Shown piece after piece: positions 1 to 64,000 of a DNA stretch of 64,000 nt. Where the stretch lies: the NCBI RefSeq assembly GCF_029023825.1, contig NZ_CP118957.1, positions 1,571,794 to 1,635,793 on the forward strand, written 5' to 3'. How positions within the stretch are numbered: position 1 is the first letter of the stretch; each line of letters starts with the position of its first letter. The DNA comes from Enterococcus saccharolyticus subsp. saccharolyticus. Lineage in GTDB: Bacteria; Bacillota; Bacilli; Lactobacillales; Enterococcaceae. The notes under the pieces were generated by a model. It did not search any database, was not told the origin of the DNA, and worked only from the letters and a program-made list of their open reading frames with translations. Made by a program: the position numbers and the translations under genes.

Positions 1-127
1 CTCCTTTTATGAAAGCATAAATGTTTTATACAACAGTAAATACTTAAGATAGTTCAGAACAATATTTTCTATATTATATAAAAAACAAACAATTTTCTCT
101 TTTTAAAGGAAACTTAATAAATAATGA

Positions 128-157
128 ACGTTCAGGACAAGATATTCAACGTTTGGG
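128..157 (+). promoter_or_regulatory. Two 9-bp direct repeats ACGTTCAGG (128-136) and ACGTTTGGG (149-157) separated by 12 bp; putative LytTR-type response-regulator binding site. An extended -10 TGgTATATA at 186-194 follows with no good -35.
   Basis: Read directly from the sequence. The same repeat, spacing and distance to the extended -10 recur at 2425-2491. Confidence 0.55.
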
Positions 158-221
158 CTATAAATGGTTTCTAGGGTTTATTTTGTGGTATATATTATTC
201 ATTAGTTCAAGGAGGTTTTAT

Positions 222-713
222 ATGAAAAAATTATTATTGTTATTTGCTTTTACTACTTTCACTGTTTTTGGTGTGCTATCTGAGGTAAATGCAGAAGAAC
301 TATCTGTAGATTTAAACAGCAGTTATGCTTCTACAGATATAAAAAATGATGAAGGTGAAATTATTGGTCAATTGGTAGTTTCTGAAGAAATTCCATCTAC
401 GAGTTTTTCTACCAGAAGTTATATTGATCAAGCATTGTCAAATAAAACATTTGACGTTAAGTTTATTGGTGTAACAGCAAATTTTGGATACAAAGTAACT
501 GTAAAGAACAAAAAAATTACAAATGCTTACGGGGCTTGGTCAAACGGTATTATTTGGAGTACTGACTTAGGAAAACCTTATTTTACCTCAACTACATCAG
601 GCGTAAAAGGTAAAACCAGTTTCGGTATCAGCGATTTTAGTTTCAATACAACAGTTAGGCTCAAAGGAAATATTGTTGACAATCGACTAAAAACATACCT
701 TTCATTTTCATAA
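222..713 (+). CDS. Secreted protein of unknown function, 163 aa, with a Sec-type signal peptide (MKKLLLLFAFTTFTVFGVLSEVNA).
   Basis: ATG at 222 preceded by a strong RBS AAGGAGG (210-215). The track ORF begins at an upstream TTG (153) that lacks an RBS. N-terminal hydrophobic signal with an AEE cleavage-like site. Confidence 0.7.
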   Translation: MKKLLLLFAFTTFTVFGVLSEVNAEELSVDLNSSYASTDIKNDEGEIIGQLVVSEEIPSTSFSTRSYIDQALSNKTFDVKFIGVTANFGYKVTVKNKKITNAYGAWSNGIIWSTDLGKPYFTSTTSGVKGKTSFGISDFSFNTTVRLKGNIVDNRLKTYLSFS

Positions 714-734
714 CTAGAAATTGGTGGTGTTAAA

Positions 735-902
735 ATGATTTATGCTTACATTACAGGGCTGATTATAATTCTTATTCTAGTCTTCGTATCATTTAATTTA
801 AAACAGAAACATCAAAATAAAGGATTCACAGTGCTATTTTATCTAGTTTTAGTTGTCTTGGTAGCCTATTTGTTACCATCAGTTTCTTATCTTTTTCTAT
901 AA
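735..902 (+). CDS. Small hydrophobic protein, 55 aa, two predicted TM helices, co-transcribed with 222..713.
   Basis: ATG at 735 after GGTGGTG, 21 bp downstream of the preceding stop. Sequence MIYAYITGLIIILILVFVSF...VLFYLVLVVLVAYLL is strongly hydrophobic. A terminator follows immediately. Confidence 0.45.
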   Translation: MIYAYITGLIIILILVFVSFNLKQKHQNKGFTVLFYLVLVVLVAYLLPSVSYLFL

Positions 903-911
903 TATAAACAA

Positions 912-946
912 CCTCCACGCCTTTATCATCAGCGTGGGGGTTTTTA
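912..946. terminator. Bidirectional rho-independent terminator: hairpin CCTCCACGC...GCGTGGGGG followed by a T-run.
   Basis: GC-rich inverted repeat, then TTTTT on the plus strand and an A-run before it for the minus strand. Sits between the plus-strand operon and the convergent SH3 gene. Confidence 0.7.
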
Positions 947-973
947 TAAGCAAAACACAACACGGTTATTTTA

Positions 974-1216
974 TTAAACTACTGCGACATAACGCACTTT
1001 ACCACTACCACTAATATATTTAAGCCATACATACCCATCCGCAATCACTTTTCCTATATAAGTTATAGTATCACCTGAATGATACACAGCTACCACACTA
1101 TGCCCCAATCCAGGTTTTGTTCTTACGTTGGTAGCCACTGTAAATTTGTAGGTGCCTTTATTAGGTAGATTTTCACCTTTTAACAATGGTCTGCTAGGTG
1201 TGTTTGTCTTTGACAC
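974..1216 (-). CDS. Stand-alone SH3_5 (bacterial SH3) cell-wall-binding domain protein, 80 aa; likely remnant of a phage endolysin C-terminus.
   Basis: The motif NVRTKPG...YHSGDTITY.GKVIADGYVWLKYISGSGKVRYVAV matches the SH3_5 pattern of Firmicute phage lysin C-terminal domains. No catalytic domain is present upstream. Confidence 0.6.
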   Translation of the reverse strand: MSKTNTPSRPLLKGENLPNKGTYKFTVATNVRTKPGLGHSVVAVYHSGDTITYIGKVIADGYVWLKYISGSGKVRYVAVV

Positions 1217-1375
1217 ACCTTTATTAACAATTTTTCATAAATATACATAATGTATATTGAACTGTATTGCTGCGTCTTCCATAGAACTTTTTTCAGTGTA
1301 CCTATTATAGCAAATTTTCTGAAAAAACGTGAAGTATTATTATTCATTTTTACTAAAAAAATAAGAATTGTAGTA

Positions 1376-1405
1376 TTGACAAATATCCAAATAAAAAGTA
1401 AGATT
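1376..1405 (+). promoter_or_regulatory. Sigma-A-type promoter for the tRNA: TTGACA (1376-1381), 18-bp spacer, TAAGAT (1400-1405).
   Basis: Consensus -35 and a near-consensus -10, about 14 nt upstream of the mature tRNA 5-prime end. Confidence 0.5.
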
Positions 1406-1418
1406 TTAACTGTTATTG

Positions 1419-1501
1419 CGGACGTGTTGGAATGGCAGACAAGCATGATTGAGGGTCATGTGAGCGTACGCTCGTGTGGGTTCAAGTCCCATCGTCCGCA
1501 T
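1419..1501 (+). tRNA. tRNA-Leu, anticodon GAG, class II with a long variable arm.
   Basis: Acceptor stem GCGGACG/CGTCCGC. D-stem TTG/CAA. Anticodon stem CATGA/TCATG with loop TTGAGGG, giving anticodon GAG and G37. A 15-nt variable arm, T-arm GTGGG-TTCAAGT-CCCAT and discriminator A. No encoded CCA. Confidence 0.85.
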
Positions 1502-1509
1502 AGTAAAAC

Positions 1510-1550
1510 CCCATTACTTATAAATTAGGTAATGGAGTTTTTATTTTTTC
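1510..1550 (+). terminator. Rho-independent terminator after the tRNA: CCATTAC...GTAATGG followed by a T-run.
   Basis: Hairpin at 1512-1536 followed by TTTTTATTTTTT. Confidence 0.7.
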
Positions 1551-1622
1551 TTATATATAATCTGATAGCACTTTTTTAATTTGGTATTGTTTTTCTAAAA
1601 TGGAATCATTTTTTTATGTAAG

Positions 1623-2148
1623 CTATCTTATTTTCTTGTAGTTGTCGTAAACATAAACAAACATACCTTGACCATAATAATCATCGCTACTAGATTCTTC
1701 TCTCATAAAAGTAAAGCCATTTTTTCTAACACTCGCTGTGATCCCAAATTTCCTTTTAATACTCTTCCCTGTAAATACATTATTTTCAATTCTTCTGAAA
1801 CAAATTCCACCATTGCTTGAACTGCTTCTGTAGCATATCCTTGGTTACAATAAGCTTCGCAAATACTGTAACCAATCTCTATTTGATCTGTTATTCCATC
1901 AACAACATTCATTCCAATATTCCCAATTAATAGTTTATTTTCCTTACAAAAAATCCCTAAAACATATGGCAGCTTCTTCTTATTCACACAATCAGAAAAA
2001 AATCAATTGCGTGAGCCGCTTCATCTAAATCTTGGTAAACTTTATTAGGTATCCAATGTTTTAAGGAGGGGTCACGATGATTTTGATAAAATGGGACGAC
2101 TTCTTTTTTCGTTAATTGCTTTAACACTAAGCGTTTAGAGACAAGCAT
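1623..2148 (-). pseudogene. GNAT-family N-acetyltransferase (RimL/RimJ-like, intact length about 174 aa) disrupted by two frameshifts, each inside a homopolymer run.
   Basis: Frame 1: ATG at 2148 with RBS GGAGG, reading MLVSKRLVLKQLTKKEVVPFYQNHRDPSLKHWIPNKVYQDLDEAAHAIDFF, then stop at 1984-1986 just after a T7 run (A7 on the plus strand, 1996-2002). Frame 2: the track ORF 1703..1987, ...GYATEAVQAMVEF...QRVLEKMALLL. Inserting one A into the A6 run at 1720-1725 restores LEKNGFTFMREESSSDDYYGQGMFVYVYDNYKKIR, which ends at 1623. All three segments look like one GNAT fold. Confidence 0.6.
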
Positions 2149-2161
2149 AACTCAACCTCCT

Positions 2162-2197
2162 TATATAGACAATTTTACATAGGTAATTGTCTATATA
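2162..2197. promoter_or_regulatory. Perfect 13-bp inverted repeat TATATAGACAATT-N10-AATTGTCTATATA (36-bp palindrome), immediately upstream of the RBS and start of the GNAT pseudogene; putative operator.
   Basis: Arm 2162-2174 is the exact reverse complement of 2185-2197. No flanking T-run, so not a terminator. It overlaps TATATA hexamers that could be the -10. Confidence 0.5.
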
Positions 2198-2424
2198 AGT
2201 AAGCAATGTAAGTAACACAACGAATGCTAAGAGCATTGGAATAATGATATCAATTATTGGTTTTATCAATAGAATCAGTTGACTTCTCTACGAACACTGT
2301 TGTTCTCTATTGTATATAATTATCTTTTTGCACGTTTCATTATCCATTATATGATATTTTGCTAAATTGAACGAATCATATTTTTTAGTTAATACTTATG
2401 AATTTGAAATCAAACAATTGTATG

Positions 2425-2454
2425 ACGTTCAGGCATAAATTTACGACGTTTACG
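2425..2454 (+). promoter_or_regulatory. Second copy of the direct-repeat site: ACGTTCAGG (2425-2433), 12 bp, ACGTTTACG (2446-2454). An extended -10 TGgTAATCT at 2483-2491 follows.
   Basis: Left repeat identical to site 1, same 12-bp spacer, and the same 31-bp gap between the right repeat and the -10 hexamer. Confidence 0.55.
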
Positions 2455-2601
2455 ACATAAATAGTTTTAAGACTCCAAAACATGGTAATCTGAACAGTAA
2501 GATACCTTTATTAAGCATTCGATAACATTTACACTATACCTAACCTCTCACATTTCGAAAAATACTCCACTATTATCCTAATAAAGAAACGAGGTTTTTA
2601 A

Positions 2602-3444
2602 ATGAAAAAAATTTTTATAAGTAGTTTGTTAATAACTTTTGCTACCGTTTTCTTGGTCGGTTGCGATAAAAACGAAACAGTGAACAACTCCGCCACAAAT
2701 TCAGCCATTTCTGTAAGTGATCATTCAAGTGAAGAATCAACTACTACAGAATCAATTACAGCAACAACCATGAATTTGGAAAACAAGACGATCGAAACAA
2801 CTATTCAAAAATCAACTGTACAATCAACCGTTGCATCTTCAACGATTGAACCAACACTTGCTGATTTTGTCGGTGGCTGGGGACTTCCTCAAACAGATAT
2901 ATTATTTTTCATAGCGAATGACGGATCGTTTGCTACTGCCACTGCTGGTCCTAATGATACTCCCCCATCTTATCCGAATTATTCATTTCGTTTTAATACA
3001 GATGGCAAACCAGTAATGACCATGACAAGCGACACTGGAACAACAGATTTTATTTTAGAACCCGATGGTACGTTAACTATCGATGGTAACACTTATATTT
3101 ATCTAGGAAATTATACTCGTGAGGGATTTACAGCTGCCAAAATTGCCGAATACCAAGCAGCTGAACAAGAACATGCAGCTACTGCAGACTCCACTTCTTT
3201 TAATGAAGTGCCGATGGATTCGTTTGGTGCAATTGAGTCAGCCAAAAGCTATCTGGCTGGTGGTGGTAACACGACGCAATTTGATAATTACACATTTACT
3301 GATACTAATGGTTTAATGACTGATGAATCTGGTAGATCCTATTATTCCATTATGATACGTCAAAATGGTGGAAATGGGATGAAATCGATGGCTATTGGTA
3401 TCATCAACGTTTATACTGATAACGGTGAATGTGTTTGGCAATAA
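2602..3444 (+). CDS. Lipoprotein of unknown function, 280 aa, with a Ser/Thr-rich linker and a C-terminal globular domain.
   Basis: ATG with RBS GAGGT. Signal peptide ending in lipobox FLVGC (Cys21). Low-complexity T/S-rich segment from about residue 30 to 95. Confidence 0.75.
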   Translation: MKKIFISSLLITFATVFLVGCDKNETVNNSATNSAISVSDHSSEESTTTESITATTMNLENKTIETTIQKSTVQSTVASSTIEPTLADFVGGWGLPQTDILFFIANDGSFATATAGPNDTPPSYPNYSFRFNTDGKPVMTMTSDTGTTDFILEPDGTLTIDGNTYIYLGNYTREGFTAAKIAEYQAAEQEHAATADSTSFNEVPMDSFGAIESAKSYLAGGGNTTQFDNYTFTDTNGLMTDESGRSYYSIMIRQNGGNGMKSMAIGIINVYTDNGECVWQ

Positions 3445-3447
3445 ACT

Positions 3448-3489
3448 AAAACAAGACTTCCAATGTAAACTGGAAGTCTTGTTTTTTTC
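3448..3489 (+). terminator. Rho-independent terminator of the lipoprotein gene: ACAAGACTTCCA...TGGAAGTCTTGT followed by TTTTTTT.
   Basis: Perfect 12-bp stem followed by a T-run. Confidence 0.8.
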
Positions 3490-3491
3490 CA

Positions 3492-3526
3492 TAAAAAAGT
3501 CAACTACCTAAATGATAGTTGACTAG
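3492..3526 (-). terminator. Rho-independent terminator of the csp gene: GTCAACTA...TAGTTGAC followed by a T-run on the minus strand.
   Basis: Inverted repeat at 3500-3523 with an A-run on the plus side (T-run on minus). Confidence 0.7.
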
Positions 3527-3530
3527 AAAA

Positions 3531-3731
3531 TTAACCTTTAACGATGTTTGTTGCTTGAGGTCCACGTTGACCTTCTTCAATATCAAAAGTCACTGCTTGA
3601 CCTTCTTCTAAAGTTTTGAAACCTTCACCTTGGATAGCTGAGAAGTGTGCAAACACATCTGTTCCATTTTCTGCTGTGATAAAGCCAAAACCTTTATCTG
3701 AGTTAAACCATTTTACTGTACCGTTATTCAT
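3531..3731 (-). CDS. csp: Cold-shock protein, CspA family, 66 aa.
   Basis: [18 protein letters not shown]...VFAHFSAIQ carries the RNP1/RNP2 motifs of the cold-shock domain. Confidence 0.95.
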
Positions 3732-3910
3732 AACGTACCTCCAAATTACACATCATGTGTGTTTATTTTGTAATAACGAGTGAAGTGCAAATAGAAGTGC
3801 GTATCATTTTTTATAAAGATAAACATATTATAGTTACATATCAAAAAGTATTACTTACATAGTATAACATGGATATTTAGCGAATGCAACTTAAATCGCT
3901 TTACTTCTTC

Positions 3911-4561
3911 TTATTTTTTCTTTGAATTCGCACGATACTGACTTCTTGTCATTTTAACGGACGGATTAGAATTAAACTTACGAACAGCTGGATCAGAATC
4001 TTTGCGTGCTTGATAGGCAGCAGGTTCTGTATCAAATAACATGTATTCTTCTTTCTCCATCGATTCCATCAATTCTTCTTCTGAAACAGCCGAAGTGTGT
4101 TCATCAGGTATGATGGATGCAGGAATGTATTTAGGAACAAACGGAGACTTTTCAACTGGTTCTTTCGTAATCGTTGGTCGTGTTGTTTCTGTACGCTTCT
4201 CTGTCACTTGATACGTACTATGCGCCACTGTATCACCAAATAAACGTTTTTTCCCTGTTGGTGTAACTTCTGGTTGATAGCGTTTATTATAGTCTGGGAG
4301 ATTTTTACGATGCTTGCTTAGTTCTTCTTTTTGGCGAATACTTTGCCCTGCTTTCCCCTGACTCACACGAGGTGAGCGACGGAGAGCACGTTCTGCCGTA
4401 CTTTCAACAGGTTGTGGATGCTTGGCAGCTTCAGTAATAATCCAATTATCATCACTTTTAAAAGTTGGACGATTATTTTTAGGTTGTAATTTCACACCTG
4501 CATCGTCTGCATAGGCTGGAAAACGAGCATGCTTCCGTTTAATTTCTTCATATTTGACCAT
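3911..4561 (-). CDS. Hypothetical protein, about 216 aa, highly basic and charged, predicted intrinsically disordered.
   Basis: Start chosen at MVKYEE, 9 nt after AAGGA; the track's GTG at 4603 lacks an RBS. Low-complexity K/R/E/P/T-rich composition with no recognisable domain. Confidence 0.45.
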   Translation of the reverse strand: MVKYEEIKRKHARFPAYADDAGVKLQPKNNRPTFKSDDNWIITEAAKHPQPVESTAERALRRSPRVSQGKAGQSIRQKEELSKHRKNLPDYNKRYQPEVTPTGKKRLFGDTVAHSTYQVTEKRTETTRPTITKEPVEKSPFVPKYIPASIIPDEHTSAVSEEELMESMEKEEYMLFDTEPAAYQARKDSDPAVRKFNSNPSVKMTRSQYRANSKKK

Positions 4562-4633
4562 TTCTTTCATTCCTTTTATCACGATTTTTTTTAATGATAC
4601 CACAAATAATAAGGCTTCAACAGTTCTAATCCC

Positions 4634-4670
4634 AAAAAAACAGAGGCAGATAATTTGTCTGCACTCTGTT
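4634..4670 (-). terminator. Rho-independent terminator downstream of the GH13 gene (end of the glg operon).
   Basis: Minus-strand CAGAGTGCAGAC...TCTGCCTCTG followed by TTTTTTT. Confidence 0.75.
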
Positions 4671-4675
4671 TCATC

Positions 4676-6547
4676 TTATACAAGTTGTAATTGTTCTTGA
4701 TTCATATGGAATCGTTCCATTTTTTCTTTTTTCTCTTTACTGCTGATAAAAATATAACTATTTTCAGCAACTGCACGGCCCGTTAACCGACGACGAACTT
4801 CTTGAATTAGTGGTGTTTCCTCTGCAATAAATGTCAATTCTTCTACAACACGTTTTGGATAGTTTGTTGGATTCATTAACGCTGCCACATACTCGTCACC
4901 ATCTCTTCTTAAAATCCCAAATAACTCGTCCGTGAAAAAGAAACTTAAATCACCATGAACCAATACCTCATAATCGTTACGACGTTCTACCCATTTACGA
5001 CAACTGTCATAAATTTCACGATTCATTTGATTCCATGGGAAAAATTTACGATTTTCAGGATCTTTTGCACCAGTCAATCCGGCTTCATCCCCATAATAAA
5101 TACAAGGTACACCAGGAGACAAGAACATAAATCCAAAGGCTAAATCTAATTTTTTCGTATGATTGCCAACCATTGTTAAAATACGCTCTGTGTCATGCGT
5201 ACCAATGTTATTTAGATTGTTATAAAAAATATCACGTGGATAATTTTCATATAATCGTGTCAATGATTTAGCAATTTGTTCTGGTGAGCTTTTTTCATTA
5301 AGCAAATCAATGGCACTATCACGTAATGGATAGTTCATGACACCTTGTAAATGATCTCCTAGAATATATTCTCGGCGAACATCGTAAGATACTTTATTCG
5401 AAGCATCTTCCCAAACTTCACCAATCAACACTCGGTCTTCATAATTGTTTAAATTTTTTCGAATTCCGGCAATAAATTCATCGGGCAATTCATCGGCAAC
5501 ATCTAAACGCCAACCATCTACACCAAATTGATTCCACTTTGTTAAGACACTATTTTCTTCTCCAAAAATGAACTTTTGGAATTCTGGATCATGTTTATTG
5601 ATTTCTGGTAAATCCTTAATTCCCCACCATGATTCATACTCTTGAGGATAATTGATAAAGTTAAACCAAGAGAAATACTCACTGTGACGATTTTGGAACG
5701 CACCTATATTTGTTCCATATGAACCACTTGCATTAAAATAACGACTATTTTGTCCGACATGACTAAATACACCATCTAAGATAAGATGCATGTCATTTAT
5801 GTGTAAAGCATCGATTAATTCTTTAAAATCTTCTTCTGTACCTAAAACAGGGTCAATTTTAAAGTAATCAGATGTATCGTAGCGATGGTTGCTACAAGCT
5901 TCAAAGATAGGATTGAGGTAGATACCTGTAACACCTAACTCTTTTAAGTACGGAATTTTTTTTATGATTCCTTGAAGATTGCCTCCAAAAAAATCCCAAC
6001 GTAAAATATCGCCATTTGAACCTTTAACATATAAAGGTTCGTCTTCTTCTGTTGCATAAATAAATGTATTGGGTTTTGGTGAATTCACTTTTTTATCTGG
6101 ATTCCCGTTGTAAAAACGGTCTGGAAAAATTTGATAAAAAACACCATTACGATACCAATCAGGTGTACATTCTGCCGATTGGTAACAAGTAATTTGAAAA
6201 TCCCAAATAGTTGCAGGACGATCATATAAACGACCTTCTCCACCTTGTTCACTTGCGCCATAATATTCAATAAATACCTGATCATTGACTTTTGTATGCA
6301 CTTCAAAATGATAAAAGTAAAGTCCTTTTCCTTGATTGAAAAAGTACTCATACGAATATAGACCTTCTTCTTGTTTTTCCATAAAAATACGTTGCTCTGG
6401 TTGATGATCCTTGTGCATGACCAAATACACTTGTAAAATGTCCTCGGCGATTACCTCAATAGATAATCGCGCGAGTCCGTTTTCTTTTACTGCTCCAAAA
6501 GGGTGTTTATAGTAACTTTGCCAAGGATTAAAACGAATTAAAGACAT
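4676..6547 (-). CDS. GH13 alpha-amylase-family enzyme (neopullulanase / maltogenic amylase / cyclomaltodextrinase-like), last gene of the glg operon.
   Basis: GH13 catalytic signatures: DGWRLDVADE (nucleophile region), EVWED and NIGTHD-like motifs. Start placed at MSLIRF (6547) with RBS GAGGG, overlapping the glgP end by 20 nt. The alternative start is 6610. Confidence 0.8.
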   Translation of the reverse strand: MSLIRFNPWQSYYKHPFGAVKENGLARLSIEVIAEDILQVYLVMHKDHQPEQRIFMEKQEEGLYSYEYFFNQGKGLYFYHFEVHTKVNDQVFIEYYGASEQGGEGRLYDRPATIWDFQITCYQSAECTPDWYRNGVFYQIFPDRFYNGNPDKKVNSPKPNTFIYATEEDEPLYVKGSNGDILRWDFFGGNLQGIIKKIPYLKELGVTGIYLNPIFEACSNHRYDTSDYFKIDPVLGTEEDFKELIDALHINDMHLILDGVFSHVGQNSRYFNASGSYGTNIGAFQNRHSEYFSWFNFINYPQEYESWWGIKDLPEINKHDPEFQKFIFGEENSVLTKWNQFGVDGWRLDVADELPDEFIAGIRKNLNNYEDRVLIGEVWEDASNKVSYDVRREYILGDHLQGVMNYPLRDSAIDLLNEKSSPEQIAKSLTRLYENYPRDIFYNNLNNIGTHDTERILTMVGNHTKKLDLAFGFMFLSPGVPCIYYGDEAGLTGAKDPENRKFFPWNQMNREIYDSCRKWVERRNDYEVLVHGDLSFFFTDELFGILRRDGDEYVAALMNPTNYPKRVVEELTFIAEETPLIQEVRRRLTGRAVAENSYIFISSKEKKEKMERFHMNQEQLQLV

Positions 6548-8972
6548 TGCTGGTTCCCTCTTTTTCTGTATGGGCAAAAATTGGTTCAATTTGCCAAATA
6601 TCTTCTGCATATAACCTTACCGTATCATCAGAAGAAAAACGGCCGGCATTTGCAATATTTACTAGACTGATTTTACGCCATAACGCTTGATCTTTGTACG
6701 TCGTATCAATGCGTTCTTGCGCTCGACAATAGTCATCAAAATCGCGTAATAAGAAGTATTCATCATTGTAACGAATTAATGAGTCATAAATCTCACGACC
6801 TTCATAACCGATGTTTGGAATCGTACCATCCACAAAAGAATCTACCACTCGTCTAATGACTGGGTTTTCATCATAAATTTGTTTAGAATAATACTCATGA
6901 TTTTCATAATAAGCATATACTTCTTCTTCAGTTAAACCAAAGATACAAATATTCTCATCACCAACAGCATCACGAATTTCAACGTTCGCACCATCTAATG
7001 TCGCCACTGTAACCGCACCATTTAACATTAATTTCATATTACTTGTACCAGATGCTTCTTTTGATGCTAATGAGATTTGCTCACTCACATCTGCAGCTGG
7101 AATAATACGTTCTGCTAAGGATACATTGTAGTTTGGTAAGAAGACAATTTTAATTTTATCTTGAATTGATGCATCATTGTTAATCATATTCGCCACTTCA
7201 TTAATTGTTTTAATGATTGCTTTGGCATACGTATAACTTGGCGCTGCTTTGGCACCAAAAATGAAGACACGTGGGTGAATATCCAACTCAGGATTATCTT
7301 TCAAGTCAAAGTATAACTTAAGAATATGCATCAAGTTTAGCAATTGACGTTTATACGCATGAAGACGTTTAATTTGTACGTCAAAAATTGCATTTGGAGA
7401 CACAGTGATTCCTGTTGTTTCTTGAATATATTCTGCTAACTCTTCTTTCTTCTGGTGTTTTGCTTGTGCTAATTTCTCTAACACTTTTTCATCATTCTGA
7501 TAGTTCATCAATAATTTCAAATCAGAAGAGTCTTTACGCCATGTTTGACCAATCGATTCATCTAACACATTAGATAAAGGTTCATTGGCTAATTGTGACC
7601 AACGGCGTTGTGCAATTCCATTTGTTTTATTGTTGAAACGATCTGGATAAATAACATAGAAGTCATGTAAAACGACTGATTTCAATAAGTCTGAATGGAG
7701 TTTCGCTACACCATTTGTACTATGACTACCAATAATTGATAAATTAGCCATGTGTACTTGATCACCTTGAATGATACGTGTACGTTGAATTAAATCTTCT
7801 GGATGAATACCACGCATTGATTCAACATAACGACGATCAATTTCTTCAATGATTTGATACATACGCGGAACGATTTGTTTCATTAAATAAACTGGCCATT
7901 TTTCTAGCGCCTCTGCTAAAATCGTATGGTTTGTATAGCTCATTACTTTTACAGTGATATCCCAAGCTTGTTCCCAAGTCACATCGTTTTCATCGATTAA
8001 AATACGCATTAATTCAGGAATACACAGTGCTGGATGCGTATCATTAATATGAATCGCTACTTTTTCACTTAATGCAGACCAAGGTTTATTTAATTTTTGG
8101 AAATAACGAACAATACTTTGCACACCTGCTGAAACAAAGAAGTATTCTTGAATCAAACGAGTCATACGACCTCTTTCATTTGAATCATCAGGATATAATA
8201 CTGCTGTTAAATCTTCATAAACACGTCGTTCTTCGATACTCTTATATTTGCCCTCTTCTGAAGCTGGAATTTCGACACTCCATAAACGCATTGTATTAAC
8301 AATTCCGTTTTGGTAGCCTACCATCCCTGTATCATAAGGAACAGCACGTAAGATAATTTCGTTTTCTGCAACTGGTTTTAATTGTCCATTTTCATTTTCT
8401 TTTAAATAGACATCTCCAGCAAAATGCACGTTCACCGCTTTACTTGGACGACGAATTTCCCAGACGTTTCCGTTATTTAACCACTCATCAGGTAATTCTA
8501 CTTGATGTCCGTCTACAAATTGTTGTTTAAATAAACCGTAATCGTAACGGATACCGTTTCCGTTTCCAGGCAATCCGCTTGAAGCAATAGAATCCATAAA
8601 GCATGATGCTAAACGTCCTAAACCACCGTTACCAAGCGCCATATCTTTTTCAACATCTGCTAAATCGTCTAAGTCTACATCTAAGTCTGATAATGTATCA
8701 CGTACTAAATCCAATAGGCCTAAATTTAACAAATTGCTTTTTAGCATTTTCCCTGGTAAAAACTCAATGGAGAAATAGTAAGATTGTTTTTGTTCTTCTT
8801 TTAAATAGTTTTTCCATGTTTCACGCCAGTTATCATTATAAATAGCTTTTACTAAACTACCTAATGTAAAAAACAATTCATCTGCTGAAGCATCTTCTAA
8901 TTCTACTGCGTAACTTTCTCTTACGCGCTGTCGTAACTCTTCTTTTAAATTTTCCTTCGTTAAAATGGTCAT
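6528..8972 (-). CDS. glgP: Glycogen/maltodextrin phosphorylase (GT35), 814 aa.
   Basis: Length and motifs of the alpha-glucan phosphorylase family, including the pyridoxal-phosphate lysine region (EASGTSNMK). Confidence 0.95.
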   Translation of the reverse strand: MTILTKENLKEELRQRVRESYAVELEDASADELFFTLGSLVKAIYNDNWRETWKNYLKEEQKQSYYFSIEFLPGKMLKSNLLNLGLLDLVRDTLSDLDVDLDDLADVEKDMALGNGGLGRLASCFMDSIASSGLPGNGNGIRYDYGLFKQQFVDGHQVELPDEWLNNGNVWEIRRPSKAVNVHFAGDVYLKENENGQLKPVAENEIILRAVPYDTGMVGYQNGIVNTMRLWSVEIPASEEGKYKSIEERRVYEDLTAVLYPDDSNERGRMTRLIQEYFFVSAGVQSIVRYFQKLNKPWSALSEKVAIHINDTHPALCIPELMRILIDENDVTWEQAWDITVKVMSYTNHTILAEALEKWPVYLMKQIVPRMYQIIEEIDRRYVESMRGIHPEDLIQRTRIIQGDQVHMANLSIIGSHSTNGVAKLHSDLLKSVVLHDFYVIYPDRFNNKTNGIAQRRWSQLANEPLSNVLDESIGQTWRKDSSDLKLLMNYQNDEKVLEKLAQAKHQKKEELAEYIQETTGITVSPNAIFDVQIKRLHAYKRQLLNLMHILKLYFDLKDNPELDIHPRVFIFGAKAAPSYTYAKAIIKTINEVANMINNDASIQDKIKIVFLPNYNVSLAERIIPAADVSEQISLASKEASGTSNMKLMLNGAVTVATLDGANVEIRDAVGDENICIFGLTEEEVYAYYENHEYYSKQIYDENPVIRRVVDSFVDGTIPNIGYEGREIYDSLIRYNDEYFLLRDFDDYCRAQERIDTTYKDQALWRKISLVNIANAGRFSSDDTVRLYAEDIWQIEPIFAHTEKEGTSNVFNSF

Positions 8973-9053
8973 TACCCCCTTTTTTTAAAAACAGGCTGAA
9001 ACATTGAATAATTCAACGCCCCAGTCTGCTTGTTTCTAAAACTTTTTATTTAA

Positions 9054-10484
9054 TTACACTATACTTTCATATAAAGCTAGGTAGCCTTCACAGCTAGTTT
9101 CCCAACTGAAATCTTTAGACATCGCATTGCGACGTAATTTATCCCAAGCTTCTGGAGAAGAATAGTATAAATCAATAGCTTTTTTCAAACATTGCATCAA
9201 ATTATATGATGTAAAGTCTTGGAATCCAAATCCTGTGCCAGTACCTTCTACTGGATTAAATGGTTCAACAGTGTCACGCAAACCACCAATTTCATGAACA
9301 ACTGGCAATGTGCCGTAACGCATTGAAATCATTTGTGATAGCCCACAAGGTTCAAATGCAGATGGCATCAAGAAGATATCTGCACCAGCATACATTTTTT
9401 GAGCAAGTTGAACATCAAACGAAATGCTAACTGAACATTTTTCAGGATATCTTTCAGCAATCGATTGGAAACGATTTTCAAATACTGGATCACCGGTTCC
9501 TAATAAAACAAACTGAACATCAAATTGTAATAAGTTTTCTAACTCGTCTAATACTAGATGGAAGCCTTTTTGATACGTTAAGCGACTAACAACAGCAATC
9601 ACTGGTACTTCCTTAATTGGACGTAAGCCCATTAAACGTTGTAAGTCTTCTTTATTTGCTTCTTTACCTGATAAATCGTCTACAGAATACGGGCTAACTA
9701 GTGCTGGATCTGTTTCCGGATTGTTGATGTCATAATCAATTCCATTGACAATTCCACTTAATTTGCCACTTTCCATACGTAAAATTACATCTAGTCCAGA
9801 ACCAAATTCTGGCGTTTTAATTTCATTCGCATACGAAGGACTTACAGTATTTACACGATCAGCGTATAAAATACCAGCTTTCATAAAGTTCAAAGCATCA
9901 CCCATACGGATTGTGCCATCATCATAACGCTCTCTACCCATGCCGAATAAATCTGGTAACACATTCCCACTATATTGCCCTTGGAATTCAATGTTATGAA
10001 TCGTTAACACTGTACGAATATTACTATACGCTTCAATCCAGTTATATTTTTCTTTTAGTAAGAACGGAATCATTGCTGTATGATAGTCATTAACATGAAG
10101 AACATCTGGAATAAAATCAATTTTTTCCATTAATTCAATCACTGCCATTTGGAAAAAGGCAAAGCGTTCCCCATCATCATAATAGCCGTATAAACTTTCG
10201 CGATCGAAATAATACAAGCTATCAATAAAGTAATAGGTTACTCCGTTTAATTCCAAACGTTTCACACCACAATACTGCTTACGCCATCCAACAGTTACTG
10301 TAAAGTTTAAAACGTCTTCACATTGCTCTTTATATTTAGGAGGCATTTTAGTGAAATAAGGTAAAACAACAACCGTTTCAGTTTCTTTTTTCGTTAATTC
10401 CTTTGGTAGCGCACCTGCTACGTCTCCTAAACCGCCTGTTTTGAAAAATGGCGCACATTCAGATGCTGCAAATAGAAGTTTCAT
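9054..10484 (-). CDS. glgA: Glycogen synthase (ADP-glucose dependent, GT5), 476 aa.
   Basis: N-terminal KTGGLGDV motif and overall GlgA architecture. Confidence 0.95.
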
Positions 10485-10487
10485 TGT

Positions 10488-11630
10488 CTAACCTCCAATA
10501 ATATCTGCTGTTACATGCGTTCCTTTTTTAACAACGACAGGTTTTTCTGGCGTTCCAACAATTTTCACGCCTTCTTCTACGACAATATTTTTATCTAAAA
10601 TTGCGTAGCTAACTTCCGCATTCGCTTTGATTGTATTGCTTGGGAAAATTAGTGAACCACTAACTTTGGCACCTTCAGCAATATCACTCCCACGACCAAT
10701 AATTGAATCTTCTACGTTTCCTTCAATCATACAACCCGTCGAAAATTGACTGTTATTAACAACTGATGTTTCAGAATAATAAGTTGGTACTTCATTTTTC
10801 AATTTTGTATATACTTTTTGACTTGAATACAATAATGAATTGAATTTTTGCGTATCCAACATATCCATATTTGCTTTATAGTAAGAAGGAATGTCGTAAA
10901 TATTGTTTAGGTAACCAGTATACTCATATGCATACGTATCTTTTGAAATACGCTCACGTAAGAAACTCTCTACGTTTCCTAAAACATTTTCAGATTGTTT
11001 TTCACGTAAAATTTCAATTAATTTTTCTGTTTTAATGATAAAAATATCTGTACATAAGTTTGCTACATCTTGTACTTCTGCATTTTTCACTAAAGCTTTT
11101 TTTTCAATTAAGTTATCTTCACCTAATTTGATAATGATATCTTCTTTATATAACAAATCTTTAGGTACACGTTTATACACCACTGTCATTTCATTGCCAT
11201 GTGCTTGATGAATGTGTAACAATGCACGTAAATCAATGTTCACTAAGATTTTGCTACCCATGTAAACAGCATATTCAGATTTTGATTTTTTCAAATAATC
11301 GATAACTAAATCATAGTAGCTGCTATTGTTATCGGCGCGACGGATAAAGTCTTGGTAGATATGAATGAAGAAACGATTTTGAATACCGTCTAAACTCCAT
11401 TCTTTCCCGCCACCAATATGGTCAAATACAGATTGCGTTTCACCTTCATTAAATACCATGAACAATGATTTAATATTCGCATTTGCAATACTTGATAAAT
11501 TAAAATCAAGCAAGCGGTACTTTCCATCAAATGGTAAAGTAGATAGTGGACGATTCGCAGTTAACGGTAATAAATCATCATAACGATGCAAATTTCCAAC
11601 AAGCGCACACATTTTATTAGTCCTCATCAA
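10488..11630 (-). CDS. glgD: Glucose-1-phosphate adenylyltransferase regulatory subunit GlgD-like, 380 aa.
   Basis: Paralog of GlgC with a degenerate N-terminal nucleotide-binding motif, positioned between glgC and glgA as in the Firmicute glgBCDAP operon. Its start overlaps the glgC end. Confidence 0.8.
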
Positions 11631-12759
11631 CAGTCACTCCAATCACTTCAGAATAGCCAACCACAGCAATTTCTTCTGTTCCATCGATTACTGCATTATC
11701 TCCAATAATCGCATCTTCCCCAATAATTGCTTTATGGATAGATACATTTTTACCAATCGTTGCACCAGACATGATAACACTGTCTGTAATTTTCGCACCT
11801 TCTTTGACTTGTACGTCATCTGATAAGACACTATGATCAACATCGCCGGCAATATAACAACCGTCAGAAATCAATGAATTTTTTGCTGACCCGGTCTCAG
11901 TGACAAAGTGTGGTGGCGAAATAGGATTTTTTGAATAAATACGCCATGCTTTATCACGAATGTTCAATTCCATATCTGGACGTAAGAATTCCATATTTGC
12001 TTCCCATAACGAATCGATAGTACCTACGTCTTTCCAATAACCATCAAAACGATACGCGACAACTGTTTCGCCGCTATCTAAGTAAGCAGGAATAACATGT
12101 TTTCCGAAGTCATTCATTGAACTATCTTTTGCATAACTCGATGTTAAAATACTTCTTAAACGCCCCCAATTGAAAATGTAAATCCCCATTGATGCAAGGT
12201 TGTTCTTTGGCTCTTCTGGTTTTTCATCAAATTCAATAATACGATTATTATCATCCGTATTCATAATACCGAAACGAGAAGCTTCTTTCATTGGTACTTC
12301 GATAACTGCAACAGATAAAGAAGCATTGTTACGTTTATGGTTTTCAAGCATTTCTTCATAATCCATTTTATAGATATGGTCTCCAGATAAGACTAAAACA
12401 TATTGTGGATCTAATTGATCGATATAAGAAATATTTTGATAAATCGCATGTGCTGTTCCTTCAAACCATTTACTACCTTCTGAACTTGAGTAAGGTTGTA
12501 AAATAGTTGCGCCAGCATTAATACCATCTAACCCCCAACTTGCACCATTTCCAATGTGACTGTTTAACGCAAGTGGTTGATATTGTGTTACTACCCCTAC
12601 GTTATTAATTCCTGAGTTTGCACAGTTACTTAAAGTAAAATCGATAATACGATATCTTCCTCCAAAAGGAACTGCGGGTTTAGCCATATTTTTGGTTAAT
12701 TTGCCAAGTCGCGTACCTTGCCCTCCCGCAAGAATCATGGCTACCATTTCTGTTTTCAT
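11617..12759 (-). CDS. glgC: Glucose-1-phosphate adenylyltransferase (ADP-glucose pyrophosphorylase), 380 aa.
   Basis: AGGQGTRL nucleotidyltransferase motif and a left-handed beta-helix C-terminus. Confidence 0.95.
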
Positions 12760-14750
12760 TTTTTCGGTGAAGAATCCACCTTGCCCCCTTTCAACTTACT
12801 TGCTTGTATTTCTTTTTTTGTTTCTTCTGTGGTTACTTTTGTGGCTTTTCTTACTTTTTTCTGCACTCGTACATTAATATCTTTTGGACGAATGATTAAA
12901 GCGCCTAATGATGGTAAAACTGTTTGAATTTGATAATCAAATTTCTTAAATGATTGCTCGATTGTTTGTACATCGCTATTATGTTTTGTCCACGTGCCGC
13001 CAAATTCCTCCATTTCTGTATTAAGTATTTCTTGATACGTACCTGGATAAGGAACACCTATTGTAAAATCATGTCGTTCCACTGGTGCAAGATTTAAAAC
13101 GACAATCAAGAAATCTTTTTTCATTTTGCCTTTGCGAATAAACGAAAGCACGGTATCGTTGAGATTATCAGCATCAATAATCTCAATTGTTTCGCGACTA
13201 TCCTCTAATTCCCATAAGGCAGGCTCATTTTCATAGAATTGATTCAATGTACTCGTAAAGTGTTGCATTTTGAGGTTCATCTCATCGTCTAAGTTGCCCC
13301 ATTCCAGTTGTTCGTCATATTTCCATTCAAGAAATTGACCAAACTCACTTCCCATAAAGAGTAATTTTTTTCCTGGATGAGTCATCATATACGTATACAT
13401 ATTACGCAAATGCGCAAATTGTTTGTATCGATCGCCCCACATTTTATGCATCAAACTTTTCTTTCCATGAACAACTTCATCGTGAGAAAAAGCCAATATA
13501 TAGTTTTCATTCATCATATACATAAATGAGAATGTCAATAAACGGAAGTTATCTTTTCGGAACAATGGATCCATTTCGTAAAAACGTAAGACATCATTCA
13601 TCCAGCCCATGTTCCACTTGTAATCAAATCCTAATGAACCATTTTCAATTAGCCCAGTAATTTTTGTCTCTGAGCTACTTTCTTCAGCCATCATGATTGT
13701 TGCTGGATGCGCCAATTTAATAACGGCATTTAATTTTTGTAAGAAATAAAATCCTTCAAAATTCCGATTGCCACCTTCATGGTTCGGTGTCCATGGACCA
13801 TCATCATAGTCCAAATACAACATACTTGAAACTGCATCAACACGGATACCATCAATATGGTACATTTCAAGCCAAAATAGCGCACTTGAAATTAAGAAAC
13901 TTTGGACTTGTGGTTTTCCTAAGTCAAAACAAATAGTTCCCCAACGATTATTTTTTGCTCGATTTGGATCCTCATATTCAAATGTTGGTGTCCCATCATA
14001 ATAGGGTAATGTATCATCATTGATACAAAAATGGCCTGGCACCCAATCGACGAATATACCTATATTATTCAGGTGACATTCTTCAACAAAATCCTGAAAT
14101 TCTTTTGGTGTCCCATAATATGAAGACAAAGCAAAATAACCGGTCAGCTGGTAGCCCCATGACATACCTAATGGATGCTCCATTAAAGGCATAAATTCAA
14201 TGTGGGTATATCCCATTTTTTTCACATAAGGAATGAGTTCGTCTTTTAAGTCAGCAAACGAATACGGTGTCCCATCTGGATGTTGTTTCCATGAACTTGC
14301 ATGAACTTCATAGATGTTTAATGGTCGTTTAAACGTATTGCGTCGTTTTTGTCGCCCACGCCACAAACCATCTTTCCATTTTTTAGTTGGAACCGTATGC
14401 AAAAGCGCAGCCATACCAGGACGTTCTTCAAATCGAATGGCAAATGGATCAATTTTCATGATTTCTCGCCCATTCGCTTGACGAACTTTAAATTTGTATT
14501 TTTCGCCTTCTTGAGGAAGTGCTGTTTTTACTTCCCAAATCCCTGATACTTCGCGTATTTCCATGGGAAGCGAATCATCCCATTCGTTAAAATCACCAAC
14601 TAACCATACTTTTTGCGCATTTGGTGCCCATACACGAAAAATATAGTCGTCTCCTTCTTTATGCACGCCCAATAAATGTTGTGCGTAAAAATTCTCTCCG
14701 GTTAAAAATCTTTGTTCAGCTTCTAAAAACTTTTTGTCTTTCACACTCAT
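12756..14750 (-). CDS. glgB: 1,4-alpha-glucan branching enzyme (GH13_9), 664 aa.
   Basis: GH13 branching-enzyme motifs and length. 4-nt overlap with the glgC start. RBS AGGAG upstream of the ATG at 14750. Confidence 0.95.
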
Positions 14751-15286
14751 GACAAAACTCCTAACCGTATATAATAAATAACTAATAACGCTAAAAATAA
14801 AAAAACTGAAAAGTCGTGTAACCCTTTTGTCTTTTGATTTCTAATACAATTATATCATGTTTTTAATCTTTTAAAATAAAAATCAACAACATTATTTAAA
14901 ATAACACAGGAATAATATTATTTAAAATTCTCAAGAAAAAAATGTTATTTACGGAAAAATTTTCATTCTTTCACAACAGCTTTTAAAAGTTTTTTCCTTT
15001 CATTTTCCACAAAGAAATCCAAAGAAAACACTATCAAAACAACTATTGAAAATATTTTCATTTCAAAAATAGAAAAATCGAGCGAAAATCCGAACATTTT
15101 TTCTCAATTTTTTTCACAAAATAATAAAACTATTGCGAAAATTCATTTTTCTATGAATAACTTTTTATGATAAAAATAACTAGAAAAAACGAATTTCCTC
15201 CTAAAATACCAATTAGATAACACTTTGTAGAGAAAACCATTACATTAAAATCAGATTAAAAAATTAAAAACAAAAAAAAGAACGCC
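14751..15286 (-). promoter_or_regulatory. Unusually long (536 bp), ORF-free, very AT-rich leader/promoter region upstream of glgB. Contains several short palindromes of the form GAAAAT-(0-3)-ATTTTC.
   Basis: No ORF of 60 aa or more on either strand. Repeated palindromes such as GGAAAAATTTTC (about 14953), TTGAAAATATTTTCA (about 15047) and GAAAATTCATTTTTC (about 15157). Confidence 0.4.
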
Positions 15287-16102
15287 TTAGCGCTCTTCCT
15301 TGATAAAAATAGTTGATATAGTTTTCATATCTAACTCGTCCATTACTCTTGCAAGAACTATTCGTCTGGTCATGATTGATAATTGCTCAAATTCAGGAAA
15401 AGAATCTACCACATATGGTCTTGTATAAACGGGCACACATAATTCAAGCGTCTCATTTTTGTTAGCTAACCCAAACATCGTCAGCGATTGGACAAAGATA
15501 CTATCTCGAATACGACGACGATTGGCCAAAAGCTTCTCCACAATCACTTCTATTTGGTCCAAGTAATAGGCAACCGAAACATCGCCCAACAACTGCATCG
15601 TGGTTTGATAAACCGGTATTGGCTGCATAGTACGTAAAGAACGAAAATAACGTGGCAATGTGAGCGGCCATTCATCAACAGACAACGACGTCACCGCAAA
15701 TGTTTCCGTTGACATTCGATCATAATAAACTAATGGTACAGATTCATCGATTCCATAAATCATATCTACTCTTTCTTTTGGAAATAGACTCTCTAAAAAA
15801 ACAACACGATCACTTTCCTTTATTCCCGTTAAGCTTGCAGAAAGCTTTGAAGACCAACTAGCTATTTCAGTCTCATTGACTTCAATGATGGGAAAATTAA
15901 GCAAATAGCGTCGGTCTTTTCGTTGAATGATTTCTTTTTTTATTAAATGATTCAATTGTTTTTCTACTTTTGCTCCAAATACTTCTTTTAAGCGACGAAG
16001 TGTCGGTGTTTCTTTTTGTAAAATAAGAACTAATTCTTCAAAAAAAGGACTTCTCACTAGCTCAGCTACTCCTTCATCTGACGTTTCAAAAATAATTTTC
16101 AT
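15287..16102 (-). CDS. Conserved hypothetical protein, 271 aa, DUF-type, no recognisable catalytic motif.
   Basis: Long intact ORF with a downstream terminator-like hairpin. Located next to ppaC. Confidence 0.5.
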   Translation of the reverse strand: MKIIFETSDEGVAELVRSPFFEELVLILQKETPTLRRLKEVFGAKVEKQLNHLIKKEIIQRKDRRYLLNFPIIEVNETEIASWSSKLSASLTGIKESDRVVFLESLFPKERVDMIYGIDESVPLVYYDRMSTETFAVTSLSVDEWPLTLPRYFRSLRTMQPIPVYQTTMQLLGDVSVAYYLDQIEVIVEKLLANRRRIRDSIFVQSLTMFGLANKNETLELCVPVYTRPYVVDSFPEFEQLSIMTRRIVLARVMDELDMKTISTIFIKEER

Positions 16103-16163
16103 CGCTATCTCCTACGAAAAAACACTTCGGAAGATTATTCTTCGCGAAGTGTTTTTATTTTAC

Positions 16164-17090
16164 TTAATTAAAGCTTTCAGTTAATTGTGGTACGACTTGT
16201 TTTTTACGAGAAACAACGCCTTGTAAGAACGCACGGTTATTTTCTAATGCCACGTTGAATGCTTGCTCAACATTGGCTTTTGGCTCACCCACTACTAATA
16301 ATTCAGAATCACTATCTAAAATATTTGTGACCACTAATAAGAATAAGTCATAACCATTGTCTGTATTCGCTTTGTCCATCGCTGCTTCTAGTTCTGCTTG
16401 ACGTTCAAATACTTCAGCCAAGTCAACCGTATTCACTTGTGCAATACGAACGTTTTTATCGCCCATTGGGAAACTTTTAGCATCTAAATCCAATAACGTT
16501 TCCACCGTTTTGTCGCTTAATTTTGTACCAGCTTTTAACATTTCTAAACCGTATGCTTCTAAATCAACATCAGCAAGCTCTGCTAATGCTTTTGCCGCTT
16601 GGATATCTTCCTCTGTGCAAGTTGGAGATTTGAATAATAATGTGTCTGATACAATTGCAGATAACATCATACCTGCTACTGCTTGAGGAATATCAATCGT
16701 ATGTTCTTTATACATTTTGAAAACAATGGTACTTGTGCAGCCTACTGGTTCTGCACGATAGTATAAAGGGTTTGCTGTTTCAAAATTGGCAATTCTATGG
16801 TGGTCAACCACAGATAGGATATTCACCTCTGCAATATCTGCCACACTTTGTTGGAATTCGTTGTGATCCACTAACATCACGTCAGTTGTTTCATTTGCAA
16901 CTGTTTCAACAATACGTGGTGCAGTTAAACCAAAATGATCCAAGGCATATTGTGTTTCCTCACTTGGTGCGCCTAATGCAACAGCTTCTGCATCTTTTCC
17001 TAACGCTTTTTGTAATTCTGCAAAGGCAATTGCTGCCCCGATTGCATCTGTATCCGGATTTTGGTGTCCAAAGACTAAAATTTTTGACAT
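16164..17090 (-). CDS. ppaC: Manganese-dependent inorganic pyrophosphatase (family II, DHH).
   Basis: N-terminal [15 protein letters not shown] motif. 308 aa, typical of Firmicute PpaC. Confidence 0.95.
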
Positions 17091-17279
17091 ATGCTTCGCT
17101 CCAATCTTTCAATTCATTGTTAATCATAGCAAAATCACACAGAAATTTCCATATCTTTCCTTGAAAAGGCACGTATTATTTTGCGGCACAAAAAGAGAGT
17201 GTACCATCCATCAAAGCAAACTAAAAATATCATTCAGATATTTTAAATTGAAATAGACGGATACCACAATCTCTTTTCA

Positions 17280-18047
17280 TTACCGCGTTAAATACTTTGT
17301 ATATTGATCGACATGCAACAAGTCTTTGGCATTTTTGACACGATCTTGTCCAGGTGGCTCAATTCCTTCTAAAGGATATTTAAGCCCTAATTCATCCCAT
17401 TTGTATTTTCCCATCGTATGATAGGGTAATACTTCTACTTTATCCACATTATCTAATGTTTGGATGAAATCATCTAAACGAATCAAAAATTCATCGTAAT
17501 CGCTACGTTGAGGGACTAATACATGACGAATCCAAACGGGTTTGTTAATCTCAGAAAGATATTTAGCCATTTCTAAAATATTTTCATTGCTTTGTGTCGT
17601 TAATCGTTTATGCGCATCATTATCAATGTGTTTAATATCAAACAACAATAAATCAGTATAATTCATTAACTCTTCAAATTGGCTAAAAAATGGTTCTTCT
17701 CTGGTAAATGGTTTGCCACATGTATCTAGGGTCGTATGAATTCCTTGCGCTTTTGCCTTTTTAAATAAATCAATCAGAAAGTCTACTTGAAGCAAAGGTT
17801 CACCACCACTTACAGTGATACCACCTTTTTCTCCCCAATAAGCACGATATTTTGCCGCTTCTTCAAGAACATCATCTGCCGAACGCAAAGATGCTTTTGG
17901 ATCATTAATCTTCCAAGTATCTGGATTATGACAAAATTGACAACGCATCCGACATCCTTGAGTGAATACGATAAATCGGACGCCAGGTCCATCAACTGTT
18001 CCAAAGCTTTCTGTAGAATGTATTCTTCCCATCACTGGAGTCGTCAT
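17280..18047 (-). CDS. pflA: Pyruvate formate-lyase activating enzyme (radical SAM).
   Basis: The CxxxCxxC-containing region (GCRMRCQFCHNPDTW) and glycyl-radical activase family features. Confidence 0.95.
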   Translation of the reverse strand: MTTPVMGRIHSTESFGTVDGPGVRFIVFTQGCRMRCQFCHNPDTWKINDPKASLRSADDVLEEAAKYRAYWGEKGGITVSGGEPLLQVDFLIDLFKKAKAQGIHTTLDTCGKPFTREEPFFSQFEELMNYTDLLLFDIKHIDNDAHKRLTTQSNENILEMAKYLSEINKPVWIRHVLVPQRSDYDEFLIRLDDFIQTLDNVDKVEVLPYHTMGKYKWDELGLKYPLEGIEPPGQDRVKNAKDLLHVDQYTKYLTR

Positions 18048-18049
18048 AA

Positions 18050-18100
18050 AAATCCCTCTCTCTTTACAAAAGAGAGTGACTTCGCCACTCTCTTATTCTT
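18050..18100 (-). terminator. Hairpin and T-run between pflB and pflA; terminator or attenuator of pflB.
   Basis: Minus-strand AAGAGAGTG-GCGAAGT-CACTCTCTT followed by a T-rich stretch. Confidence 0.5.
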
Positions 18101-18106
18101 TTATTC

Positions 18107-20386
18107 TTACAATTTGCTGTGTGATGTTCTTGCGATAACATCTGCTTGTTGTTCTGGTGTTAAGTCACGGAATTTGACAGCATAACCAGACACACGAATG
18201 GTTAAGTTTGGATATTTTTCAGGATGTTTTTGCGCATCTAATAATAACTCATTTGTAAACACGTTGACATTCAAGTGGTAACCACCTTTGTCAAAATAGC
18301 CATCCATGACATTACGTAAGTTGTTAATTCTTGTTTCTTCATCTTTTCCTAACCCATTTGGATTAATTGTCTGTGTATTTGAAATACCATCTAACGCATG
18401 TGTATATTCTAAACGAGCAGTTGAATTTAATGATGCTAATAAACCATTTTTCTCTCCTAAGAATTTACCATCTTGATAACTTGGATTTGCACCTGGAGCA
18501 AGTGGTTTACCTGCACGACGTCCATCTGGCGTATTCCCAGTCGCTTTTCCATAAACAACATTTGACGTAATCGTCAATAGGGATGTTGTTGGACGAGAAT
18601 TACGGTACGTATGTTGACGTTTAATTTGTGTCATGAAATAATCTAAAATCCAATTTGCCATTTCGTCAGCTTCTTCATTATCATTACCATATGTTGGAAA
18701 TTCATTTTGAGGAACATAGTCCACTGCCATACCATCTTCATCGCGAATCACTTGAACATGACCATGTTTAATCGCCATCACACTATCTGTCGCATGAGAA
18801 ATTCCAGCAATACCTGTCGCAAATGTACGTTTCAAATCCGAATCCATCAATGCTAATTGCGCCGCTTCATACGCATATTTATCATGCATGTAGTGAATCA
18901 CATTTAAAGTATTCACATATAACTCAGCTAACCAATCCATAATATCTTTGAAGCGTTCCATGAATTCATGGTAATCTAACGTTTCACCTGTCATTGGACG
19001 ATATTTTGGCCCTACTTGCATTTTTGTTTTCTCATCGATACCGCCATTGATTGCATACAAGACAGCTTTTGCCAAGTTGGCGCGAGCACCAAAGAATTGC
19101 ATGTCTTTTCCAGTAACAGTCGCTGATACACAACAAGCGATTGCACAATCATCTGAACCCCAATTTGTTCGTAACAAATCATCATTTTCAAATTGGATAG
19201 AAGAACTTTCTTTCGCAATTTTTGCTGCGTACGTTCTAAATCCTTCTGGTAAATGAGAAGAATACAACACAGTCAAGTTGGGTTCTGGTGATGGTCCCAT
19301 ATTTGTCAATGTGTGTAAAATACGGAAATCACTTTTCGTTACCAATGAACGGCCATCCATCCCCATACCAGCAATTGATAATGTTGCCCAAATTGGATAA
19401 CCAGAGAACAATTGATTATAGTCTGGTGTCCGTGCAAATTTCACCATACGCAACTTCATAATTAAATGATCAATCATTTCTTGTGCTTCAAATTCAGTAA
19501 TAACACCACGTTCTAAATCACGTTGAATATAAATATCTAGGAAAGCAGAAATACGTCCAATTGACATCGCTGCACCATTTTGTGATTTTATGGCACCTAA
19601 GTAACCGAAGTATAACCATTGAATAGCTTCTTGCGCATTTTCGGCTGGACGAGAAATATCAAATCCATAAGAAGCAGCCATTTTTTTCAAATCATTTAAA
19701 GCACGATATTGCTCAGTAATTTCTTCACGTAAACGAATCACATCATCTGTCATTACTTTATTTCCTGTATTATCGTGATCTTTTTTCTTTTGCTCCATTA
19801 AGAAGTCCACGCCATACAATGCGACACGTCGATAATCCCCAATAATACGGCCACGACCATATGCATCTGGCAAACCAGTAATAATTTTATTTTTACGAGC
19901 TAATCGCATTTCTGGTGTGTAAACATCGAATACGCCTTGATTGTGTGTTTTTCGCCATTCACTAAAAATTTTTGTCATTTCTTCATCAGCTTCATAACCA
20001 TTTGAAACCAAAGCATTATTTGCCATATTGATTCCACCAAATGGTTGGAAAGCTTGCTTTAATGGTACGTCAGTTTGCAAACCAACAATTTTTTCTTCTT
20101 CTTCAATTAAATATCCTGGTGCATGTGAAGTCAAAGTAGATGGAATATTGTTATCCATATCGTAGACACCATTTTGTTGATGTTGCACTTCAAATAATTC
20201 TTGTAATCTTGTCCATAATTTGTCTGTACTAGGAGCAATACCGGCTAAAAAACTATCATCTCCGCGGTATTCTGTGTAGTTTGCTTGAATAAAATCACGT
20301 GTGTTAATTTCTTTTTTCCACTGGCCGCCTTTAAAACCTTCCCAAGCAGTATTTAATTGTTCTGTTTTGTTTGTTACTGATGCCAT
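18107..20386 (-). CDS. pflB: Formate C-acetyltransferase (pyruvate formate-lyase), 759 aa.
   Basis: C-terminal glycyl-radical motif (RVSGYAV) and the active-site double cysteine (CCVS). Confidence 0.95.
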
Positions 20387-20607
20387 TTTATGTTCCTCCT
20401 TATGTCCTGTTCATTGTAACAGCTCTACGTGAATAGTATAACACGTTAACAAAACTTTGCAAGTGTTTACATATATTTTTGTTAACAATAAAATATTTTT
20501 TTACATTTTTTTTAAAACAAATACTAATTTAACAGCATTTATTAATTGTGATTTATTTATCAATTAACATTTTTTAAATTTGAAAAAAAGTGAACAAACA
20601 CTTATAA

Positions 20608-20645
20608 AAAAGAGGTTCTGTATTGTTACAGAACCTCTTTTTTAT
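20608..20645. terminator. Bidirectional hairpin terminator AGAGGTTCTGT...ACAGAACCTCT downstream of parC.
   Basis: Perfect inverted repeat flanked by A/T runs. Confidence 0.7.
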
Positions 20646-20650
20646 ATTAA

Positions 20651-23116
20651 TTATACAACAGCGTTTTCACTGATAATCGATGGATCGGTCATTTCAATAA
20701 CCGACGTTACTTCCCCACCTTGTTTTTCATCCATCACAAATGACCCATTAGATGTTCGTTCATTAATCGCATACGTATCGGATAAAATCAATTGTTCTTC
20801 TCCTTTTTGATTTTGAAGACGAAGCTGCTTGGTTTCACCATTGCCCATATAAACAACGCGATGTGGATTTGCTTTCAATTCTCTTAAAATCATTAATCCA
20901 CGTTTCGCACGACCTAATTGCGTTAACTCTTGCGCTAGCATCCGTTTCACAGCACCACGCTGAGTCACTACGATTATTGGTGTATCTCCTTCAGAATAAA
21001 CAAGCGTCCCATTAACGACGAAATCACTTTCTTTGAGATTCATCGATTTTACACCGGCAGCTTTAGGACCGACAACGGGAACTTCAGTTAATGGATAACG
21101 TAAACCAAAGCCCATATGACTTGCTAAAAAGATATCTAAATTTTCTTCTTGATTCACTAAAAAGACATTGGTTAATTCGTCTGTCTCTGATTTAAATTTG
21201 ATAATAGCTGTCGGACGGCTCTTATACGTGCGCCATGGTTCAAATTCAGTCATTCGGGTTTGCTTAATCAAGCCTTCTTTGCTAATCAATACAAAGTTCT
21301 TTAATGGATGTAATTCATTATACGTAAATACGCCTAAAATGGATTCATCAATTGAAAAATTCAAAATTGTTTGAGAAATATGCTCGCCAATTTCTTTCCA
21401 ACGCATATCCGGTAATTCATGTACTGGACGATAAATGACATTTCCTTTATTGGTAATCAATAATAGATGATCTAATGTATTGGCTTGTCCGGTATATAAA
21501 ACATAATCGCCTTCTTTCATCCCCAGTTCTTCTGGTTTAGAAGCCGCATATGAACGTAAACTACTACGTTTGATATATCCTTCATGCGTTACTGAAACGA
21601 CAACATCCTCTTGAGGAACCAACACTTCTGTTTCGATTTTGATTTCTTGAATTTCATCTTCAATTCTTGTCAAACGAGGTTGTCCATATTGTTTTTTGAC
21701 TTCACGTAATTCTTTTTTCACCACTTTTAATAATTCTGATTCGTTATGAATGATATTTTGTAGATGAGCAATTAAAGCCGCAAGTTCTTCGGCTTCTGCT
21801 TTTAATTGCGTGATATCTGTATTTGTCAAACGGTACAATTGCAACGTAACAATTGCTTCAGCTTGTACTTCTGTAAATTGATGTTCAATAATTAAATTAT
21901 TTTTCGCATCTTTTTTATCTTTACTGCCGCGAATCGTGGCAATCACTGCATCTAAAATCGACAAAGCTTTAATTAAACCGTCCACAACATGTTGTCTGGT
22001 TTCGGCTTTTTCAAGATCATAACGACTGCGCTTTAAGATCACGCCACGACGATGCTTCACATAGCTTTCTAAAATACGCTTCAATCCAACTTGTTGTGGA
22101 CGCATTTCATCAATAGCTACCATATTGAAATTATAGTTAATTTGTAATTCAGTATTTTTGAAAAGATAATTTAAAATTCCTTGCGCATTCACATCTTTTT
22201 TCAATTCCACAACGATTTGCAATCCTGTACGGTCACTTTCATCACGCACTTCAGCAATCCCTTCGATTTTTTTATTCAATCGAATTTCATCCATTTTTTT
22301 CACAAGGGTAGCTTTATTTACTTCATAAGGAATTTCATTAATAATAATTTGTTGTTTTCCACCACGAATGGTTTCAATACGTGTTTTTGAACGTAAAATA
22401 ACTTTTCCTTTACCTGTCTCATACGCTTTCTTGATTTCTTCTTTTCCTTGTAAGATACCACCTGTTGGAAAATCAGGACCTGGAATAAATTCCATTAATT
22501 TTTCTAAAGAGGCTTGTGGATGATCAATTAAATAAATGGTTCCATTGATAACTTCTTCTAAATTATGTGTTGGAATTTCTGTTGCGTAACCAGCTGAAAT
22601 TCCTGTTGAACCATTGACCAATAGATTGGGATATTTTGCAGGTAAAACAGTCGGCTCTTTTTCAGTATCATCAAAGTTCCAAACAAAATCGACTGTTTCT
22701 TTTTCGATGTCTTTTAACAATTCACCACTTAATTGTGATAAACGCGCTTCTGTATAACGCATCGCAGCCGGTGGATCACCGTCCATACTTCCGTTATTTC
22801 CATGCATCTCAATTAAGATTTCACGCAGTTTCCAATCTTGGCTCATTCGAACCATTGCTTCATAAATACTGCTATCTCCATGAGGATGGTAATTCCCCAT
22901 AATATTTCCGACTGATTTTGCTGACTTTCTAAAGCCTTTTTCATGGGTATTACCGTCTTTATTCATCGCAAATAAGATTCTGCGTTGTACTGGCTTTAAC
23001 CCATCACGAATATCAGGTAAAGCACGTTCTTGAATGATATATTTAGAATATCTTCCAAAGCGATCTCCCATGACTTCTTCCAATGTTAATTCTTGAATAT
23101 TGTGTGTATGTTCCAA
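20651..23116 (-). CDS. parC: DNA topoisomerase IV subunit A.
   Basis: QRDR-region motif HGDSSIYEAMVRMSQDW. 821 aa, immediately downstream of parE. Confidence 0.9.
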   Translation of the reverse strand: MEHTHNIQELTLEEVMGDRFGRYSKYIIQERALPDIRDGLKPVQRRILFAMNKDGNTHEKGFRKSAKSVGNIMGNYHPHGDSSIYEAMVRMSQDWKLREILIEMHGNNGSMDGDPPAAMRYTEARLSQLSGELLKDIEKETVDFVWNFDDTEKEPTVLPAKYPNLLVNGSTGISAGYATEIPTHNLEEVINGTIYLIDHPQASLEKLMEFIPGPDFPTGGILQGKEEIKKAYETGKGKVILRSKTRIETIRGGKQQIIINEIPYEVNKATLVKKMDEIRLNKKIEGIAEVRDESDRTGLQIVVELKKDVNAQGILNYLFKNTELQINYNFNMVAIDEMRPQQVGLKRILESYVKHRRGVILKRSRYDLEKAETRQHVVDGLIKALSILDAVIATIRGSKDKKDAKNNLIIEHQFTEVQAEAIVTLQLYRLTNTDITQLKAEAEELAALIAHLQNIIHNESELLKVVKKELREVKKQYGQPRLTRIEDEIQEIKIETEVLVPQEDVVVSVTHEGYIKRSSLRSYAASKPEELGMKEGDYVLYTGQANTLDHLLLITNKGNVIYRPVHELPDMRWKEIGEHISQTILNFSIDESILGVFTYNELHPLKNFVLISKEGLIKQTRMTEFEPWRTYKSRPTAIIKFKSETDELTNVFLVNQEENLDIFLASHMGFGLRYPLTEVPVVGPKAAGVKSMNLKESDFVVNGTLVYSEGDTPIIVVTQRGAVKRMLAQELTQLGRAKRGLMILRELKANPHRVVYMGNGETKQLRLQNQKGEEQLILSDTYAINERTSNGSFVMDEKQGGEVTSVIEMTDPSIISENAVV

Positions 23117-23127
23117 GAGATCACCTC

Positions 23128-25188
<2,061 letters not shown>

Positions 25189-25280
25189 TCATATTTGTTC
25201 GACTAAGCAAAAAATTCGTGAAGAACAAGAAAAAAATTCTAAGAAGAAGCTTTCTCTTAGAACTTTTTTTCATTCTTTAC

Positions 25281-25703
25281 TTACGCCATTTTTGCTAATT
25301 CGATTTTAATGCAACGATTCATTACAATATCTGTACGACCTGCCGCTTGCAATATTTCTGCAGCTTCATCATTTTCAATTCCTAATTGCGCCCAATAGAC
25401 CTTCGCATTTGTTTCTAAAAATGCCTTAGCGATGTCAGGTAAAAATTCACTACGTCTAAAAATATCTACAATATCAATTGTTTCAGTAATATCTTGTAAC
25501 TGTTCATAAACAGGTTCACCGAGAATTGTTTGTCCTGCTAATACTGGATTTACCGGAAAAATTCGGTAACCATGCTCTTGTAAAAGTTGGGCAATTTGAT
25601 AACTTGTACGATCTTCTTTATTACTTAAACCAATAACTGCGATATTTTTCGCCTCTTTTAAATATGCTTGAATCGTTTCTTCACTTGGATTTTGAAAACT
25701 CAT
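25281..25703 (-). CDS. CoA-binding domain protein (YccU/YneT family), 140 aa.
   Basis: IAVIGLS nucleotide-binding-like motif typical of CoA-binding proteins. Terminator hairpin TTCTAAGA...TCTTAGAA downstream. Confidence 0.7.
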   Translation of the reverse strand: MSFQNPSEETIQAYLKEAKNIAVIGLSNKEDRTSYQIAQLLQEHGYRIFPVNPVLAGQTILGEPVYEQLQDITETIDIVDIFRRSEFLPDIAKAFLETNAKVYWAQLGIENDEAAEILQAAGRTDIVMNRCIKIELAKMA

Positions 25704-25798
25704 CGTACTTCCTCCTCTGAATATTTCGTTCTTTTTTATTGTTGCAATGCGTAATTCATGCTAAAATTGCTCTAGTTCTTTTAAGAAAGTTGGTCATT

Positions 25799-26431
25799 AT
25801 GAAAATTATAATTTTATTGGTCATTGCTTATTTACTAGGTTCAATTCCTTCAGGTGTATGGATTGGCAAACTCTTTTTCAAAAAAGACATTCGCCAATTT
25901 GGTAGTGGAAATTCTGGCACCACAAATACCTTTCGTGTCTTAGGAAAAAAAGCAGGGATTATCGTCTTATTAATGGATATTTTAAAAGGTACACTAGCAA
26001 CTAGTTTACCCGTTATTTTTCACATTACAACCATTAACCCTTTATGGTTTGGGGTTTGCGCTATTTTAGGGCATACGTTTCCAATCTTTGCTGGATTCAA
26101 AGGTGGAAAAGCGGTGGCAACTAGTGCGGGGATGCTGTTAGGTTATCAACCACTGTTCTTTATATACTCAACAGTCCTCTTTCTTATCTGTTTGTTCATT
26201 ACCAGTATGGTAAGTTTAGCAAGTATGATTGCCGCTGTACTCATCACGTTATCAACATTTTTTATCCCATATATTGCGCCAATGATTTTAGAAAAGCAAG
26301 ACTGGTTATTAACCATTATCGCTATTTGTGTGACAACCTTTATTTTTTATCGCCACAAAGATAATATCAAACGCATAAAAAACGGAACAGAAAACAAAGT
26401 GCCGTTTGGATTAAACAAACCGAAAAAATAA
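25799..26431 (+). CDS. plsY: Glycerol-3-phosphate acyltransferase PlsY.
   Basis: Start at MKIIILL. Multi-TM protein with the conserved GSGN(S/A)GTTN motif ([12 protein letters not shown]). Confidence 0.9.
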
Positions 26432-26458
26432 GCTGGGTGTATCCACCCAGCTTATTTT

Positions 26459-27334
26459 TTATTTCACTGTAATGGAGTACTTCGTTTCAAATACCTCTTG
26501 CGCATCTAATTGACGAATACCTAATTTTTCTGTTAATTCACCGCTTGCATCGTGAGTATCCGCAATACCTTCCCAAGGTTCAATGCACACAAAAGGAGAC
26601 GCAACTGGATAGGTTGACCAAATCCCTACATACGGCATATTATTATACGTCAAAGTCACACTATGTGGTGAATTTTCACTACGAATCGAAAATGAATTTA
26701 ATCCTTTTGTTTCGAAAATCAAGGCATCATTTTTAAATAAATCGTGAGTTAAAGCTATATTTGTATTCGTTTGTCCAAGTGTACGTTGTTCTAAATCTAC
26801 ATACCGACCACGTAACGGCAACGCAACACGAGATTTCATTGGTGAAGGTTCTAGATAATAATCTTCAAACTTTTCCCCTTCTTCCAACGGCACATTAAAC
26901 GCCGGATGTCCACCAATAGAAAAATACATTTCTTCTGATGAGGGATTTTCTACACGGTATTTGACAACAATCCCGTCACCGCCTAATTCATAGGTCAAAA
27001 TTAATTTAAAATCAAAAGGATACACTTTTTTGGTTTCTGGTGTACTTTCCAAAATAAAACTAGCGGCATCCTCTTGTTGTTCAAGTACCTTAAATTCCAT
27101 ATCGCGAGCAAATCCATGTTGTGGTAGTTCATATGTTTCCCCTTGATACGTGTATTGATTGTCTTTTAATGAACCAACAAATGGAAATAAAACTGGCGCA
27201 TGACGAGCCCAATGTTTGGGATCCGCTTGCCAAATGTATTCAATCTCTGTTTCTTTACTTTTTAAGCTCTTTAACTCGGCACCATGCGTTGAGATAATCG
27301 CTTTTAAGTGAGGTGTTTCAATTGTAATATCCAT
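26459..27334 (-). CDS. Aldose 1-epimerase (galactose mutarotase-like, LacX/YihR type) family protein.
   Basis: Length and sequence pattern of the small mutarotase-like family. Confidence 0.7.
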   Translation of the reverse strand: MDITIETPHLKAIISTHGAELKSLKSKETEIEYIWQADPKHWARHAPVLFPFVGSLKDNQYTYQGETYELPQHGFARDMEFKVLEQQEDAASFILESTPETKKVYPFDFKLILTYELGGDGIVVKYRVENPSSEEMYFSIGGHPAFNVPLEEGEKFEDYYLEPSPMKSRVALPLRGRYVDLEQRTLGQTNTNIALTHDLFKNDALIFETKGLNSFSIRSENSPHSVTLTYNNMPYVGIWSTYPVASPFVCIEPWEGIADTHDASGELTEKLGIRQLDAQEVFETKYSITVK

Positions 27335-27361
27335 TTTATTTCCCCCTTAGAGTTTAAAAAT

Positions 27362-28147
27362 TTATGCTTTATCTAACTCATCTTTAAAACGATGATTTAA
27401 TACTTTCAAATACGTTCCTTTCATCCCCAATGAACGTGATTCAATAATACCCGCAGATTCTAATTTGCGTAATGCATTCACAATCACAGAACGAGTAATA
27501 CCAATTTCGTCAGCAATATTTGATGCAGTTAAACGTCCTTCGTCACCTTCTAACGCATTGAAAATCGCTTGTACGGCTTTTAATTCGCTATAAGATAAGG
27601 TATTCACAGCCATTTGAACTGCTGTTGCGCTACGAATATCTTCTTCGATATTACGTGATGTTTGGTATAAAATTTGCATCCCAACAACAGTTGCACTATA
27701 TTCTGCTAAAACCAAATCATTGTCATCAAATGAATCATCAATCCTTGAAAGAATGATTGTCCCTAGACGTTCACCAGCACCAAAAATTGGCACAACTGTC
27801 GTTAAACCATTTGGATAAAGTTCACGTGATTCAATCGGAAAAGCAGTCATATCACTATCGATGGTAATGTTTGCTTCTGTTGCATGTAAATTATCTACCA
27901 TGTCGGTATAAGTTTTGGGAAATTGTTTTTCAACAAACATATTTTTCACACGCGCATTGTTTACATCATGCTTTTCATTAAAGCCTAATAAGCTGCCATT
28001 GCTACTAATAATATACGCATTGCTATCTAAAATATCTCCTAAAATAATCGCCATTTTATCATAAGGCAAATCAGAATCCATATTAAATGTGTTTTTTTGT
28101 TGTAATAATTCATTAATTTGTCTTGTTTTATCTAAAAGTGTAGTCAT
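27362..28147 (-). CDS. codY: GTP- and BCAA-sensing global transcriptional regulator CodY.
   Basis: N-terminal GAF domain and a C-terminal wHTH (ASNIADEIGITRSVIVNALRKLESAGII). Confidence 0.95.
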   Translation of the reverse strand: MTTLLDKTRQINELLQQKNTFNMDSDLPYDKMAIILGDILDSNAYIISSNGSLLGFNEKHDVNNARVKNMFVEKQFPKTYTDMVDNLHATEANITIDSDMTAFPIESRELYPNGLTTVVPIFGAGERLGTIILSRIDDSFDDNDLVLAEYSATVVGMQILYQTSRNIEEDIRSATAVQMAVNTLSYSELKAVQAIFNALEGDEGRLTASNIADEIGITRSVIVNALRKLESAGIIESRSLGMKGTYLKVLNHRFKDELDKA

Positions 28148-28161
28148 TGCTTTCTCCTTTA

Positions 28162-29559
28162 TTATAAAATATAACGACTTAAATCTTCATCTTTGGCAAT
28201 ATCTGCTAATTTTTCATCAACATATGCTTCTGTAATTGTAATTTCAGCCATTTGCATATCAGAAGCTTCAAAAAGAAGATCTTCTAGAAGTTTTTCCAAA
28301 ATAGTGTGTAGACGACGCGCGCCGATGTTATCTGTATCACGATTCACTTGGAAGGCAATTGCAGCAATACGTTCAATTGCTTCTAACGTAAACGTGACTT
28401 GGACATTTTCGGTACCCAATAATGCGACATATTGTTTCACCAAGGCATTGTTTGGTTCTTTTAAGATTTTAACGAAATCTTCGGCTGTTAAATCATCTAA
28501 TTCCACGCGGATTGGGAAGCGTCCTTGTAATTCTGGAATTAAATCACTTGGTTTCGATAAATGGAAAGCACCTGAGGCAATGAACAAAATATGATCTGTT
28601 TGTAACGCACCATATTTTGTATTCACTTGAGACCCCTCAACAATTGGTAAAATATCACGTTGCACACCTTCACGAGAAACTTCTCCTGATTGTTGTGATT
28701 TAGATGTCACTTTATCAATCTCATCAATAAAGATAATTCCACTTGATTCAGCTAAGCGTAAAGCTTCACTGTTAATGTCCGCATCATTGACTAATTTAGA
28801 CGATTCTTCTTGAATTAATAATTCACGGGCTTCTTTGACAGTAACCGTACGTTCAACTTTTTTCCGTGGCTTTAACGCACCTAATGTTTCGTTTAAATCA
28901 ATCCCCATTTGTTCCAAGCCATTATTCATCATTGGGGCTTGTGTTTTTGGTTCATCAATTTCAATCGTTACTTCGCGGGAATCCAAAGCACCACGTTCTA
29001 ATTGGTCAAAAATTGATTGGCGATTGACGCGAATTTCATCAGTTAATTCTTCTTTTGGTTCTTCTGGTTGTTGCATCGTATTAAACATGCTCATCATTTG
29101 TTCATATGGATTAGTAGATTGTTTTTGCTCTTTTTTAATTCCTGGAACTAAAACTTTTGCTAAACGACGATTGGCTTTTTTCTCCGCTTGAATGCGTACA
29201 CGAGTGTATTGTTCTTTTTGGACGATTTGAATCGCATTTTCGACTAAATCTCGAACCATCGACTCTACATCACGGCCAACGTAACCAACTTCGGTAAATT
29301 TAGTTGCTTCAACTTTCACAAATGGGGCTTGGACAATTTTGGCTAAGCGACGGGCAATTTCTGTTTTACCAACACCTGTTTGTCCGATCATTAAAATGTT
29401 TTTTGGTGTCACTTCTTGTTGCATTTTTTCATCCAATTGCAAACGACGATAACGGTTACGCAATGCAACAGCTACTGATTTCTTAGCAGCTTGTTGTCCG
29501 ACGATATACTGGTCTAACTCAGTAACAATTTCTTTTGGTGAAATATTTTGATTCATCAT
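28162..29559 (-). CDS. hslU: ATP-dependent protease ATPase subunit HslU (ClpY).
   Basis: Walker A GQTGVGKTEIARRLA and the AAA+ fold. Lies adjacent to hslV. Confidence 0.95.
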   Translation of the reverse strand: MMNQNISPKEIVTELDQYIVGQQAAKKSVAVALRNRYRRLQLDEKMQQEVTPKNILMIGQTGVGKTEIARRLAKIVQAPFVKVEATKFTEVGYVGRDVESMVRDLVENAIQIVQKEQYTRVRIQAEKKANRRLAKVLVPGIKKEQKQSTNPYEQMMSMFNTMQQPEEPKEELTDEIRVNRQSIFDQLERGALDSREVTIEIDEPKTQAPMMNNGLEQMGIDLNETLGALKPRKKVERTVTVKEARELLIQEESSKLVNDADINSEALRLAESSGIIFIDEIDKVTSKSQQSGEVSREGVQRDILPIVEGSQVNTKYGALQTDHILFIASGAFHLSKPSDLIPELQGRFPIRVELDDLTAEDFVKILKEPNNALVKQYVALLGTENVQVTFTLEAIERIAAIAFQVNRDTDNIGARRLHTILEKLLEDLLFEASDMQMAEITITEAYVDEKLADIAKDEDLSRYIL

Positions 29560-29563
29560 AAAA

Positions 29564-30109
29564 CTAACATTCCTCTACAATAATATTATGGTTGGTAAAG
29601 ACGCAAATATCTGCGGCTATATTTAATGCATTTTCAGCAATTTCTTTTGCTGTTAATTCGTTACTAGCATATTTTTTCATAGCACGGGCAGCGGATAACG
29701 CATAGTTTCCACCTGAACCAATGGCTAAAATACCATCATCTGGGGCAATCACTTCGCCAGTTCCCGAAACTAATAACATTTCATTTTTATTCATAACAAT
29801 CAACATTGCTTCTAGTTTTTGCATAGATTGTTTTGTACGCCATTCTTGTGCTAATTCTACAGCAGCACGTTGTAAGTTTCCGTTGTATTCATTTAATTTA
29901 CCTTCAAATTTTTCTTCTAAAGTAAATGCATCCGCAACACTTCCCGCGAAACCGACAACGACTTCGCCATTGTAGATACGACGAACTTTACGCGCAGTGC
30001 CTTTCATGACGATTTGTTCGCCCATTGTTACTTGACCGTCACCGGCCATTGCAAATTTACCGTCTTTTTCAACGGCACAAATAGTGGTTGAATGAAATTG
30101 TGATTCCAT
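29564..30109 (-). CDS. hslV: ATP-dependent protease subunit HslV (ClpQ).
   Basis: N-terminal threonine protease family, with TT at the mature N-terminus after the Met region. Confidence 0.9.
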
Positions 30110-30148
30110 GAATAATTGTCCTCCTAAATAACTTTAAATAAACAGTGA

Positions 30149-31045
30149 TTATGCTCTTGGATGAAACTGTCGATAGTTTTTTTGCAAACTTTCCTTCGTT
30201 ACATGCGCATAAATTTGTGTAGTTGATAAATTAGCATGTCCTAGCAATTCTTGTACCGTTCGCATGTCCGCACCATTATTCAATAAGTGTGTCGCAAACG
30301 TGTGCCGTAACATGTGTGGGTGAATATGACTATCGAGACTACTTTTACGAATTACTTGATTGAGTGCATATTCAATTCCCGTTGAAGTAATGGGATCACC
30401 TAAACGGTTTACAAAGACAAATGAATGTTCTTTGTGATATTTTTCCATCAAAAAGCGGCGGCCTTGTTCAAAATAAGTCTGTAACGCTTCTTGTGCATAA
30501 GCTCCAAAAGGCACGTAGCGTTCTTTATTCCCTTTTCCGAGAATCAATAAGACCCCATTTTCCCAATCGATTTGATTGACCTCTAAATTGGCGCATTCAC
30601 TTACACGTAAACCTGAACCATATAATATTTCTAAAAGTCCACGATTACGCTGTTGCAAAGGTTCTGAACCTTGTACGCTTTCAAAAAGAGCTGCCATTTC
30701 ATCTTCATAAAAGAAACGAGGAAGTTTTACACCTTTTTTCTTTAAATGAATATATGAAAATGGGTTTTCAGAAATGACCTCTTGTTTCAACAAATACTGA
30801 TAAAAAGAGCGTAAACTAGCAATTTTTCGACTGATTGTATTGCGACTATATTGTTTCTCGTTTAATTCACCGAGATATATTCGAACATCACGATGATCAA
30901 TCGTTAAATACTCTTTGTTTTTCGCTTCCAAAAAAGCAAAAAAGACCTTCATATCTTCTTGATAGGCTGCTTGCGTTTTTTCAGAGTAGCCTCGCTCTAC
31001 CATGAGATAGCGGAAAAATTCAGCGGGCCAATCTCTTGATACCAT
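30149..31045 (-). CDS. xerC: Tyrosine recombinase XerC (CodV).
   Basis: R..H..R..Y catalytic residues (HMLRHTFATHLL, LGHANLSTTQIYAHV). Start set at MVSRD (RBS GGGGGAA), giving 298 aa. Confidence 0.9.
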   Translation of the reverse strand: MVSRDWPAEFFRYLMVERGYSEKTQAAYQEDMKVFFAFLEAKNKEYLTIDHRDVRIYLGELNEKQYSRNTISRKIASLRSFYQYLLKQEVISENPFSYIHLKKKGVKLPRFFYEDEMAALFESVQGSEPLQQRNRGLLEILYGSGLRVSECANLEVNQIDWENGVLLILGKGNKERYVPFGAYAQEALQTYFEQGRRFLMEKYHKEHSFVFVNRLGDPITSTGIEYALNQVIRKSSLDSHIHPHMLRHTFATHLLNNGADMRTVQELLGHANLSTTQIYAHVTKESLQKNYRQFHPRA

Positions 31046-31289
31046 TGCTTTTCCCCCATTCTTGATTCTCTTAACTTTAGCATAGACCAAAAGAAAAAAC
31101 AAACGAATTGTCAGAATTTAATCAATATTTCAAAGTAACTTCACAATTGAGAAAATTTGCATATAATTTTCTAAAAATTTTCTAAAACAACTTTTCATTT
31201 TTCTTACTATTTTGTTATTTTATAGAAATCATTTAAAGAAAAAAGTCTGTTGAATAAATAAATTATCCAACAAACCTTCAACTATACGT

Positions 31290-32711
31290 TTATTTTTCTT
31301 CTTCGACTAATACGGGTTTTGGTTCTTGATTTTTTGCTTCGATTGCTTGAACAATTTCTTTATTGCCTTGTTTCGTTGCCATTGTTTCATTAATTAATCC
31401 AACTAAATCGAGACCTGTTGTTTCTTTGATGGTATCAAAAGTTCGCGCTAGTCCAGCTTCGCCCATTTCGTGTAAACCATCGCTTCCACCAAAGCTAACA
31501 ACTTTGTCAATATTGCTGATTGGTGCGTTGACTTCCTTGGCAATTTCTGGAAGAACTTTAATGAATTCCATTAAAATACCTGCTTCGTTGAGTTTTTGTA
31601 AAGCCAATGCCATTTTTTCTTTACTTTCAGCTTCGGCTTGACCAACCTTCGCAATTTTATCCGCTTCAGCTGCCCCAAGTTTTTCAACTCGTTGTGCTTC
31701 AGCTTCTGCTGCTAAACGAACTTTTTCAGCATCTGCTTCCGCTTTCGCAATTTCTCTCGCTTTTTCAGCCAAGGCATTTTGTTCCATTACATATTTATCC
31801 GCTTCGGCTTTTTTACGAACCGTCGCATTTAATTCTTTCTCGCTTAATTCTGCTTGTTTTTCTTGAATTTCGATATTTTTTTCTTGTTCAATTAAACGAA
31901 CTTTCATTTTCTCGCCAGTCGCTATTTGCTCTGCCTTCGCAACCGCCACATCTTGTTCTTGTTTATATTGTGCTTGTTTTAATTGCATTTCTTTGGTCGC
32001 TTCGGCAATTTCTGTTTTACGACGAATTTCTTCATGCTGAGCTAACTGTTCATTTTCCGCTTGTTTAATTCGTGTTTCACGTAAAGCATTTGATTCAGCC
32101 ACTTCAGCATTTTTCTTCACTTCAGCAATTTGTGGACGACCTAAAGCATCTAAGTAACCATTTGGATCCGTAACATCTTTAATTGTAAAAGAGACAATTT
32201 CCAAACCCATTTTTCGCAAGTCAGTCGATGCCACTTCTTGAACTTGTTCTGCGAAATCATCACGGTTTTTATAGATAGCTTCAACAGTCATTGTTCCTAA
32301 GATAGCACGTAAATGACCTTCTAATACTTCTTGCGCTTCATCTTCTAATTCTTGTGTTGATTTTCCTAGATATTGCTCAGCCGCTGTTTTAATGGATTCG
32401 ACACTATTCCCTACTTTAACTAAAACAGTCGCACTAGCTAAAATTGGTACCCCTTGTTCCGTATAAACTTCTGGTGTACCGATTTCTAATTTATGTGTTA
32501 ATAAGCTTAATTTATGTGCCTTTTGCACAATCGGAATTACAAATGTCCCACTATTTTTTAAAATTTTGATTCCTTCTTTTCCTAAAAAAGAACCTGTTAC
32601 AATTAAAGCTTCATCGGGTTTTCCAATACGATAACGAACCATTAAAAAGGCTAAAATTGCAATAAAGGCAATAATTCCCCAAAGAATAGGACTACTCAAA
32701 ACTTCTAACAT
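31290..32711 (-). CDS. floT: Flotillin-like SPFH/band-7 protein (FloT/YuaG type), 473 aa, with a long Ala/Glu/Lys coiled-coil.
   Basis: N-terminal TM segment and SPFH domain, then EA-rich repeats typical of flotillins. Confidence 0.85.
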   Translation of the reverse strand: MLEVLSSPILWGIIAFIAILAFLMVRYRIGKPDEALIVTGSFLGKEGIKILKNSGTFVIPIVQKAHKLSLLTHKLEIGTPEVYTEQGVPILASATVLVKVGNSVESIKTAAEQYLGKSTQELEDEAQEVLEGHLRAILGTMTVEAIYKNRDDFAEQVQEVASTDLRKMGLEIVSFTIKDVTDPNGYLDALGRPQIAEVKKNAEVAESNALRETRIKQAENEQLAQHEEIRRKTEIAEATKEMQLKQAQYKQEQDVAVAKAEQIATGEKMKVRLIEQEKNIEIQEKQAELSEKELNATVRKKAEADKYVMEQNALAEKAREIAKAEADAEKVRLAAEAEAQRVEKLGAAEADKIAKVGQAEAESKEKMALALQKLNEAGILMEFIKVLPEIAKEVNAPISNIDKVVSFGGSDGLHEMGEAGLARTFDTIKETTGLDLVGLINETMATKQGNKEIVQAIEAKNQEPKPVLVEEEK

Positions 32712-32728
32712 TTAAACCACTCTCCTCT

Positions 32729-33142
32729 TTAAAAATGATCGCTTTTAACAACTAAGGCAATGCCCTGTTCATCAAAATCAATAATTAACACTTTGGTTCC
32801 TATAGGTAAAACGACATCACTATTTCGATCTTCTTCACGATAAAATTTAGCAGGATAAACTGAAATTGCTGTTTCACTTCCTATCTCAATTACTTCACCG
32901 ATAGAATTCCCTCGAAGTCGTGTAGTCAATTCGCCAATTAAATAATCTTCTTTTCCTAACACATTGCTTTTATTTTTATCAGTTAATTGATTGTATAAAA
33001 ACATTAAAGGAAAAAAAATTAGCGAAAAAAGTAAATATAATATGAAAATAACAAGAAGAAAAAAGAGCAACCATAACAATGCTTGTATAAAGATAGGTTG
33101 ACTTGCTCTAAATTGGTTTAATTGTTCAATAAATCCAAACAT
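32729..33142 (-). CDS. nfeD: NfeD-like membrane protein (YuaF family), flotillin partner.
   Basis: N-terminal membrane segment plus a C-terminal OB-fold-like domain. Immediately upstream of the flotillin gene. Confidence 0.75.
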   Translation of the reverse strand: MFGFIEQLNQFRASQPIFIQALLWLLFFLLVIFILYLLFSLIFFPLMFLYNQLTDKNKSNVLGKEDYLIGELTTRLRGNSIGEVIEIGSETAISVYPAKFYREEDRNSDVVLPIGTKVLIIDFDEQGIALVVKSDHF

Positions 33143-33189
33143 CTAATAACCCACCTTTCGTTATTTCATACTTTAATGATAGCGCATTC

Positions 33190-33975
33190 CCTCATTAGGT
33201 TCAAGAATATTTCCAAAGATAGGTCTTAAGACCGATAATCAAAACCTCCAGTGTGAACTGGAGGTTTGTTCTTCGGCTGAAAGCCTCTTTTACCGGCCAT
33301 AGCCTAAAAGGCTTCCTGAACGGTTTCCCACTTGCACCACTTTTACTCACTGATCCTTAAAGAATCTCTTTCACTTCTTCTTGTTTTTTTGTCCTGTAAA
33401 CGGATCATACTCTTCAAACAATGTTAGCTGATCTGCTACATAATCTTCTTGTACTTGATTCCGAATGTATTCTTCGATCTGCTTCTTATTTCTTCCTACT
33501 GTATCCACGTAATACCCTCTACACCAAAATTTTCGGTTCCCATACCGATACTTCAAATTCGCATGTCTGTCAAAAATCATTAAGCTACTCTTGCCTTTTA
33601 AATAGCCTACAAAACCTGATACACTATATTTTGGTGGGATACTTACGAGTAAGTGGATATGATCTTTGCACGCATTTGCTTCGATGATCTCCACTCCTTT
33701 TCTTTCACATAATGTTCGGATGATCTCACCTATACTTTTCTTATACTTTCCATAAATCACTTGTCGTCTATATTTTGGTGCAAAAACAATGTGGTACTTA
33801 CATTTCCATGTCGTGTGTGATAAACTTTCATTAGCCTTTTTCATAATAGGCACCTCCTAAATTGATGGATGTGGTGGTCGGGAAACCAATTTCATCTTAT
33901 CATTTTTGGGAGGCTTTTTTAATACCTCGCTGGAAGCTCTTTGGAACCCCCGGCTTAGCCAGGGGTTTTCAATAC
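33190..33975 (-). mobile_element. IS200/IS605-family insertion sequence (IS200 group, tnpA only) with subterminal hairpins. Boundaries are approximate.
   Basis: Y1 HUH transposase gene flanked by structured ends: a perfect hairpin AAACCTCCAGT-GTGAA-ACTGGAGGTTT at 33242-33268, and AACCCC...GGGGTT at 33945-33967. Confidence 0.6.
33371..33844 (-). CDS. tnpA: IS200/IS605-family transposase TnpA (Y1 HUH), 157 aa.
   Basis: HUH motif (DHIHLLVSIP) and catalytic Tyr region (WCRGYYVDTVG). Start at MKKANES with RBS AGGAGGTG. Confidence 0.9.
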   Translation of the reverse strand: MKKANESLSHTTWKCKYHIVFAPKYRRQVIYGKYKKSIGEIIRTLCERKGVEIIEANACKDHIHLLVSIPPKYSVSGFVGYLKGKSSLMIFDRHANLKYRYGNRKFWCRGYYVDTVGRNKKQIEEYIRNQVQEDYVADQLTLFEEYDPFTGQKNKKK

Positions 33976-33978
33976 ACA

Positions 33979-34012
33979 TAAAAAAACCGAACCAATTTAA
34001 TCTTGGTTCGGC
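33979..34012 (-). terminator. Rho-independent terminator of trmFO.
   Basis: Hairpin CCGAACCAA...TTGGTTCGG with an A-run on the plus strand (T-run on minus). Confidence 0.75.
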
Positions 34013-34019
34013 GTTATTT

Positions 34020-35327
34020 TTAATGATTAATCTCTACTTTTTTTGCTTCTAAACTTTCTAATGCACGATTGGCAATCGCTTCATAACGCGATTTTTTGTC
34101 TCTAATACGTTCTGGTAATTCAGGGAATAATCCAAAGTTTGCATTCATTGGTTGGAAATGTTTACCAGAAGCATGTGTAATATAATATGCCATGCTACCA
34201 ATGGCTGTTTCTTGTGGGAACGTAATTAATTCTTCTTCTTTCGCCATACGAGCTGCATTAATTCCTGCTACTAAACCACTAGCTGCACTTTCAACATAGC
34301 CTTCGACTCCGGTCATTTGACCAGCAAAGAACAAATCATCGCGTAAACGAGATTGATATGTTTGTTGTAACAACTCTGGAGAATTCATAAAGCTGTTACG
34401 GTGCATCACACCATAACGAACAATATCAGCCTTTTCCAAACCAGGAATCATGCGGAAAACACGTTTTTGTTCGCCCCATTTTAAATGTGTTTGGAAACCA
34501 ACAATATTATATAACGAAGCTACTGCATTATCTTGTCTTAATTGGATGACAGCATACGGACGTTTTCCTGTTTTTGGATCTTCCAATCCAACTGGTTTTA
34601 ATGGTCCAAATAGCATTGTTTTACGGCCACGTTTTGCCATTACTTCAATTGGCATACAACCTTCAAAGAATTTTTCTTTTTCAAACTCTTTTAATGGTGC
34701 TACTTCAGCAGCAACTAATTCATCGTAAAAAGCATTAAATTCTTCTTCAGTCATTGGACAGTTTAAATATGCAGCTTCTCCTTTGTCATAGCGAGATTTC
34801 AAATATACTTTATCCATATCAATCGTTGCTTTATCAATGATTGGAGCTGCTGCATCATAGAAATAAAAGCCTTCTGAACCATTAAAATCTTTAATTGCTT
34901 GCGCTAAAGGTGCAGAAGTTAAAGGACCTGTTGCAATAATTGTAATCCCTTCTGGAATTTCTGTAATTTCTTCTTCAACAACTGTTACTAATGGGTGTTC
35001 TTTCACTCGTTTCGTAATTAGCTCTGAAAAAGAATCACGGTCAACTGCTAAAGCGCCCCCCGCTGGTACAGCCGTATCGTCAGCCGAAGTAATAACAACT
35101 GAATTCAATCGACGCATTTCTTCTTTTAATACGCCAACAGCATTTGCTAAACTATTTCCACGTAATGAATTTGAGCAAACCAATTCAGCAAAATTGCCTG
35201 TATGATGGGCTTCTGTTGATTTTTTAGGACGCATTTCAAATAAACGCACGGGTACTCCTGCTTGTGCTACTTGCCAAGCAGCTTCACTTCCGGCTAGGCC
35301 GGCACCAATAATATTTACAGTTTTCAT
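34020..35327 (-). CDS. trmFO: Methylenetetrahydrofolate--tRNA-(uracil54-C5)-methyltransferase TrmFO (Gid).
   Basis: N-terminal FAD-binding [10 protein letters not shown] motif and 435 aa length. Confidence 0.9.
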
Positions 35328-35367
35328 GATAAATCTCCTCTAGAATGAAAAAGGCTTAAGCCTTTTT

Positions 35368-37446
35368 CTATTTTTGTACATCCTCTTCGTAGTCACCATT
35401 CGGACACACAATTTGTTTGCCACCTTTGACTTTTTTCTCTACTAGATAGTGATCACATTTTGGACAATTTCGTCCAATTGGCTTATCCCAAGAAGTGAAT
35501 TCACATTCAGGATAACGATCACAACCATAGAAGATGCGATTTTTCTTAGATTTTCTTTCAACAACTTGTCCTTTATGACAAATTGGACATTCTACACCAA
35601 TTTCTTTAACGATTGGTTTTGTATTCCGGCAATCTGGGAAGTTACTACATGCATAAAATTTCCCATAACGTCCTAATTTGATAACCATTGGATGACCACA
35701 TAATTCGCAATCAAAACCAGCTGGTTCATCTTTGATTTGAATTTTTTCGATTTTTTCTTCGGCTGTTTTTAGCTCTTTTTCAAATGGGCGATAGAAATGA
35801 TCGACAACCTTAATCCAGTCCTCTTTTCCTTCTTCCACTTTATCTAAATTGTCTTCCATTTCAGCTGTAAAATGAACATCAACGATTTGTGGGAAGAAAT
35901 CTTCAATCAACGTATTAACAATCTCACCTAACTCGGTTGGTTCAAAACGTTTTTGAGCTAACTTCACATAATAACGACGTTGGATTGTTTCTAATGTTGG
36001 TGCATATGTCGATGGACGACCAACTCCATTTTCTTCCAATGTGCGAATTAAGGTTGCTTCACTAAAACGTGCAGGTGGTTGTGTAAAATGTTGTTTTGGT
36101 TCAATATCAACAGATTGAACCATTTCGCCAATTTCTAACTCAGGTAAGATATTTTCTTTCTCTTCTTTCCCATCATCACGGCCTTCAACATACACTTGCA
36201 TAAATCCTTTAAACTTCACTTTAGAACCATTCGCAATAAATTGGACACCGTTATGATCCAATGTCACTTTCATCGTATCTAAAATAGCAGGAGTCATTTG
36301 ACTAGCAACCAAACGTGACCAGATTAAAGAATATAATTTTAATTGATCTTTGTCTAGATATTTCGCCATTTCATCTGGTGTACGTAATGCACTTGTTGGA
36401 CGAATCGCTTCATGGGCATCTTGTGCACCTTGGGCATTTTTCAATTTTTTGACATCATGTGCAGCAAATTCTTTTCCATAAGTTGATTCAATAAAATCAG
36501 TTACTTCGGCTTTTGCTGAATCTGAAATACGTTTCGAATCTGTACGCATATACGTAATTAAACCGACAGTTCCTTGTCGACCTAGCGAAATTCCTTCATA
36601 AAGCTGCTGCGCAACCATCATTGTTTTACGAGTTCTAAAGTTTAATTTACGTGCTGCCTCTTGTTGTAAGCTACTTGTAGTAAACGGAGCTGCTGGATTA
36701 CGTTTACGCTCTTTTTTCTCGACGTTTTTTACTTCATAATCTTTACCTGTAATACGGCTAGTAACTTCTTTGACACTTTCAGCATTTGGCAATTTCTTTT
36801 TCTTTCCATCAATTCCCCAGAAATTGGCCTTGAATTTTTTACGACCTTTTTTAAAATTGCCATCAATACTCCAATATTCTTCCGGTTTGAATTCACGAAT
36901 TTCTTTTTCGCGATCAATAATAATTTTTAAAGCGACCGATTGAACACGTCCAGCACTCAACCCTTTTTTGACTTTACGCCATAAAATTGGGCTAATTGAG
37001 TACCCCACTAAACGGTCTAAAACACGTCGCGCTTGTTGTGCATCCACTAAATCAAGATCAATCGTTCGCGGTTCTTTAAAGGCTGCTTTTACAGCATCTT
37101 TGGTAATTTCATTAAACACCACTCGATTTTTTTCATTTAAATCTAGTCCTAACAAATGAGCTAAATGCCATGCAATGGCTTCCCCTTCTCTATCCGGGTC
37201 ACTTGCAAGATACACTTTTTGTGCTTTTTTTGCTGCAGAGCGTAGACTTTTAATGACATCGCCTTTTCCACGAATAGAAATATAATGTGGTTCATAATTA
37301 TTTTCAACATCGATTCCCATTTTACTTTTCGGTAAATCACGAATATGTCCTACACTGGCAACCACTTTGTAATTTCGACCAAGATATTTCTCAATCGTTT
37401 TTGCTTTCGCTGGTGATTCCACAATCACCAAATATTTATAGGCCAT
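35368..37446 (-). CDS. topA: DNA topoisomerase I.
   Basis: Toprim and topo-IA domains plus C-terminal zinc-ribbon repeats (CxxC...CxxC). Start at [12 protein letters not shown]. Confidence 0.95.
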
Positions 37447-37567
37447 GCACAAATGGCTCCTTCCTAAGAAAATTTCCTACTATATAAAGTGCTATCAATT
37501 AACAATAAATCGTAGCCTATCATATCTATAAGAAAATCTTTTGTCAAGGAGAGACCTACTATCAAGT

Positions 37568-38458
37568 TTAAAAAATAACTGAATAATTCGGAAGTTCGTC
37601 AAAAATATCTTGAATAGAATACACACATTTGGCACCATCTTGAATTAAACGATGGCACCCATTTGATTGCCCACTGACGATTTCTCCAGGAATAGCAAAA
37701 ACTTCTTTTCCGTACTCTAATGCAAGTTGTGCAGTAATTAATGATCCACTTCGCTCTTTTGCTTCGATGACACATGTTCCTTGCGTTAACCCTGCAATAA
37801 TCCGATTACGCATTGGAAAATGATGTTTTTGTACACCCACACCTTGCGGATATTCGCTTAAAATCAACTGATTCTTGCGCATTTCTACAAACAATGCACT
37901 TACTTCACGCGGATAACACCTATCCAGTCCACAGCCAACCACACCAATCGTATGCCCTCCGCCAATAATTGCTGCTTCATGACTATAACGATCCACACCT
38001 TTTGCTAATCCACTGACAATGACCACATTTTGTTCGACTATTTTAGGAATAAAACTGCTTAGTACACGCAGCGCATAAGGTGTTGCCTCTCTAGCACCGA
38101 CAAAAGCTAATTTAGAATAACGCAATAAAGATAAATTACCTACGTAAAATAAAATTAATGGTTGTTGATACAATTGCTTTAATTCTTGTGGATAATCGTT
38201 GGATAGCCATGTTACAAATCGCTGTTTTTCTGCTTGCTCGACTAACCAATCTTCAGAAATAGCTTGCCAGCTTTTTTTAAATTGCTCTTGAAATCGCTGA
38301 ATGCTGGCAATCCGAATAATTTCATTCTCTGAAAAAGTGGCACGTTGCATTTCTTGCGCACAATGCACGACTTTCCATTTACCAATCAACCCAATTCCTT
38401 TGCAATAGGTTAATTTAAAAATCAAACGTTCAATTTCGCTTAGTTGCCAAAAATCCAA
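37568..38458 (-). CDS. dprA: DNA processing protein DprA (Smf).
   Basis: Rossmann-like DprA core. Start reassigned to the TTG at 38458, 9 nt after AGGAGG, giving about 297 aa. The track ORF extends upstream without an RBS. Confidence 0.85.
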   Translation of the reverse strand: MDFWQLSEIERLIFKLTYCKGIGLIGKWKVVHCAQEMQRATFSENEIIRIASIQRFQEQFKKSWQAISEDWLVEQAEKQRFVTWLSNDYPQELKQLYQQPLILFYVGNLSLLRYSKLAFVGAREATPYALRVLSSFIPKIVEQNVVIVSGLAKGVDRYSHEAAIIGGGHTIGVVGCGLDRCYPREVSALFVEMRKNQLILSEYPQGVGVQKHHFPMRNRIIAGLTQGTCVIEAKERSGSLITAQLALEYGKEVFAIPGEIVSGQSNGCHRLIQDGAKCVYSIQDIFDELPNYSVIF

Positions 38459-38620
38459 GTTGTTCCGCCTCCTGTTCTTCTCACTAACTAGATACGCAAA
38501 AAAACGCCTCTTTTTTTGCGCAACAAAAAACTTGAGTCCCTTTGCAAAAACGTTTATGATTGACGTTGTGTGAAATAAATGAAAAATTTTATCCATAATT
38601 ACAAAAAAGGAGTGATAGAT

Positions 38621-39484
38621 ATGGCGATTCAATGGTTTCCTGGCCATATGGCAAAGGCAAAAAGAGAAGTAAGCGAAAAATTAAAATATGTCGATATTGT
38701 TTTTGAATTAGTTGACGGACGTTTACCTTTATCCTCTCGAAATCCGCTGCTTGACCAAATTTTACAACAAAAACCACGTCTTGTTTTAATTAATAAAGCG
38801 GATCTAGCTGATCCCAATCAAACAAAGCAATGGGAAAACTATTTTATTGAAAAAGGATTTGCTGTACTAGCAATTAACGCCCAAGAAAATAAAGGTGTCA
38901 AAGCGATTGTTGCAAAAGCAAAAGAAGCACTAAAAGAAAAATTGGAACGTGACCGTAATCGGGGATTAAAACCACGCGCGATTCGGGCAATGGTTATTGG
39001 TATTCCTAACGTAGGTAAATCAACTCTTTTAAATCGTTTAGCAGGTAAGAAAATCGCACAAACCGGAAATAAACCTGGCGTAACGAAAGGCCAACAGTGG
39101 ATTCGTTACGGAAAAGAATTAGAATTATTAGATACCCCAGGGATTTTGTGGCCAAAATTTGAAGACCAAGAAATTGGAAAGAAACTAGCTTTAACTGGTG
39201 CAATTAAGGATCAACTGTTACATTTAGATGATATTGCCATTTATGGCTTAGATTTTTTTGCCCGCTACTATCCTAAGCAACTCATCCAACGTTATCATTT
39301 ATCGGAAGAGGAAGTTTTGCAATTAGCACCAGAATTGTTAATGACTATTACTGAAAAACTCGGTTTCCGTGATAATTATGAACGTGGAAGCGAACGTGTG
39401 ATTCATGATATTCGCCAAGGAAAATTAGGTCGGTATACACTTGATCGTTCTAATGAAATTGGAGTCGATGAAGATGAAGCCTGA
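38621..39484 (+). CDS. rbgA: Ribosome biogenesis GTPase A (YlqF/RbgA).
   Basis: Circularly permuted GTPase motifs ([14 protein letters not shown]). Start at [10 protein letters not shown] with RBS AAAGGAG. Confidence 0.9.
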
Positions 39485-40244
39485 GTCAATTGCTACTATT
39501 AAAGAACGTCTCCAAAACCTGTCTTCACTAGACGATCCGTATGTCGAAAATTTGCGCCAAGATACGCGTTTAGGTGTACAGAAATTAGTGGGACAATTTG
39601 CGAAACGTTTGGAAAAAGAAGCACAATTAAAAGCAAAATACGCAGAAATGCAAGTCTTTGAACATGCTTGCTACGCACAAGGACATACACTCATTGCAGG
39701 TATTGATGAGGTAGGTCGTGGTCCTTTAGCTGGTCCTGTCGTTTCTGCTGCAGTTATTTTGCCCCAAAATTGCGAAATTTTAGGTTTAAATGATTCTAAA
39801 CAACTTTCGGAAAAGAAACGTGATGCGCTCGCAAAAGAAATCCGTGAGCATGCAATTGCCATTGGTATTGGCATTCTTTCACCTGAAGAAATTGATCAAC
39901 TAAACATCTATCAAGCAAGTAAACAAGCTATGATGCAAGCTGTGACACAATTGACACCACAACCAGATCATTTACTGATTGATGCCATGACCCTTGATTT
40001 ACCTTTCCCTCAAGAAAAAATTATTAAGGGCGATGCTCGTTCGATTTCAATTGCTGCCGCTAGTATCATTGCAAAAGTGTATCGCGACGACTTAATGAAA
40101 GAGTATCACAAATTATATCCATATTACGGCTTTGATAAAAATGCAGGTTATGGAACGAAAACTCATTTAGAAGGCTTAGCAACACACGGTATAACCCCTA
40201 TTCACCGTAAAACGTTTGCACCTGTCAAACAATATCTACAATAA
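39474..40244 (+). CDS. rnhB: Ribonuclease HII.
   Basis: Catalytic [10 protein letters not shown] motif. Start overlaps the rbgA stop. Confidence 0.9.
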
Positions 40245-40311
40245 AAAACATCGGAACGATAACGTCTCAATCGTTCCGATGTTTTCACTTGTCACCATTT
40301 CTTTTACTGGC

Positions 40312-42081
40312 TCAAATTAAGTGACTATCTTTTAATAGCTCCTCAATGAATGTCCCTTCAATTTTTTTCATCCCACGTTTCTCTAATACTTTGATAATCC
40401 AAGGGGCTTGCATATCTGTTATTTTTTTGCCATCCATTAAGCGATTTGTTGATGACAACAAGGTACGAATATCATATGCAGAAGCGAATACTTCTGGAAC
40501 GCCCCGATCAATATCTAGCAACGTATACACAGCTTCCATCGCTGTGCGAACAGAATATTCCGTTGTAAAAACAGTATCTCGTTCTGTTTCGCTAAAGTTC
40601 CCAATAAAGGCTAAGTTTTTAGAACCTTCTGGGACAACAAGTGGGCGATCCCCATTCGCACGTGGCATAAAATAAGACGTAATATACGGCATATAACAAG
40701 GAATAGTATTGGCTGAATGACGAGCTAATTGAGGAATTTCTTCCACAGGCACACCCATGTGATACAACCATTCTTGGGCAATTTCATTACCTGAACATTC
40801 TGTAATACTTTTCTTAATAAAATCGCCATTTTTCGCAGAAAGTAATCCGTAAATCCAGACAACTAATTGATCGTTTGGTTGATTTTTAAAGTGTGGTTGA
40901 CGATTTAACGTGTAACTCATTAACCAGCCAGAATCTTTCACCGTCACAATCCCACCAGTTACCACTTTTCCAGCATAAGGATCACGTTTACTAATTTTTT
41001 CAATATATGGCGCAATTTTATCATCCAACGTAGTTAAAGTAGCTGAAACAAACCAACTTTCTTCTGGTAAGTTGTCACAGAATTTACTTGGATTTCCTAA
41101 GGCAGCATCTTGTTTTGCCAAATTTTGCCACAAACGCCAACTGCCACCAGGTTCATGGGTAACCGGTGCAGGATGATCGTTATCTCCATAAGTGGTACTT
41201 TCAGTAATACTGCCATTTGTAACGAACACCAAATCATTCGTAGTCAGAAGAATATGTTGTTCCTCACCTTTAACATCTACAATGATTTCTTTTGCAAGCA
41301 AGCCTTCTTCGCGCGCAACAATAATATTTTTAACAACTGTATCATATTGGAAATGAACATGATGCGCTTCTAAATATCTAACTAATGGTAAAACTAAGGA
41401 TTCATATTGATTGTATTTTGTAAATTTCAATGCAGATAAATCAGGTAGTCCATCAATATGATGAATAAAACGCATGATGTATCGGCGCATTTCCATAGCA
41501 GAATGCCAAGTTTCAAACGCAAACATCGATGACCAATATATCCAAAAATTAGACTCAAAAAATTCTTCAGAAAAGACATCGGTAATTTTCTTATCTTGTA
41601 GACTATCTTCGGTCATTAGAAACAAACGAACAATTTCTTCTGATGCCTGATCAGACAAAGTAAATTTTCCATCTGTTGAAATACGTTCTCCACGATTTTC
41701 AATTACTCGGCAATTTGAAGAATTCGGATCTTCCTTATTTAACCAATAGAATTCATCTAAAACCGAGGCATCTTCGACTTCTAGTGAAGGCACTGAGCGA
41801 AATAGATCCCATAAACATTCAAAATGATTTTCCATTTCACGACCACCACGAATAATGAAACCTCGAGTTGGGTCTAACGTCCCATCCAAACTTCCACCAG
41901 CAAGTGGTAATTCTTCAAAAATATGGATATTTTCACCTTTCATTTGACCATCACGAACTAAAAATGCAGCAGCTGACAAAGAGGCTAACCCTGACCCAAC
42001 TAAATAAGCTTGTTTACTATCGACATTGGCTGGTTTTTTAGGACGCGCAAACGCTTCATAATTTCCATTACTTCGATACAT
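40312..42081 (-). CDS. ohyA: Oleate hydratase (myosin cross-reactive antigen family, FAD-dependent).
   Basis: N-terminus [16 protein letters not shown]...[22 protein letters not shown] is the MCRA/OhyA signature. The alternative upstream ATG at 42099 adds 6 aa. Confidence 0.9.
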
Positions 42082-42248
42082 AGAAACATCTTCTTTCATT
42101 AAGTAGTTAAATACATCACTATTATGGAACGTTTTTTGTTATTTAACAAACAGAAACCCTTCTCATTTGTAAGACAAATACCCTTTTTTGACAAAAAAAC
42201 CGAACTATCTCAGGACAAATAGCCCTCTATGATAGTTCGGATTAATGT

Positions 42249-42806
42249 TTAGATAAATTTCATATGAGCAAATGGATAATAGACGAACCGGGCTTTTCCT
42301 AAAATATTTTCTTCAGAAATAGCTCCAAAAGAACGACTGTCTTTTGACAATCGACGATTATCACCTATCACAAAATAACTGTCTTTACCTAATTTTTCGA
42401 CACCCATTAACTCTTCAAATGTGAAATCATACGTAAATGGTATCGGTTCATCATTTTCTTCTAAATTTTTTTCTAAAAATGGTTCAGCCACTTTTTTGCC
42501 ATTAATATACAATTGGTCATTAGCATAACTAACTGATTCACCAGGTAGACCAATTACTCGTTTAATATAAGTCGTTCCGTCAGACAGTTGAAAGACAATC
42601 ACGTCAAAACGTTTAATCTCTGATATTTTTTCAACAACTACCATATCGCCTTGCTGTAAAGTCGTTTCCATTGAATTTCCTTCAACAGGTACAGGAATCA
42701 ATAAAAATCCGCGAATCATCAGCGCAAGCGCTCCTGCCACAAATGTATACTTTAGAAACGTCCAAAAAATCTCGAAAAAGCGGTCTTTATTTACATCTTT
42801 TTTCAT
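42249..42806 (-). CDS. lepB: Signal peptidase I.
   Basis: S26 motifs (SMETTL, GDNRRLSKDSR), 185 aa. Confidence 0.9.
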   Translation of the reverse strand: MKKDVNKDRFFEIFWTFLKYTFVAGALALMIRGFLLIPVPVEGNSMETTLQQGDMVVVEKISEIKRFDVIVFQLSDGTTYIKRVIGLPGESVSYANDQLYINGKKVAEPFLEKNLEENDEPIPFTYDFTFEELMGVEKLGKDSYFVIGDNRRLSKDSRSFGAISEENILGKARFVYYPFAHMKFI

Positions 42807-44221
42807 TTAGCTAACTCTTTCGTCAGTACATCCACTGCTTTATCATACATTTGATCGCTTTTACGCAAAACATCCGTGATTTTCAGTTCGATAACAACTG
42901 CTGTTTCAGCATCAACTTCGCCAGTTTCTTTTAGTTGATTTGATTTTTGAACGTCTTTGACCGCCTGTTCGGTTATCTCATTAAACGTATCACCTGTTGT
43001 TTGATAATTCAACACATGTAAAAAGGTATTTAAATTCTCAACTTCTTCAGAGGTCATTCCTTTTTTCAGTGATTTATTTTTAGGTAATGGTGGCAAATAA
43101 GCATATTCGGGGAAATCAACTTGAATGGTTGGTTCAAGACCTGTTTCATTAATCCATTCCCCAGATGGTGTTAACCATTTTTGCACAGTCATTTTTAATT
43201 CGCTTTGATCACCAAAGCCATTCACTGTCTGCACAGTACCTTTTCCAAATGTTTTTGTACCAATTACCGGTGCTTTTGCGGATTCTTTTAATGCAGCTGC
43301 AAAAATTTCTGATGCAGAAGCACTTCCTCCATCAACCAAGACCGCAACAGGTTCAGTAACTTTAAAGCCACCATCTAAATCTTTTGATGCTTCACTTGCA
43401 CCGACAATTTGGTCATCCGTGGCAAACTGGACAATTGTTTGGCCATCTTCTAAAAACATACTCGCCATTGCTTCGACTTGACTCAAATAGCCTCCAGGAT
43501 TTTGTCGCAAATCGATCACAAAAGATTTTGCGCCTTCTTTGCGTAGTTTTTTTATCGCTTCTTGTAATTCACGAGCAGTACTTTCATTAAAACTAGCAAT
43601 TTGTATATTGCCGATTGGCTGTTTGTTATCCATCTCAGCGACTAACGACGCAATTGGAATTTCACCACGTGTAATTTCGACATCAAATGTCTTTTCTTCA
43701 CGTTGAATAGTTAGCGTTACTTTGGTTCCTTTTTTGCCTCGAATCGACTGTACCACTTCAGTTAATGTTTGCCCAATTGTATCATTGCCATCAACTTTTA
43801 GAATTTTATCATGAATCTTCACCCCTGCTTTTTCAGCAGGACTATCTTTCACTGGAGCCTGAGCCACTTCTGGAAGGTTATCGACCAATGTTAACGTTGC
43901 ACCAATTCCCTCAAAGCTATCAGATAGTGAATTAGACAACTGTTCAGCTTCTTCTTTTCCTAAATAAGTTGTATATGGATCATTTAATGCTTCGGTCATT
44001 CCTTTTAATGCACCTTCAATCAAGGTATCTTTATCAACTTTTTGATAGTAGTCTTCTTGTAAGGTGTGATACAGTGTATGCACTTTTTGCAATTCATCCT
44101 CATCATTGGAAGCTAATGTTGCTCCTGAATGACTGGCTATATACACACCCCCACCAGAAATAATTGCCACACAAACGAGTGAAATAATATATCTATGAAA
44201 AGGTATTTGTTTATTTTGCAT
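42803..44221 (-). CDS. ctpA: Carboxy-terminal processing protease (S41) with a PDZ domain.
   Basis: S41 tail-specific protease core with a PDZ domain. 4-nt overlap with lepB. Confidence 0.85.
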   Translation of the reverse strand: MQNKQIPFHRYIISLVCVAIISGGGVYIASHSGATLASNDEDELQKVHTLYHTLQEDYYQKVDKDTLIEGALKGMTEALNDPYTTYLGKEEAEQLSNSLSDSFEGIGATLTLVDNLPEVAQAPVKDSPAEKAGVKIHDKILKVDGNDTIGQTLTEVVQSIRGKKGTKVTLTIQREEKTFDVEITRGEIPIASLVAEMDNKQPIGNIQIASFNESTARELQEAIKKLRKEGAKSFVIDLRQNPGGYLSQVEAMASMFLEDGQTIVQFATDDQIVGASEASKDLDGGFKVTEPVAVLVDGGSASASEIFAAALKESAKAPVIGTKTFGKGTVQTVNGFGDQSELKMTVQKWLTPSGEWINETGLEPTIQVDFPEYAYLPPLPKNKSLKKGMTSEEVENLNTFLHVLNYQTTGDTFNEITEQAVKDVQKSNQLKETGEVDAETAVVIELKITDVLRKSDQMYDKAVDVLTKELAK

Positions 44222-44329
44222 GTAGTTCCTCTACTTTCATATCGATGAGCATTTCTATACTTTGCATCATACCATAAGAAAAAAGAAGACGGTACAAAAG
44301 TCTATTATGACTTTTCCGCCTCCTTTTTA

Positions 44330-44551
44330 TTATGCATTATTCTCAAGATATTTCTCCCAAATACGGTCAAAAATATCCATGTTTTCTAAATAATTACTAT
44401 TCATTTCTAAATAGTTAGAGACTTCATCATAATCATCCGTATGTTTTGGAAATTGACTATCATGACTTGCATTTGTTGCAAAAATTTGTTCTTCATCTAT
44501 ATGACTCGGTCCTTTTAACGTCATCAAATACTGATAGAAACTTCTTCTCAT
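44330..44551 (-). CDS. yozE: YozE-like small protein (UPF0346 family).
   Basis: 73 aa with the YozE pattern (SFYQYLMT...). Confidence 0.6.
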   Translation of the reverse strand: MRRSFYQYLMTLKGPSHIDEEQIFATNASHDSQFPKHTDDYDEVSNYLEMNSNYLENMDIFDRIWEKYLENNA

Positions 44552-44555
44552 GTTC

Positions 44556-45071
44556 TCACCAATTCTCTTTTAAAAATGCTTCTCGACGAGCATGATTACG
44601 CTCAAAATTTGCCGGATTTTTTTTGTAATAATCTTGATGGTACAATTCTGCTGGATAAAACGGATGTGCCGGTTCAATACTTGTCACAATTGGTTTAGTA
44701 AAGCGTCCAGAATCTTGTAATGCTTGTTTGCTTGCCTCAGCAATTTTCTTTTGTTCTTCATTAAAATAGAAGATTACTGGACGATAATTATCTCCACGAT
44801 CTTCAAATTGACCAAACGCATCAGTTGGATCCGTTTGTTGCCAATAAATTTCCACTAAGTCTTTAAAAGAAATTAATTCGGGATCAAAAATAATTTCTAC
44901 GGCTTCTGTATGCCCTGTCGTATGACTACATACTTGCTCATACGTTGGATTTTCCACATGACCTGCTGTATAGCCTGACATGATTGAATGAATCCCTGGT
45001 AATTCATCAAAAGGTTGCACCATACACCAAAAACAACCTCCTGCAAAAATAGCTCTTTCCATTATTGTCAC
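44556..45071 (-). CDS. msrA: Peptide methionine sulfoxide reductase MsrA.
   Basis: N-terminal GGCFWC catalytic motif. Confidence 0.95.
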
Positions 45072-45709
45072 TCCTTTTCTTTCGATTCAGGTAAATAAAG
45101 ACTTACTTGAATCTCATCGTCAACCAAATTTATTTTGTCTGCTTTTAAAAACAGACCATTTTGCATCCGAAATTGATCTAAACGTAACATCACAGTTTCT
45201 TCTTTCGGATCAATTTCAATCCATTTTGGCATATCGTAATTTCGTTGAATCATTTTCATGACTTCCGTAATCGGTACACCAAGAGTGCCAACTGATAAAC
45301 TTTTCGCTTTCAACTGAACATTTCCATTATCCATCACATACGGATCAAAATAAAGATAAAAAGTGACCGGAAACCCTAAAATTTTAAATTCACCAGTTAA
45401 TAAGGCTTCATTTTCCAAACGAAAATCATATTTTACGTCAGAATCTTTTTGGTATTCATCTAAATAAAAATCGATTAGCGAGTTAATTTGTTCTTTATTA
45501 CTTCGAATATTTAATACTGGATTTCCTTCACGCTCTACTAATGCAGGAATGTCATGTTTGGCAAAATCTCTTTTTTCCGTAATTCGTGTGAATAAAAAGA
45601 ACGTACTCCCTACTACCATACCAATCAATACAAAAAAAGCAACTTTCCATTTATTTAAGTCTTTCCATGAAAAAGTTTTTTTCGGTGCTGGTTTTTCTTC
45701 TGGTGTCAT
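45068..45709 (-). CDS. YpmS-like membrane-anchored protein (DUF2140).
   Basis: Single N-terminal TM segment. Conserved position between the YpmR-like lipase and msrA. Confidence 0.6.
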
Positions 45710-46594
45710 TTACTCACCCTCCTTTAGTAACCATTCATTTTTAGTTTGAGTTATTTCATCTTTAACTGCTTTGGCTATTAATTGGTAGCCAATATTATTC
45801 GGATGAAATTTATCTTTATCATACAAGACGTTATTTTGAACAATACTCAAATCATTGCCTGTTTCACTAGAACTTTCTTCGGTTTGTGCAGCCGTTGTTG
45901 GTTGTCCTAGACCCGAGGCAATGACATCATTGATGGGAATAAAATACGTGTTTTCGTTTTCTGCGACGATTGCTTTAGTTCCCTCATTCCAATTATCAAC
46001 AATGGTCTGCATGTCAGTAATCTCAGGAAAATTCACATAAAACGGATTATACACGCCCACGACATAAATAGGTGCATCAGGATTTAAGTGTCGGAGTTCT
46101 GCTAGTAATTCAGTTAATTGTGTTTGATATTTCTTTAATGGTTTATTAAACGTTTTGACTGATAGCCCAAAAATATTATTTTGAATGACTTTCATCAAAT
46201 CATTCCCACCAACTGTTAGCGTAATAATATCTGATTCCGACATACTTTTTTGAATTGCCTCTTCTTTTTTCAAACGTTTAAAAATTTGATCGCTACGTTC
46301 ACCCGCCACACCATAATTTTCCACTTCCACACTGGTTAATTGGAATTCTTCTTGTAAATCATTGGCGACAATCGGGACAAAACCGCCACGTTTCGTATCA
46401 TCTCCAACACCCTCTGTTAATGAATCACCTAATGCGGTATAACGAATCGTTTCTTTATATTTTTCAGTAGCAACTTGAATCGTTCCATTTAATCTAGGCT
46501 GTGCCTTAGGAAACACTTGTTGGAGGACCAAAAATGTTAAAAATGCCAGTAAAGCAACAGCAAAAATAGGTCCTAATATTTTTTGAATCTTCAC
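45710..46594 (-). CDS. SGNH/GDSL hydrolase family protein (YpmR-like).
   Basis: GDSLT block near the N-terminus and a signal/anchor sequence. Confidence 0.75.
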   Translation of the reverse strand: MKIQKILGPIFAVALLAFLTFLVLQQVFPKAQPRLNGTIQVATEKYKETIRYTALGDSLTEGVGDDTKRGGFVPIVANDLQEEFQLTSVEVENYGVAGERSDQIFKRLKKEEAIQKSMSESDIITLTVGGNDLMKVIQNNIFGLSVKTFNKPLKKYQTQLTELLAELRHLNPDAPIYVVGVYNPFYVNFPEITDMQTIVDNWNEGTKAIVAENENTYFIPINDVIASGLGQPTTAAQTEESSSETGNDLSIVQNNVLYDKDKFHPNNIGYQLIAKAVKDEITQTKNEWLLKEGE

Positions 46595-46720
46595 ATTTGT
46601 GCCCCTTCCTCTTCTGATTTCTCTGCTATTTTAGCAGAAAATAACGAAAAAACATACTAAGCGTTCTTTTGATAAACGATTTTTAAACAAAAAAAGCACC
46701 TAAAAAGATGCTTCTTGTAA

Positions 46721-47563
46721 CTATTCCGTATAATACATAACCGCAAAGGCGCCTTCACCGGTATGCGTTGCAATAATTGGTGTCGTGTGAAGTAAACAAA
46801 TATCCATTTTAGGGAATATTTCTTGAAGTTCACGTTTGAATTTTTCTGACTGCTCTAATCCACCCGCGTAAGAAATCCCAATTTGTTTGACGGCGGGATT
46901 ATTTTTTAGTTCATTTTTTAGTTCTTCAAACCATTTATTGAATGTCTTTGCACCACGGCCTTTAACAACTGGCACCAATTCAGAATTTTTCAATTCCATG
47001 ATGACACGCATGTTTAAAAAGCTAGAAAGCATGCCTTTTGCACGACTAATTCGACCACCTTTTACTAAATTTTCCAATGTCGATAAGCCAATAAATAATT
47101 TTGTATTACTTAAAATATTTTTAACAACTGGTAAAACTTCGTCTAATGTCTTACCTTCTTGTGCTAATTCCGCTGCTCGAATCACTGCAAAAGATAGTCC
47201 TTGGTCTGTCATATCTGTTTCAACAACAGTTACTTTACTTTTTGAAAGATTACCAGCTTGTCTCGCTGCTTCAACAGTTCCACTCAATGCTTTTGTCATA
47301 TGAATCGATAAAATTTCACTACCGTCTTTTCCTAATTCATCATATAACTCTGCAAATTCACCAATTGGTGGTTGACTTGTTTTTGGTAATTCTTTGGAAG
47401 TTGACATCATTTCCATGAATTTTTCTCCAGGTAGTTGATCGTCATCGCGATACACCACACCATCAATCATCACGGATAATGGCACTACATGAATATTCAA
47501 CTGATCTCTTACACTTTTTTTCATTGTACAAGATGAATCAGTAACTATCTTAAGATTTCCCAT
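46721..47563 (-). CDS. degV: DegV-family fatty-acid-binding protein.
   Basis: DegV/EDD fold pattern (IVTDSSC...), 280 aa. Confidence 0.85.
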   Translation of the reverse strand: MGNLKIVTDSSCTMKKSVRDQLNIHVVPLSVMIDGVVYRDDDQLPGEKFMEMMSTSKELPKTSQPPIGEFAELYDELGKDGSEILSIHMTKALSGTVEAARQAGNLSKSKVTVVETDMTDQGLSFAVIRAAELAQEGKTLDEVLPVVKNILSNTKLFIGLSTLENLVKGGRISRAKGMLSSFLNMRVIMELKNSELVPVVKGRGAKTFNKWFEELKNELKNNPAVKQIGISYAGGLEQSEKFKRELQEIFPKMDICLLHTTPIIATHTGEGAFAVMYYTE

Positions 47564-47703
47564 TCTTCTTTCACTCTCTCTTTAACACTGGTCCTATTTC
47601 ATGTTAGAATACTATTGAACCATTTCTTGTCTTTAGTATAACAGACAAAAATTGATTTTTCATCTAACTTAACTAATTTCCAAATGAAAAGAGGAAGGCG
47701 TTT

Positions 47704-48357
47704 ATGGAAACATCTAAATTTACTCGAAAATATCTTATCGTGAATGAGGTCTTAAATGCTATCACACACGGTGTCGGATTCGGGCTCAGTATTGCAGGTT
47801 TAGTCATCTTATTGGTCAAAGGTGCCCACTTAGGATCACCTATGTATATTGTTTCTTATGCTATTTACGGTTCCATGATGATTTTGTTATTTTTATTTTC
47901 CACACTATTTCACAGTTTAATTTTTACAAGAGCGAAAAAAGTCTTTCAAGTCTTTGACCATGCCTCTATTTTTTTATTGATTGCAGGTAGCTATACACCA
48001 TTTTGTTTATTAAGCATTCGTGGATGGTTAGGCTGGACATTATTTGGGGCTATTTGGTTGTTAGCCATTAGTGGCATTGTTTATAAATCAATCACGCTTC
48101 ACAAACAAGAAACAGTATCAAAAATTTCTACAATTATCTATATTATGATGGGATGGTTGTGTTTGCTCGCATTTCAACCATTGACTCATTCTTTAGGGCT
48201 TTGGGGAACCATTTTATTAGCTAGCGGTGGCGTTTCTTATACAGTGGGTGCTTTATTTTATAGCTTAAAAAATGTCCGCTTCATGCATGTAGTTTGGCAT
48301 TTGTTTGTCATGTTAGGTGCCGGACTGATGTATTTTTCAGTATTGTTTTTCACATAA
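47704..48357 (+). CDS. Hemolysin III / PAQR-family membrane protein (YqfA-like), 7 TM.
   Basis: Seven hydrophobic segments and conserved His motifs (HGVGFG, HVVWHLFV). Confidence 0.8.
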   Translation: METSKFTRKYLIVNEVLNAITHGVGFGLSIAGLVILLVKGAHLGSPMYIVSYAIYGSMMILLFLFSTLFHSLIFTRAKKVFQVFDHASIFLLIAGSYTPFCLLSIRGWLGWTLFGAIWLLAISGIVYKSITLHKQETVSKISTIIYIMMGWLCLLAFQPLTHSLGLWGTILLASGGVSYTVGALFYSLKNVRFMHVVWHLFVMLGAGLMYFSVLFFT

Positions 48358-48391
48358 AAAAGCAGCAGTTCACTAAACGAACTGCTGCTTT

Positions 48392-48880
48392 TTACTTACG
48401 AGCAAAGGTTTGATAACGATGTGCGTATCTATTTTTTTCATCAACGATACCTTCTGTTGTTTGCACAAGTTGCCATTGTGACCAATCAATAGTAGGCATG
48501 TAGATATCTCCGTCAAATTCTTCATCAATCAGTGTACATAATAGTTCGTCACAATAAGGTAAATAGTCCTTAAAAATTAAAGCACCACCAATAATATAGA
48601 CGGGATGGTTCACCTTATTTGCATAATCTAGTACTTCTTCGACAGTATGCATCACGAGAACCCCATCACTTTGATAATTTTCATCACGAGTTAAAACGAT
48701 TGTTTGGCGATTTGGCAAGACACGTTTTCCCATTCCTTCAAATGTTTTTCGGCCCATTACAATGGTTTTACCAATTGTGGTTTCTTTAAAAAATTTTAAA
48801 TCTGCTGGTAAATGCCATGGCAATTGATTATCTTTTCCAATTAGACCATTTTTATCTTGTGCCCAAAGAGCTACTAACAT
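48392..48880 (-). CDS. folA: Dihydrofolate reductase (chromosomal).
   Basis: MLVALWAQDKNGLIGKDNQLPWHLPADLKFFK signature. Sits downstream of thyA in the classic arrangement. Confidence 0.95.
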   Translation of the reverse strand: MLVALWAQDKNGLIGKDNQLPWHLPADLKFFKETTIGKTIVMGRKTFEGMGKRVLPNRQTIVLTRDENYQSDGVLVMHTVEEVLDYANKVNHPVYIIGGALIFKDYLPYCDELLCTLIDEEFDGDIYMPTIDWSQWQLVQTTEGIVDEKNRYAHRYQTFARK

Positions 48881-48898
48881 GTACGTTCCTTCTTTCCT

Positions 48899-49846
48899 TT
48901 ACACTGCAATCGGTGCTTTAATTGTTGGATGTGGATTGTATCCTTCAAGGGTAATATCTGTCATTTCAAAATCAAAAATCGATTGTTTTTCTTGATTTAA
49001 ATGTAACTTTGGCGCTGATCGCACCTCTCGAGTAAGTTGTTCTTTCATCTGTTCAAAATGATTATTATATAAATGAGCATCGCCTAATGTATGCACAAAT
49101 TCACCAACAGCTAGACCTGTTTCATGCGCAATTAAATGAGTTAACAACGCATAACTTGCGATATTAAAAGGTACGCCCAAAAAGACGTCTGCACTACGTT
49201 GATACAACTGGCAACTTAATTTACCATCATTTACATAAAATTGAAACATCGTATGGCAAGGTGGTAAAGCCATCGTTGGAACATCTTCTGGGTTCCAAGC
49301 GGAAACAATCAAACGTCTTGAATCTGGTGTCGTTTTAATCATTTCCACCACATCTTGAATTTGATCGATAAACCCGCCATTAGCTGTTTCCCAATGACGC
49401 CATTGGTAACCATACACTTTTCCTAAATCGCCATATTGTTTAGCAAAAGTCTCATCTTCAACAATTTTTTGACAAAACATTGCCAATTCTTTTTGATACA
49501 CCTCGTTAAATGCTTCATCGACTAAACAACGGCGACCAAAGTCAGTCATATCGGGACCTTGATAATCTGCACTTTTGACATAACGGTCAAATGCCCATTC
49601 ATCCCAAATATGATTGTTGTGTTGTAGTAAATAACGAATATTGGTATCTCCCTTTAGAAACCATAAAAGTTCACTTTTGATGAGACCAAACGGCACTCGT
49701 TTTGTGGTTAATAAAGGAAAACCTTGACTCAAATCAAAACGCATTTGATGACCGAAAATGCTCTTCGTTCCAGTCCCTGTGCGATCGCCTTTCTGATTGC
49801 CTTCTTCAAGAATTTTTCTACCTAAATCAAGGTATGCTTGTTCCAT
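48899..49846 (-). CDS. thyA: Thymidylate synthase.
   Basis: Catalytic-Cys region (LPPCH-like), 315 aa. Confidence 0.95.
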
Positions 49847-49857
49847 TGATGTTCCTC

Positions 49858-51735
49858 CTACTCGTCTGCTAACTCACTCAAATATGCCCAACGTTCCATT
49901 TTTTCATCTAACAATGTTTCCGTTTCGGTGAGTGCTGTTTGCAATTCTTGTAACTTTGTAAAATTATCTCCTTGATGATTCATTTCTTCCGAATAGTGCG
50001 CCATTTTTTCCTCTAATTCGGCAATATCTTCTTCAATGGTTTCCCATTCTTTTTTCTCCATATAACTGAGTTTTTTCTTCACTTTTTGTTCAGGTTGTTT
50101 TTCTACTGGTTTACTTTTTATGGTTACTTCTTTTGGTTGTTCGACTAAATAATCATTGATTGAACCAAAATAAGTCTCAATTTTGCCCGCTCCTTGAAAG
50201 ACAAGTAACTTTTCAGCAACTTTATCTAAGAAATAACGGTCATGTGACACGGTAATGACCGCACCCGGGAATGACTGCAAATAATCTTCTAGGATGGTTA
50301 ATGTATCAATATCTAAATCATTCGTTGGTTCATCCAATAACAAGACATTGGGCTGACCAATTAATAATTTCAATAAATATAAGCGCCGCTTTTCTCCACC
50401 AGATAGTTTACCAATTTTAGTTCCATGCATAAAACGTGGAAATAAAAAGCGTTCCAACATCTCGGCCACGCTAATTTGTGTACCATCACTACGTTTTACT
50501 TCTTCAGCTGCTTCTTGCAGATAAGCAATCATGCGTTGTTCACTATCCATGGCTTCATTTTGTTGCGTATAATAAGCCAAACGAACCGTTTCACCGACGA
50601 TTAATTCACCTTGTTCTAAAGGTAAGCGACTCGCTAGAATATTTAATAATGTCGATTTTCCTGCACCATTTTCTCCTGTAATACCTAAACGTTCTTTTGA
50701 TTGAATCAACAAATTAAAGTTATCTAAAATCAATTGCTCTCCAACATGATAAACGCCCTCTTTAATTTCAAGCACTTTTTTGCCTAAGCGTTTGGTTGCA
50801 ATATCAATCTCAACTTCTCCATTGGTTTTCACTTGATGAAGATTTTCTTTTAATTCGTCAAAACGATTGATCCGTGCTTGTTGTTTTGTCGTTCTCGCTT
50901 TGACACCTGCACGCATCCAAGACAATTCCTGTTTATATAATTGCTGACGTTTTTGTTCTTGTTCACTTTCAACACGCTCACGTTCAGCGCGTGCTAAGAC
51001 ATAGGCTTCATAATTTCCTTGGTATTCGTATAATTTCCCAAAAGACAATTCAAAAATACGATTTGTCACACGATCTAAAAAATAACGATCATGGGTAACC
51101 ATTAATAATGCGCCACGGTATTGGTTCAAATATCCTTCTAACCATTGAATCGCTTCATAGTCTAAGTGGTTGGTTGGCTCATCCAATAACAACAAATCAG
51201 GTTCATCAATTAACACTTGTGCTAAACCAACTCGTTTTTGCTGACCCCCAGATAATTCACTGACACTTTTGTCTAACTGATGGATACCAAGTTTTTGCAA
51301 AATAATTTTTGCATTAGTATCTGTTAACCACGCATCTTTTTCATTCATCGCTTCTTCGGCTAAGGTGTATTCTTTTTGTGCCTTAACATCTGAACCATCT
51401 ATTTCTAATTGTAATAAAGCTTGCTCATAGCGTTTGACAGTTTTTAACTGTTCACTTTCGCCTTGGAAGACAGCTTCTAAAACCGTTTGTGTCGTATCAA
51501 AAACGGTATCTTGTGACAAATAACCAATGCGATAATCACTTGGATAAAACACCTGTTGACGGTCACCATCGCCACTATCTTTACCTGACAAAATTGCTAA
51601 TAAACTGGTTTTTCCAGTTCCATTTACTCCGATTAATCCAATACGATCACGCGCATGAATTAAAAAGGAAATCTGATCAAAAAGCGTTTTTTCTCCGTAA
51701 GTTTTTGTCAACTCACTGACTTTTAATTCCTTCAC
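49858..51735 (-). CDS. ABC-F family ATPase (Uup/YfmR-like, two ABC domains plus a C-terminal coiled-coil), likely a ribosome-associated housekeeping factor.
   Basis: Two Walker A/B and LSGG sets with no TMD, and a C-terminal Glu-rich coiled-coil. Start reassigned to the GTG at 51735 (RBS GGAGGGG 5 nt upstream). The track ATG at 51777 has no RBS. Confidence 0.85.
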
Positions 51736-51882
51736 AGAATCCCCTCCATTTCCTTTCGTTATTGTAACATAAATCATGGAACTATGACGGCATAAATAAA
51801 AGTCAAAAAGACTCGAACGATAAATGAAAAAGCTAGGCTTTTTCTCTTATCGTTCGAATCTTTCGAATACTGCATGATATCT

Positions 51883-53904
51883 CTAATGCAGATTTTTACT
51901 AATCGCAAATGACTCCAATAAATTTACTTTTTGTCGATACGTATTCGCTGATAAAGAAGAAATTTTATCCTCACGTTCGTATTCATCAATTGTGCGACGC
52001 TCAAATGTATAACCGTTTAATAATTCGCGTTCATAAATTGGACTTTTTTCAATGGAAACCATCGACAATACGTTACGATGATACATCCGTTTTAACAACA
52101 TTTCTCGACGACCAGCTAAAAATGATAAAACTGTTTTGCTGACATTTTCTTCTTTTGCTTCTAATCGTTGATGTATACGTAAACTATTGGCATCATAAAT
52201 GTATTTCAATTCATGCACATTAATTTTAGAATTTTTCGGAAAATCATGTTCACGTTTTAGGCGCCAGAAACGTTTTGGATGTAACAAAATCCGTAACAAT
52301 CGACGACCAATTAATAACCATAAACTAATAAAAGATAAAAATTTCTTTTGATTAGCAAACTCATACCGATCTAACAAACGATTATAAATAACATAACTAG
52401 TATGACTAATTTCACCTTTTTGATACATTTCATCTAATCCTTGTTGTTCAATCGTTAGCATCCATGCTTGTAATTCTTGCACTTTTTTCTGATCGGTCTC
52501 CGTCATTCCTTCTGTTGTGATTTCCCAAATACGCATCCGATACTGATCAATAACCGCTTCGATGGCGGTTTCTTCTTCTTCAGAAAGGTGGTTATTGGCT
52601 AGCTTATGTTGCATATGTTTAATCACCTTATTTAAGACTTCTAATTCTTTTAAGTCAATTGGTTTTTCATATTCACCGTCAGATAAGAGCGGTAAAATTA
52701 ACATGCCCATTGTTAAACTGACGAAGATCACACACGCAGTTAAAAAGAGCAATAAAGCTCGTTGTTCAAATGCCACACCATTTACAGATAATGGCAAAAT
52801 AAAGATTGCCGCCAAGCTGACCGTTCCTTTGACACCACCAAAAGTTAACAATAAAATTTCGCGGAATGTCGTCTTTTCTGTCGCCTTATATTCTTTGATT
52901 AAATAAAAACCACGTACAAATAAGAAACGAACTAAGAAAACAACCACTGTAATCAACAGAACAATCATCAACAACCAGCCATTTGAATACGTACGGTCTG
53001 TCCAAACTGGTGAAATAACTTCTGATAACTCAATTCCTAAAAATAAAAAGACGAGCGCATTTAGTGTAAAACCAATCGTACTCCAAATATTCTCAGAAAC
53101 ATTTGCTAGCTGTGCATCAAATAATGTGATGCGATGATGACTTTTTGATTGTAAAACACCTGCTACCACTGCCGCAATAATGCCTGATACACCAATAATT
53201 TCAGCAATTACGTAGACTACAAACGGCAATAATAGTTCAATTAACAAGTAACTAATAACATCTTTTGCCGCTGCCTGCTCAATGAAGTGAAGAATTCGGT
53301 TTTTTATCCAAACGACAACTAAACCGACTAAAGCTCCGCCAATACTAGATAAAAACAAAGTAACTGATGCATTCACAACAGAAAATGTTCCTGTTAATAA
53401 TGCCGCTACTGCAAATTGAAATGCTGTTACACCTGACGCATCATTTAATAAGCCTTCACCATTTAAAATGTTGATTACTTTATCTGGCATTTTGAGTTTT
53501 TTTGACAATGAACCCACTGCAACTGCATCAGTCGGACCTAATGCCGCCCCAAATGCAAGACAAGCCGCAAGGGGAATGGTTGGGAAAAATGTGTGGAGAG
53601 TAAATCCTACTGCTAATAACGTTAAGATAACACCTCCGAAAGCTAAAAATAAAATAGTTGAAAAATTCTTAGCAATCGAAGAAATATTCGCTTCTTCGCC
53701 TTCTCTAAATAAGAGCGGCGCAATAATCATGACTAAGAAAATCTCTGGCTCAAACGTAATTTCATGCCCGTATTTCGACATCCCTAAGATAATTCCTAGA
53801 AAAATTTGGGCGAAAAAAATTGGGATTGTTGGCATCACTTTACTTAAAACGTTGGAAAAAGTAATCGTTAATGCAATGATAATCAGTAGTTCAATAAATT
53901 CCAT
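51883..53904 (-). CDS. Na+/H+ (cation/proton) antiporter, CPA1/NhaP-type, with a large cytoplasmic C-terminal domain; 673 aa.
   Basis: About 12 TM N-terminal exchanger domain plus a soluble C-terminal extension. Confidence 0.8.
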   Translation of the reverse strand: MEFIELLIIIALTITFSNVLSKVMPTIPIFFAQIFLGIILGMSKYGHEITFEPEIFLVMIIAPLLFREGEEANISSIAKNFSTILFLAFGGVILTLLAVGFTLHTFFPTIPLAACLAFGAALGPTDAVAVGSLSKKLKMPDKVINILNGEGLLNDASGVTAFQFAVAALLTGTFSVVNASVTLFLSSIGGALVGLVVVWIKNRILHFIEQAAAKDVISYLLIELLLPFVVYVIAEIIGVSGIIAAVVAGVLQSKSHHRITLFDAQLANVSENIWSTIGFTLNALVFLFLGIELSEVISPVWTDRTYSNGWLLMIVLLITVVVFLVRFLFVRGFYLIKEYKATEKTTFREILLLTFGGVKGTVSLAAIFILPLSVNGVAFEQRALLLFLTACVIFVSLTMGMLILPLLSDGEYEKPIDLKELEVLNKVIKHMQHKLANNHLSEEEETAIEAVIDQYRMRIWEITTEGMTETDQKKVQELQAWMLTIEQQGLDEMYQKGEISHTSYVIYNRLLDRYEFANQKKFLSFISLWLLIGRRLLRILLHPKRFWRLKREHDFPKNSKINVHELKYIYDANSLRIHQRLEAKEENVSKTVLSFLAGRREMLLKRMYHRNVLSMVSIEKSPIYERELLNGYTFERRTIDEYEREDKISSLSANTYRQKVNLLESFAISKNLH

Positions 53905-54174
53905 TGTACCATCTTCTTTCCTTAAGTTTTACATCTAATTTATTATACTTTATACCTCTTGTTTTCACGAACAGAAAGAAACAATTTTTCACAAATAATC
54001 CCGAAACTAGGCTATTTGGGTATAATCTTTTTAACTCTCTCTATTTATTTAGGTACCTAACATTTATCCAAGAACTATTATAGTTCGGTACCTAACTATT
54101 TGTCAATAACTTTCGTTGTTTTCTTTCAATGACATAAAAAAGATAGACACCCGAACAAGTGTCTATCTTTTGGA

Positions 54175-56265
54175 TTATTCTGCTAGATATAAATCATAAT
54201 AAGCATCCATAATTTGACGTGTTAAGTCAAGATTGGGTGTGCCACGATTTTCTCCTTTTAATTGCGGAATGACTACAGATACAGCAATTTCAGGATCTGC
54301 ATACGGTCCATACGCAACCATGTTCAAGTTGTCCACATCAATTGCTTTACCATTAACATAGATTACACGTTCAGCCGTTCCTGTTTTAGCAGCTACATCC
54401 ATCTTAGCTGCCGTTAATGAGCGTGCAGTGGTATAAGGATCATTTCCATGAACGACTTGATAAAAACCTTCTTGCAGTAATTTCATATCTGATTCCGGAA
54501 TATCAATTTCATTTAAAACAGTCGACGCAATTTCTTTCTTTAACTCACCTAAATTCCCATTTTGGTCATTGCCATAGATACCTGATACTAAATGTGGTTG
54601 CATACGCTTGCCACCATTCGCTACGGTTGAAACATATTGGGCAAGTTGCATGGCTGTATACGTATCAAACTGGCCAAAAGCTAAGTCTAGCACTTTCCCT
54701 GCATCATTGTTTTCATCTGATAGACTAGACACACTTGGTCGTAATCCAGTTTCTTCATTTGGTAAATCAATGCCCGTCTCTACGCCTAATCCATATGAGC
54801 CCATAGCATCACGTAGTTTTTTATAAACGTCTTCTTGGCTTGTGACACCAGGGATATACAAATCGCCCCCTTTGTAATCAATATCCATTAAACGAAGAGC
54901 AATTTGAATCATATAAGAGTTGGAAGATAATTCAAGAGCTTGAACAACATTCAAATTACGGTTGTTGTACCCTAATTTATTAAAAATAGAGGCTTTGGTA
55001 CTTCCTGGCAAATAAATTGGTTGATCATAAATGACCTCATTTCCTTTAATCACACCATTTTCCCAACCCGCAGTAATCGTTGCAGCTTTCATCACAGATC
55101 CGGGTTCAAATGCTGCTTGATACGTGCCAATTGCATTTTCAGTTAATTCATTGGTTTCAATGTCATGATGATAACCCGACATAGCCATAATCCCACCCGT
55201 CTTAGGATTCATTGCTACCACATAAATTCCTGGAGAGTATTCTGCTACTTTTGTATCAATTAAATTTTGATACAGATTTTTAACCAACTCGTCTACTTTG
55301 GCTTGGAAAGCTGTATCAATTGTTAATACTAAATTATCGCCTTTTTCTCCAGGTGAAAGTTCTTTTTGACTTTCGATGGTACCATCATTACTGATTTTCA
55401 CTTCTTGCTGTGATTTCACACCTTGAAGAACATCTTCATATTGCTTTTCCAAAAAGCTTGTACCAACTCGGTCGTTGAGCGCGTAACCTTTTGCTAAATA
55501 TTCTTCCGCATTTTCTGCTTGTAATCCTTCTGTCGACACTCGACCAATCACACTTTTCAATGAATTGTTTGCTGTCCGTAACGATCTTGTCCAGTCTGTC
55601 CCTGTTGATACTCCAGGTAGTTCTTGGACACGTTCAGAAACCAAAGCTAATTCTTTGTCGGTGACATCTTGGTTCTTTATAAAAACTGTTTTTAATTGTT
55701 GTGCGCTATTCAAACGTTTAAATAAAGTCGCCACTTTTAATTGCTCATCATCAAATTTGATTTCATCATCGGTAACTTTTTCAACTAAAAAATCATATTC
55801 TTTTGAAGTACCTGCAAGTTTTTCCTTAGCAGTTAATCGGTCTCTTGCCTCATTTAAATGTTCTTTATCTGCTAACCAAAAATCTTTTAAATCTCGTTTG
55901 GTCAATGAATCCTCGGCTTCAATATCAATTAATTCATTTAAACGCGTCGCAATATCTAATAAATCATTGGCAGTCATTTCAATGCCACGTGTAAAAGTAA
56001 TCGCCGCATTCGCTTTATTTTCGACTAAGGCTTCACCTGAAGCGTCATAAATCATTCCTCGAGGGGTACTTCCTTGAATAGTAATAACGGAAGAAGCTTT
56101 TAATTGTTGTTCAAGATGATTGCTGTTTATAATTTGTAAATGTCCTAATTGTGCAATTAAGATCACAAATAATGTAAAGATAACAAAAAATAATAAATTT
56201 AATCGAAAAGGAACATGTGATTTCCGATTGGCATTTCCAGAGAAGTTCTTTTTAAATTTCTGCAT
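54175..56265 (-). CDS. pbp2B: Class B penicillin-binding protein (PBP2B-type transpeptidase).
   Basis: N-terminal TM segment, dimerisation domain, and the transpeptidase SxxK/SxN/KTG(T) motifs (SVMK, SSN, KTGTA). Confidence 0.9.
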   Translation of the reverse strand: MQKFKKNFSGNANRKSHVPFRLNLLFFVIFTLFVILIAQLGHLQIINSNHLEQQLKASSVITIQGSTPRGMIYDASGEALVENKANAAITFTRGIEMTANDLLDIATRLNELIDIEAEDSLTKRDLKDFWLADKEHLNEARDRLTAKEKLAGTSKEYDFLVEKVTDDEIKFDDEQLKVATLFKRLNSAQQLKTVFIKNQDVTDKELALVSERVQELPGVSTGTDWTRSLRTANNSLKSVIGRVSTEGLQAENAEEYLAKGYALNDRVGTSFLEKQYEDVLQGVKSQQEVKISNDGTIESQKELSPGEKGDNLVLTIDTAFQAKVDELVKNLYQNLIDTKVAEYSPGIYVVAMNPKTGGIMAMSGYHHDIETNELTENAIGTYQAAFEPGSVMKAATITAGWENGVIKGNEVIYDQPIYLPGSTKASIFNKLGYNNRNLNVVQALELSSNSYMIQIALRLMDIDYKGGDLYIPGVTSQEDVYKKLRDAMGSYGLGVETGIDLPNEETGLRPSVSSLSDENNDAGKVLDLAFGQFDTYTAMQLAQYVSTVANGGKRMQPHLVSGIYGNDQNGNLGELKKEIASTVLNEIDIPESDMKLLQEGFYQVVHGNDPYTTARSLTAAKMDVAAKTGTAERVIYVNGKAIDVDNLNMVAYGPYADPEIAVSVVIPQLKGENRGTPNLDLTRQIMDAYYDLYLAE

Positions 56266-56469
56266 GATGACATTCCTTCCATACTCAAGCTACTGTCTTA
56301 TTTTACCAAAAAAAAAAATTAAAAAAAGAGAAAAACGCGATACTTATGGAAAAACCAATATTTTTTACAAAATACCCATTTGTTTCACAGAATGTTTAAA
56401 TCCTCTGTTTTTTTCTTATAAATAAGCATTTGCACGTGAAACATTACAGACTGTCCGCTCATTTGTGGA

Positions 56470-56505
56470 CAACTAAAAAAAGCGACTCATCGCGAGCCGC
56501 TTTTA
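56470..56505 (-). terminator. Terminator downstream of the LCP gene.
   Basis: Minus-strand hairpin GCGGCTCGCG...GAGTCGC followed by a T-run. Confidence 0.55.
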
Positions 56506-56511
56506 GCTTTC

Positions 56512-57606
56512 TTAATATGCTACTTCTATTGTTTCTTCTACATCTGTATCATTATAATAAGGTTCATCTTCAGGATCAGCAACAGAAGTATGATCGACAC
56601 CATCTACAGAATCATCATAAAATTGATTGCCAATATACCCATTGTAAGAATATTGGAACTGTGAATCAATCTCAAGCGTTTTACTTGTTGGTAATTCCAA
56701 CTGTTCTTTCAATATATTTTGGACATTCAATAACTCAGTGATACCTAAAATTTGATAATACACATCATTGATCATTTGTCCGTTACCTTCTAATTGATGT
56801 TGCTTAATCGTATTAAAGGCTGGATAATAGTTGGTTGCGATATCTAACATATCATTCCAAGTTAAATCAGTCTTAGAATTTTTCTCTACAGCTTTTAAAA
56901 TTTCTTGATAGTTACTAACACCATCTAAACTTAATACTTTTTGAACAATTTTTGTCACAACTTCACGTTGACGACGTTGGCGACCAATGTCACCATCTGG
57001 ATCATCATAACGCATACGCGCATACGCTAATCCTGTTTTCCCATCCAAGGTAATCTTCCCTGCAGGAACGTGAACTTTTTCTAAAGTAAAATCAATTTTA
57101 TTATTTACTTCAATCCCACCGACTGCATCAATTAAATCACGCATGCCCTGCATGTTGATTGTGACATAATGGTCAATAGGAATATCTAATAATTTTTCTA
57201 CGGCATCCATTGCAAGTTCTACACCGCCGTATGCATAAGCGTGGTTCAACTTATCAAACGTTACACCATCTAACATATCAGCCAAAATATCACGATCTAA
57301 ACTAACAATTGTGGACTCTTTTTTCTCAGGGTTGACTGTTACCACCATCATACTGTCTGAACGGCCTTGGTCAGTTCGACCAAGTGCTCCTGTGTCAATC
57401 CCTAATAAAAGAATTGAAAAAGGATCTCGATCCTCAATACTTACTGCTATGTCTCGTTTTTTGGTCTTTCGATTGGCAGCTTGACTAATATTATCAATGA
57501 CATCATTAATGTCATCAAACGCTCGCATGCCATAAATCGTGAATCCAATGACAATTGCAGCTAATATGCCTAAAATTCCTATAACTATTTTTTGATATAA
57601 ACGCAT
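56512..57606 (-). CDS. LytR-CpsA-Psr (LCP) family cell-wall polymer phosphotransferase.
   Basis: N-terminal TM segment and the LCP core. Start at MRLYQK with RBS AAAGAGGTG. Confidence 0.85.
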   Translation of the reverse strand: MRLYQKIVIGILGILAAIVIGFTIYGMRAFDDINDVIDNISQAANRKTKKRDIAVSIEDRDPFSILLLGIDTGALGRTDQGRSDSMMVVTVNPEKKESTIVSLDRDILADMLDGVTFDKLNHAYAYGGVELAMDAVEKLLDIPIDHYVTINMQGMRDLIDAVGGIEVNNKIDFTLEKVHVPAGKITLDGKTGLAYARMRYDDPDGDIGRQRRQREVVTKIVQKVLSLDGVSNYQEILKAVEKNSKTDLTWNDMLDIATNYYPAFNTIKQHQLEGNGQMINDVYYQILGITELLNVQNILKEQLELPTSKTLEIDSQFQYSYNGYIGNQFYDDSVDGVDHTSVADPEDEPYYNDTDVEETIEVAY

Positions 57607-57741
57607 CCTGCACCTCTTTCTAATAGAGCAACCGTTTAAATTTTGCCACAATTTAGAATTTGTATCAATATTACAATAGTTTTATTACATAAACTTAACA
57701 ATTCTGAAACATAAATGAAAAGGAAATGGAACCCCATCTCC

Positions 57742-58551
57742 TTAAATATAATCTACAAATTTTGCACGGAATTTCATGTGTAAATGGCTGCCCAAGATGA
57801 GTAGAATCAATACCATGCCCCAGAAAATAAAGCCATACGTCGTTTTTTCCCAAAACCAAGCACGATTTAAGAAGGTATCTCTAAAGCCTTCAATAATATA
57901 ATAAATGGGATTAATTCGTAAAACTTTCACTAATACAGGCGGTAAGTTTCTATTTTGAATATCCCAAATTGGTCCAGAAACATAAAATAGTAAACGTAAC
58001 ACCGATTGTAAGAAAATATGATAGTCACGAATTAAAACTGTAATCGTTGCATTTAATAAACCAAAGGCAAATAAAAAGACAAACATACAGAAAAAGTAAT
58101 AAATGTATTGTAACCAATACAATGACGGTGTTCCTCCAAAACCTAAAACCGTCACAATTACGATAGCCAGCATTGGAAAATACGACGACAAATTACTTAC
58201 AATATTAATTGTTGGCAAGACACTCACTGGAAACTTCATTTTAGCCACCATACCGACTTGGCGATGGATACTATTTGAAGCACCTAAAATGGATGAATTG
58301 ACATAAAACCATACGGTGATCCCAATTAACATCCAGACAATAAATGGGACGCCGGAAATTTCTCTTCCTTGGTTAACACCTACACCGAACACCAGATAAT
58401 AAATACCAATTTGAATCACAGGATTCAAAATTTGCCATGCTAGACCCAAATAATGGCTTTGATAAGTCGCTTTGTCTTCATAGCGAGACATACGAAAAAT
58501 CATGCCCATATGTTGGAACTGTTCTTTAATAACAGCGACAATTTCTTTCAC
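57742..58551 (-). CDS. tagG: ABC-2-type polysaccharide/teichoic-acid exporter permease (TagG-like).
   Basis: Six TM ABC-2 permease, adjacent to a TagH-like ATPase. Confidence 0.85.
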   Translation of the reverse strand: MKEIVAVIKEQFQHMGMIFRMSRYEDKATYQSHYLGLAWQILNPVIQIGIYYLVFGVGVNQGREISGVPFIVWMLIGITVWFYVNSSILGASNSIHRQVGMVAKMKFPVSVLPTINIVSNLSSYFPMLAIVIVTVLGFGGTPSLYWLQYIYYFFCMFVFLFAFGLLNATITVLIRDYHIFLQSVLRLLFYVSGPIWDIQNRNLPPVLVKVLRINPIYYIIEGFRDTFLNRAWFWEKTTYGFIFWGMVLILLILGSHLHMKFRAKFVDYI

Positions 58552-58597
58552 AAAACTCTTCCTTTTCTATCTAAATTGAGTAATCAATTTATTTCTA

Positions 58598-59659
58598 TTA
58601 TTTAAAAATACTGGTTATAACCTCTATAGGATGTCCGATTGAATAACTCAATGAACGTTCGCTAAATGATACCAGGGTACAAAACATCGTTGCTAGAATT
58701 GTTCCAGTCAATAACAGCTTTGTTCCTACGGTCATTTTCTCTCCTAAAGGTGTACGTTTTAAATTTTTATCGATAATTTTTGCAGAAAGTTGCTGCGATT
58801 TTAATTCGGCATCACCTTGTGCCACACGTTGAGTTAACTCTTCCAAGTCAAAGGCTTTCTGGGCTTCTTTTTGATCATCTTGATATTTCTTTTGTTCTGC
58901 TTTGGGTTGTTTTTTAAACCAATCGATAAATTGACGATATTCTTTCATCACTTCATTGGTTGGTCCAAACATGCGTAAATCACCATAATGCATCCAAATA
59001 GTTTTGTCACATAATTTTTCAACTTGCCCTAACGCATGGCTTACAAAGAAAATTGTTTTGCCTTGCTCTTTAAATTCCATAATTTTATCAACACATTTTT
59101 GATAAAAGGTTTCGTCTCCTACAGACAATGCTTCATCAATAACTAAAATGTCAGGGTTATTATGAACAGCAATCGCAAACCCTAAACGAGAACGCATCCC
59201 ACTAGAATAACTTTTAACTGGTTGATTGATAAAATCACCTAAATCCGCAAAAGCGATGATGTCATCTAGCTTCTCATCAATTTCTTTATTAGTCATTCCT
59301 GACATTAAGGCTTTCAAACGAATATTTTCCATTCCTGTTAATTGAAATTTCAATCCAGCACCAATCGAAATAATCGATGTTTCACCATTCACTTCCATGG
59401 TTCCAGATGTCGGTGGAATAATCCCACTAATCACGTTAGATAACGTTGATTTACCAGAACCATTAATTCCGATAATCCCGACAGATTCGCCTGCTTTTAC
59501 TTCAAAATTTACCCCTTTTAATGCCCAAAAGCGAGGAACATTTCGGTGATAAAATTTAAACAGCGCTTTTATTTTATCTGATTTTTTCTTATACAGATCG
59601 TACTCTTTAGTTACGAGAGTACTTCTTACTTTGATTTCATTATTTTTCAATTTATTCAT
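58598..59659 (-). CDS. tagH: Teichoic-acid/polysaccharide export ABC ATPase (TagH-like) with a C-terminal membrane anchor.
   Basis: Walker [10 protein letters not shown], signature LSGG-like YSSGM, Walker B VIDEAL, and a C-terminal hydrophobic segment. Confidence 0.85.
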
Positions 59660-59757
59660 CCATCCTCAAAAACTCTTCTAAACAATAAAAAATCATAGTT
59701 ATCATACCACATTTTTTTACGAAGGAACATTTATCCTTTAGAAAGTAAAGGAAACAT

Positions 59758-59780
59758 TAAAAAAGTCGAGGAGTCTCGAC
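59758..59780 (-). terminator. Terminator of tagD.
   Basis: GTCGAG-GAGT-CTCGAC hairpin with a T-run on the minus strand. Confidence 0.65.
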
Positions 59781-60185
59781 TTAGTTTTCATTTAATTTTA
59801 AATCTTTTTTGATTTGTGTTGTTGAAATTTCTGGTGTACGAGCTAAATAAATGACTTCTGCCTCTGTTTGTTCTTGGATAAAGTCAAATTCACCTGCCCA
59901 ATCATCGCCCATCACAAAGGTATCGATATGATATTCTTTAATATCTGAAACTTTTTGCTCCCAACTATTTTCAGGAATCACCAAATCTACATAACGAATG
60001 GCTTCTAATAATTGTTTTCTTTTTTCAAAAGAAAAATAGCATTTCTTTTGTTTTTTATCCCAATTAAATTCATCTGTCGACAAAGCAACAACTAAATAAT
60101 CACCTTGTTCTTTTGCACGACGCAATAAGTTTATATGACCATAATGCAACAAATCAAATGTTCCATACGTAATTATTCGTTTCAT
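59781..60185 (-). CDS. tagD: Glycerol-3-phosphate cytidylyltransferase.
   Basis: HxGH nucleotidyltransferase motif (TYGTFDLLHYGHINLL), 134 aa. Confidence 0.95.
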   Translation of the reverse strand: MKRIITYGTFDLLHYGHINLLRRAKEQGDYLVVALSTDEFNWDKKQKKCYFSFEKRKQLLEAIRYVDLVIPENSWEQKVSDIKEYHIDTFVMGDDWAGEFDFIQEQTEAEVIYLARTPEISTTQIKKDLKLNEN

Positions 60186-60253
60186 AATTAAAACCTCATT
60201 TATTATTTAATATAATTGAAGATAACAAAAAAACGCTAAAATAGCAACAAAAG

Positions 60254-60281
60254 AAAAACCACAAAGAGCGTTCTTTGTGGT
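60254..60281 (-). terminator. Terminator of the second csp gene.
   Basis: CCACAAAGA...TCTTTGTGG hairpin followed by a T-run on the minus strand. Confidence 0.7.
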
Positions 60282-60291
60282 TCAGTTCTGA

Positions 60292-60492
60292 TTAAAGTTT
60301 TGTTACTTCTGCCGCTTGAGGACCGCGAGAACCTTCAACAATTGTAAATTCTACTTCTTGTCCTTCTTCAAGTGCTTTAAAACCATCACCTTGAATTGCT
60401 GAAAAATGAACGAACACGTCGTTGCCATTATCCGCAGTAATAAAGCCAAAACCTTTTTCATTGTTAAACCATTTCACTGTTCCATGTTCCAT
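60292..60492 (-). CDS. csp: Cold-shock protein, CspA family (paralog of 3531..3731).
   Basis: [18 protein letters not shown]...VFVHFSAIQ. Confidence 0.95.
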
Positions 60493-60563
60493 ATAAATGA
60501 TGCCTCCAAAATAGTAAAATAACGAATATTTTCGTCACAAATATTATAACAAAAATGAAAACG

Positions 60564-61079
60564 TTAGCAACAGTTTTTTTCAAAAAGATAATCTATCATC
60601 AAAAATCCTTGACCAATATCTGCAATATCCTCTTTGATTAATTTAAATCCACGATGTTGATAAACAGCAATTGCCTGGCTATTTTTCTGATTCACTCGCA
60701 AGCGCTGTTTTAATTTCAATTCTTGGCTTAATTGATCGTACCAATCAAAAACTTCTCGCATAAGTCCTTGGCCACGATATGCTTGATGAATATAAATTTT
60801 ACTTAAATACAAATAGTCTGGTTTCACTTCATATGCCGTATAGCCGACACATGTATTTTCTAAAAATAACAGATAATACTGCGTTCCTTGTTGCATCTCT
60901 TGGCGAATATTTTCAGGCCCCTGATAAGTTTCTAGCATATAAGCCACTTGTGAACTACCAATAATTGGCGTGTACACTTCTTGCCAAATTTCAGTAATAA
61001 TTGGATGAATAGTTTTAATATCTGCTTCAGTTACTTTTCTACGTTCTAACACGTTCTCTCTCCTTACAATAACACTCAA
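60564..61079 (-). CDS. GNAT-family N-acetyltransferase, 171 aa, intact.
   Basis: GNAT motif-A-like region (QAYRGQGLMREVF). Confidence 0.75.
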   Translation of the reverse strand: MSVIVRRENVLERRKVTEADIKTIHPIITEIWQEVYTPIIGSSQVAYMLETYQGPENIRQEMQQGTQYYLLFLENTCVGYTAYEVKPDYLYLSKIYIHQAYRGQGLMREVFDWYDQLSQELKLKQRLRVNQKNSQAIAVYQHRGFKLIKEDIADIGQGFLMIDYLFEKNCC

Positions 61080-61081
61080 TC

Positions 61082-61112
61082 AAAAAAAGCAGATAGAATA
61101 ATTCTACCTGCT
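61082..61112 (-). terminator. Terminator of sodA.
   Basis: AGCAGGTAGAAT...ATTCTATCTGCT hairpin followed by a T-run on the minus strand. Confidence 0.6.
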
Positions 61113-61128
61113 CGAACGATTTCAACAA

Positions 61129-61737
61129 TTATTTTGCTGCGTTGTATAATTCGTTTGCTTTTTCCCAGTTCACTAAGTTCCAGAAAGCATCAATATAGTC
61201 TGGACGAACATTTTTGTAGTTTAAGTAATACGCGTGTTCCCAAACGTCTAAACCAACAATTGGTGTACGACCATCCATTAATGGAGAATCTTGATTTGGT
61301 GTAGAAGTCACTTCTAATAACCCATTATTTAAAGCTAACCAAGCCCAACCAGAACCAAATCGGCTAGTCGCTGCTGCTTTAAATTCTGCTTTGAATGCAT
61401 CAAAGCTACCAAATTTTTCGTCAATCGCTGCTTTTAGCTCGCCTACAGGTTCGCCACCAGCGTTTGGTGCCATAATTTCCCAAAAGAATGTATGGTTTGC
61501 ATGTCCACCACCATTGTTGCGTACGGCTGTGCGAATATCTTCAGGAACTGCTGCTAAATCAGAAATTAAATCTTCTACAGATTTTTCGCCTAATTCAGGA
61601 TATTTTTCAACTGCTGCATTTAAGTTTGTCACATAAGTGTTATGGTGTTTGTCATGATGTAAATGCATTGTTTCAACATCAATGTGTGGTTCCAAAGCAT
61701 CGTAAGCATATGGTAAATCTGGTAATGTGTAAGTCAT
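61129..61737 (-). CDS. sodA: Superoxide dismutase [Mn/Fe].
   Basis: Metal-ligand motifs ([14 protein letters not shown]), 202 aa. Confidence 0.95.
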
Positions 61738-61822
61738 AGAATAATTCCTCCTAAATAGTTATTTACATTGTAAGATTATCAGAGAAAGCGATTTTCTTCA
61801 AAAAATATGCTTAGTTTTTTTC

Positions 61823-62251
61823 TCATTTACGTGTGAAAATTAAAAACTTACTGAAAACATAATTTGCAACAACTACTAGGACTTGCGTAAAGATTTTTGC
61901 GACGATATCTCCAGTATGAATGAGTTCAATTAACACATACATACTTCCCATGTCCATCACTAATGATAACAAACGATAAAAAACAAACTTTGAAAATTCC
62001 ATGACCCATTCTATGCTTGTTTCTGTTTTAGAATGAAAAACCCAACGTTTATTCGTGACAAAAGCAAATAAAATCGAAACAACCCATGAAACAACCGTAG
62101 CGACCATATAATGCCAACCAAATACATCTAAACAAGTAAAATGAACAGCAATATTAACAATTGTTGTTAAGACACCAAAAAAAAGATAAATAAAAACTTC
62201 CCATAATTTTCTTTCTTCTAATCGTTGTTTCCATTTCACTAAAAAATTCAT
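61823..62251 (-). CDS. GtrA-family membrane protein (polysaccharide/glycosylation-associated flippase-like).
   Basis: 142 aa with 4 TM segments, GtrA-like pattern. Confidence 0.7.
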   Translation of the reverse strand: MNFLVKWKQRLEERKLWEVFIYLFFGVLTTIVNIAVHFTCLDVFGWHYMVATVVSWVVSILFAFVTNKRWVFHSKTETSIEWVMEFSKFVFYRLLSLVMDMGSMYVLIELIHTGDIVAKIFTQVLVVVANYVFSKFLIFTRK

Positions 62252-62355
62252 AACTTCTTCTCCTTATTTGCTTTTTTATTATTTTGTTTCTATTTATCTT
62301 CTGATACAATAGACTTTAGTATTTTAAACTATTCATGTTATGAAGGGATTGTATC

Positions 62356-63159
62356 ATGTCATTAATTCAACTTGCAAAACACTCTTTTTTTAATTTCCCT
62401 CAATTAAAAGAGGCTCGAAAAGTCGGCTTAGGGAAAATTATCTTTTACATCTTTTTATTAAGTGCACTATCTGCGATTCCAATTACCTTTCAAGTCCTAC
62501 AAATTTTTAAGGACATTCAAACTGATGGGCAAGAAATCGCCAATCAAATTCCTGATTTTACCATTGAAGATGGAAAACTAAAAACTGAAAATGCTGAAAA
62601 AGGGTTTATTTACCAAACCAACTCCATTATTTTTACTTTTGATCCTGAAGGTCGCCGAACACCAGAAGATGTTTCAAAAGATATGGTCGGCAACTTTTTA
62701 AGCGTTGGTTTACTTTCAGAAGAATTGATTGTCACCTTGCCCTCAACTGACGCCACTAGTTCTATTTTAGGTGGAAACAAGTTAGAACTACTTTATACAG
62801 ATCTGACTAATCCTCAACTGCTTAACGGAAAAATGCTACGAGATATGTTAGAAAATCATCAAACACCTTGGTGGGTCTTTGTCATTATCTTTGCAGTTGC
62901 CTTGTATCCATCATTTTTGAGTTTGATTACTTCTATTTTGATTGCAACTTTATTTGGCAATATTTATTGTCGTTTCCGTCAAGTCCGTTATTCTTTTATC
63001 GATAACTTAAAAATTGCCACACTTTGCGTCACCTTGCCGGTTGTCGTCGCAACACTGGTTCATGCACTAACGTATACCTTTGATAGTAGCACCTTTATTT
63101 TATTAAGTACCTTATTCATTTTCACACGTGCTGTGCGTCCAGAAAAAAATATTACCTGA
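62356..63159 (+). CDS. DUF1189-family membrane protein.
   Basis: Multi-TM, 267 aa, conserved hypothetical membrane protein of Firmicutes. Confidence 0.55.
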   Translation: MSLIQLAKHSFFNFPQLKEARKVGLGKIIFYIFLLSALSAIPITFQVLQIFKDIQTDGQEIANQIPDFTIEDGKLKTENAEKGFIYQTNSIIFTFDPEGRRTPEDVSKDMVGNFLSVGLLSEELIVTLPSTDATSSILGGNKLELLYTDLTNPQLLNGKMLRDMLENHQTPWWVFVIIFAVALYPSFLSLITSILIATLFGNIYCRFRQVRYSFIDNLKIATLCVTLPVVVATLVHALTYTFDSSTFILLSTLFIFTRAVRPEKNIT

Positions 63160-63227
63160 CATTTCCATTTTGGGAATGTCTTTTTTTATAAAAGTTTGCT
63201 AGACTGAAAGAAAAGGAGGTATCATTT

Positions 63228-64000
63228 ATGATTAAATATATTTTATCTACACGCTCATTTCGCGAAGAATTTATTCGTCAAATGCGGGAAATTTCGACTG
63301 ACTATCAATTTATCACTACCGAAGAGATTCAGTCTTCCTTTGAATGGAACAAAGTAGAAATCACCCTTGGATGGTCGAAAGATTGGGCAGATAAATTACT
63401 TGTTCCTTCCACTTCATTAAAGTGGGTACAGGCTATTTCTGCAGGGGTCGACACCTTACCTTTAAATGAATTTGCAAAATATCAGATTAAATTATCTAAT
63501 GCAAGTGGAATCCATGCACAATCAATTACAGATCATATCTTAGCCATTTTATTTATGCAAAGTCGGGGGATTTTTGAAGCAATTAATAGCCAGCAACAAG
63601 CCCATTGGCAACAAGATGTGACCATTAATAATCTACAAGATTTACGTATTTTGATTGTCGGCACTGGAAAAATCGGACAACGCTTGGCAAAATGCTTAGA
63701 ATTTCTTCAATGTCACCCTATTGGTATTAACACTAATGGTCGAGCAATTGAGCATTTTCATGAAACATATTCGATTGTGGAATTGGCACCTCAAACGCAA
63801 AAAGCAGATGTCATTATCAATATTCTACCATTAACCGAAGATACCCATCATCTATACGACGACGATTTCTTTGCAACAATGAAAAAGTCAGCTACTTTTA
63901 TTAATGTTGGTCGTGGTGCAAGTGTGGATACTACGGCCCTTTATCAAGCATTACTTGATCATTCGATCCATTTTGCCGCACTCGATGTTTTTGAAGAAGA
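63228..64000 (+). CDS. D-isomer-specific 2-hydroxyacid dehydrogenase family protein (partial; runs off the window end).
   Basis: NAD-binding GxGxxG (VGTGKIG), with the His/Asp catalytic region beginning. RBS AAAGGAGG upstream of the ATG at 63228. Confidence 0.8.
   Translation, partial: MIKYILSTRSFREEFIRQMREISTDYQFITTEEIQSSFEWNKVEITLGWSKDWADKLLVPSTSLKWVQAISAGVDTLPLNEFAKYQIKLSNASGIHAQSITDHILAILFMQSRGIFEAINSQQQAHWQQDVTINNLQDLRILIVGTGKIGQRLAKCLEFLQCHPIGINTNGRAIEHFHETYSIVELAPQTQKADVIINILPLTEDTHHLYDDDFFATMKKSATFINVGRGASVDTTALYQALLDHSIHFAALDVFEE

Follow-up and report, generated by a model that had tools for sequence, protein, structure and literature searches.

Two predicted AgrA-type LytTR promoters ahead of secreted-protein genes in Enterococcus saccharolyticus

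Two sites of identical geometry, each ahead of a gene encoding a signal peptide, are found within a 64,000-nucleotide stretch of DNA from Enterococcus saccharolyticus subsp. saccharolyticus (the window, 64 kb, in what follows). At both sites a pair of 9-bp direct repeats precedes an extended -10 element, and on the basis of sequence we predict that both are probably activator-dependent promoters of the LytTR class, specifically of the AgrA type. The same box recurs beside AgrA-like and agrB genes in other genomes, which supports the LytTR reading and narrows it to the AgrA type. Regulator binding and activation, the positions at which transcription starts, the presence of a regulator in E. saccharolyticus and the signal that it responds to are inferred.

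Architecture of the two predicted promoters, their genes and their genomic setting

The two transcription units, both of which are bounded by terminators, contain the following features.

128..136, + strand: distal half-site (repeat 1) of promoter 1, ACGTTCAGG, identical in site 2 and in the Tetragenococcus/Enterococcus boxes
137..148, + strand: 12-nt spacer, ACAAGATATTCA, read from the sequence
149..157, + strand: proximal half-site (repeat 2), ACGTTTGGG, centred about -48 from the predicted start
160..170, + strand: conserved ATAAATGGTTT element, 3 nt past repeat 2, where a -35 would sit
186..194, + strand: extended -10 TGgTATATA, predicted transcription start near 201
209-215, + strand: ribosome-binding site AAGGAGG, ahead of the 163-aa gene
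222..713, + strand: gene for a 163-aa secreted DUF5626 protein (PF18540, E 1.3e-30; signal peptide ends VNA/EE)
735..902, + strand: gene for a 55-aa two-TM protein, second in the operon (weak YesK-like match, below cut-off)
903..948, + strand: intrinsic terminator of unit 1 (-20.7 kcal/mol, z -8.0), then a T run
2425..2454, + strand: second operator, ACGTTCAGG-N12-ACGTTTACG, from the motif search (matrix 41.8 bits)
2483..2491, + strand: extended -10 TGgTAATCT of promoter 2, predicted start near 2498
2602..3444, + strand: gene for a 280-aa DUF4950 lipoprotein (PF16308, E 3.5e-24; lipobox LVGC)
3448..3492, + strand: intrinsic terminator of unit 2 (-21.9 kcal/mol, z -5.1)

An earlier note on this DNA had described promoter 1 as a pair of 9-bp repeats with a 12-bp spacer and an extended -10, and these read as described at 128-136, 149-157 and 186-194; the repeats are 21 bp apart, start to start, and an A precedes repeat 1 to give AACGTTCAG. 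The absence of a recognisable -35 also holds, in that a consensus scan called no sigma-70 -35/-10 pair at promoter 1, and the position expected for a 17-18 nt spacer reads GGTTTC/TGGTTT, with 0-2/6 matches. The distance of 31 bp given for the extended -10 is correct for the hexamer TATATA (189-194) and incorrect for the TG, which follows repeat 2 after 28 nt (158-185). This hexamer lacks the usual final T, a drawback for an AgrA-type assignment of promoter 1, and the alternative TATATT (191-196) has no in-register TG. The note had also proposed a motif search to define the regulon, and scanning the window in this way uncovered the second target, a gene for a secreted (lipo)protein, whose promoter has the same 28 nt between repeat 2 and TG. 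Both sites carry an ATAAAT-GTTT element 3 nt past repeat 2 (2457-2467 in site 2), and the ATAAATGGTTT element of promoter 1 stands in the same register at site 2 and in the AAaaTG.T segment of the cross-genome consensus described below. The proteins encoded in the window are identical to those of ATCC 43076. The same locus is present in JXLD01000007 and CP180195.1, and both sites are unchanged across six independent assemblies.

In the mechanism that we propose, the half-sites (consensus ACGTTCAgG ... ACGTTtagG), arranged head-to-tail two helical turns apart, would position a phosphorylated LytTR response regulator, as a dimer, along a single face of the helix, centred about -69 and -48. With no -35 box available, RNA polymerase would need the bound dimer in order to use the extended -10. 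Promoter 1 would then give rise to a bicistronic mRNA of about 750 nt, encoding the secreted DUF5626 protein and the 55-aa membrane protein, and promoter 2 to a monocistronic mRNA for the DUF4950 lipoprotein, the 5' UTR of this second mRNA being about 104 nt long and unstructured.

The DUF5626 protein has no sequence match in the PDB, and its AlphaFold model is poor (pLDDT 59), the best fold match of that model being the uncharacterised Listeria protein lmo2686; Pfam finds no LytTR domain in either the DUF5626 or the 55-aa protein. No box is present at DUF5626 homologues in four other loci or at the DUF4950 homologue of Candidatus Enterococcus willemsii, and the regulon is therefore not conserved by gene family, its wiring being specific to E. 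saccharolyticus. The DUF5626 genes of other enterococci (loci L114-L118) adjoin an EF0163-family gene and a gene for a 62-63-aa membrane protein. Since the copies in L115 and L116 sit inside Tcp-type conjugation gene clusters, the DUF5626 gene and its small TM partner may form a mobile cassette.

The two sites lie in a small island. The gene for tRNA-Leu(GAG), together with about 320 bp upstream of it, is duplicated 1.8 kb apart with 76-93% identity by segment, one copy lying at 1231-1501 of the window and the other just upstream of the window, at 9197-9516 of the adjoining sequence L001. The DUF5626 cassette is placed between these two copies, which suggests an insertion or duplication at the tRNA locus. 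Also in L001, at 9643-9697 (window about -137 to -83), the proximal half of promoter 1, repeat 2 through -10, recurs as a 55-nt copy at 84% identity; this copy retains a single half-site, GCGTTCAGG, has a six-codon ORF and then a terminator downstream of it, and looks like a decayed duplicate of promoter 1. On the minus strand, an 80-aa stand-alone SH3_5 fragment (974-1216; other strains have 102 aa) and a GNAT acetyltransferase broken into ORFs of 94 and 54 aa (1703-2148) are signs of gene decay in the island, and another strain has a 63-bp deletion in this area of the SH3_5 and GNAT fragments. About 2.2 kb upstream of the window (L001 6801-7932) lies a gene for a 275-aa HTH-TPR regulator of the RNPP/Rgg type with a divergent 59-aa ORF; it belongs to another class of regulators that sense peptides. 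Adjoining the island on its downstream side, a glycogen metabolism cluster (4676-14750, minus strand) encodes an alpha-amylase family protein, glycogen phosphorylase, GlgA, GlgC/D-type nucleotidyl transferases and a probable branching enzyme.

Recurrence of the box in other genomes and comparison with known systems

To place the two sites in the context of other genomes, we scanned one genome per species (185,579 species) with the pattern ACGTTYRNG-N12-ACGTTYNNG-N28-TGNTA. The scan returned 110 sites at 107 loci, of which 72 carry the full TGnTAnnnT and are nearly all from Firmicutes; the other 38 resemble chance hits, mostly in the coding DNA of GC-rich organisms. An AgrA-like protein is encoded in the same 8-kb chunk at 25 of the 72 promoter-like sites, versus 3 of the 38 non-promoter-like hits, and an AgrB-like gene is found in the chunk of 15 of the 72, where it mostly starts 24-38 nt past the -10. 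The queries were S. aureus AgrA and AgrB; 20 of the AgrA-like ORFs match this AgrA at E<1e-20 (best 7.6e-63), and the remaining ones give weaker matches or are cut at a chunk edge. Pfam analysis of the neighbours of the box reveals AgrB, HATPase_c_5 (the GHKL kinase domain typical of AgrC) and Response_reg plus LytTR. In Planococcus maitriensis (L048) a complete agrB-(D)-C-A operon begins with the box, and at this locus and many clostridial ones agrB/agrD are found beside the kinase and the regulator. The motif and AgrA/AgrB genes co-occur across classes of Firmicutes.

Several genomes contain more than one site, including Velocimicrobium (10), Lachnoclostridium UBA5725 (at least 6), Ca. Enterococcus willemsii (4) and a Tetragenococcus (3). 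The consensus drawn across genomes reaches past the search pattern and reads TtACGTTcA.GAcg.aAttt..aACGTTcAtGAc.AAaaTG.T ... TaTG.TAtaAT. No further E. saccharolyticus sites turned up in the genome scan, and when metagenomes were scanned with a version of the box specific to the species, the only hits were two unrelated contigs.

By definition, a LytTR operator consists of two 9-bp direct repeats that are separated by 12 bp and immediately precede a promoter (PMC2766830, PMC2714321, PMC6193735), with a tolerance on the gap of 12 (+/-1) bp (PMC2766830, PMC2714321, PMC4064291). Direct repeats of about 9 bp with this gap are present at 128-157 and at 2425-2454, and in silico they lie just upstream of a promoter predicted to be weak, with an extended -10, no -35 and a predicted start. 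The general LytTR half-site consensus of Nikolskaya and Galperin 2002 is reportedly [TA][AC][CA]GTTN[AG][TG]; it is fitted 9/9 by both half-sites of site 1, AACGTTCAG (127-135) and AACGTTTGG (148-156), and 8/9 and 7/9 by GACGTTCAG and GACGTTTAC of site 2. The assignment to the LytTR class made in the earlier note is thus well founded, in that the architecture fits the definition and the motif recurs by AgrA-like genes or agrB in dozens of Firmicute genomes.

The closest parallels are with AgrA. At agr P2/P3 of S. aureus and agr P2 of Listeria and clostridia, a LytTR dimer binds two 9-bp half-sites (PMC4227749), and AgrA-dependent promoters, like the window sites, combine direct 9-bp half-sites and a 12-13-bp spacer with a downstream promoter of defective -35/-10 geometry (PMC4227749). 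Elsewhere, the motif and geometry found here occur by AgrA-like regulators and upstream of agrB. The window sites differ in their targets, which are two secreted proteins as opposed to agrBDCA or RNAIII in agr systems, with no agr genes near the sites, and in the half-site itself, which is ACGTTCAgG here and ACAGTTAAG for staphylococcal AgrA.

The plantaricin operators of Lactobacillus plantarum, bound by PlnC/PlnD, also place 9-bp repeats, separated by a 12-bp spacer, immediately ahead of the promoter, and their consensus, TACGTTAAT, has the ACGTT core in common with the window sites (PMC2714321). The 3' half of the PlnC/PlnD repeat is AAT, in contrast to CAGG here, and the regulators associated with the box are AgrA-like with AgrB neighbours, not Pln-type. 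Bacteriocin, immunity and transporter genes are lacking here; no bacteriocin-type genes are found in the neighbourhood, and the locus does not qualify as a class II bacteriocin regulon (Pln/Spp/Cbn type). The HdrRM and BrsRM systems of Streptococcus mutans likewise use direct repeats, with a 12-bp gap, that precede an extended -10 (PMC6193735); these are autoregulatory systems of receiver-less LytTR proteins with a membrane inhibitor, whereas the downstream genes here encode no LytTR domain. The resemblance that the earlier note had drawn to AgrA, PlnC/D, ComE and FsrA sites is therefore to be divided: that to the AgrA type, in its non-staphylococcal Firmicute form, and to PlnC/D, through the ACGTT core, stands, and that to ComE and FsrA is loose. 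A literature search on the ACGTTCA-type AgrA box, LytTR or agr in E. saccharolyticus yielded only the PlnC/D consensus and the general LytTR rules.

Enterococcaceae boxes and the search for a cognate regulator

Agreement with the window sites extends past the repeats in the boxes of Ca. E. willemsii, a Tetragenococcus sp. and two metagenomic enterococcal contigs. The spacer of site 1, ACAAGATATTCA, is identical at 11/12 positions to ACAAGATATTGA in a Tetragenococcus box (L028), the window spacer CATAAATTTACG has a counterpart in CATGAATTTACG of an enterococcal contig, and the AAATGGTTT element is common to the window sites and the Enterococcaceae boxes. The -10 lies exactly 31 nt past repeat 2 in 14 of 16 Enterococcaceae boxes, and TAnnnT is found at 31 nt in 5 of the 6 for which the -10 had played no part in selection.

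In E. willemsii and Tetragenococcus these boxes cluster around genes for an AgrC-like kinase and an AgrA-like regulator. Around this pair, in E. willemsii, Tetragenococcus and E. avium, are boxes whose match to the window sites includes the spacer and the element past repeat 2. The pair differs from agr in that no agrB or agrD adjoins it in any of the three; it is linked instead to menA, ndh, lrgAB-lytST and cydCD. The peptide-pheromone input that the earlier note had predicted for the operon is therefore not supported by these closest systems. The box targets in these relatives are mostly small membrane or secreted proteins, and include a beta-lactamase-fold hydrolase beside dlt, a MacB/FtsX transporter, an NERD/HRDC protein and a Guanidine-I riboswitch operon.

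Two boxes lie in one E. willemsii locus (L033). At 2938-3913, an AgrA-type box promoter is followed by the Guanidine-I riboswitch (3112-3198, 73.5 bits), past which lie an SfLAP-family gene and then two SMR (Gdx-type) genes; such an arrangement would place an operon gated by a riboswitch behind a promoter activated by a LytTR regulator. At 2704-2860, by the AgrC/AgrA-like operon, a second box has downstream of it only a 30-codon ORF (MNLRMLITHFSTQVIANTYECSNSIYSFEK) with no clear ribosome-binding site and no Pfam match, and the region could specify a small RNA or an unrecognised peptide gene. LytT was considered as the reader of the box and rejected, because the lrgA promoter beside lytST in E. 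willemsii has no such box.

No LytTR gene is present in the window or its 10-kb flanks (about 94 kb); these flanks contain the RNPP regulator at one end and LiaFSR at the other. The best 120 relatives of the E. willemsii AgrA-like regulator (at least about 46% identity) include no E. saccharolyticus protein, and the best 120 relatives of MenA, the prenyltransferase whose gene flanks the pair, include no E. saccharolyticus orthologue from a menA-linked neighbourhood. The regulator of Tetragenococcus is 56% identical to that of E. willemsii; the box-linked regulators are mostly 31-40% identical to it, and an E. saccharolyticus regulator below 46% would therefore escape the list of the best 120, so that a missing match in that list is not proof of absence.

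Competing explanations and implications

A resemblance arising by chance in AT-rich intergenic DNA has in its favour that bare repeats are common. Each strand of the window has 421 instances of a 7/9 repeat with a 21-bp period (6.6 per kb at 35% GC), and 12 of these, counting both strands, also carry TGNTA at +28; the bare repeat observation is thus not beyond chance. The specific motif does exceed chance: ACGTTYNNG-N12-ACGTTNNNG is seen twice in the window, where 0.12 occurrences would be expected. When the window is scored with a 77-position matrix built from 28 AgrA- or AgrB-linked sites of other genomes, site 1 reaches 44.6 bits, site 2 41.8 bits and the third-best of about 128,000 window positions -10.5 bits, a gap of more than 50 bits. 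When only those positions left unconstrained by the search pattern are scored, the two sites agree with the matrix at 7.9 and 5.3 bits, in the top 0.01-0.03% of window positions, as compared with a median of -45.7 and a maximum of -5.3 for the non-promoter-like hits in other genomes. With the -10 at the same distance in both sites as well, we give chance almost no credence. Little more is accorded to a reading of the repeats by a regulator of another kind, be it the RNPP/Rgg-type HTH-TPR protein 2.2 kb upstream, an OmpR-type winged-helix protein or an ECF sigma factor (GAAC...CGT), which we regard as very unlikely. An RNPP-type gene with a small adjacent ORF is indeed nearby, and site 1 contains TGAAC ... 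CGT. RNPP and other HTH regulators, however, bind inverted repeats, an OmpR-type site would repeat every 10-11 bp and not 21, and the co-occurrence of the motif with AgrA/AgrB genes across Firmicute classes and the boxless lrgA promoter by lytST also count against a different reader. An ECF-sigma promoter was rejected on its wrong spacing, the gap from GAAC to CGT being 20 nt and not 16-17, and since GAAC is missing from site 2 and from the cross-genome consensus. A cre/CcpA site was likewise rejected, TGAACGTTCA being a 10-bp palindrome as opposed to the 14-bp cre.

The alternative that carries the most weight accepts the AgrA-type descent of both operators and holds that they are orphans or relics, their cognate regulator missing, either lost or never present where cassettes were transferred in, and the genes silent or weakly expressed through the extended -10 by itself. 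Neither a close AgrA-like regulator nor the menA-linked locus appears for E. saccharolyticus among the best 120 relatives in each search, and the genome scan added no further sites; the DUF5626 genes elsewhere travel on conjugative elements. The position of the cassette between duplicated tRNA-Leu genes, amid gene fragments and a decayed promoter half-copy, keeps this scenario alive. Against it, the ACGTT core is perfect in both repeats of both sites with the exact spacing kept, the sites are identical in all six assemblies, and a regulator under 46% identity would have escaped the list, as most of the box-linked ones would. We judge orphan operators to be unlikely, though well short of negligible, and retain activator-dependent AgrA-type promoters as the probable reading of both sites.

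A broader scheme can be put forward tentatively, as one possibility. The Enterococcaceae boxes may belong to an uncharacterised regulon in which an AgrC/AgrA-like pair, its own agrBD either lost or never present, senses a foreign peptide or a cue linked to the envelope or respiration, and controls a shifting set of small secreted and membrane targets; E. saccharolyticus would either read its boxes by a divergent paralogue or carry orphan operators from mobile cassettes.

The sites are of an expected kind and leave the current understanding of LytTR regulators unchallenged. In an Enterococcus that has received little study, they offer the seed of a regulon, namely two predicted promoters for which an exact operator, terminators and predicted starts can be given. 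Their motif is the local form of an architecture conserved across Bacilli and Clostridia, ACGTTCAnGAC-N10-ACGTTCAnGAC-AAAATGGT ... TGnTAtaAT, and this conserved extended box may help to predict AgrA-type regulons in uncultured gut Firmicutes.

Follow-up and report, generated by a model that had tools for sequence, protein, structure and literature searches.

A DUF5626-family protein with a predicted Sec signal and its small membrane partner form a mobile two-gene module in Enterococcus saccharolyticus

The window analysed here, a 64-kb stretch of Enterococcus saccharolyticus DNA, opens with a compact operon on the forward strand. ORF1 (222–713, + strand; ATG at 222, stop codon at 711–713) encodes 163 amino acids, and ORF2 (735–902, + strand; ATG at 735, stop codon at 900–902) encodes 55. 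Each gene is preceded by a ribosome-binding site, AAGGAGG at 209–215 for ORF1 and GGTGGTG at 723–729 for ORF2, and the gap of exactly 21 nt between them gave no stable hairpin on folding. An intrinsic terminator with an 11-bp GC-rich stem and a U-run closes the operon (909–947, + strand). Its folding energy of −20.7 kcal/mol corresponds to a z-score of −8.0, and an equally good fold occurred in 0 of 200 shuffled sequences. The operon that the original prediction had described, consisting of a Sec-exported 163-residue protein, a 21-nt gap, a 55-residue protein with two transmembrane (TM) segments and a strong terminator, is borne out, coordinates included. Judged from the sequence, both ORFs are genuine genes.

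The two genes belong to an islet of 1.8 kb that is flanked by duplicated tRNA-Leu genes and has a GC content of 30%, compared to 35.5% for the window. The right border of the islet (1232–1501, + strand) is formed by a direct repeat of about 210 bp (1232–1441) and a tRNA-Leu(GAG) gene (1417–1501); the left repeat copy and a second tRNA-Leu(GAG) gene lie just upstream of the window. In locus L001, the repeat copies of the islet are found at 9197–9408 and 11011–11220, and the tRNA genes at 9431–9516 and 11196–11280. An Rfam search of the islet returned the two tRNAs and nothing else. On the reverse strand, an 80-residue fragment (974–1216, − strand) matches the SH3_5 domain (PF08460, E = 3e-10), representing the remnant of an endolysin cell-wall-binding domain. 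The same fragment matches the endolysin profile phrog_1309 with E = 3.3e-14, covering the C-terminal part of the profile only. The presence of this endolysin remnant identifies the islet as decayed mobile DNA.

ORF1 had been predicted to lack a recognisable domain and to be unassignable to a family. This does not hold: an HMM search places it in PF18540 (DUF5626) with 106.7 bits (cut-off 26.7; E = 1.3e-30), residues 30–158 covering the full profile (1–120 of 120). The fragment of the Listeria protein Zea deposited as PDB 4K15 also matches PF18540 (E = 4.1e-28), and ORF1 almost certainly belongs to the DUF5626/Zea family. Its N-terminus, MKK followed by LLLLFAFTTFTVFGVL and SEVNA|EE, reads by eye as a textbook Sec signal. 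The signal peptide comprises residues 1–24 (nt 222–293), with a 16-residue hydrophobic core and predicted cleavage after A24, and signal-like N-termini are present in all aligned relatives of ORF1. Because ORF1 contains no cysteine it is not a lipoprotein, and it carries no LPXTG motif. The mature protein has 139 residues (15.3 kDa) and combines an acidic N-terminal part (pI 4.05) with a basic core (pI 10.1), an arrangement (pI of about 4 and about 10) common to all members of the ORF1 subfamily. The AF2 model, with a pLDDT of 59 only modest in quality, is all-beta and ordered mainly from about residue 65. In a fold search, this predicted model matched the fold of PDB 4K15.

To date, Zea (Lmo2686) is the only characterised DUF5626 member, a secreted toroidal homohexamer (PDB 4K15). 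It is an RNA-binding protein and not a toxin, and its positively charged face has been proposed to bind RNA (PMC6907008). The zea gene is the last of the CesRK-induced lmo2689–2686 operon, which also encodes FtsW2 and RodA3 (PMC6686043). ORF1 and Zea have in common their Pfam family, Sec secretion, a mature size of 140–150 residues, a basic domain and, according to the model, their fold; ORF1-like genes and Zea are also both patchily distributed accessory genes. However, the two proteins are only 17–19% identical, a direct phmmer comparison gave E = 0.15, and a profile of the ORF1 subfamily found no match among PDB sequences and did not retrieve 4K15. Given this distance and a different gene context, we rejected ORF1 as an orthologue of Zea.

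The ORF1 subfamily is separate, of enterococcal/vagococcal type and very small: a set of 5.8 billion proteins contained 16 clusters of it at 90% identity, and one of 1.84 billion yielded 23 representatives at E ≤ 0.001. When genome contigs were scanned with the Zea fragment, only Zea-like loci were retrieved; these are 80% identical to Zea in Listeria immobilis and 31–36% identical in Geobacillus, Anoxybacillus and Ectobacillus. A pattern search of genome contigs derived from the subfamily alignment gave 164 matches, of which none was confirmed. No match to an HMM of the ORF2-like partner was found in five Zea-like loci, two of which had little readable 3′ sequence, suggesting that the ORF1 and Zea subfamilies differ in gene organisation. 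A 2-TM partner accompanies the ORF1 subfamily, genes of plasmids or of conjugation are frequent beside it and some of its loci have AgrA-type promoters or regulators, whereas none of these was present in the Zea-like loci examined.

ORF2 is predicted to form a helical hairpin, in which two hydrophobic segments (maximum Kyte–Doolittle value over 17 residues, 2.82) are split by the basic loop NLKQKHQNKG, and the second contains a proline (Pro48) that is invariant in the partner alignment. A leave-one-out HMM was trained on small ORFs located 3′ of ORF1 homologues elsewhere, with ORF2 excluded. Among 910 ORF segments of the window, it retrieved ORF2 with 23.3 bits (E = 2.7e-6; runner-up, 10.8 bits), a score reached by 0 of 1,000 shuffles, showing that ORF2 is more than a chance ORF. 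The best matches of ORF2 to curated families are insignificant (YesK, 3.5e-4, under the cut-off; Ssi4, 0.35). A homologous 2-TM mini-protein is encoded just 3′ of every ORF1-like gene examined, in 12 further loci. In 11 of these, the spacing ranges from overlapping to 30 nt; in L016 it is 190 nt. The partners are 53–67 residues long, with a shortened 30-residue form in L025 and L026. In four loci, the start codon of the partner abuts or overlaps the stop codon of the ORF1 homologue, which suggests translational coupling. The partner and the DUF5626 core co-diverge (Mantel r = 0.73; 0 of 5,000 permutations). There is one partner gene per locus, and the partner HMM found no orphan, immunity-like copies among the fetched loci. 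ORF1 and ORF2 very probably constitute a conserved two-gene module.

Genes for plasmid replication, mobilisation or conjugation are found in many of the homologous loci. Rep3 and a relaxase are encoded on the contig of L012, Mob_Pre on those of L013 and L016, and conjugation genes (TcpE/VirB4-like/TcpC/CHAP, TraG, DUF8208) in L008, L014 and L015. On the 5.9-kb contig of L012, the called genes beside the module that lack a replication or mobilisation annotation amount to two unassigned ORFs, of 96 and 229 residues. A tblastn search with ORF1 found no match in PLSDB plasmids or in a phage collection, so plasmid carriage rests on metagenome and Logan contigs, and terminal-overlap tests did not demonstrate circularity of the plasmid-like contigs. 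Copies of the ORF1 protein from two E. saccharolyticus assemblies and several metagenomes are 100% identical; the flanks of the two assemblies differ by 80 mismatches in the first 1,500 nt (ungapped comparison). We conclude that ORF1 and ORF2 are one bicistronic, horizontally mobile module. As to other neighbours, an FtsW/RodA gene lies 2 kb 3′ of the pair in L016 and a LiaF-like gene lies 5′ in L025. The other small secreted or TM proteins of L017, L025 and L024 gave nothing significant in Pfam or NCBIfam.

A putative bipartite activator site (128–159, + strand) precedes ORF1, consisting of ACGTTCAGGAC (128–138), a 10-nt spacer and ACGTTTGGGCT (149–159). The two repeats match at 7 of 11 positions, ACGTT being identical, and have a periodicity of 21 bp; published LytTR sites are direct repeats with a 9+12 or 10+11 bp geometry, located upstream of a weak promoter (PMC2766830). 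An extended −10 element, TGgTATATA (186–194, + strand), can be read from the sequence. No usable −35 element is found before ORF1 (GGTTTC at 166–171), and a sigma-70 scan sees no full promoter. The combination of an extended −10 element with the lack of a usable −35 implies that the ORF1 promoter is activator-dependent. A second bipartite site (2425–2456, + strand; ACGTTCAGGCA-N10-ACGTTTACGAC), with TGGTA at 2483, marks a putative co-regulated promoter. The distance from the proximal repeat to TGGTA is 37 nt at both sites, and the window contains two occurrences of ACGTTCAGG-N12-ACGTTT where 0.1 would be expected. The second site is located 146 nt 5′ of a DUF4950 lipoprotein gene (2602–3444, + strand; lipobox LVGC; PF16308, E = 3.5e-24), a putative member of the same regulon outside the ORF1/ORF2 module. 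The TTCAGGA core presumably bears only a loose resemblance to the FsrA consensus.

The ORF1 promoter aligns without gaps with those of L017 and L028, two unrelated contigs that carry the motif beside AgrC/AgrA-like two-component systems. In L017, a divergent AgrC-like kinase and a LytTR regulator adjoin the DUF5626 operon. L028, which was retrieved by the motif scan alone, features an AgrCA-like pair, the motif, a secreted 74-residue protein and a 56-residue 2-TM ORF. Both contigs repeat, under this type of regulator, the pairing of a secreted protein with a tiny TM protein; the motif is missing from the promoters of most other homologous loci. From these features, the ORF1 promoter is probably of the LytTR/AgrA type. 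The original claim of quorum control stands as far as the promoter geometry and the recurrence of the motif are concerned, but neither the 64-kb window nor the 10 kb ahead of it encodes a LytTR regulator or its kinase: tblastn with the regulators and kinases of L017 and L028 returned nothing in the window or in L001 and L002. Quorum control in this strain would therefore depend on a regulator encoded elsewhere, and the ORF1 promoter may be orphaned in it. E. saccharolyticus does encode an AgrA-like response regulator, P0107, which shares 61% identity with the L028 regulator and 52% with that of L017. An RNPP-type HTH/TPR regulator encoded 2.4 kb upstream, outside the window, was considered a less likely controller, since direct repeats phased by 21 bp, as in this site, are seen beside AgrA-type regulators.

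The locus resembles LytTR-controlled bacteriocin/immunity operons of lactic acid bacteria (pln, blp and sil-type) in its repeats with 21-bp period, its weak promoter and its pairing of a secreted product with a co-transcribed small membrane protein. It also shares with these operons the plasmid or mobile carriage and the repetition of pairs under one regulator (L017, L028). Unlike pln, blp and sil, it encodes a 15-kDa folded beta protein exported via Sec rather than a peptide with a double-glycine leader, and no ABC transporter, C39 peptidase or inducer-peptide gene was recognised at the ORF1/ORF2 locus. As in a bacteriocin module, a secreted product is passed on together with a small membrane protein, in many cases by mobile elements. 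Searches of Pfam, NCBIfam, PHROG and PADLOC matched neither ORF significantly to any curated model of a bacteriocin, a toxin or an immunity protein. Tiny hydrophobic immunity proteins do exist, for example those for circular bacteriocins.

Taken as a whole, these data are best explained by a mobile, AgrA-controlled module encoding a secreted cationic effector and a membrane protein for protection or docking, a reading to which we assign a probability of roughly 45%. At high cell density, a phosphorylated AgrA-like LytTR regulator encoded elsewhere (candidate P0107) would bind the site at 128–159 and recruit RNA polymerase. ORF1 would be exported, cleaved after Ala24 and folded into a Zea-like beta domain, probably a ring oligomer with a strongly basic face, that would act extracellularly on a polyanionic target. 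ORF2 would enter the membrane as a hairpin whose basic loop faces the cytoplasm, serving as the cognate protection factor of the producer or as a docking factor. The two proteins would thus work much like an effector/immunity or bacteriocin pair, to the advantage of the mobile element on which they are carried. An effector/immunity reading agrees with the conservation of the module and its frequent carriage by plasmids or conjugative elements, with the secreted-plus-TM pairs of L017 and L028, with the gene content of the L012 contig and with the acidic and basic parts common to the subfamily; an outright antagonistic function with immunity is plausible, if short of even odds. Conjugation genes surround the gene in three loci, and a role in transfer would fit that setting as well. 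A more speculative generalisation, rather unlikely in its full form, is that ORF1-like DUF5626 proteins are unrecognised Sec-exported, ring-forming effectors with 55–67-residue 2-TM immunity or docking partners, carried on mobile DNA and switched by Agr. Such proteins may be bacteriocin-like or may bind extracellular nucleic acid or the envelope, and may have plasmids and conjugative elements of enterococci and vagococci as their vehicles and Agr-like quorum sensing as their on-switch.

An unlikely but serious alternative is that ORF1 functions as Zea does, as a secreted ring that binds and stabilises extracellular RNA, with ORF2 as an accessory membrane factor, for instance for release or loading, that has no role in immunity. 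The shared Pfam family and fold, the Sec signal and the lysine-rich core with its pI of about 10, reminiscent of the proposed RNA-binding face of Zea, argue for this function. The low identity to Zea, the weak phmmer E-value and the failure of the subfamily profile to retrieve 4K15 argue against it, as does the lack of a partner ORF in Zea-like loci; moreover, RNA binding would leave an obligatory, fast-evolving membrane partner unexplained. We consider it improbable that the pair is an accessory of the envelope or of the mobile element, in which an extracytoplasmic ring docks on a tiny membrane anchor and serves in wall homeostasis and stress or in mating and exclusion. The position of zea beside ftsW2 and rodA3 in a CesRK-induced operon (PMC6686043) is consistent with such a role, as are the FtsW/RodA and LiaF-like neighbours in L016 and L025 and the location of the pair among T4SS/Tcp conjugation genes in L008, L014 and L015, and the start and stop codons that abut or overlap are suggestive of a complex of fixed stoichiometry. 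However, the SEDS and LiaF neighbours are sporadic (2–3 loci), the pair also occurs in the chromosomal islet and on small mobilisable contigs that lack T4SS genes (L012, L013), and secreted factors are more typical targets of AgrA-type control.

The module in the E. saccharolyticus genome might instead be a decaying, unregulated remnant of mobile DNA without current function. The truncated endolysin domain, the duplicated tRNA and promoter fragments, a promoter copy in the islet with only about 45 nt to transcribe and the distance of any regulator would be in keeping with decay. We regard this as quite improbable: neither ORF is disrupted, both have good ribosome-binding sites and a terminator follows them, the sequence of the ORF1 protein is unchanged between assemblies with differing flanks and in several metagenomes, and an AgrA-like regulator is encoded in E. 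saccharolyticus. The original prediction had also drawn an analogy to an enterococcal pre-protein that is processed extracellularly to an active peptide. EntV (enterocin O16) is helical. Its precursor EF1097 has 170 residues and is followed by a small ORF, ef1097b (PMC5454873). The ORF1 locus is similar in that, again in Enterococcus, a LytTR (FsrA/AgrA-type) promoter precedes the gene for a Sec pre-protein of about 165–170 residues and a small ORF, and the acidic N-terminal part of ORF1, placed ahead of its basic core, could be read as a region to be trimmed off by an extracellular protease. In contrast to the active form of EntV, a disulfide-bonded C-terminal peptide of 68 residues, ORF1 has no cysteine, its sequence gives no sign of a cleavable pro-region or GelE-type processing, and its model is all-beta. 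No EntV chain appeared among the PDB sequence matches at E ≤ 1 or among the top 50–60 fold matches listed. The analogy therefore fails: we rejected homology of ORF1 to EntV, and consider maturation to a small active peptide very remote.

The sole studied DUF5626 protein, Zea, is reported to be a secreted RNA binder that modulates RIG-I, an unusual role. What is new here is a sister subfamily of Zea with a strictly conserved membrane partner, frequent plasmid or conjugation genes and Agr-type control in some loci. In the literature searched, DUF5626 is not mentioned, and there is no report of the partner gene, its mobility or Agr-type control. If ORF1-like proteins do act as ring-forming effectors, the Zea fold may originally have served in interactions between bacteria and not in those with a host. 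ORF1 and ORF2 provide a simple, genetically tractable two-gene system for the ecology of this fold, be it in antagonism, RNA handling or envelope function. The compact putative AgrA-type operator, ACGTTCAGG-N12-ACGTTT, can be used to map the corresponding regulon in enterococci and vagococci.

ORF1 and ORF2 form a compact operon on the forward strand, in which every element originally predicted (ORF1, a 21-nt gap, ORF2 and a strong terminator) was found. ORF1 (222-713; 163 aa) follows an AAGGAGG sequence six nucleotides before its start codon, and its N-terminus, MKK-LLLLFAFTTFTVFGVL-SEVNA/EE, is a classical Sec signal. The protein carries no LPXTG motif and no cysteine, and is therefore not a lipoprotein. 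ORF2 (735-902; 55 aa) has its own Shine-Dalgarno sequence, GGTGGTG, and encodes two hydrophobic helices flanking the basic loop NLKQKHQNKG. A terminator hairpin with a U-run follows at 909-947 on the same strand (-20.7 kcal/mol, z = -8); folding of the 21-nt gap region gave no comparable structure between the genes. The GC content of the pair is 30%, compared with 35.5% for the window, the sequence of which is identical to Enterococcus saccharolyticus JXLD01000007.1 (GCA_001886235.1). For positions upstream of the window we use the numbering of locus L001, from which window positions are obtained by subtracting 9779.

The earlier view that ORF1 lacks a recognizable domain is wrong: residues 30-158 match Pfam PF18540 (DUF5626) at 106.7 bits (cut-off 26.7; E = 1.3e-30), and an identical protein in NCBI is already labelled 'DUF5626 family protein'. 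A fragment of PDB entry 4K15 (Listeria Lmo2686) matches PF18540 too (E = 4e-28). Lmo2686, known as Zea, forms a toroidal homohexamer, is secreted via Sec, and reportedly binds RNA and modulates RIG-I signalling (PMC6907008). The relationship is distant, with 17-19% identity and a direct phmmer E value of 0.15, and a profile of the ORF1 subfamily found no match among PDB sequences. Judged by these comparisons, ORF1 belongs to DUF5626, yet is no Zea orthologue. Its AlphaFold2 model is all-beta (mean pLDDT 59), with a core ordered from about residue 65. The subfamily is tiny: a search of 5.8 billion proteins gave 16 clusters (90% identity), and one of 1.84 billion gave 23 representatives at E <= 0.001. 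Every relative seen has a signal peptide, and in subfamily members a basic core of ~95 aa (pI about 10) follows an acidic stretch (pI about 4), forming a charge dipole. DUF5626 is not mentioned in the literature searched, and the Zea paper (PMC6907008) is silent on enterococcal relatives and on a partner gene. Enterococcus gilvus encodes a second, divergent DUF5626 paralogue (L010/L011, 7305-7808, reverse strand) head-to-head with its ORF1-like gene; it was missed by tblastn with ORF1 and lacks an ORF2-family partner.

ORF2 is a real gene and a conserved partner of ORF1-like genes. We examined the surroundings of 12 other distinct ORF1-like genes (L007, L008, L011-L017 and L023-L025), and in 11 of them a same-strand hydrophobic ORF overlaps the DUF5626 gene or starts up to 30 nt downstream; in L016, 190 nt separate the gene from its downstream partner. 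The partners are 53-67 aa long in most loci and truncated to 30 aa in L025/L026. Stop and start codons abut or overlap in four loci, which suggests that the two genes are translationally coupled there. When aligned, the partners share a basic loop, and a proline in TM2 is invariant. A partner HMM built without ORF2 recovered ORF2 among 910 ORF segments of the window (23.3 bits, E = 2.7e-6); the next best segment reached 10.8 bits, and none of 1000 shuffles attained 23.3. Against 3321 ORF segments from all fetched loci, it matched only ORFs directly 3' of DUF5626 genes. Divergence of the partner tracks that of the DUF5626 core (Mantel r 0.73, 0/5000 permutations), with the partner evolving much faster (mean identity 27% versus 60%). 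No ORF2-like ORF was found in the five loci retrieved with the Zea fragment (Listeria immobilis, two Geobacillus, Anoxybacillus and Ectobacillus), two of which, L018 and L021, offered little downstream sequence. On this evidence, the partner would mark the ORF1-like subfamily and not the whole DUF5626 family.

Loci homologous to the pair are predominantly associated with mobile elements. The 5.9-kb contig L012 carries Rep3 and a relaxase and, beyond its replication and mobilization genes, holds a DUF5626 gene, two tiny TM ORFs and only two unassigned ORFs (96 and 229 aa). Mob_Pre is present on contigs L013 and L016, Tcp/T4SS conjugation clusters hold the module in L008, L014 and L015, and L025 and L026 are islets with different flanks. 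The E. saccharolyticus pair occupies a 1.8-kb islet with ~210-bp direct repeats on both sides (87-93% identical; repeat/tRNA borders at window 1232-1501 and L001 9197-9516). Each repeat carries a promoter and the first ~25 nt of tRNA-Leu(GAG). The islet also has a truncated tRNA 5' fragment and two tRNA-Leu(GAG) genes that have diverged to only 76% identity, and its structure suggests an old insertion or recombination event at the tRNA gene. An 80-aa ORF at 974-1216 on the reverse strand, consisting only of an SH3_5 cell-wall-binding domain, matches the C-terminal end of an endolysin PHROG profile (3e-14) and is the remnant of a lysin gene.

Upstream of ORF1 lie two forward-strand direct repeats, ACGTTCAGGAC (128-138) and ACGTTTGGGCT (149-159), 21 bp apart; LytTR regulators bind 9-10-bp repeats with spacers of 12 or 11 bp (PMC2766830). 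Downstream of the repeats come ATAAATGGTTT and an extended -10 element, TGgTATATA (186-194), with no -35, and a sigma-70 scan found no promoter in this upstream region. The bipartite site (128-159) has a second copy at 2425-2456, where ACGTTCAGG-N12-ACGTTT recurs (2425-2451) with a TGGTA -10 at the identical 37-nt offset; this pattern has two matches in the window against 0.1 expected. The second copy sits 146 nt upstream of a DUF4950 lipoprotein gene (2602-3444, forward strand), likely a further member of the regulon. L017, whose ORF1 homologue is 60% identical, has an operon that codes for the DUF5626 protein together with a 94-aa secreted protein and a 61-aa protein with two TM helices. A LytTR response regulator and an AgrC-like kinase are encoded divergently from this operon, the promoter of which aligns gaplessly with that of ORF1. 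A motif-only metagenome scan gave a single biological match, L028, in which an AgrC/AgrA-like pair is directly followed by ACGTTCAGGAT-N10-ACGTTTAGGCAATAAATGGTTT, a 74-aa secreted protein and a 56-aa 2-TM ORF; the other match, the high-GC contig L029, was taken as chance. No regulator or kinase of the L017/L028 type lies in the window or within the 10 kb upstream of it. Elsewhere, the species encodes the AgrA-like regulator P0107, 61% identical to the L028 regulator and 52% to that of L017. Repeat geometry, the second site, the L017 and L028 arrangements and the presence of P0107 make a LytTR/AgrA-type promoter well supported; a regulator of this type would bind it, and expression is probably density dependent.

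The most likely reading, to which we assign a probability of roughly 35-40%, is a bacteriocin/immunity-like module benefiting its carrier element. ORF1 would be exported as a cationic, probably oligomeric effector with an extracellular action, and ORF2 would protect the producer at its membrane or serve there as a docking factor. The cargo of the mobile contigs, the coupled, fast-evolving partner and the repeated pairing of secreted and tiny TM proteins under the same regulator type (L017, L028) point this way. The pair would work like LytTR-controlled secreted-factor/immunity operons, although it falls into none of the known bacteriocin families; neither protein matches a curated model for bacteriocins, toxins, immunity, phage or defence in Pfam, NCBIfam, PHROGs or PADLOC. 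ORF1 might instead be an extracellular RNA binder like Zea, a less likely reading that its fold and basic core support; it leaves ORF2 unexplained.

Somewhat less likely is an accessory role in the envelope or in conjugation. The latter would fit the T4SS genes around the pair in three loci. For the former, Lmo2686 belongs to the CesRK-induced Listeria operon lmo2689-2686, which includes FtsW2 and RodA3 (PMC6686043), and an FtsW/RodA gene lies on the Mob_Pre contig L016 (3691-4872); DUF5626 genes near SEDS genes in both of these unrelated settings are a hint of a link with the envelope. That the module is a decaying remnant in this genome seems unlikely. The suggested analogy to EntV, an Fsr-controlled pre-protein processed extracellularly, is disfavoured and very improbable: ORF1 shows no homology to EntV and has no cysteine, and its predicted all-beta fold would leave no room for a separate pro-region. 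The pair offers a tractable system of two genes in which to find what the Zea fold natively does, and it provides a defined AgrA-type operator.

Both AgrCA-like loci (L017 54-1836; L028 2344-2723) encode several small Sec-secreted Tyr/Gly-rich proteins of 74-131 aa, with C-termini such as KNGYIGYYV and KGGYVGWYV and a tiny 2-TM ORF after each, which may constitute a so far undescribed family of secreted factors under quorum control. An 84% copy of the ORF1 promoter lies 84-137 nt upstream of window position 1 (L001 9643-9697; element to 9760). It drives only ~45 nt, with the mini-ORF MKKDLS-stop, before a terminator of -14.5 kcal/mol; no Rfam family matches this region, which may encode a small RNA or be what remains of a lost gene. 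An RNPP-type regulator (HTH + TPR) and a divergent 59-aa ORF, encoded about 2.4 kb before the window begins (L001 6801-7932), represent a possible second peptide-signalling system near the islet.

What the first reader, a model, noticed from the sequence alone, without database searches (positions are those of the whole stretch)
2425..2491. Second copy of the same regulatory site with identical geometry, upstream of the lipoprotein gene
ACGTTCAGG (2425-2433), a 12-bp spacer, ACGTTTACG (2446-2454), then 31 bp to the extended -10 TGgTAATCT (2483-2491). The left repeat is 9/9 identical to site 1. The spacer length and the distance to the -10 are identical to the nucleotide. Two unrelated exported-protein genes 2.3 kb apart sharing this exact promoter architecture argues strongly for a common dedicated regulator: a small regulon of secreted or surface proteins flanking the tRNA-Leu locus. 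The lipoprotein transcript would carry a roughly 100-nt leader.
Basis: seen in the sequence. Interest (0 to 1): 0.7.

Follow-up and report, generated by a model that had tools for sequence, protein, structure and literature searches.

The report
AgrA-type (LytTR) activator site, lipoprotein promoter
The repeat pair upstream of the lipoprotein gene is a real binding site of the well-known LytTR/AgrA type, one of at least four identically built promoters in Enterococcus saccharolyticus, and its likely regulator is an uncharacterised AgrA/AgrC-like signalling pair about 1 Mb away.

Summary
ACGTTCAGG-N12-ACGTTTACG lies at 2425-2454. TG follows 28 bp later and the -10 hexamer TAATCT 31 bp later, which is the same geometry as site 1 (128-194). 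Chance expectation for one exact copy in the window is about 1e-4.

The architecture is the textbook operator of LytTR-family response regulators (AgrA, PlnC, ComE, HdrR). It has two 9-bp direct repeats fitting WMMGTTNRK, a 12-bp spacer, a position just upstream of a poor -35, and an extended -10.

The organism is Enterococcus saccharolyticus. The window holds no LytTR gene. The same chromosome encodes an AgrA-like regulator and an AgrC-like kinase about 0.96 Mb away. Two more sites with the identical left repeat, spacer length and 31-bp distance flank those two genes.

In the sister species Ca. E. willemsii the orthologous pair is flanked by three such sites. In other Firmicutes the same motif sits directly upstream of agrB next to agrC/agrA.

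Binding and co-regulation are inferred, not shown. This is a new member of a known kind, of modest interest.

The parts
2425..2433 (+). Distal (left) 9-bp direct repeat ACGTTCAGG of site 2. With the preceding base it reads GACGTTCAG, which matches 7 of the 8 specified positions of the LytTR consensus WMMGTTNRK.
   Evidence: consensus from PMC8826819 and PMC5600425
2434..2445 (+). 12-bp A+T-rich spacer CATAAATTTACG. It puts the two repeats 21 bp apart, start to start. It is 11/12 identical to the spacer of site B beside the regulator gene.
2446..2454 (+). Proximal (right) 9-bp direct repeat ACGTTTACG. It is identical to the right repeat of site A beside the kinase gene.
2461..2466 (+). Weak -35-like hexamer ATAGTT, 6 bp after the right repeat and 19 bp before the -10 hexamer. 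The aligned positions read ATGGTT in site 1, TTGGTT in site B and TTGTAT in site A.
   Evidence: register alignment; the consensus sigma-70 scan does not call this promoter, as expected for an activator-dependent promoter; inference
2483..2491 (+). Extended -10 element TGgTAATCT (TG at 2483-2484, hexamer TAATCT at 2486-2491)
2498..2601 (+). Predicted 5' leader of about 104 nt with the ribosome-binding site GAGG at 2591-2594. It has no significant structure and no Rfam family.
   Evidence: the transcription start is inferred from the -10 position
2602..3444 (+). Target gene: a 280-aa DUF4950 lipoprotein (signal peptide ending in LVGC). It has only three database homologues; the one close match (98% identical) comes from other E. 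saccharolyticus strains.
3448..3485 (.). 17-bp-stem hairpin flanked by A and T runs, after the lipoprotein gene. It is a likely bidirectional terminator.
128..194 (+). Site 1, the sister promoter: ACGTTCAGG (128-136), 12-bp spacer, ACGTTTGGG (149-157), 28 bp, TGGTATATA (186-194)
222..902 (+). Site 1 targets: a 163-aa secreted DUF5626 protein (222-713) and a 55-aa two-helix membrane ORF (735-902). A hairpin with a T run follows at 912-945.
   Evidence: the terminator is read from the sequence

Best explanation
The element at 2425-2491 is an activator-dependent promoter of the LytTR/AgrA class.

Proposed mechanism (inferred):
- A phosphorylated LytTR-family response regulator binds as a dimer.
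- One monomer sits on each 9-bp direct repeat. The repeats are 21 bp apart, so both lie on the same face of the helix.
- The site lies just upstream of a poor -35 with an over-long 19-bp spacer.
- Binding allows sigma-A RNA polymerase to use the extended -10 TGgTAATCT.
- The DUF4950 lipoprotein gene is then transcribed from about 2498.

The most likely regulator is the AgrA-like protein of E. saccharolyticus (EOT25950.1 / OJG91050.1, 246 aa, REC + LytTR). It is paired with an adjacent AgrC-like HATPase_c_5 kinase, about 0.96 Mb away on the chromosome.

The regulon has at least four promoters of identical geometry:
- this one;
- site 1, which drives the DUF5626 protein and a 55-aa membrane ORF;
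- site A, immediately after the kinase gene, which drives a 70-aa Sec-secreted protein and a 53-aa membrane ORF;
- site B, upstream of the regulator gene and pointing away from it, which drives a transcript of about 65 nt ending in a strong terminator.

Shown: the sequences, their geometry, the presence and location of the regulator, and the association of the motif with agr-type loci. Inferred: binding, activation, the signal, and co-expression.
For: 1. Architecture. Two 9-bp direct repeats with a 12-bp spacer lie just upstream of -35/-10. This equals the published arrangement for PlnC/PlnD (consensus TACGTTAAT, 12-bp spacer essential; PMC2714321), for AgrA (WMMGTTNRK, repeats 12-13 bp apart, upstream of -35; PMC5600425, PMC8826819), for CbnR (PMC1634752), and for HdrR and other LytTR regulatory systems (9-bp repeats, 12-bp spacer, 4-11 bp upstream of -35, extended -10; PMC6193735).

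2. Four sites in one genome. CP180195.1 holds both window sites (L067). It also holds site A (L202 12196+) and site B (L202 9640-). All four have ACGTTCAGG, N12, ACGTTTnnG and 31 bp to a TAnnnT hexamer.

3. Location of sites A and B. They flank a REC+LytTR regulator and a HATPase_c_5 kinase. The regulator's best solved relatives are ComE (E = 9e-24) and the AgrA LytTR domain (E = 1.4e-20).

4. Sister species. The orthologue in Ca. E. willemsii (69% identity) is flanked by three sites of the same class.

5. Other Firmicutes. A scan of species-representative genomes with the degenerate pattern returned sites directly upstream of AgrB genes (Pfam AgrB), with AgrC-like and AgrA-like genes adjacent. 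An AgrA-like regulator lies within 8 kb in 12 of the 120 loci returned (13 hits at E <= 1e-5, one of them marginal at 5.8e-06). I estimate that about 1 would be expected by chance.

6. Control. The neighbouring lrgAB promoter, the expected target of the other LytTR regulator LytT, carries different repeats (ATGTCACGA-N12-ATGTCGTGA) and no ACGTT site.

7. Promoter strength. The consensus promoter scan does not call either window promoter, which fits dependence on an activator.
Against: - No binding or expression data exist.
- The regulator is not in the window, and the rest of the genome could not be searched. Another LytTR protein with the same specificity cannot be excluded.
- Neither site A nor site B is placed to drive the regulator or kinase genes. 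Both genes have their own consensus-like promoters. The positive autoregulation typical of agr and of LytTR regulatory systems is therefore not evident.
- No AgrB or AgrD gene lies within 10 kb of the regulator (Pfam lists), so the signal is unknown.
- Weak consensus-like promoters also exist nearer the lipoprotein gene (2547-2576, 9/12) and could give basal expression.
- Within-species diversity is too low to show selective conservation of the repeats.
Confidence: 0.75

Rival explanations
1. The sites are LytTR-type operators, but they are bound by a different LytTR protein of E. saccharolyticus. Candidates are LytT of the LytST system or an unseen bacteriocin-type regulator elsewhere in the genome.
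For: LytST is encoded 3 kb from the AgrA-like gene. Only about 92 kb of the 2.64-Mb genome could be examined. LytTR half-site consensuses overlap broadly (PMC8826819).
Against: The lrgAB promoter next to lytST has its own distinct 21-bp-periodic repeats and no ACGTT site. Sites of the ACGTTYNNG class flank the AgrA-like gene in two Enterococcus species. They precede agrB next to agrCA in other Firmicutes.
Confidence: 0.12
2. The resemblance comes from shared ancestry of promoter DNA. In this view one promoter cassette was copied around the genome and onto the tRNA-Leu islet, and no present-day regulatory constraint acts on it.
For: Spacers fall into two similar pairs: site 2 and site B are 11/12 identical, and site 1 and site A are 9/12. 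A truncated copy of the site 1 promoter with a single repeat lies just upstream of the window (L001 7270-7320). Site 1 is on a strain-variable islet.
Against: Outside the motif columns the four promoters are 11-14/28 identical, which is near background for A+T-rich DNA. The left repeat is 9/9 in all four, and the distances are exact. Repeat types and spacer types are recombined among the sites. The motif tracks LytTR two-component genes across species.
Confidence: 0.06
3. The repeats are bound by the RNPP-family (HTH + TPR) regulator encoded 2-3 kb upstream of the window, beside a 59-aa ORF. This would make a local peptide-sensing circuit at the tRNA-Leu locus.
For: An RNPP_C/HTH regulator and a small divergent ORF lie at L001 4421-5552, close to both sites.
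Against: Regulators of the RNPP family (PlcR, Rgg, PrgX) use inverted-repeat operators (my knowledge), not direct repeats 21 bp apart. The two further sites lie 0.96 Mb away beside a LytTR gene. The 59-aa product does not read like an exported peptide precursor (my reading of its translation from the sequence).
Confidence: 0.03
4. The match between the two sites is a chance similarity between two A+T-rich intergenic regions.
For: With 3 mismatches allowed, the pattern count is not above the shuffles (5 observed against a mean of 1.9; 5 of 100 shuffles reach 5).
Against: Two perfect 15-base matches are seen against about 1e-4 expected. Both have TGGTA at the same distance and lie upstream of genes in the right orientation. 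Two more copies lie beside a LytTR regulator.
Confidence: 0.01

Closest known systems
Staphylococcus aureus agr P2/P3 promoters (AgrA boxes)
   Same: Both have imperfect 9-bp direct repeats fitting (TA)(AC)(CA)GTTN(AG)(TG), 12-13 bp apart and upstream of -35 (PMC5600425, PMC8826819). The candidate regulator's DNA-binding domain matches the AgrA LytTR domain at E = 1.4e-20. The kinase has the AgrC-type HATPase_c_5 domain. One site appears to drive a short non-coding transcript next to the regulator genes, which recalls P3 and RNAIII.
   Different: No agrB or agrD lies next to the regulator. The gene order is regulator then kinase, each with its own promoter. No site is placed to autoregulate them. 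The half-site is ACGTTYRNG rather than ACAGTTAAG (the S. aureus half-site is quoted from my knowledge). The targets are a lipoprotein and small secreted proteins of unknown function.
Lactobacillus plantarum pln regulon (PlnC/PlnD boxes) and related class II bacteriocin three-component systems (CbnSKR, enterocin A)
   Same: Both have two 9-10-bp direct repeats with a 12-bp A+T-rich spacer directly upstream of -35/-10, repeated at several operons of one regulon. The pln consensus TACGTTAAT shares the ACGTT core with ACGTTCAGG (PMC2714321, PMC1634752).
   Different: No double-glycine inducer peptide gene, no peptidase-containing ABC exporter and no recognisable bacteriocin or immunity genes were found at the sites or within 10 kb of the regulator. 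The small gene next to the kinase has a Sec-type signal peptide.
Clostridioides difficile RgaS-RgaR (AgrC/VirS-like kinase and VirR-like LytTR regulator without a cognate AgrBD)
   Same: A LytTR two-component system is not linked to its own agrBD. It directly activates a handful of scattered promoters through conserved direct repeats, including hypothetical-protein operons and a small RNA (PMC10327067).
   Different: RgaS and RgaR are unlinked genes and use VirR-type boxes. One RgaR target is agrB1D1. Here the kinase and regulator are adjacent, the boxes are of the ACGTT type, and no agrBD target was seen.
Streptococcus mutans LytTR regulatory systems (HdrRM, BrsRM)
   Same: Both have 9-bp direct repeats with a 12-bp spacer, 4-11 bp upstream of -35, and an extended -10 (PMC6193735).
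   Different: Those regulators lack a receiver domain and pair with a membrane inhibitor, not a kinase. Their own operons carry the repeats. Here the regulator has a receiver domain and a histidine kinase partner.
Enterococcus faecalis Fsr (FsrABDC)
   Same: It is an enterococcal agr-type quorum-sensing system with an AgrA-like LytTR regulator and few direct targets, which are secreted proteins (PMC3673130).
   Different: Fsr includes FsrB and FsrD, and its targets lie adjacent to the locus. The E. saccharolyticus pair lacks B and D nearby, and two of its likely targets are about 1 Mb away.

Membership tests
LytTR-family (AgrA/PlnC/ComE-type) operator-promoter | Pair of imperfect 9-bp direct repeats matching WMMGTTNRK | tested here: met
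   Counting the 8 specified positions, site 2 left GACGTTCAG scores 7/8 and site 2 right GACGTTTAC scores 6/8. Site 1 left AACGTTCAG and right AACGTTTGG each score 8/8 (consensus from PMC8826819 and PMC5600425).
LytTR-family (AgrA/PlnC/ComE-type) operator-promoter | Repeats separated by 12 (11-13) bp, giving a 21-bp periodicity | tested here: met
   The spacer is exactly 12 bp in both window sites and in sites A and B. The published requirement is in PMC2714321, PMC5600425 and PMC6193735.
LytTR-family (AgrA/PlnC/ComE-type) operator-promoter | Position immediately upstream of a weak -35, with a usable -10 | tested here: met
   The right repeat ends 6 bp before a TTG-like or ATG-like hexamer and 31 bp before TAnnnT. 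TG lies at -15/-14 in three of the four sites. The promoter is not called by the consensus sigma-70 scan.
LytTR-family (AgrA/PlnC/ComE-type) operator-promoter | A LytTR-domain regulator is encoded in the same genome, and the same boxes recur at its locus or at several operons | tested here: met
   P0156 (REC + LytTR) lies on CP180195.1 with sites A and B flanking it and its kinase. The same chromosome holds the window locus (L067).
LytTR-family (AgrA/PlnC/ComE-type) operator-promoter | Regulator binds the repeats and activates transcription | not testable with these tools
   This needs gel-shift or footprint assays and expression analysis of a mutant.
Canonical agr quorum-sensing locus (agrBDCA) | AgrA-like regulator and AgrC-like HATPase_c_5 kinase | tested here: met
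Canonical agr quorum-sensing locus (agrBDCA) | AgrB peptidase and AgrD propeptide encoded with the kinase and regulator | tested here: not met
   No PF04647 (AgrB) appears among the called genes within 10 kb on either side in E. saccharolyticus or Ca. E. willemsii. My own AgrB profile also found nothing, but it had no independent positive control. The rest of the genome was not searched.
Canonical agr quorum-sensing locus (agrBDCA) | Positive autoregulation through boxes upstream of the operon (P2) | tested here: not met
   Site B points away from the regulator gene and site A lies downstream of the kinase gene. The regulator and kinase genes have their own promoters.
Class II bacteriocin three-component regulon (inducer peptide, kinase, regulator) | Double-glycine inducer peptide gene upstream of the kinase; bacteriocin, immunity and ABC-exporter operons carrying the same boxes | tested here: not met
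   The only small gene at the locus has a Sec-type signal peptide and lies downstream of the kinase. The box-controlled genes found are DUF4950, DUF5626 and small membrane ORFs.

The most novel reading that the evidence does not exclude
Enterococci of the saccharolyticus group, with homologues in the avium, malodoratus and gilvus groups, may carry an uncharacterised AgrC/AgrA-type two-component system that has lost, or never had, a linked AgrBD.

This system does not visibly autoregulate. It would control a compact regulon made of a transcript of about 65 nt beside the regulator gene and several species-specific secreted or surface proteins.

One of those proteins (DUF5626) is encoded on a strain-variable islet inserted at tRNA-Leu, and its relatives in other species are cargo at the end of Tcp-type conjugative elements. 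That would mean newly acquired DNA has been wired into the host signalling circuit.

The signal might be the conserved Sec-secreted protein, about 48 aa when mature, encoded right after the kinase under one of the boxes. That would be a feedback loop through the signal rather than through the sensor.
Probability: 0.3. Interest if true: 0.6.

Novelty: new member of a known kind. Interest (0 to 1): 0.38.

Why it matters
It links two orphan genes of unknown function, a DUF4950 lipoprotein and a DUF5626 secreted protein, to a concrete and testable regulator. It also defines the operator (ACGTTCAGG-N12-ACGTTTnnG, 31 bp from the -10) of an enterococcal AgrCA-like system that, as far as my searches show, has not been studied. 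It gives an example of an islet-borne gene carrying the host regulator's box. The cis-element itself is textbook, so the value lies in annotation and in opening a small regulon to experiment, not in a new principle.

Tried and rejected
- Free alignment of the two promoter regions locked onto the start codons and hid the motif. I replaced it with a fixed-register comparison.
- I looked for conservation in homologues. The DUF4950 homologues (59% and 53% identical) and the DUF5626 homologues in other enterococci have ordinary promoters without the repeats. They are not orthologous contexts, so this neither supports nor refutes the hypothesis.
- A literature search for the string ACGTTCAGG returned only unrelated primer and eukaryotic hits.
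- A viral-contig scan with the exact pattern gave 48 scattered single hits, consistent with chance. I did not follow them up.
The regulator was instead reached by way of the Ca. E. willemsii hit, a homologue search and a cluster listing.
- I tested the leader-RNA idea. The 104-nt lipoprotein leader has no significant fold and no Rfam match.
- I considered the RNPP regulator upstream of the window and rejected it (see the rival explanations).
- My home-made AgrB profile found nothing in the E. saccharolyticus loci but had no independent positive control. I rely on the precomputed Pfam lists instead.
- Within-species alignments show the sites invariant, but diversity is too low to be informative.

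Full report
**Observation**

- ACGTTCAGG lies at 2425-2433.
- A 12-bp spacer, CATAAATTTACG, follows.
- ACGTTTACG lies at 2446-2454.
- After 28 bp comes TGgTAATCT at 2483-2491.

Site 1 (128-194) has the same left repeat, the same 12-bp spacer length and the same 28/31-bp distance.

The pattern ACGTTCAGG-N12-ACGTTT has exactly two perfect matches in the 64-kb window, both on the + strand. From base composition I expect about 1e-4.

Both sites precede + strand genes for exported proteins.
- Site 1 precedes a DUF5626 protein with a Sec signal peptide (222-713), followed by a 55-aa membrane ORF (735-902).
- Site 2 precedes a DUF4950 lipoprotein with the lipobox LVGC (2602-3444).

Outside the motif columns the two promoters are near background similarity, 5/12 in the spacer and 14/28 between the right repeat and the TG. 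They are not a recent duplicate.

**What kind of element it is**

Two 9-bp direct repeats with a 12-bp spacer lie just upstream of a poor -35, and an extended -10 follows. This is the published arrangement for LytTR-family activators.
- PlnC/PlnD: consensus TACGTTAAT, with both repeats and the 12-bp spacer length shown to be essential (PMC2714321).
- AgrA: consensus (TA)(AC)(CA)GTTN(AG)(TG), repeats 12-13 bp apart, upstream of -35 (PMC5600425, PMC8826819).
- CbnR (PMC1634752).
- HdrR and other LytTR regulatory systems: 9-bp repeats, 12-bp spacer, 4-11 bp upstream of -35, extended -10 (PMC6193735).

Read with one preceding base and counting the 8 specified positions, the four window half-sites match the consensus at 8/8, 8/8, 7/8 and 6/8.

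The right repeat ends 6 bp before a TTG- or ATG-like hexamer. That hexamer lies 19 bp from the -10, which is an over-long spacer. The consensus sigma-70 scan does not call either promoter, as expected if an activator is needed.

**Organism and context**

The window matches Enterococcus saccharolyticus. It corresponds to GCA_001886235.1, contig JXLD01000007. The same locus is present in the complete genome CP180195.1.

A profile built from 120 AgrA-like regulators finds no LytTR protein in the window or in the 10 kb upstream.

The lipoprotein gene is nearly confined to this species. It has three homologues among 5.8 billion proteins.

DUF5626 homologues in other enterococci sit at the end of Tcp-type conjugative elements. 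They lack the repeats.

Some E. saccharolyticus strains lack a segment of about 1.8 kb that carries site 1, the DUF5626 gene, the small membrane ORF and an SH3_5 fragment. In the strains that have it, it is bounded by a 212-bp duplication (90% identical) of the tRNA-Leu promoter and 5' end. Site 1 is therefore on an accessory islet, whereas site 2 is present in every strain fetched.

**Finding the regulator**

One scan of species-representative genomes was allowed. I used the pattern ACGTTYNNG-N12-ACGTTYNNG-N27-29-TGNTA.

Many Firmicutes hits are promoters of the same design. Several genomes carry multiple copies.

In at least six loci the motif sits directly upstream of an AgrB-like gene: L079, L082, L086, L097, L146 and L181. 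Three of these were confirmed with Pfam AgrB. In five of the six (all but L079), AgrC-like and AgrA-like genes lie adjacent.

An AgrA-like regulator lies within 8 kb of the motif in 12 of the 120 loci returned (13 hits at E <= 1e-5, one of them marginal). I estimate that roughly one would be expected by chance.

One hit was in Ca. Enterococcus willemsii, beside a HATPase_c_5 kinase and a REC+LytTR regulator. Three sites of the class flank that gene pair.

A homologue search with that regulator and a cluster listing identified the E. saccharolyticus orthologue. It is P0156 (EOT25950.1 / OJG91050.1), 69% identical to the Ca. E. willemsii protein. It is present on CP180195.1 at about 1.695 Mb. 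The window locus is at about 0.735 Mb on the same chromosome.

**Decisive comparison**

Two more sites flank the regulator (L202 10001-10741) and the kinase (L202 10880-12190).

- Site A (L202 12196, + strand) reads ACGTTCAGG-N12-ACGTTTACG-N28-TAGTATAAT. It lies upstream of a 70-aa Sec-secreted protein and a 53-aa membrane ORF. Both are conserved in Ca. E. willemsii.
- Site B (L202 9640, - strand) reads ACGTTCAGG-N12-ACGTTTGGG-N28-TGTTAGAAT. It points away from the regulator gene into a transcript of about 65 nt. That transcript ends in a perfect 20-bp hairpin with a U run (z = -3.8). It has no Rfam match.

All four E. saccharolyticus sites share three features:
- a 9/9 identical left repeat;
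- ACGTTT..G in the right repeat;
- exact 12-bp and 31-bp distances.

The columns between these features vary.

The regulator's closest solved relatives are ComE (E = 9e-24) and the AgrA LytTR domain (E = 1.4e-20).

As a control, the neighbouring lrgAB promoter is the expected target of the other LytTR regulator, LytT. It has different 21-bp-periodic repeats (ATGTCACGA / ATGTCGTGA) and no ACGTT site.

**Mechanism, with status**

Shown:
- the sequence elements and their geometry;
- a cognate-type regulator and kinase in the same genome;
- sites of the same class at that locus in two species;
- the association of the motif class with agr-type loci across Firmicutes.

Inferred:
- the phosphorylated AgrA-like regulator binds the two repeats as a dimer and activates the weak promoter;
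- transcription starts near 2498, giving a leader of about 104 nt that is unstructured and has no Rfam match;
- the four promoters are co-regulated.

Unknown:
- the signal, because no AgrB or AgrD lies within 10 kb of the regulator;
- whether the two-component genes are autoregulated, because no site is placed to drive them.

**Rivals**

- Another LytTR protein with the same specificity. This cannot be excluded without the whole genome. It is disfavoured by the lrgAB control and by the cross-species association.
- Copied promoter DNA without present function. This is disfavoured by the conservation pattern.
- The nearby RNPP regulator. It has the wrong operator type and does not explain the distant sites.
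- Chance. This is excluded.

**Novelty**

The cis-element is a standard LytTR operator. What is new:
- its assignment to two genes of unknown function;
- the definition of the box of an apparently unstudied enterococcal AgrCA-like system without a linked AgrBD;
- the fact that one target sits on a strain-variable islet.

I rate it a new member of a known kind, of modest interest.

Noticed in passing
window 1-1440 (L001 7029-8840): The DUF5626 gene, the 55-aa membrane ORF and a truncated SH3_5 ORF (974-1216, minus strand) form an islet of about 1.8 kb. Some E. saccharolyticus strains (L060-L063) lack it. It is bounded by a 212-bp duplication (90% identical) of the tRNA-Leu promoter and 5' end. 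It carries a second, 80%-identical tRNA-Leu-like copy just upstream of the window. DUF5626 homologues elsewhere lie at the end of Tcp-type conjugative elements.
   Followed up: partly
L001 7270-7372 (about 30-130 bp upstream of window position 1): There is a truncated copy of the site 1 promoter with a single repeat (GCGTTCAGG) fused to the same core promoter (GGTTTCTAGGGTTTATTTTGTGGTATAT). About 40 nt and a strong terminator hairpin follow (fold z = -3.7). It looks like a 21-bp deletion derivative and would give only a very short transcript.
   Followed up: partly
L202 9440-9640, minus strand (E. saccharolyticus CP180195.1, beside the AgrA-like gene): Site B drives a predicted transcript of about 65 nt that is little more than a perfect 20-bp hairpin with a U run. 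It has no Rfam match. It is a candidate regulator-dependent small RNA, and it could also encode a leaderless 19-aa ORF.
   Followed up: partly
L202 12294-12664 and L196 10823-11196: A 70/71-aa Sec-secreted protein (mature about 48 aa, conserved KNYPP motif) and a 53-aa membrane ORF lie directly after the two-component genes, under one of the boxes. They are conserved between E. saccharolyticus and Ca. E. willemsii and have no Pfam family. The secreted protein is a candidate signal or effector.
   Followed up: partly
L202 13819-13980 (lrgAB promoter): Distinct 21-bp-periodic direct repeats, ATGTCACGA-N12-ATGTCGTGA, lie upstream of lrgA next to lytST. This is probably the LytT operator.
   Followed up: no
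L196 8134-8220, minus strand (Ca. E. willemsii): A Guanidine-I riboswitch (Rfam RF00442, 73.5 bits) lies upstream of an SfLAP gene and two SMR genes. It is downstream of one of the LytTR-type sites, so an activator site and a riboswitch may act in series.
   Followed up: partly
window 1703-2148, minus strand: The GNAT acetyltransferase gene divergent from site 2 is split into ORFs of 54 and 94 aa. Other strains have 54 + 121 aa, or 69, 73 or 48 aa. It is probably a decaying gene.
   Followed up: no
window 33371-33853, minus strand: A solitary IS200-like Y1 transposase gene (Pfam Y1_Tnp, E = 2.7e-41) lies among housekeeping genes. An IS605 OrfB HTH fragment also lies near lytS in L202.
   Followed up: partly
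L001 4421-5552 (2-3 kb upstream of the window): An RNPP-family regulator (HTH + TPR + RNPP_C, 275 aa) has a divergent 59-aa ORF beside it. The function is unknown, and there is no evident link to the repeats.
   Followed up: no
L130 and L179 (Tetragenococcus sp. MAG): Two promoters belong to the same class. In L130 the left repeat is identical and the spacer 11/12 identical to window site 1 (ACGTTCAGGACAAGATATTGA...). It lies upstream of an 83-aa membrane ORF. The L179 promoter lies upstream of a 78-aa exported ORF.
   Followed up: no
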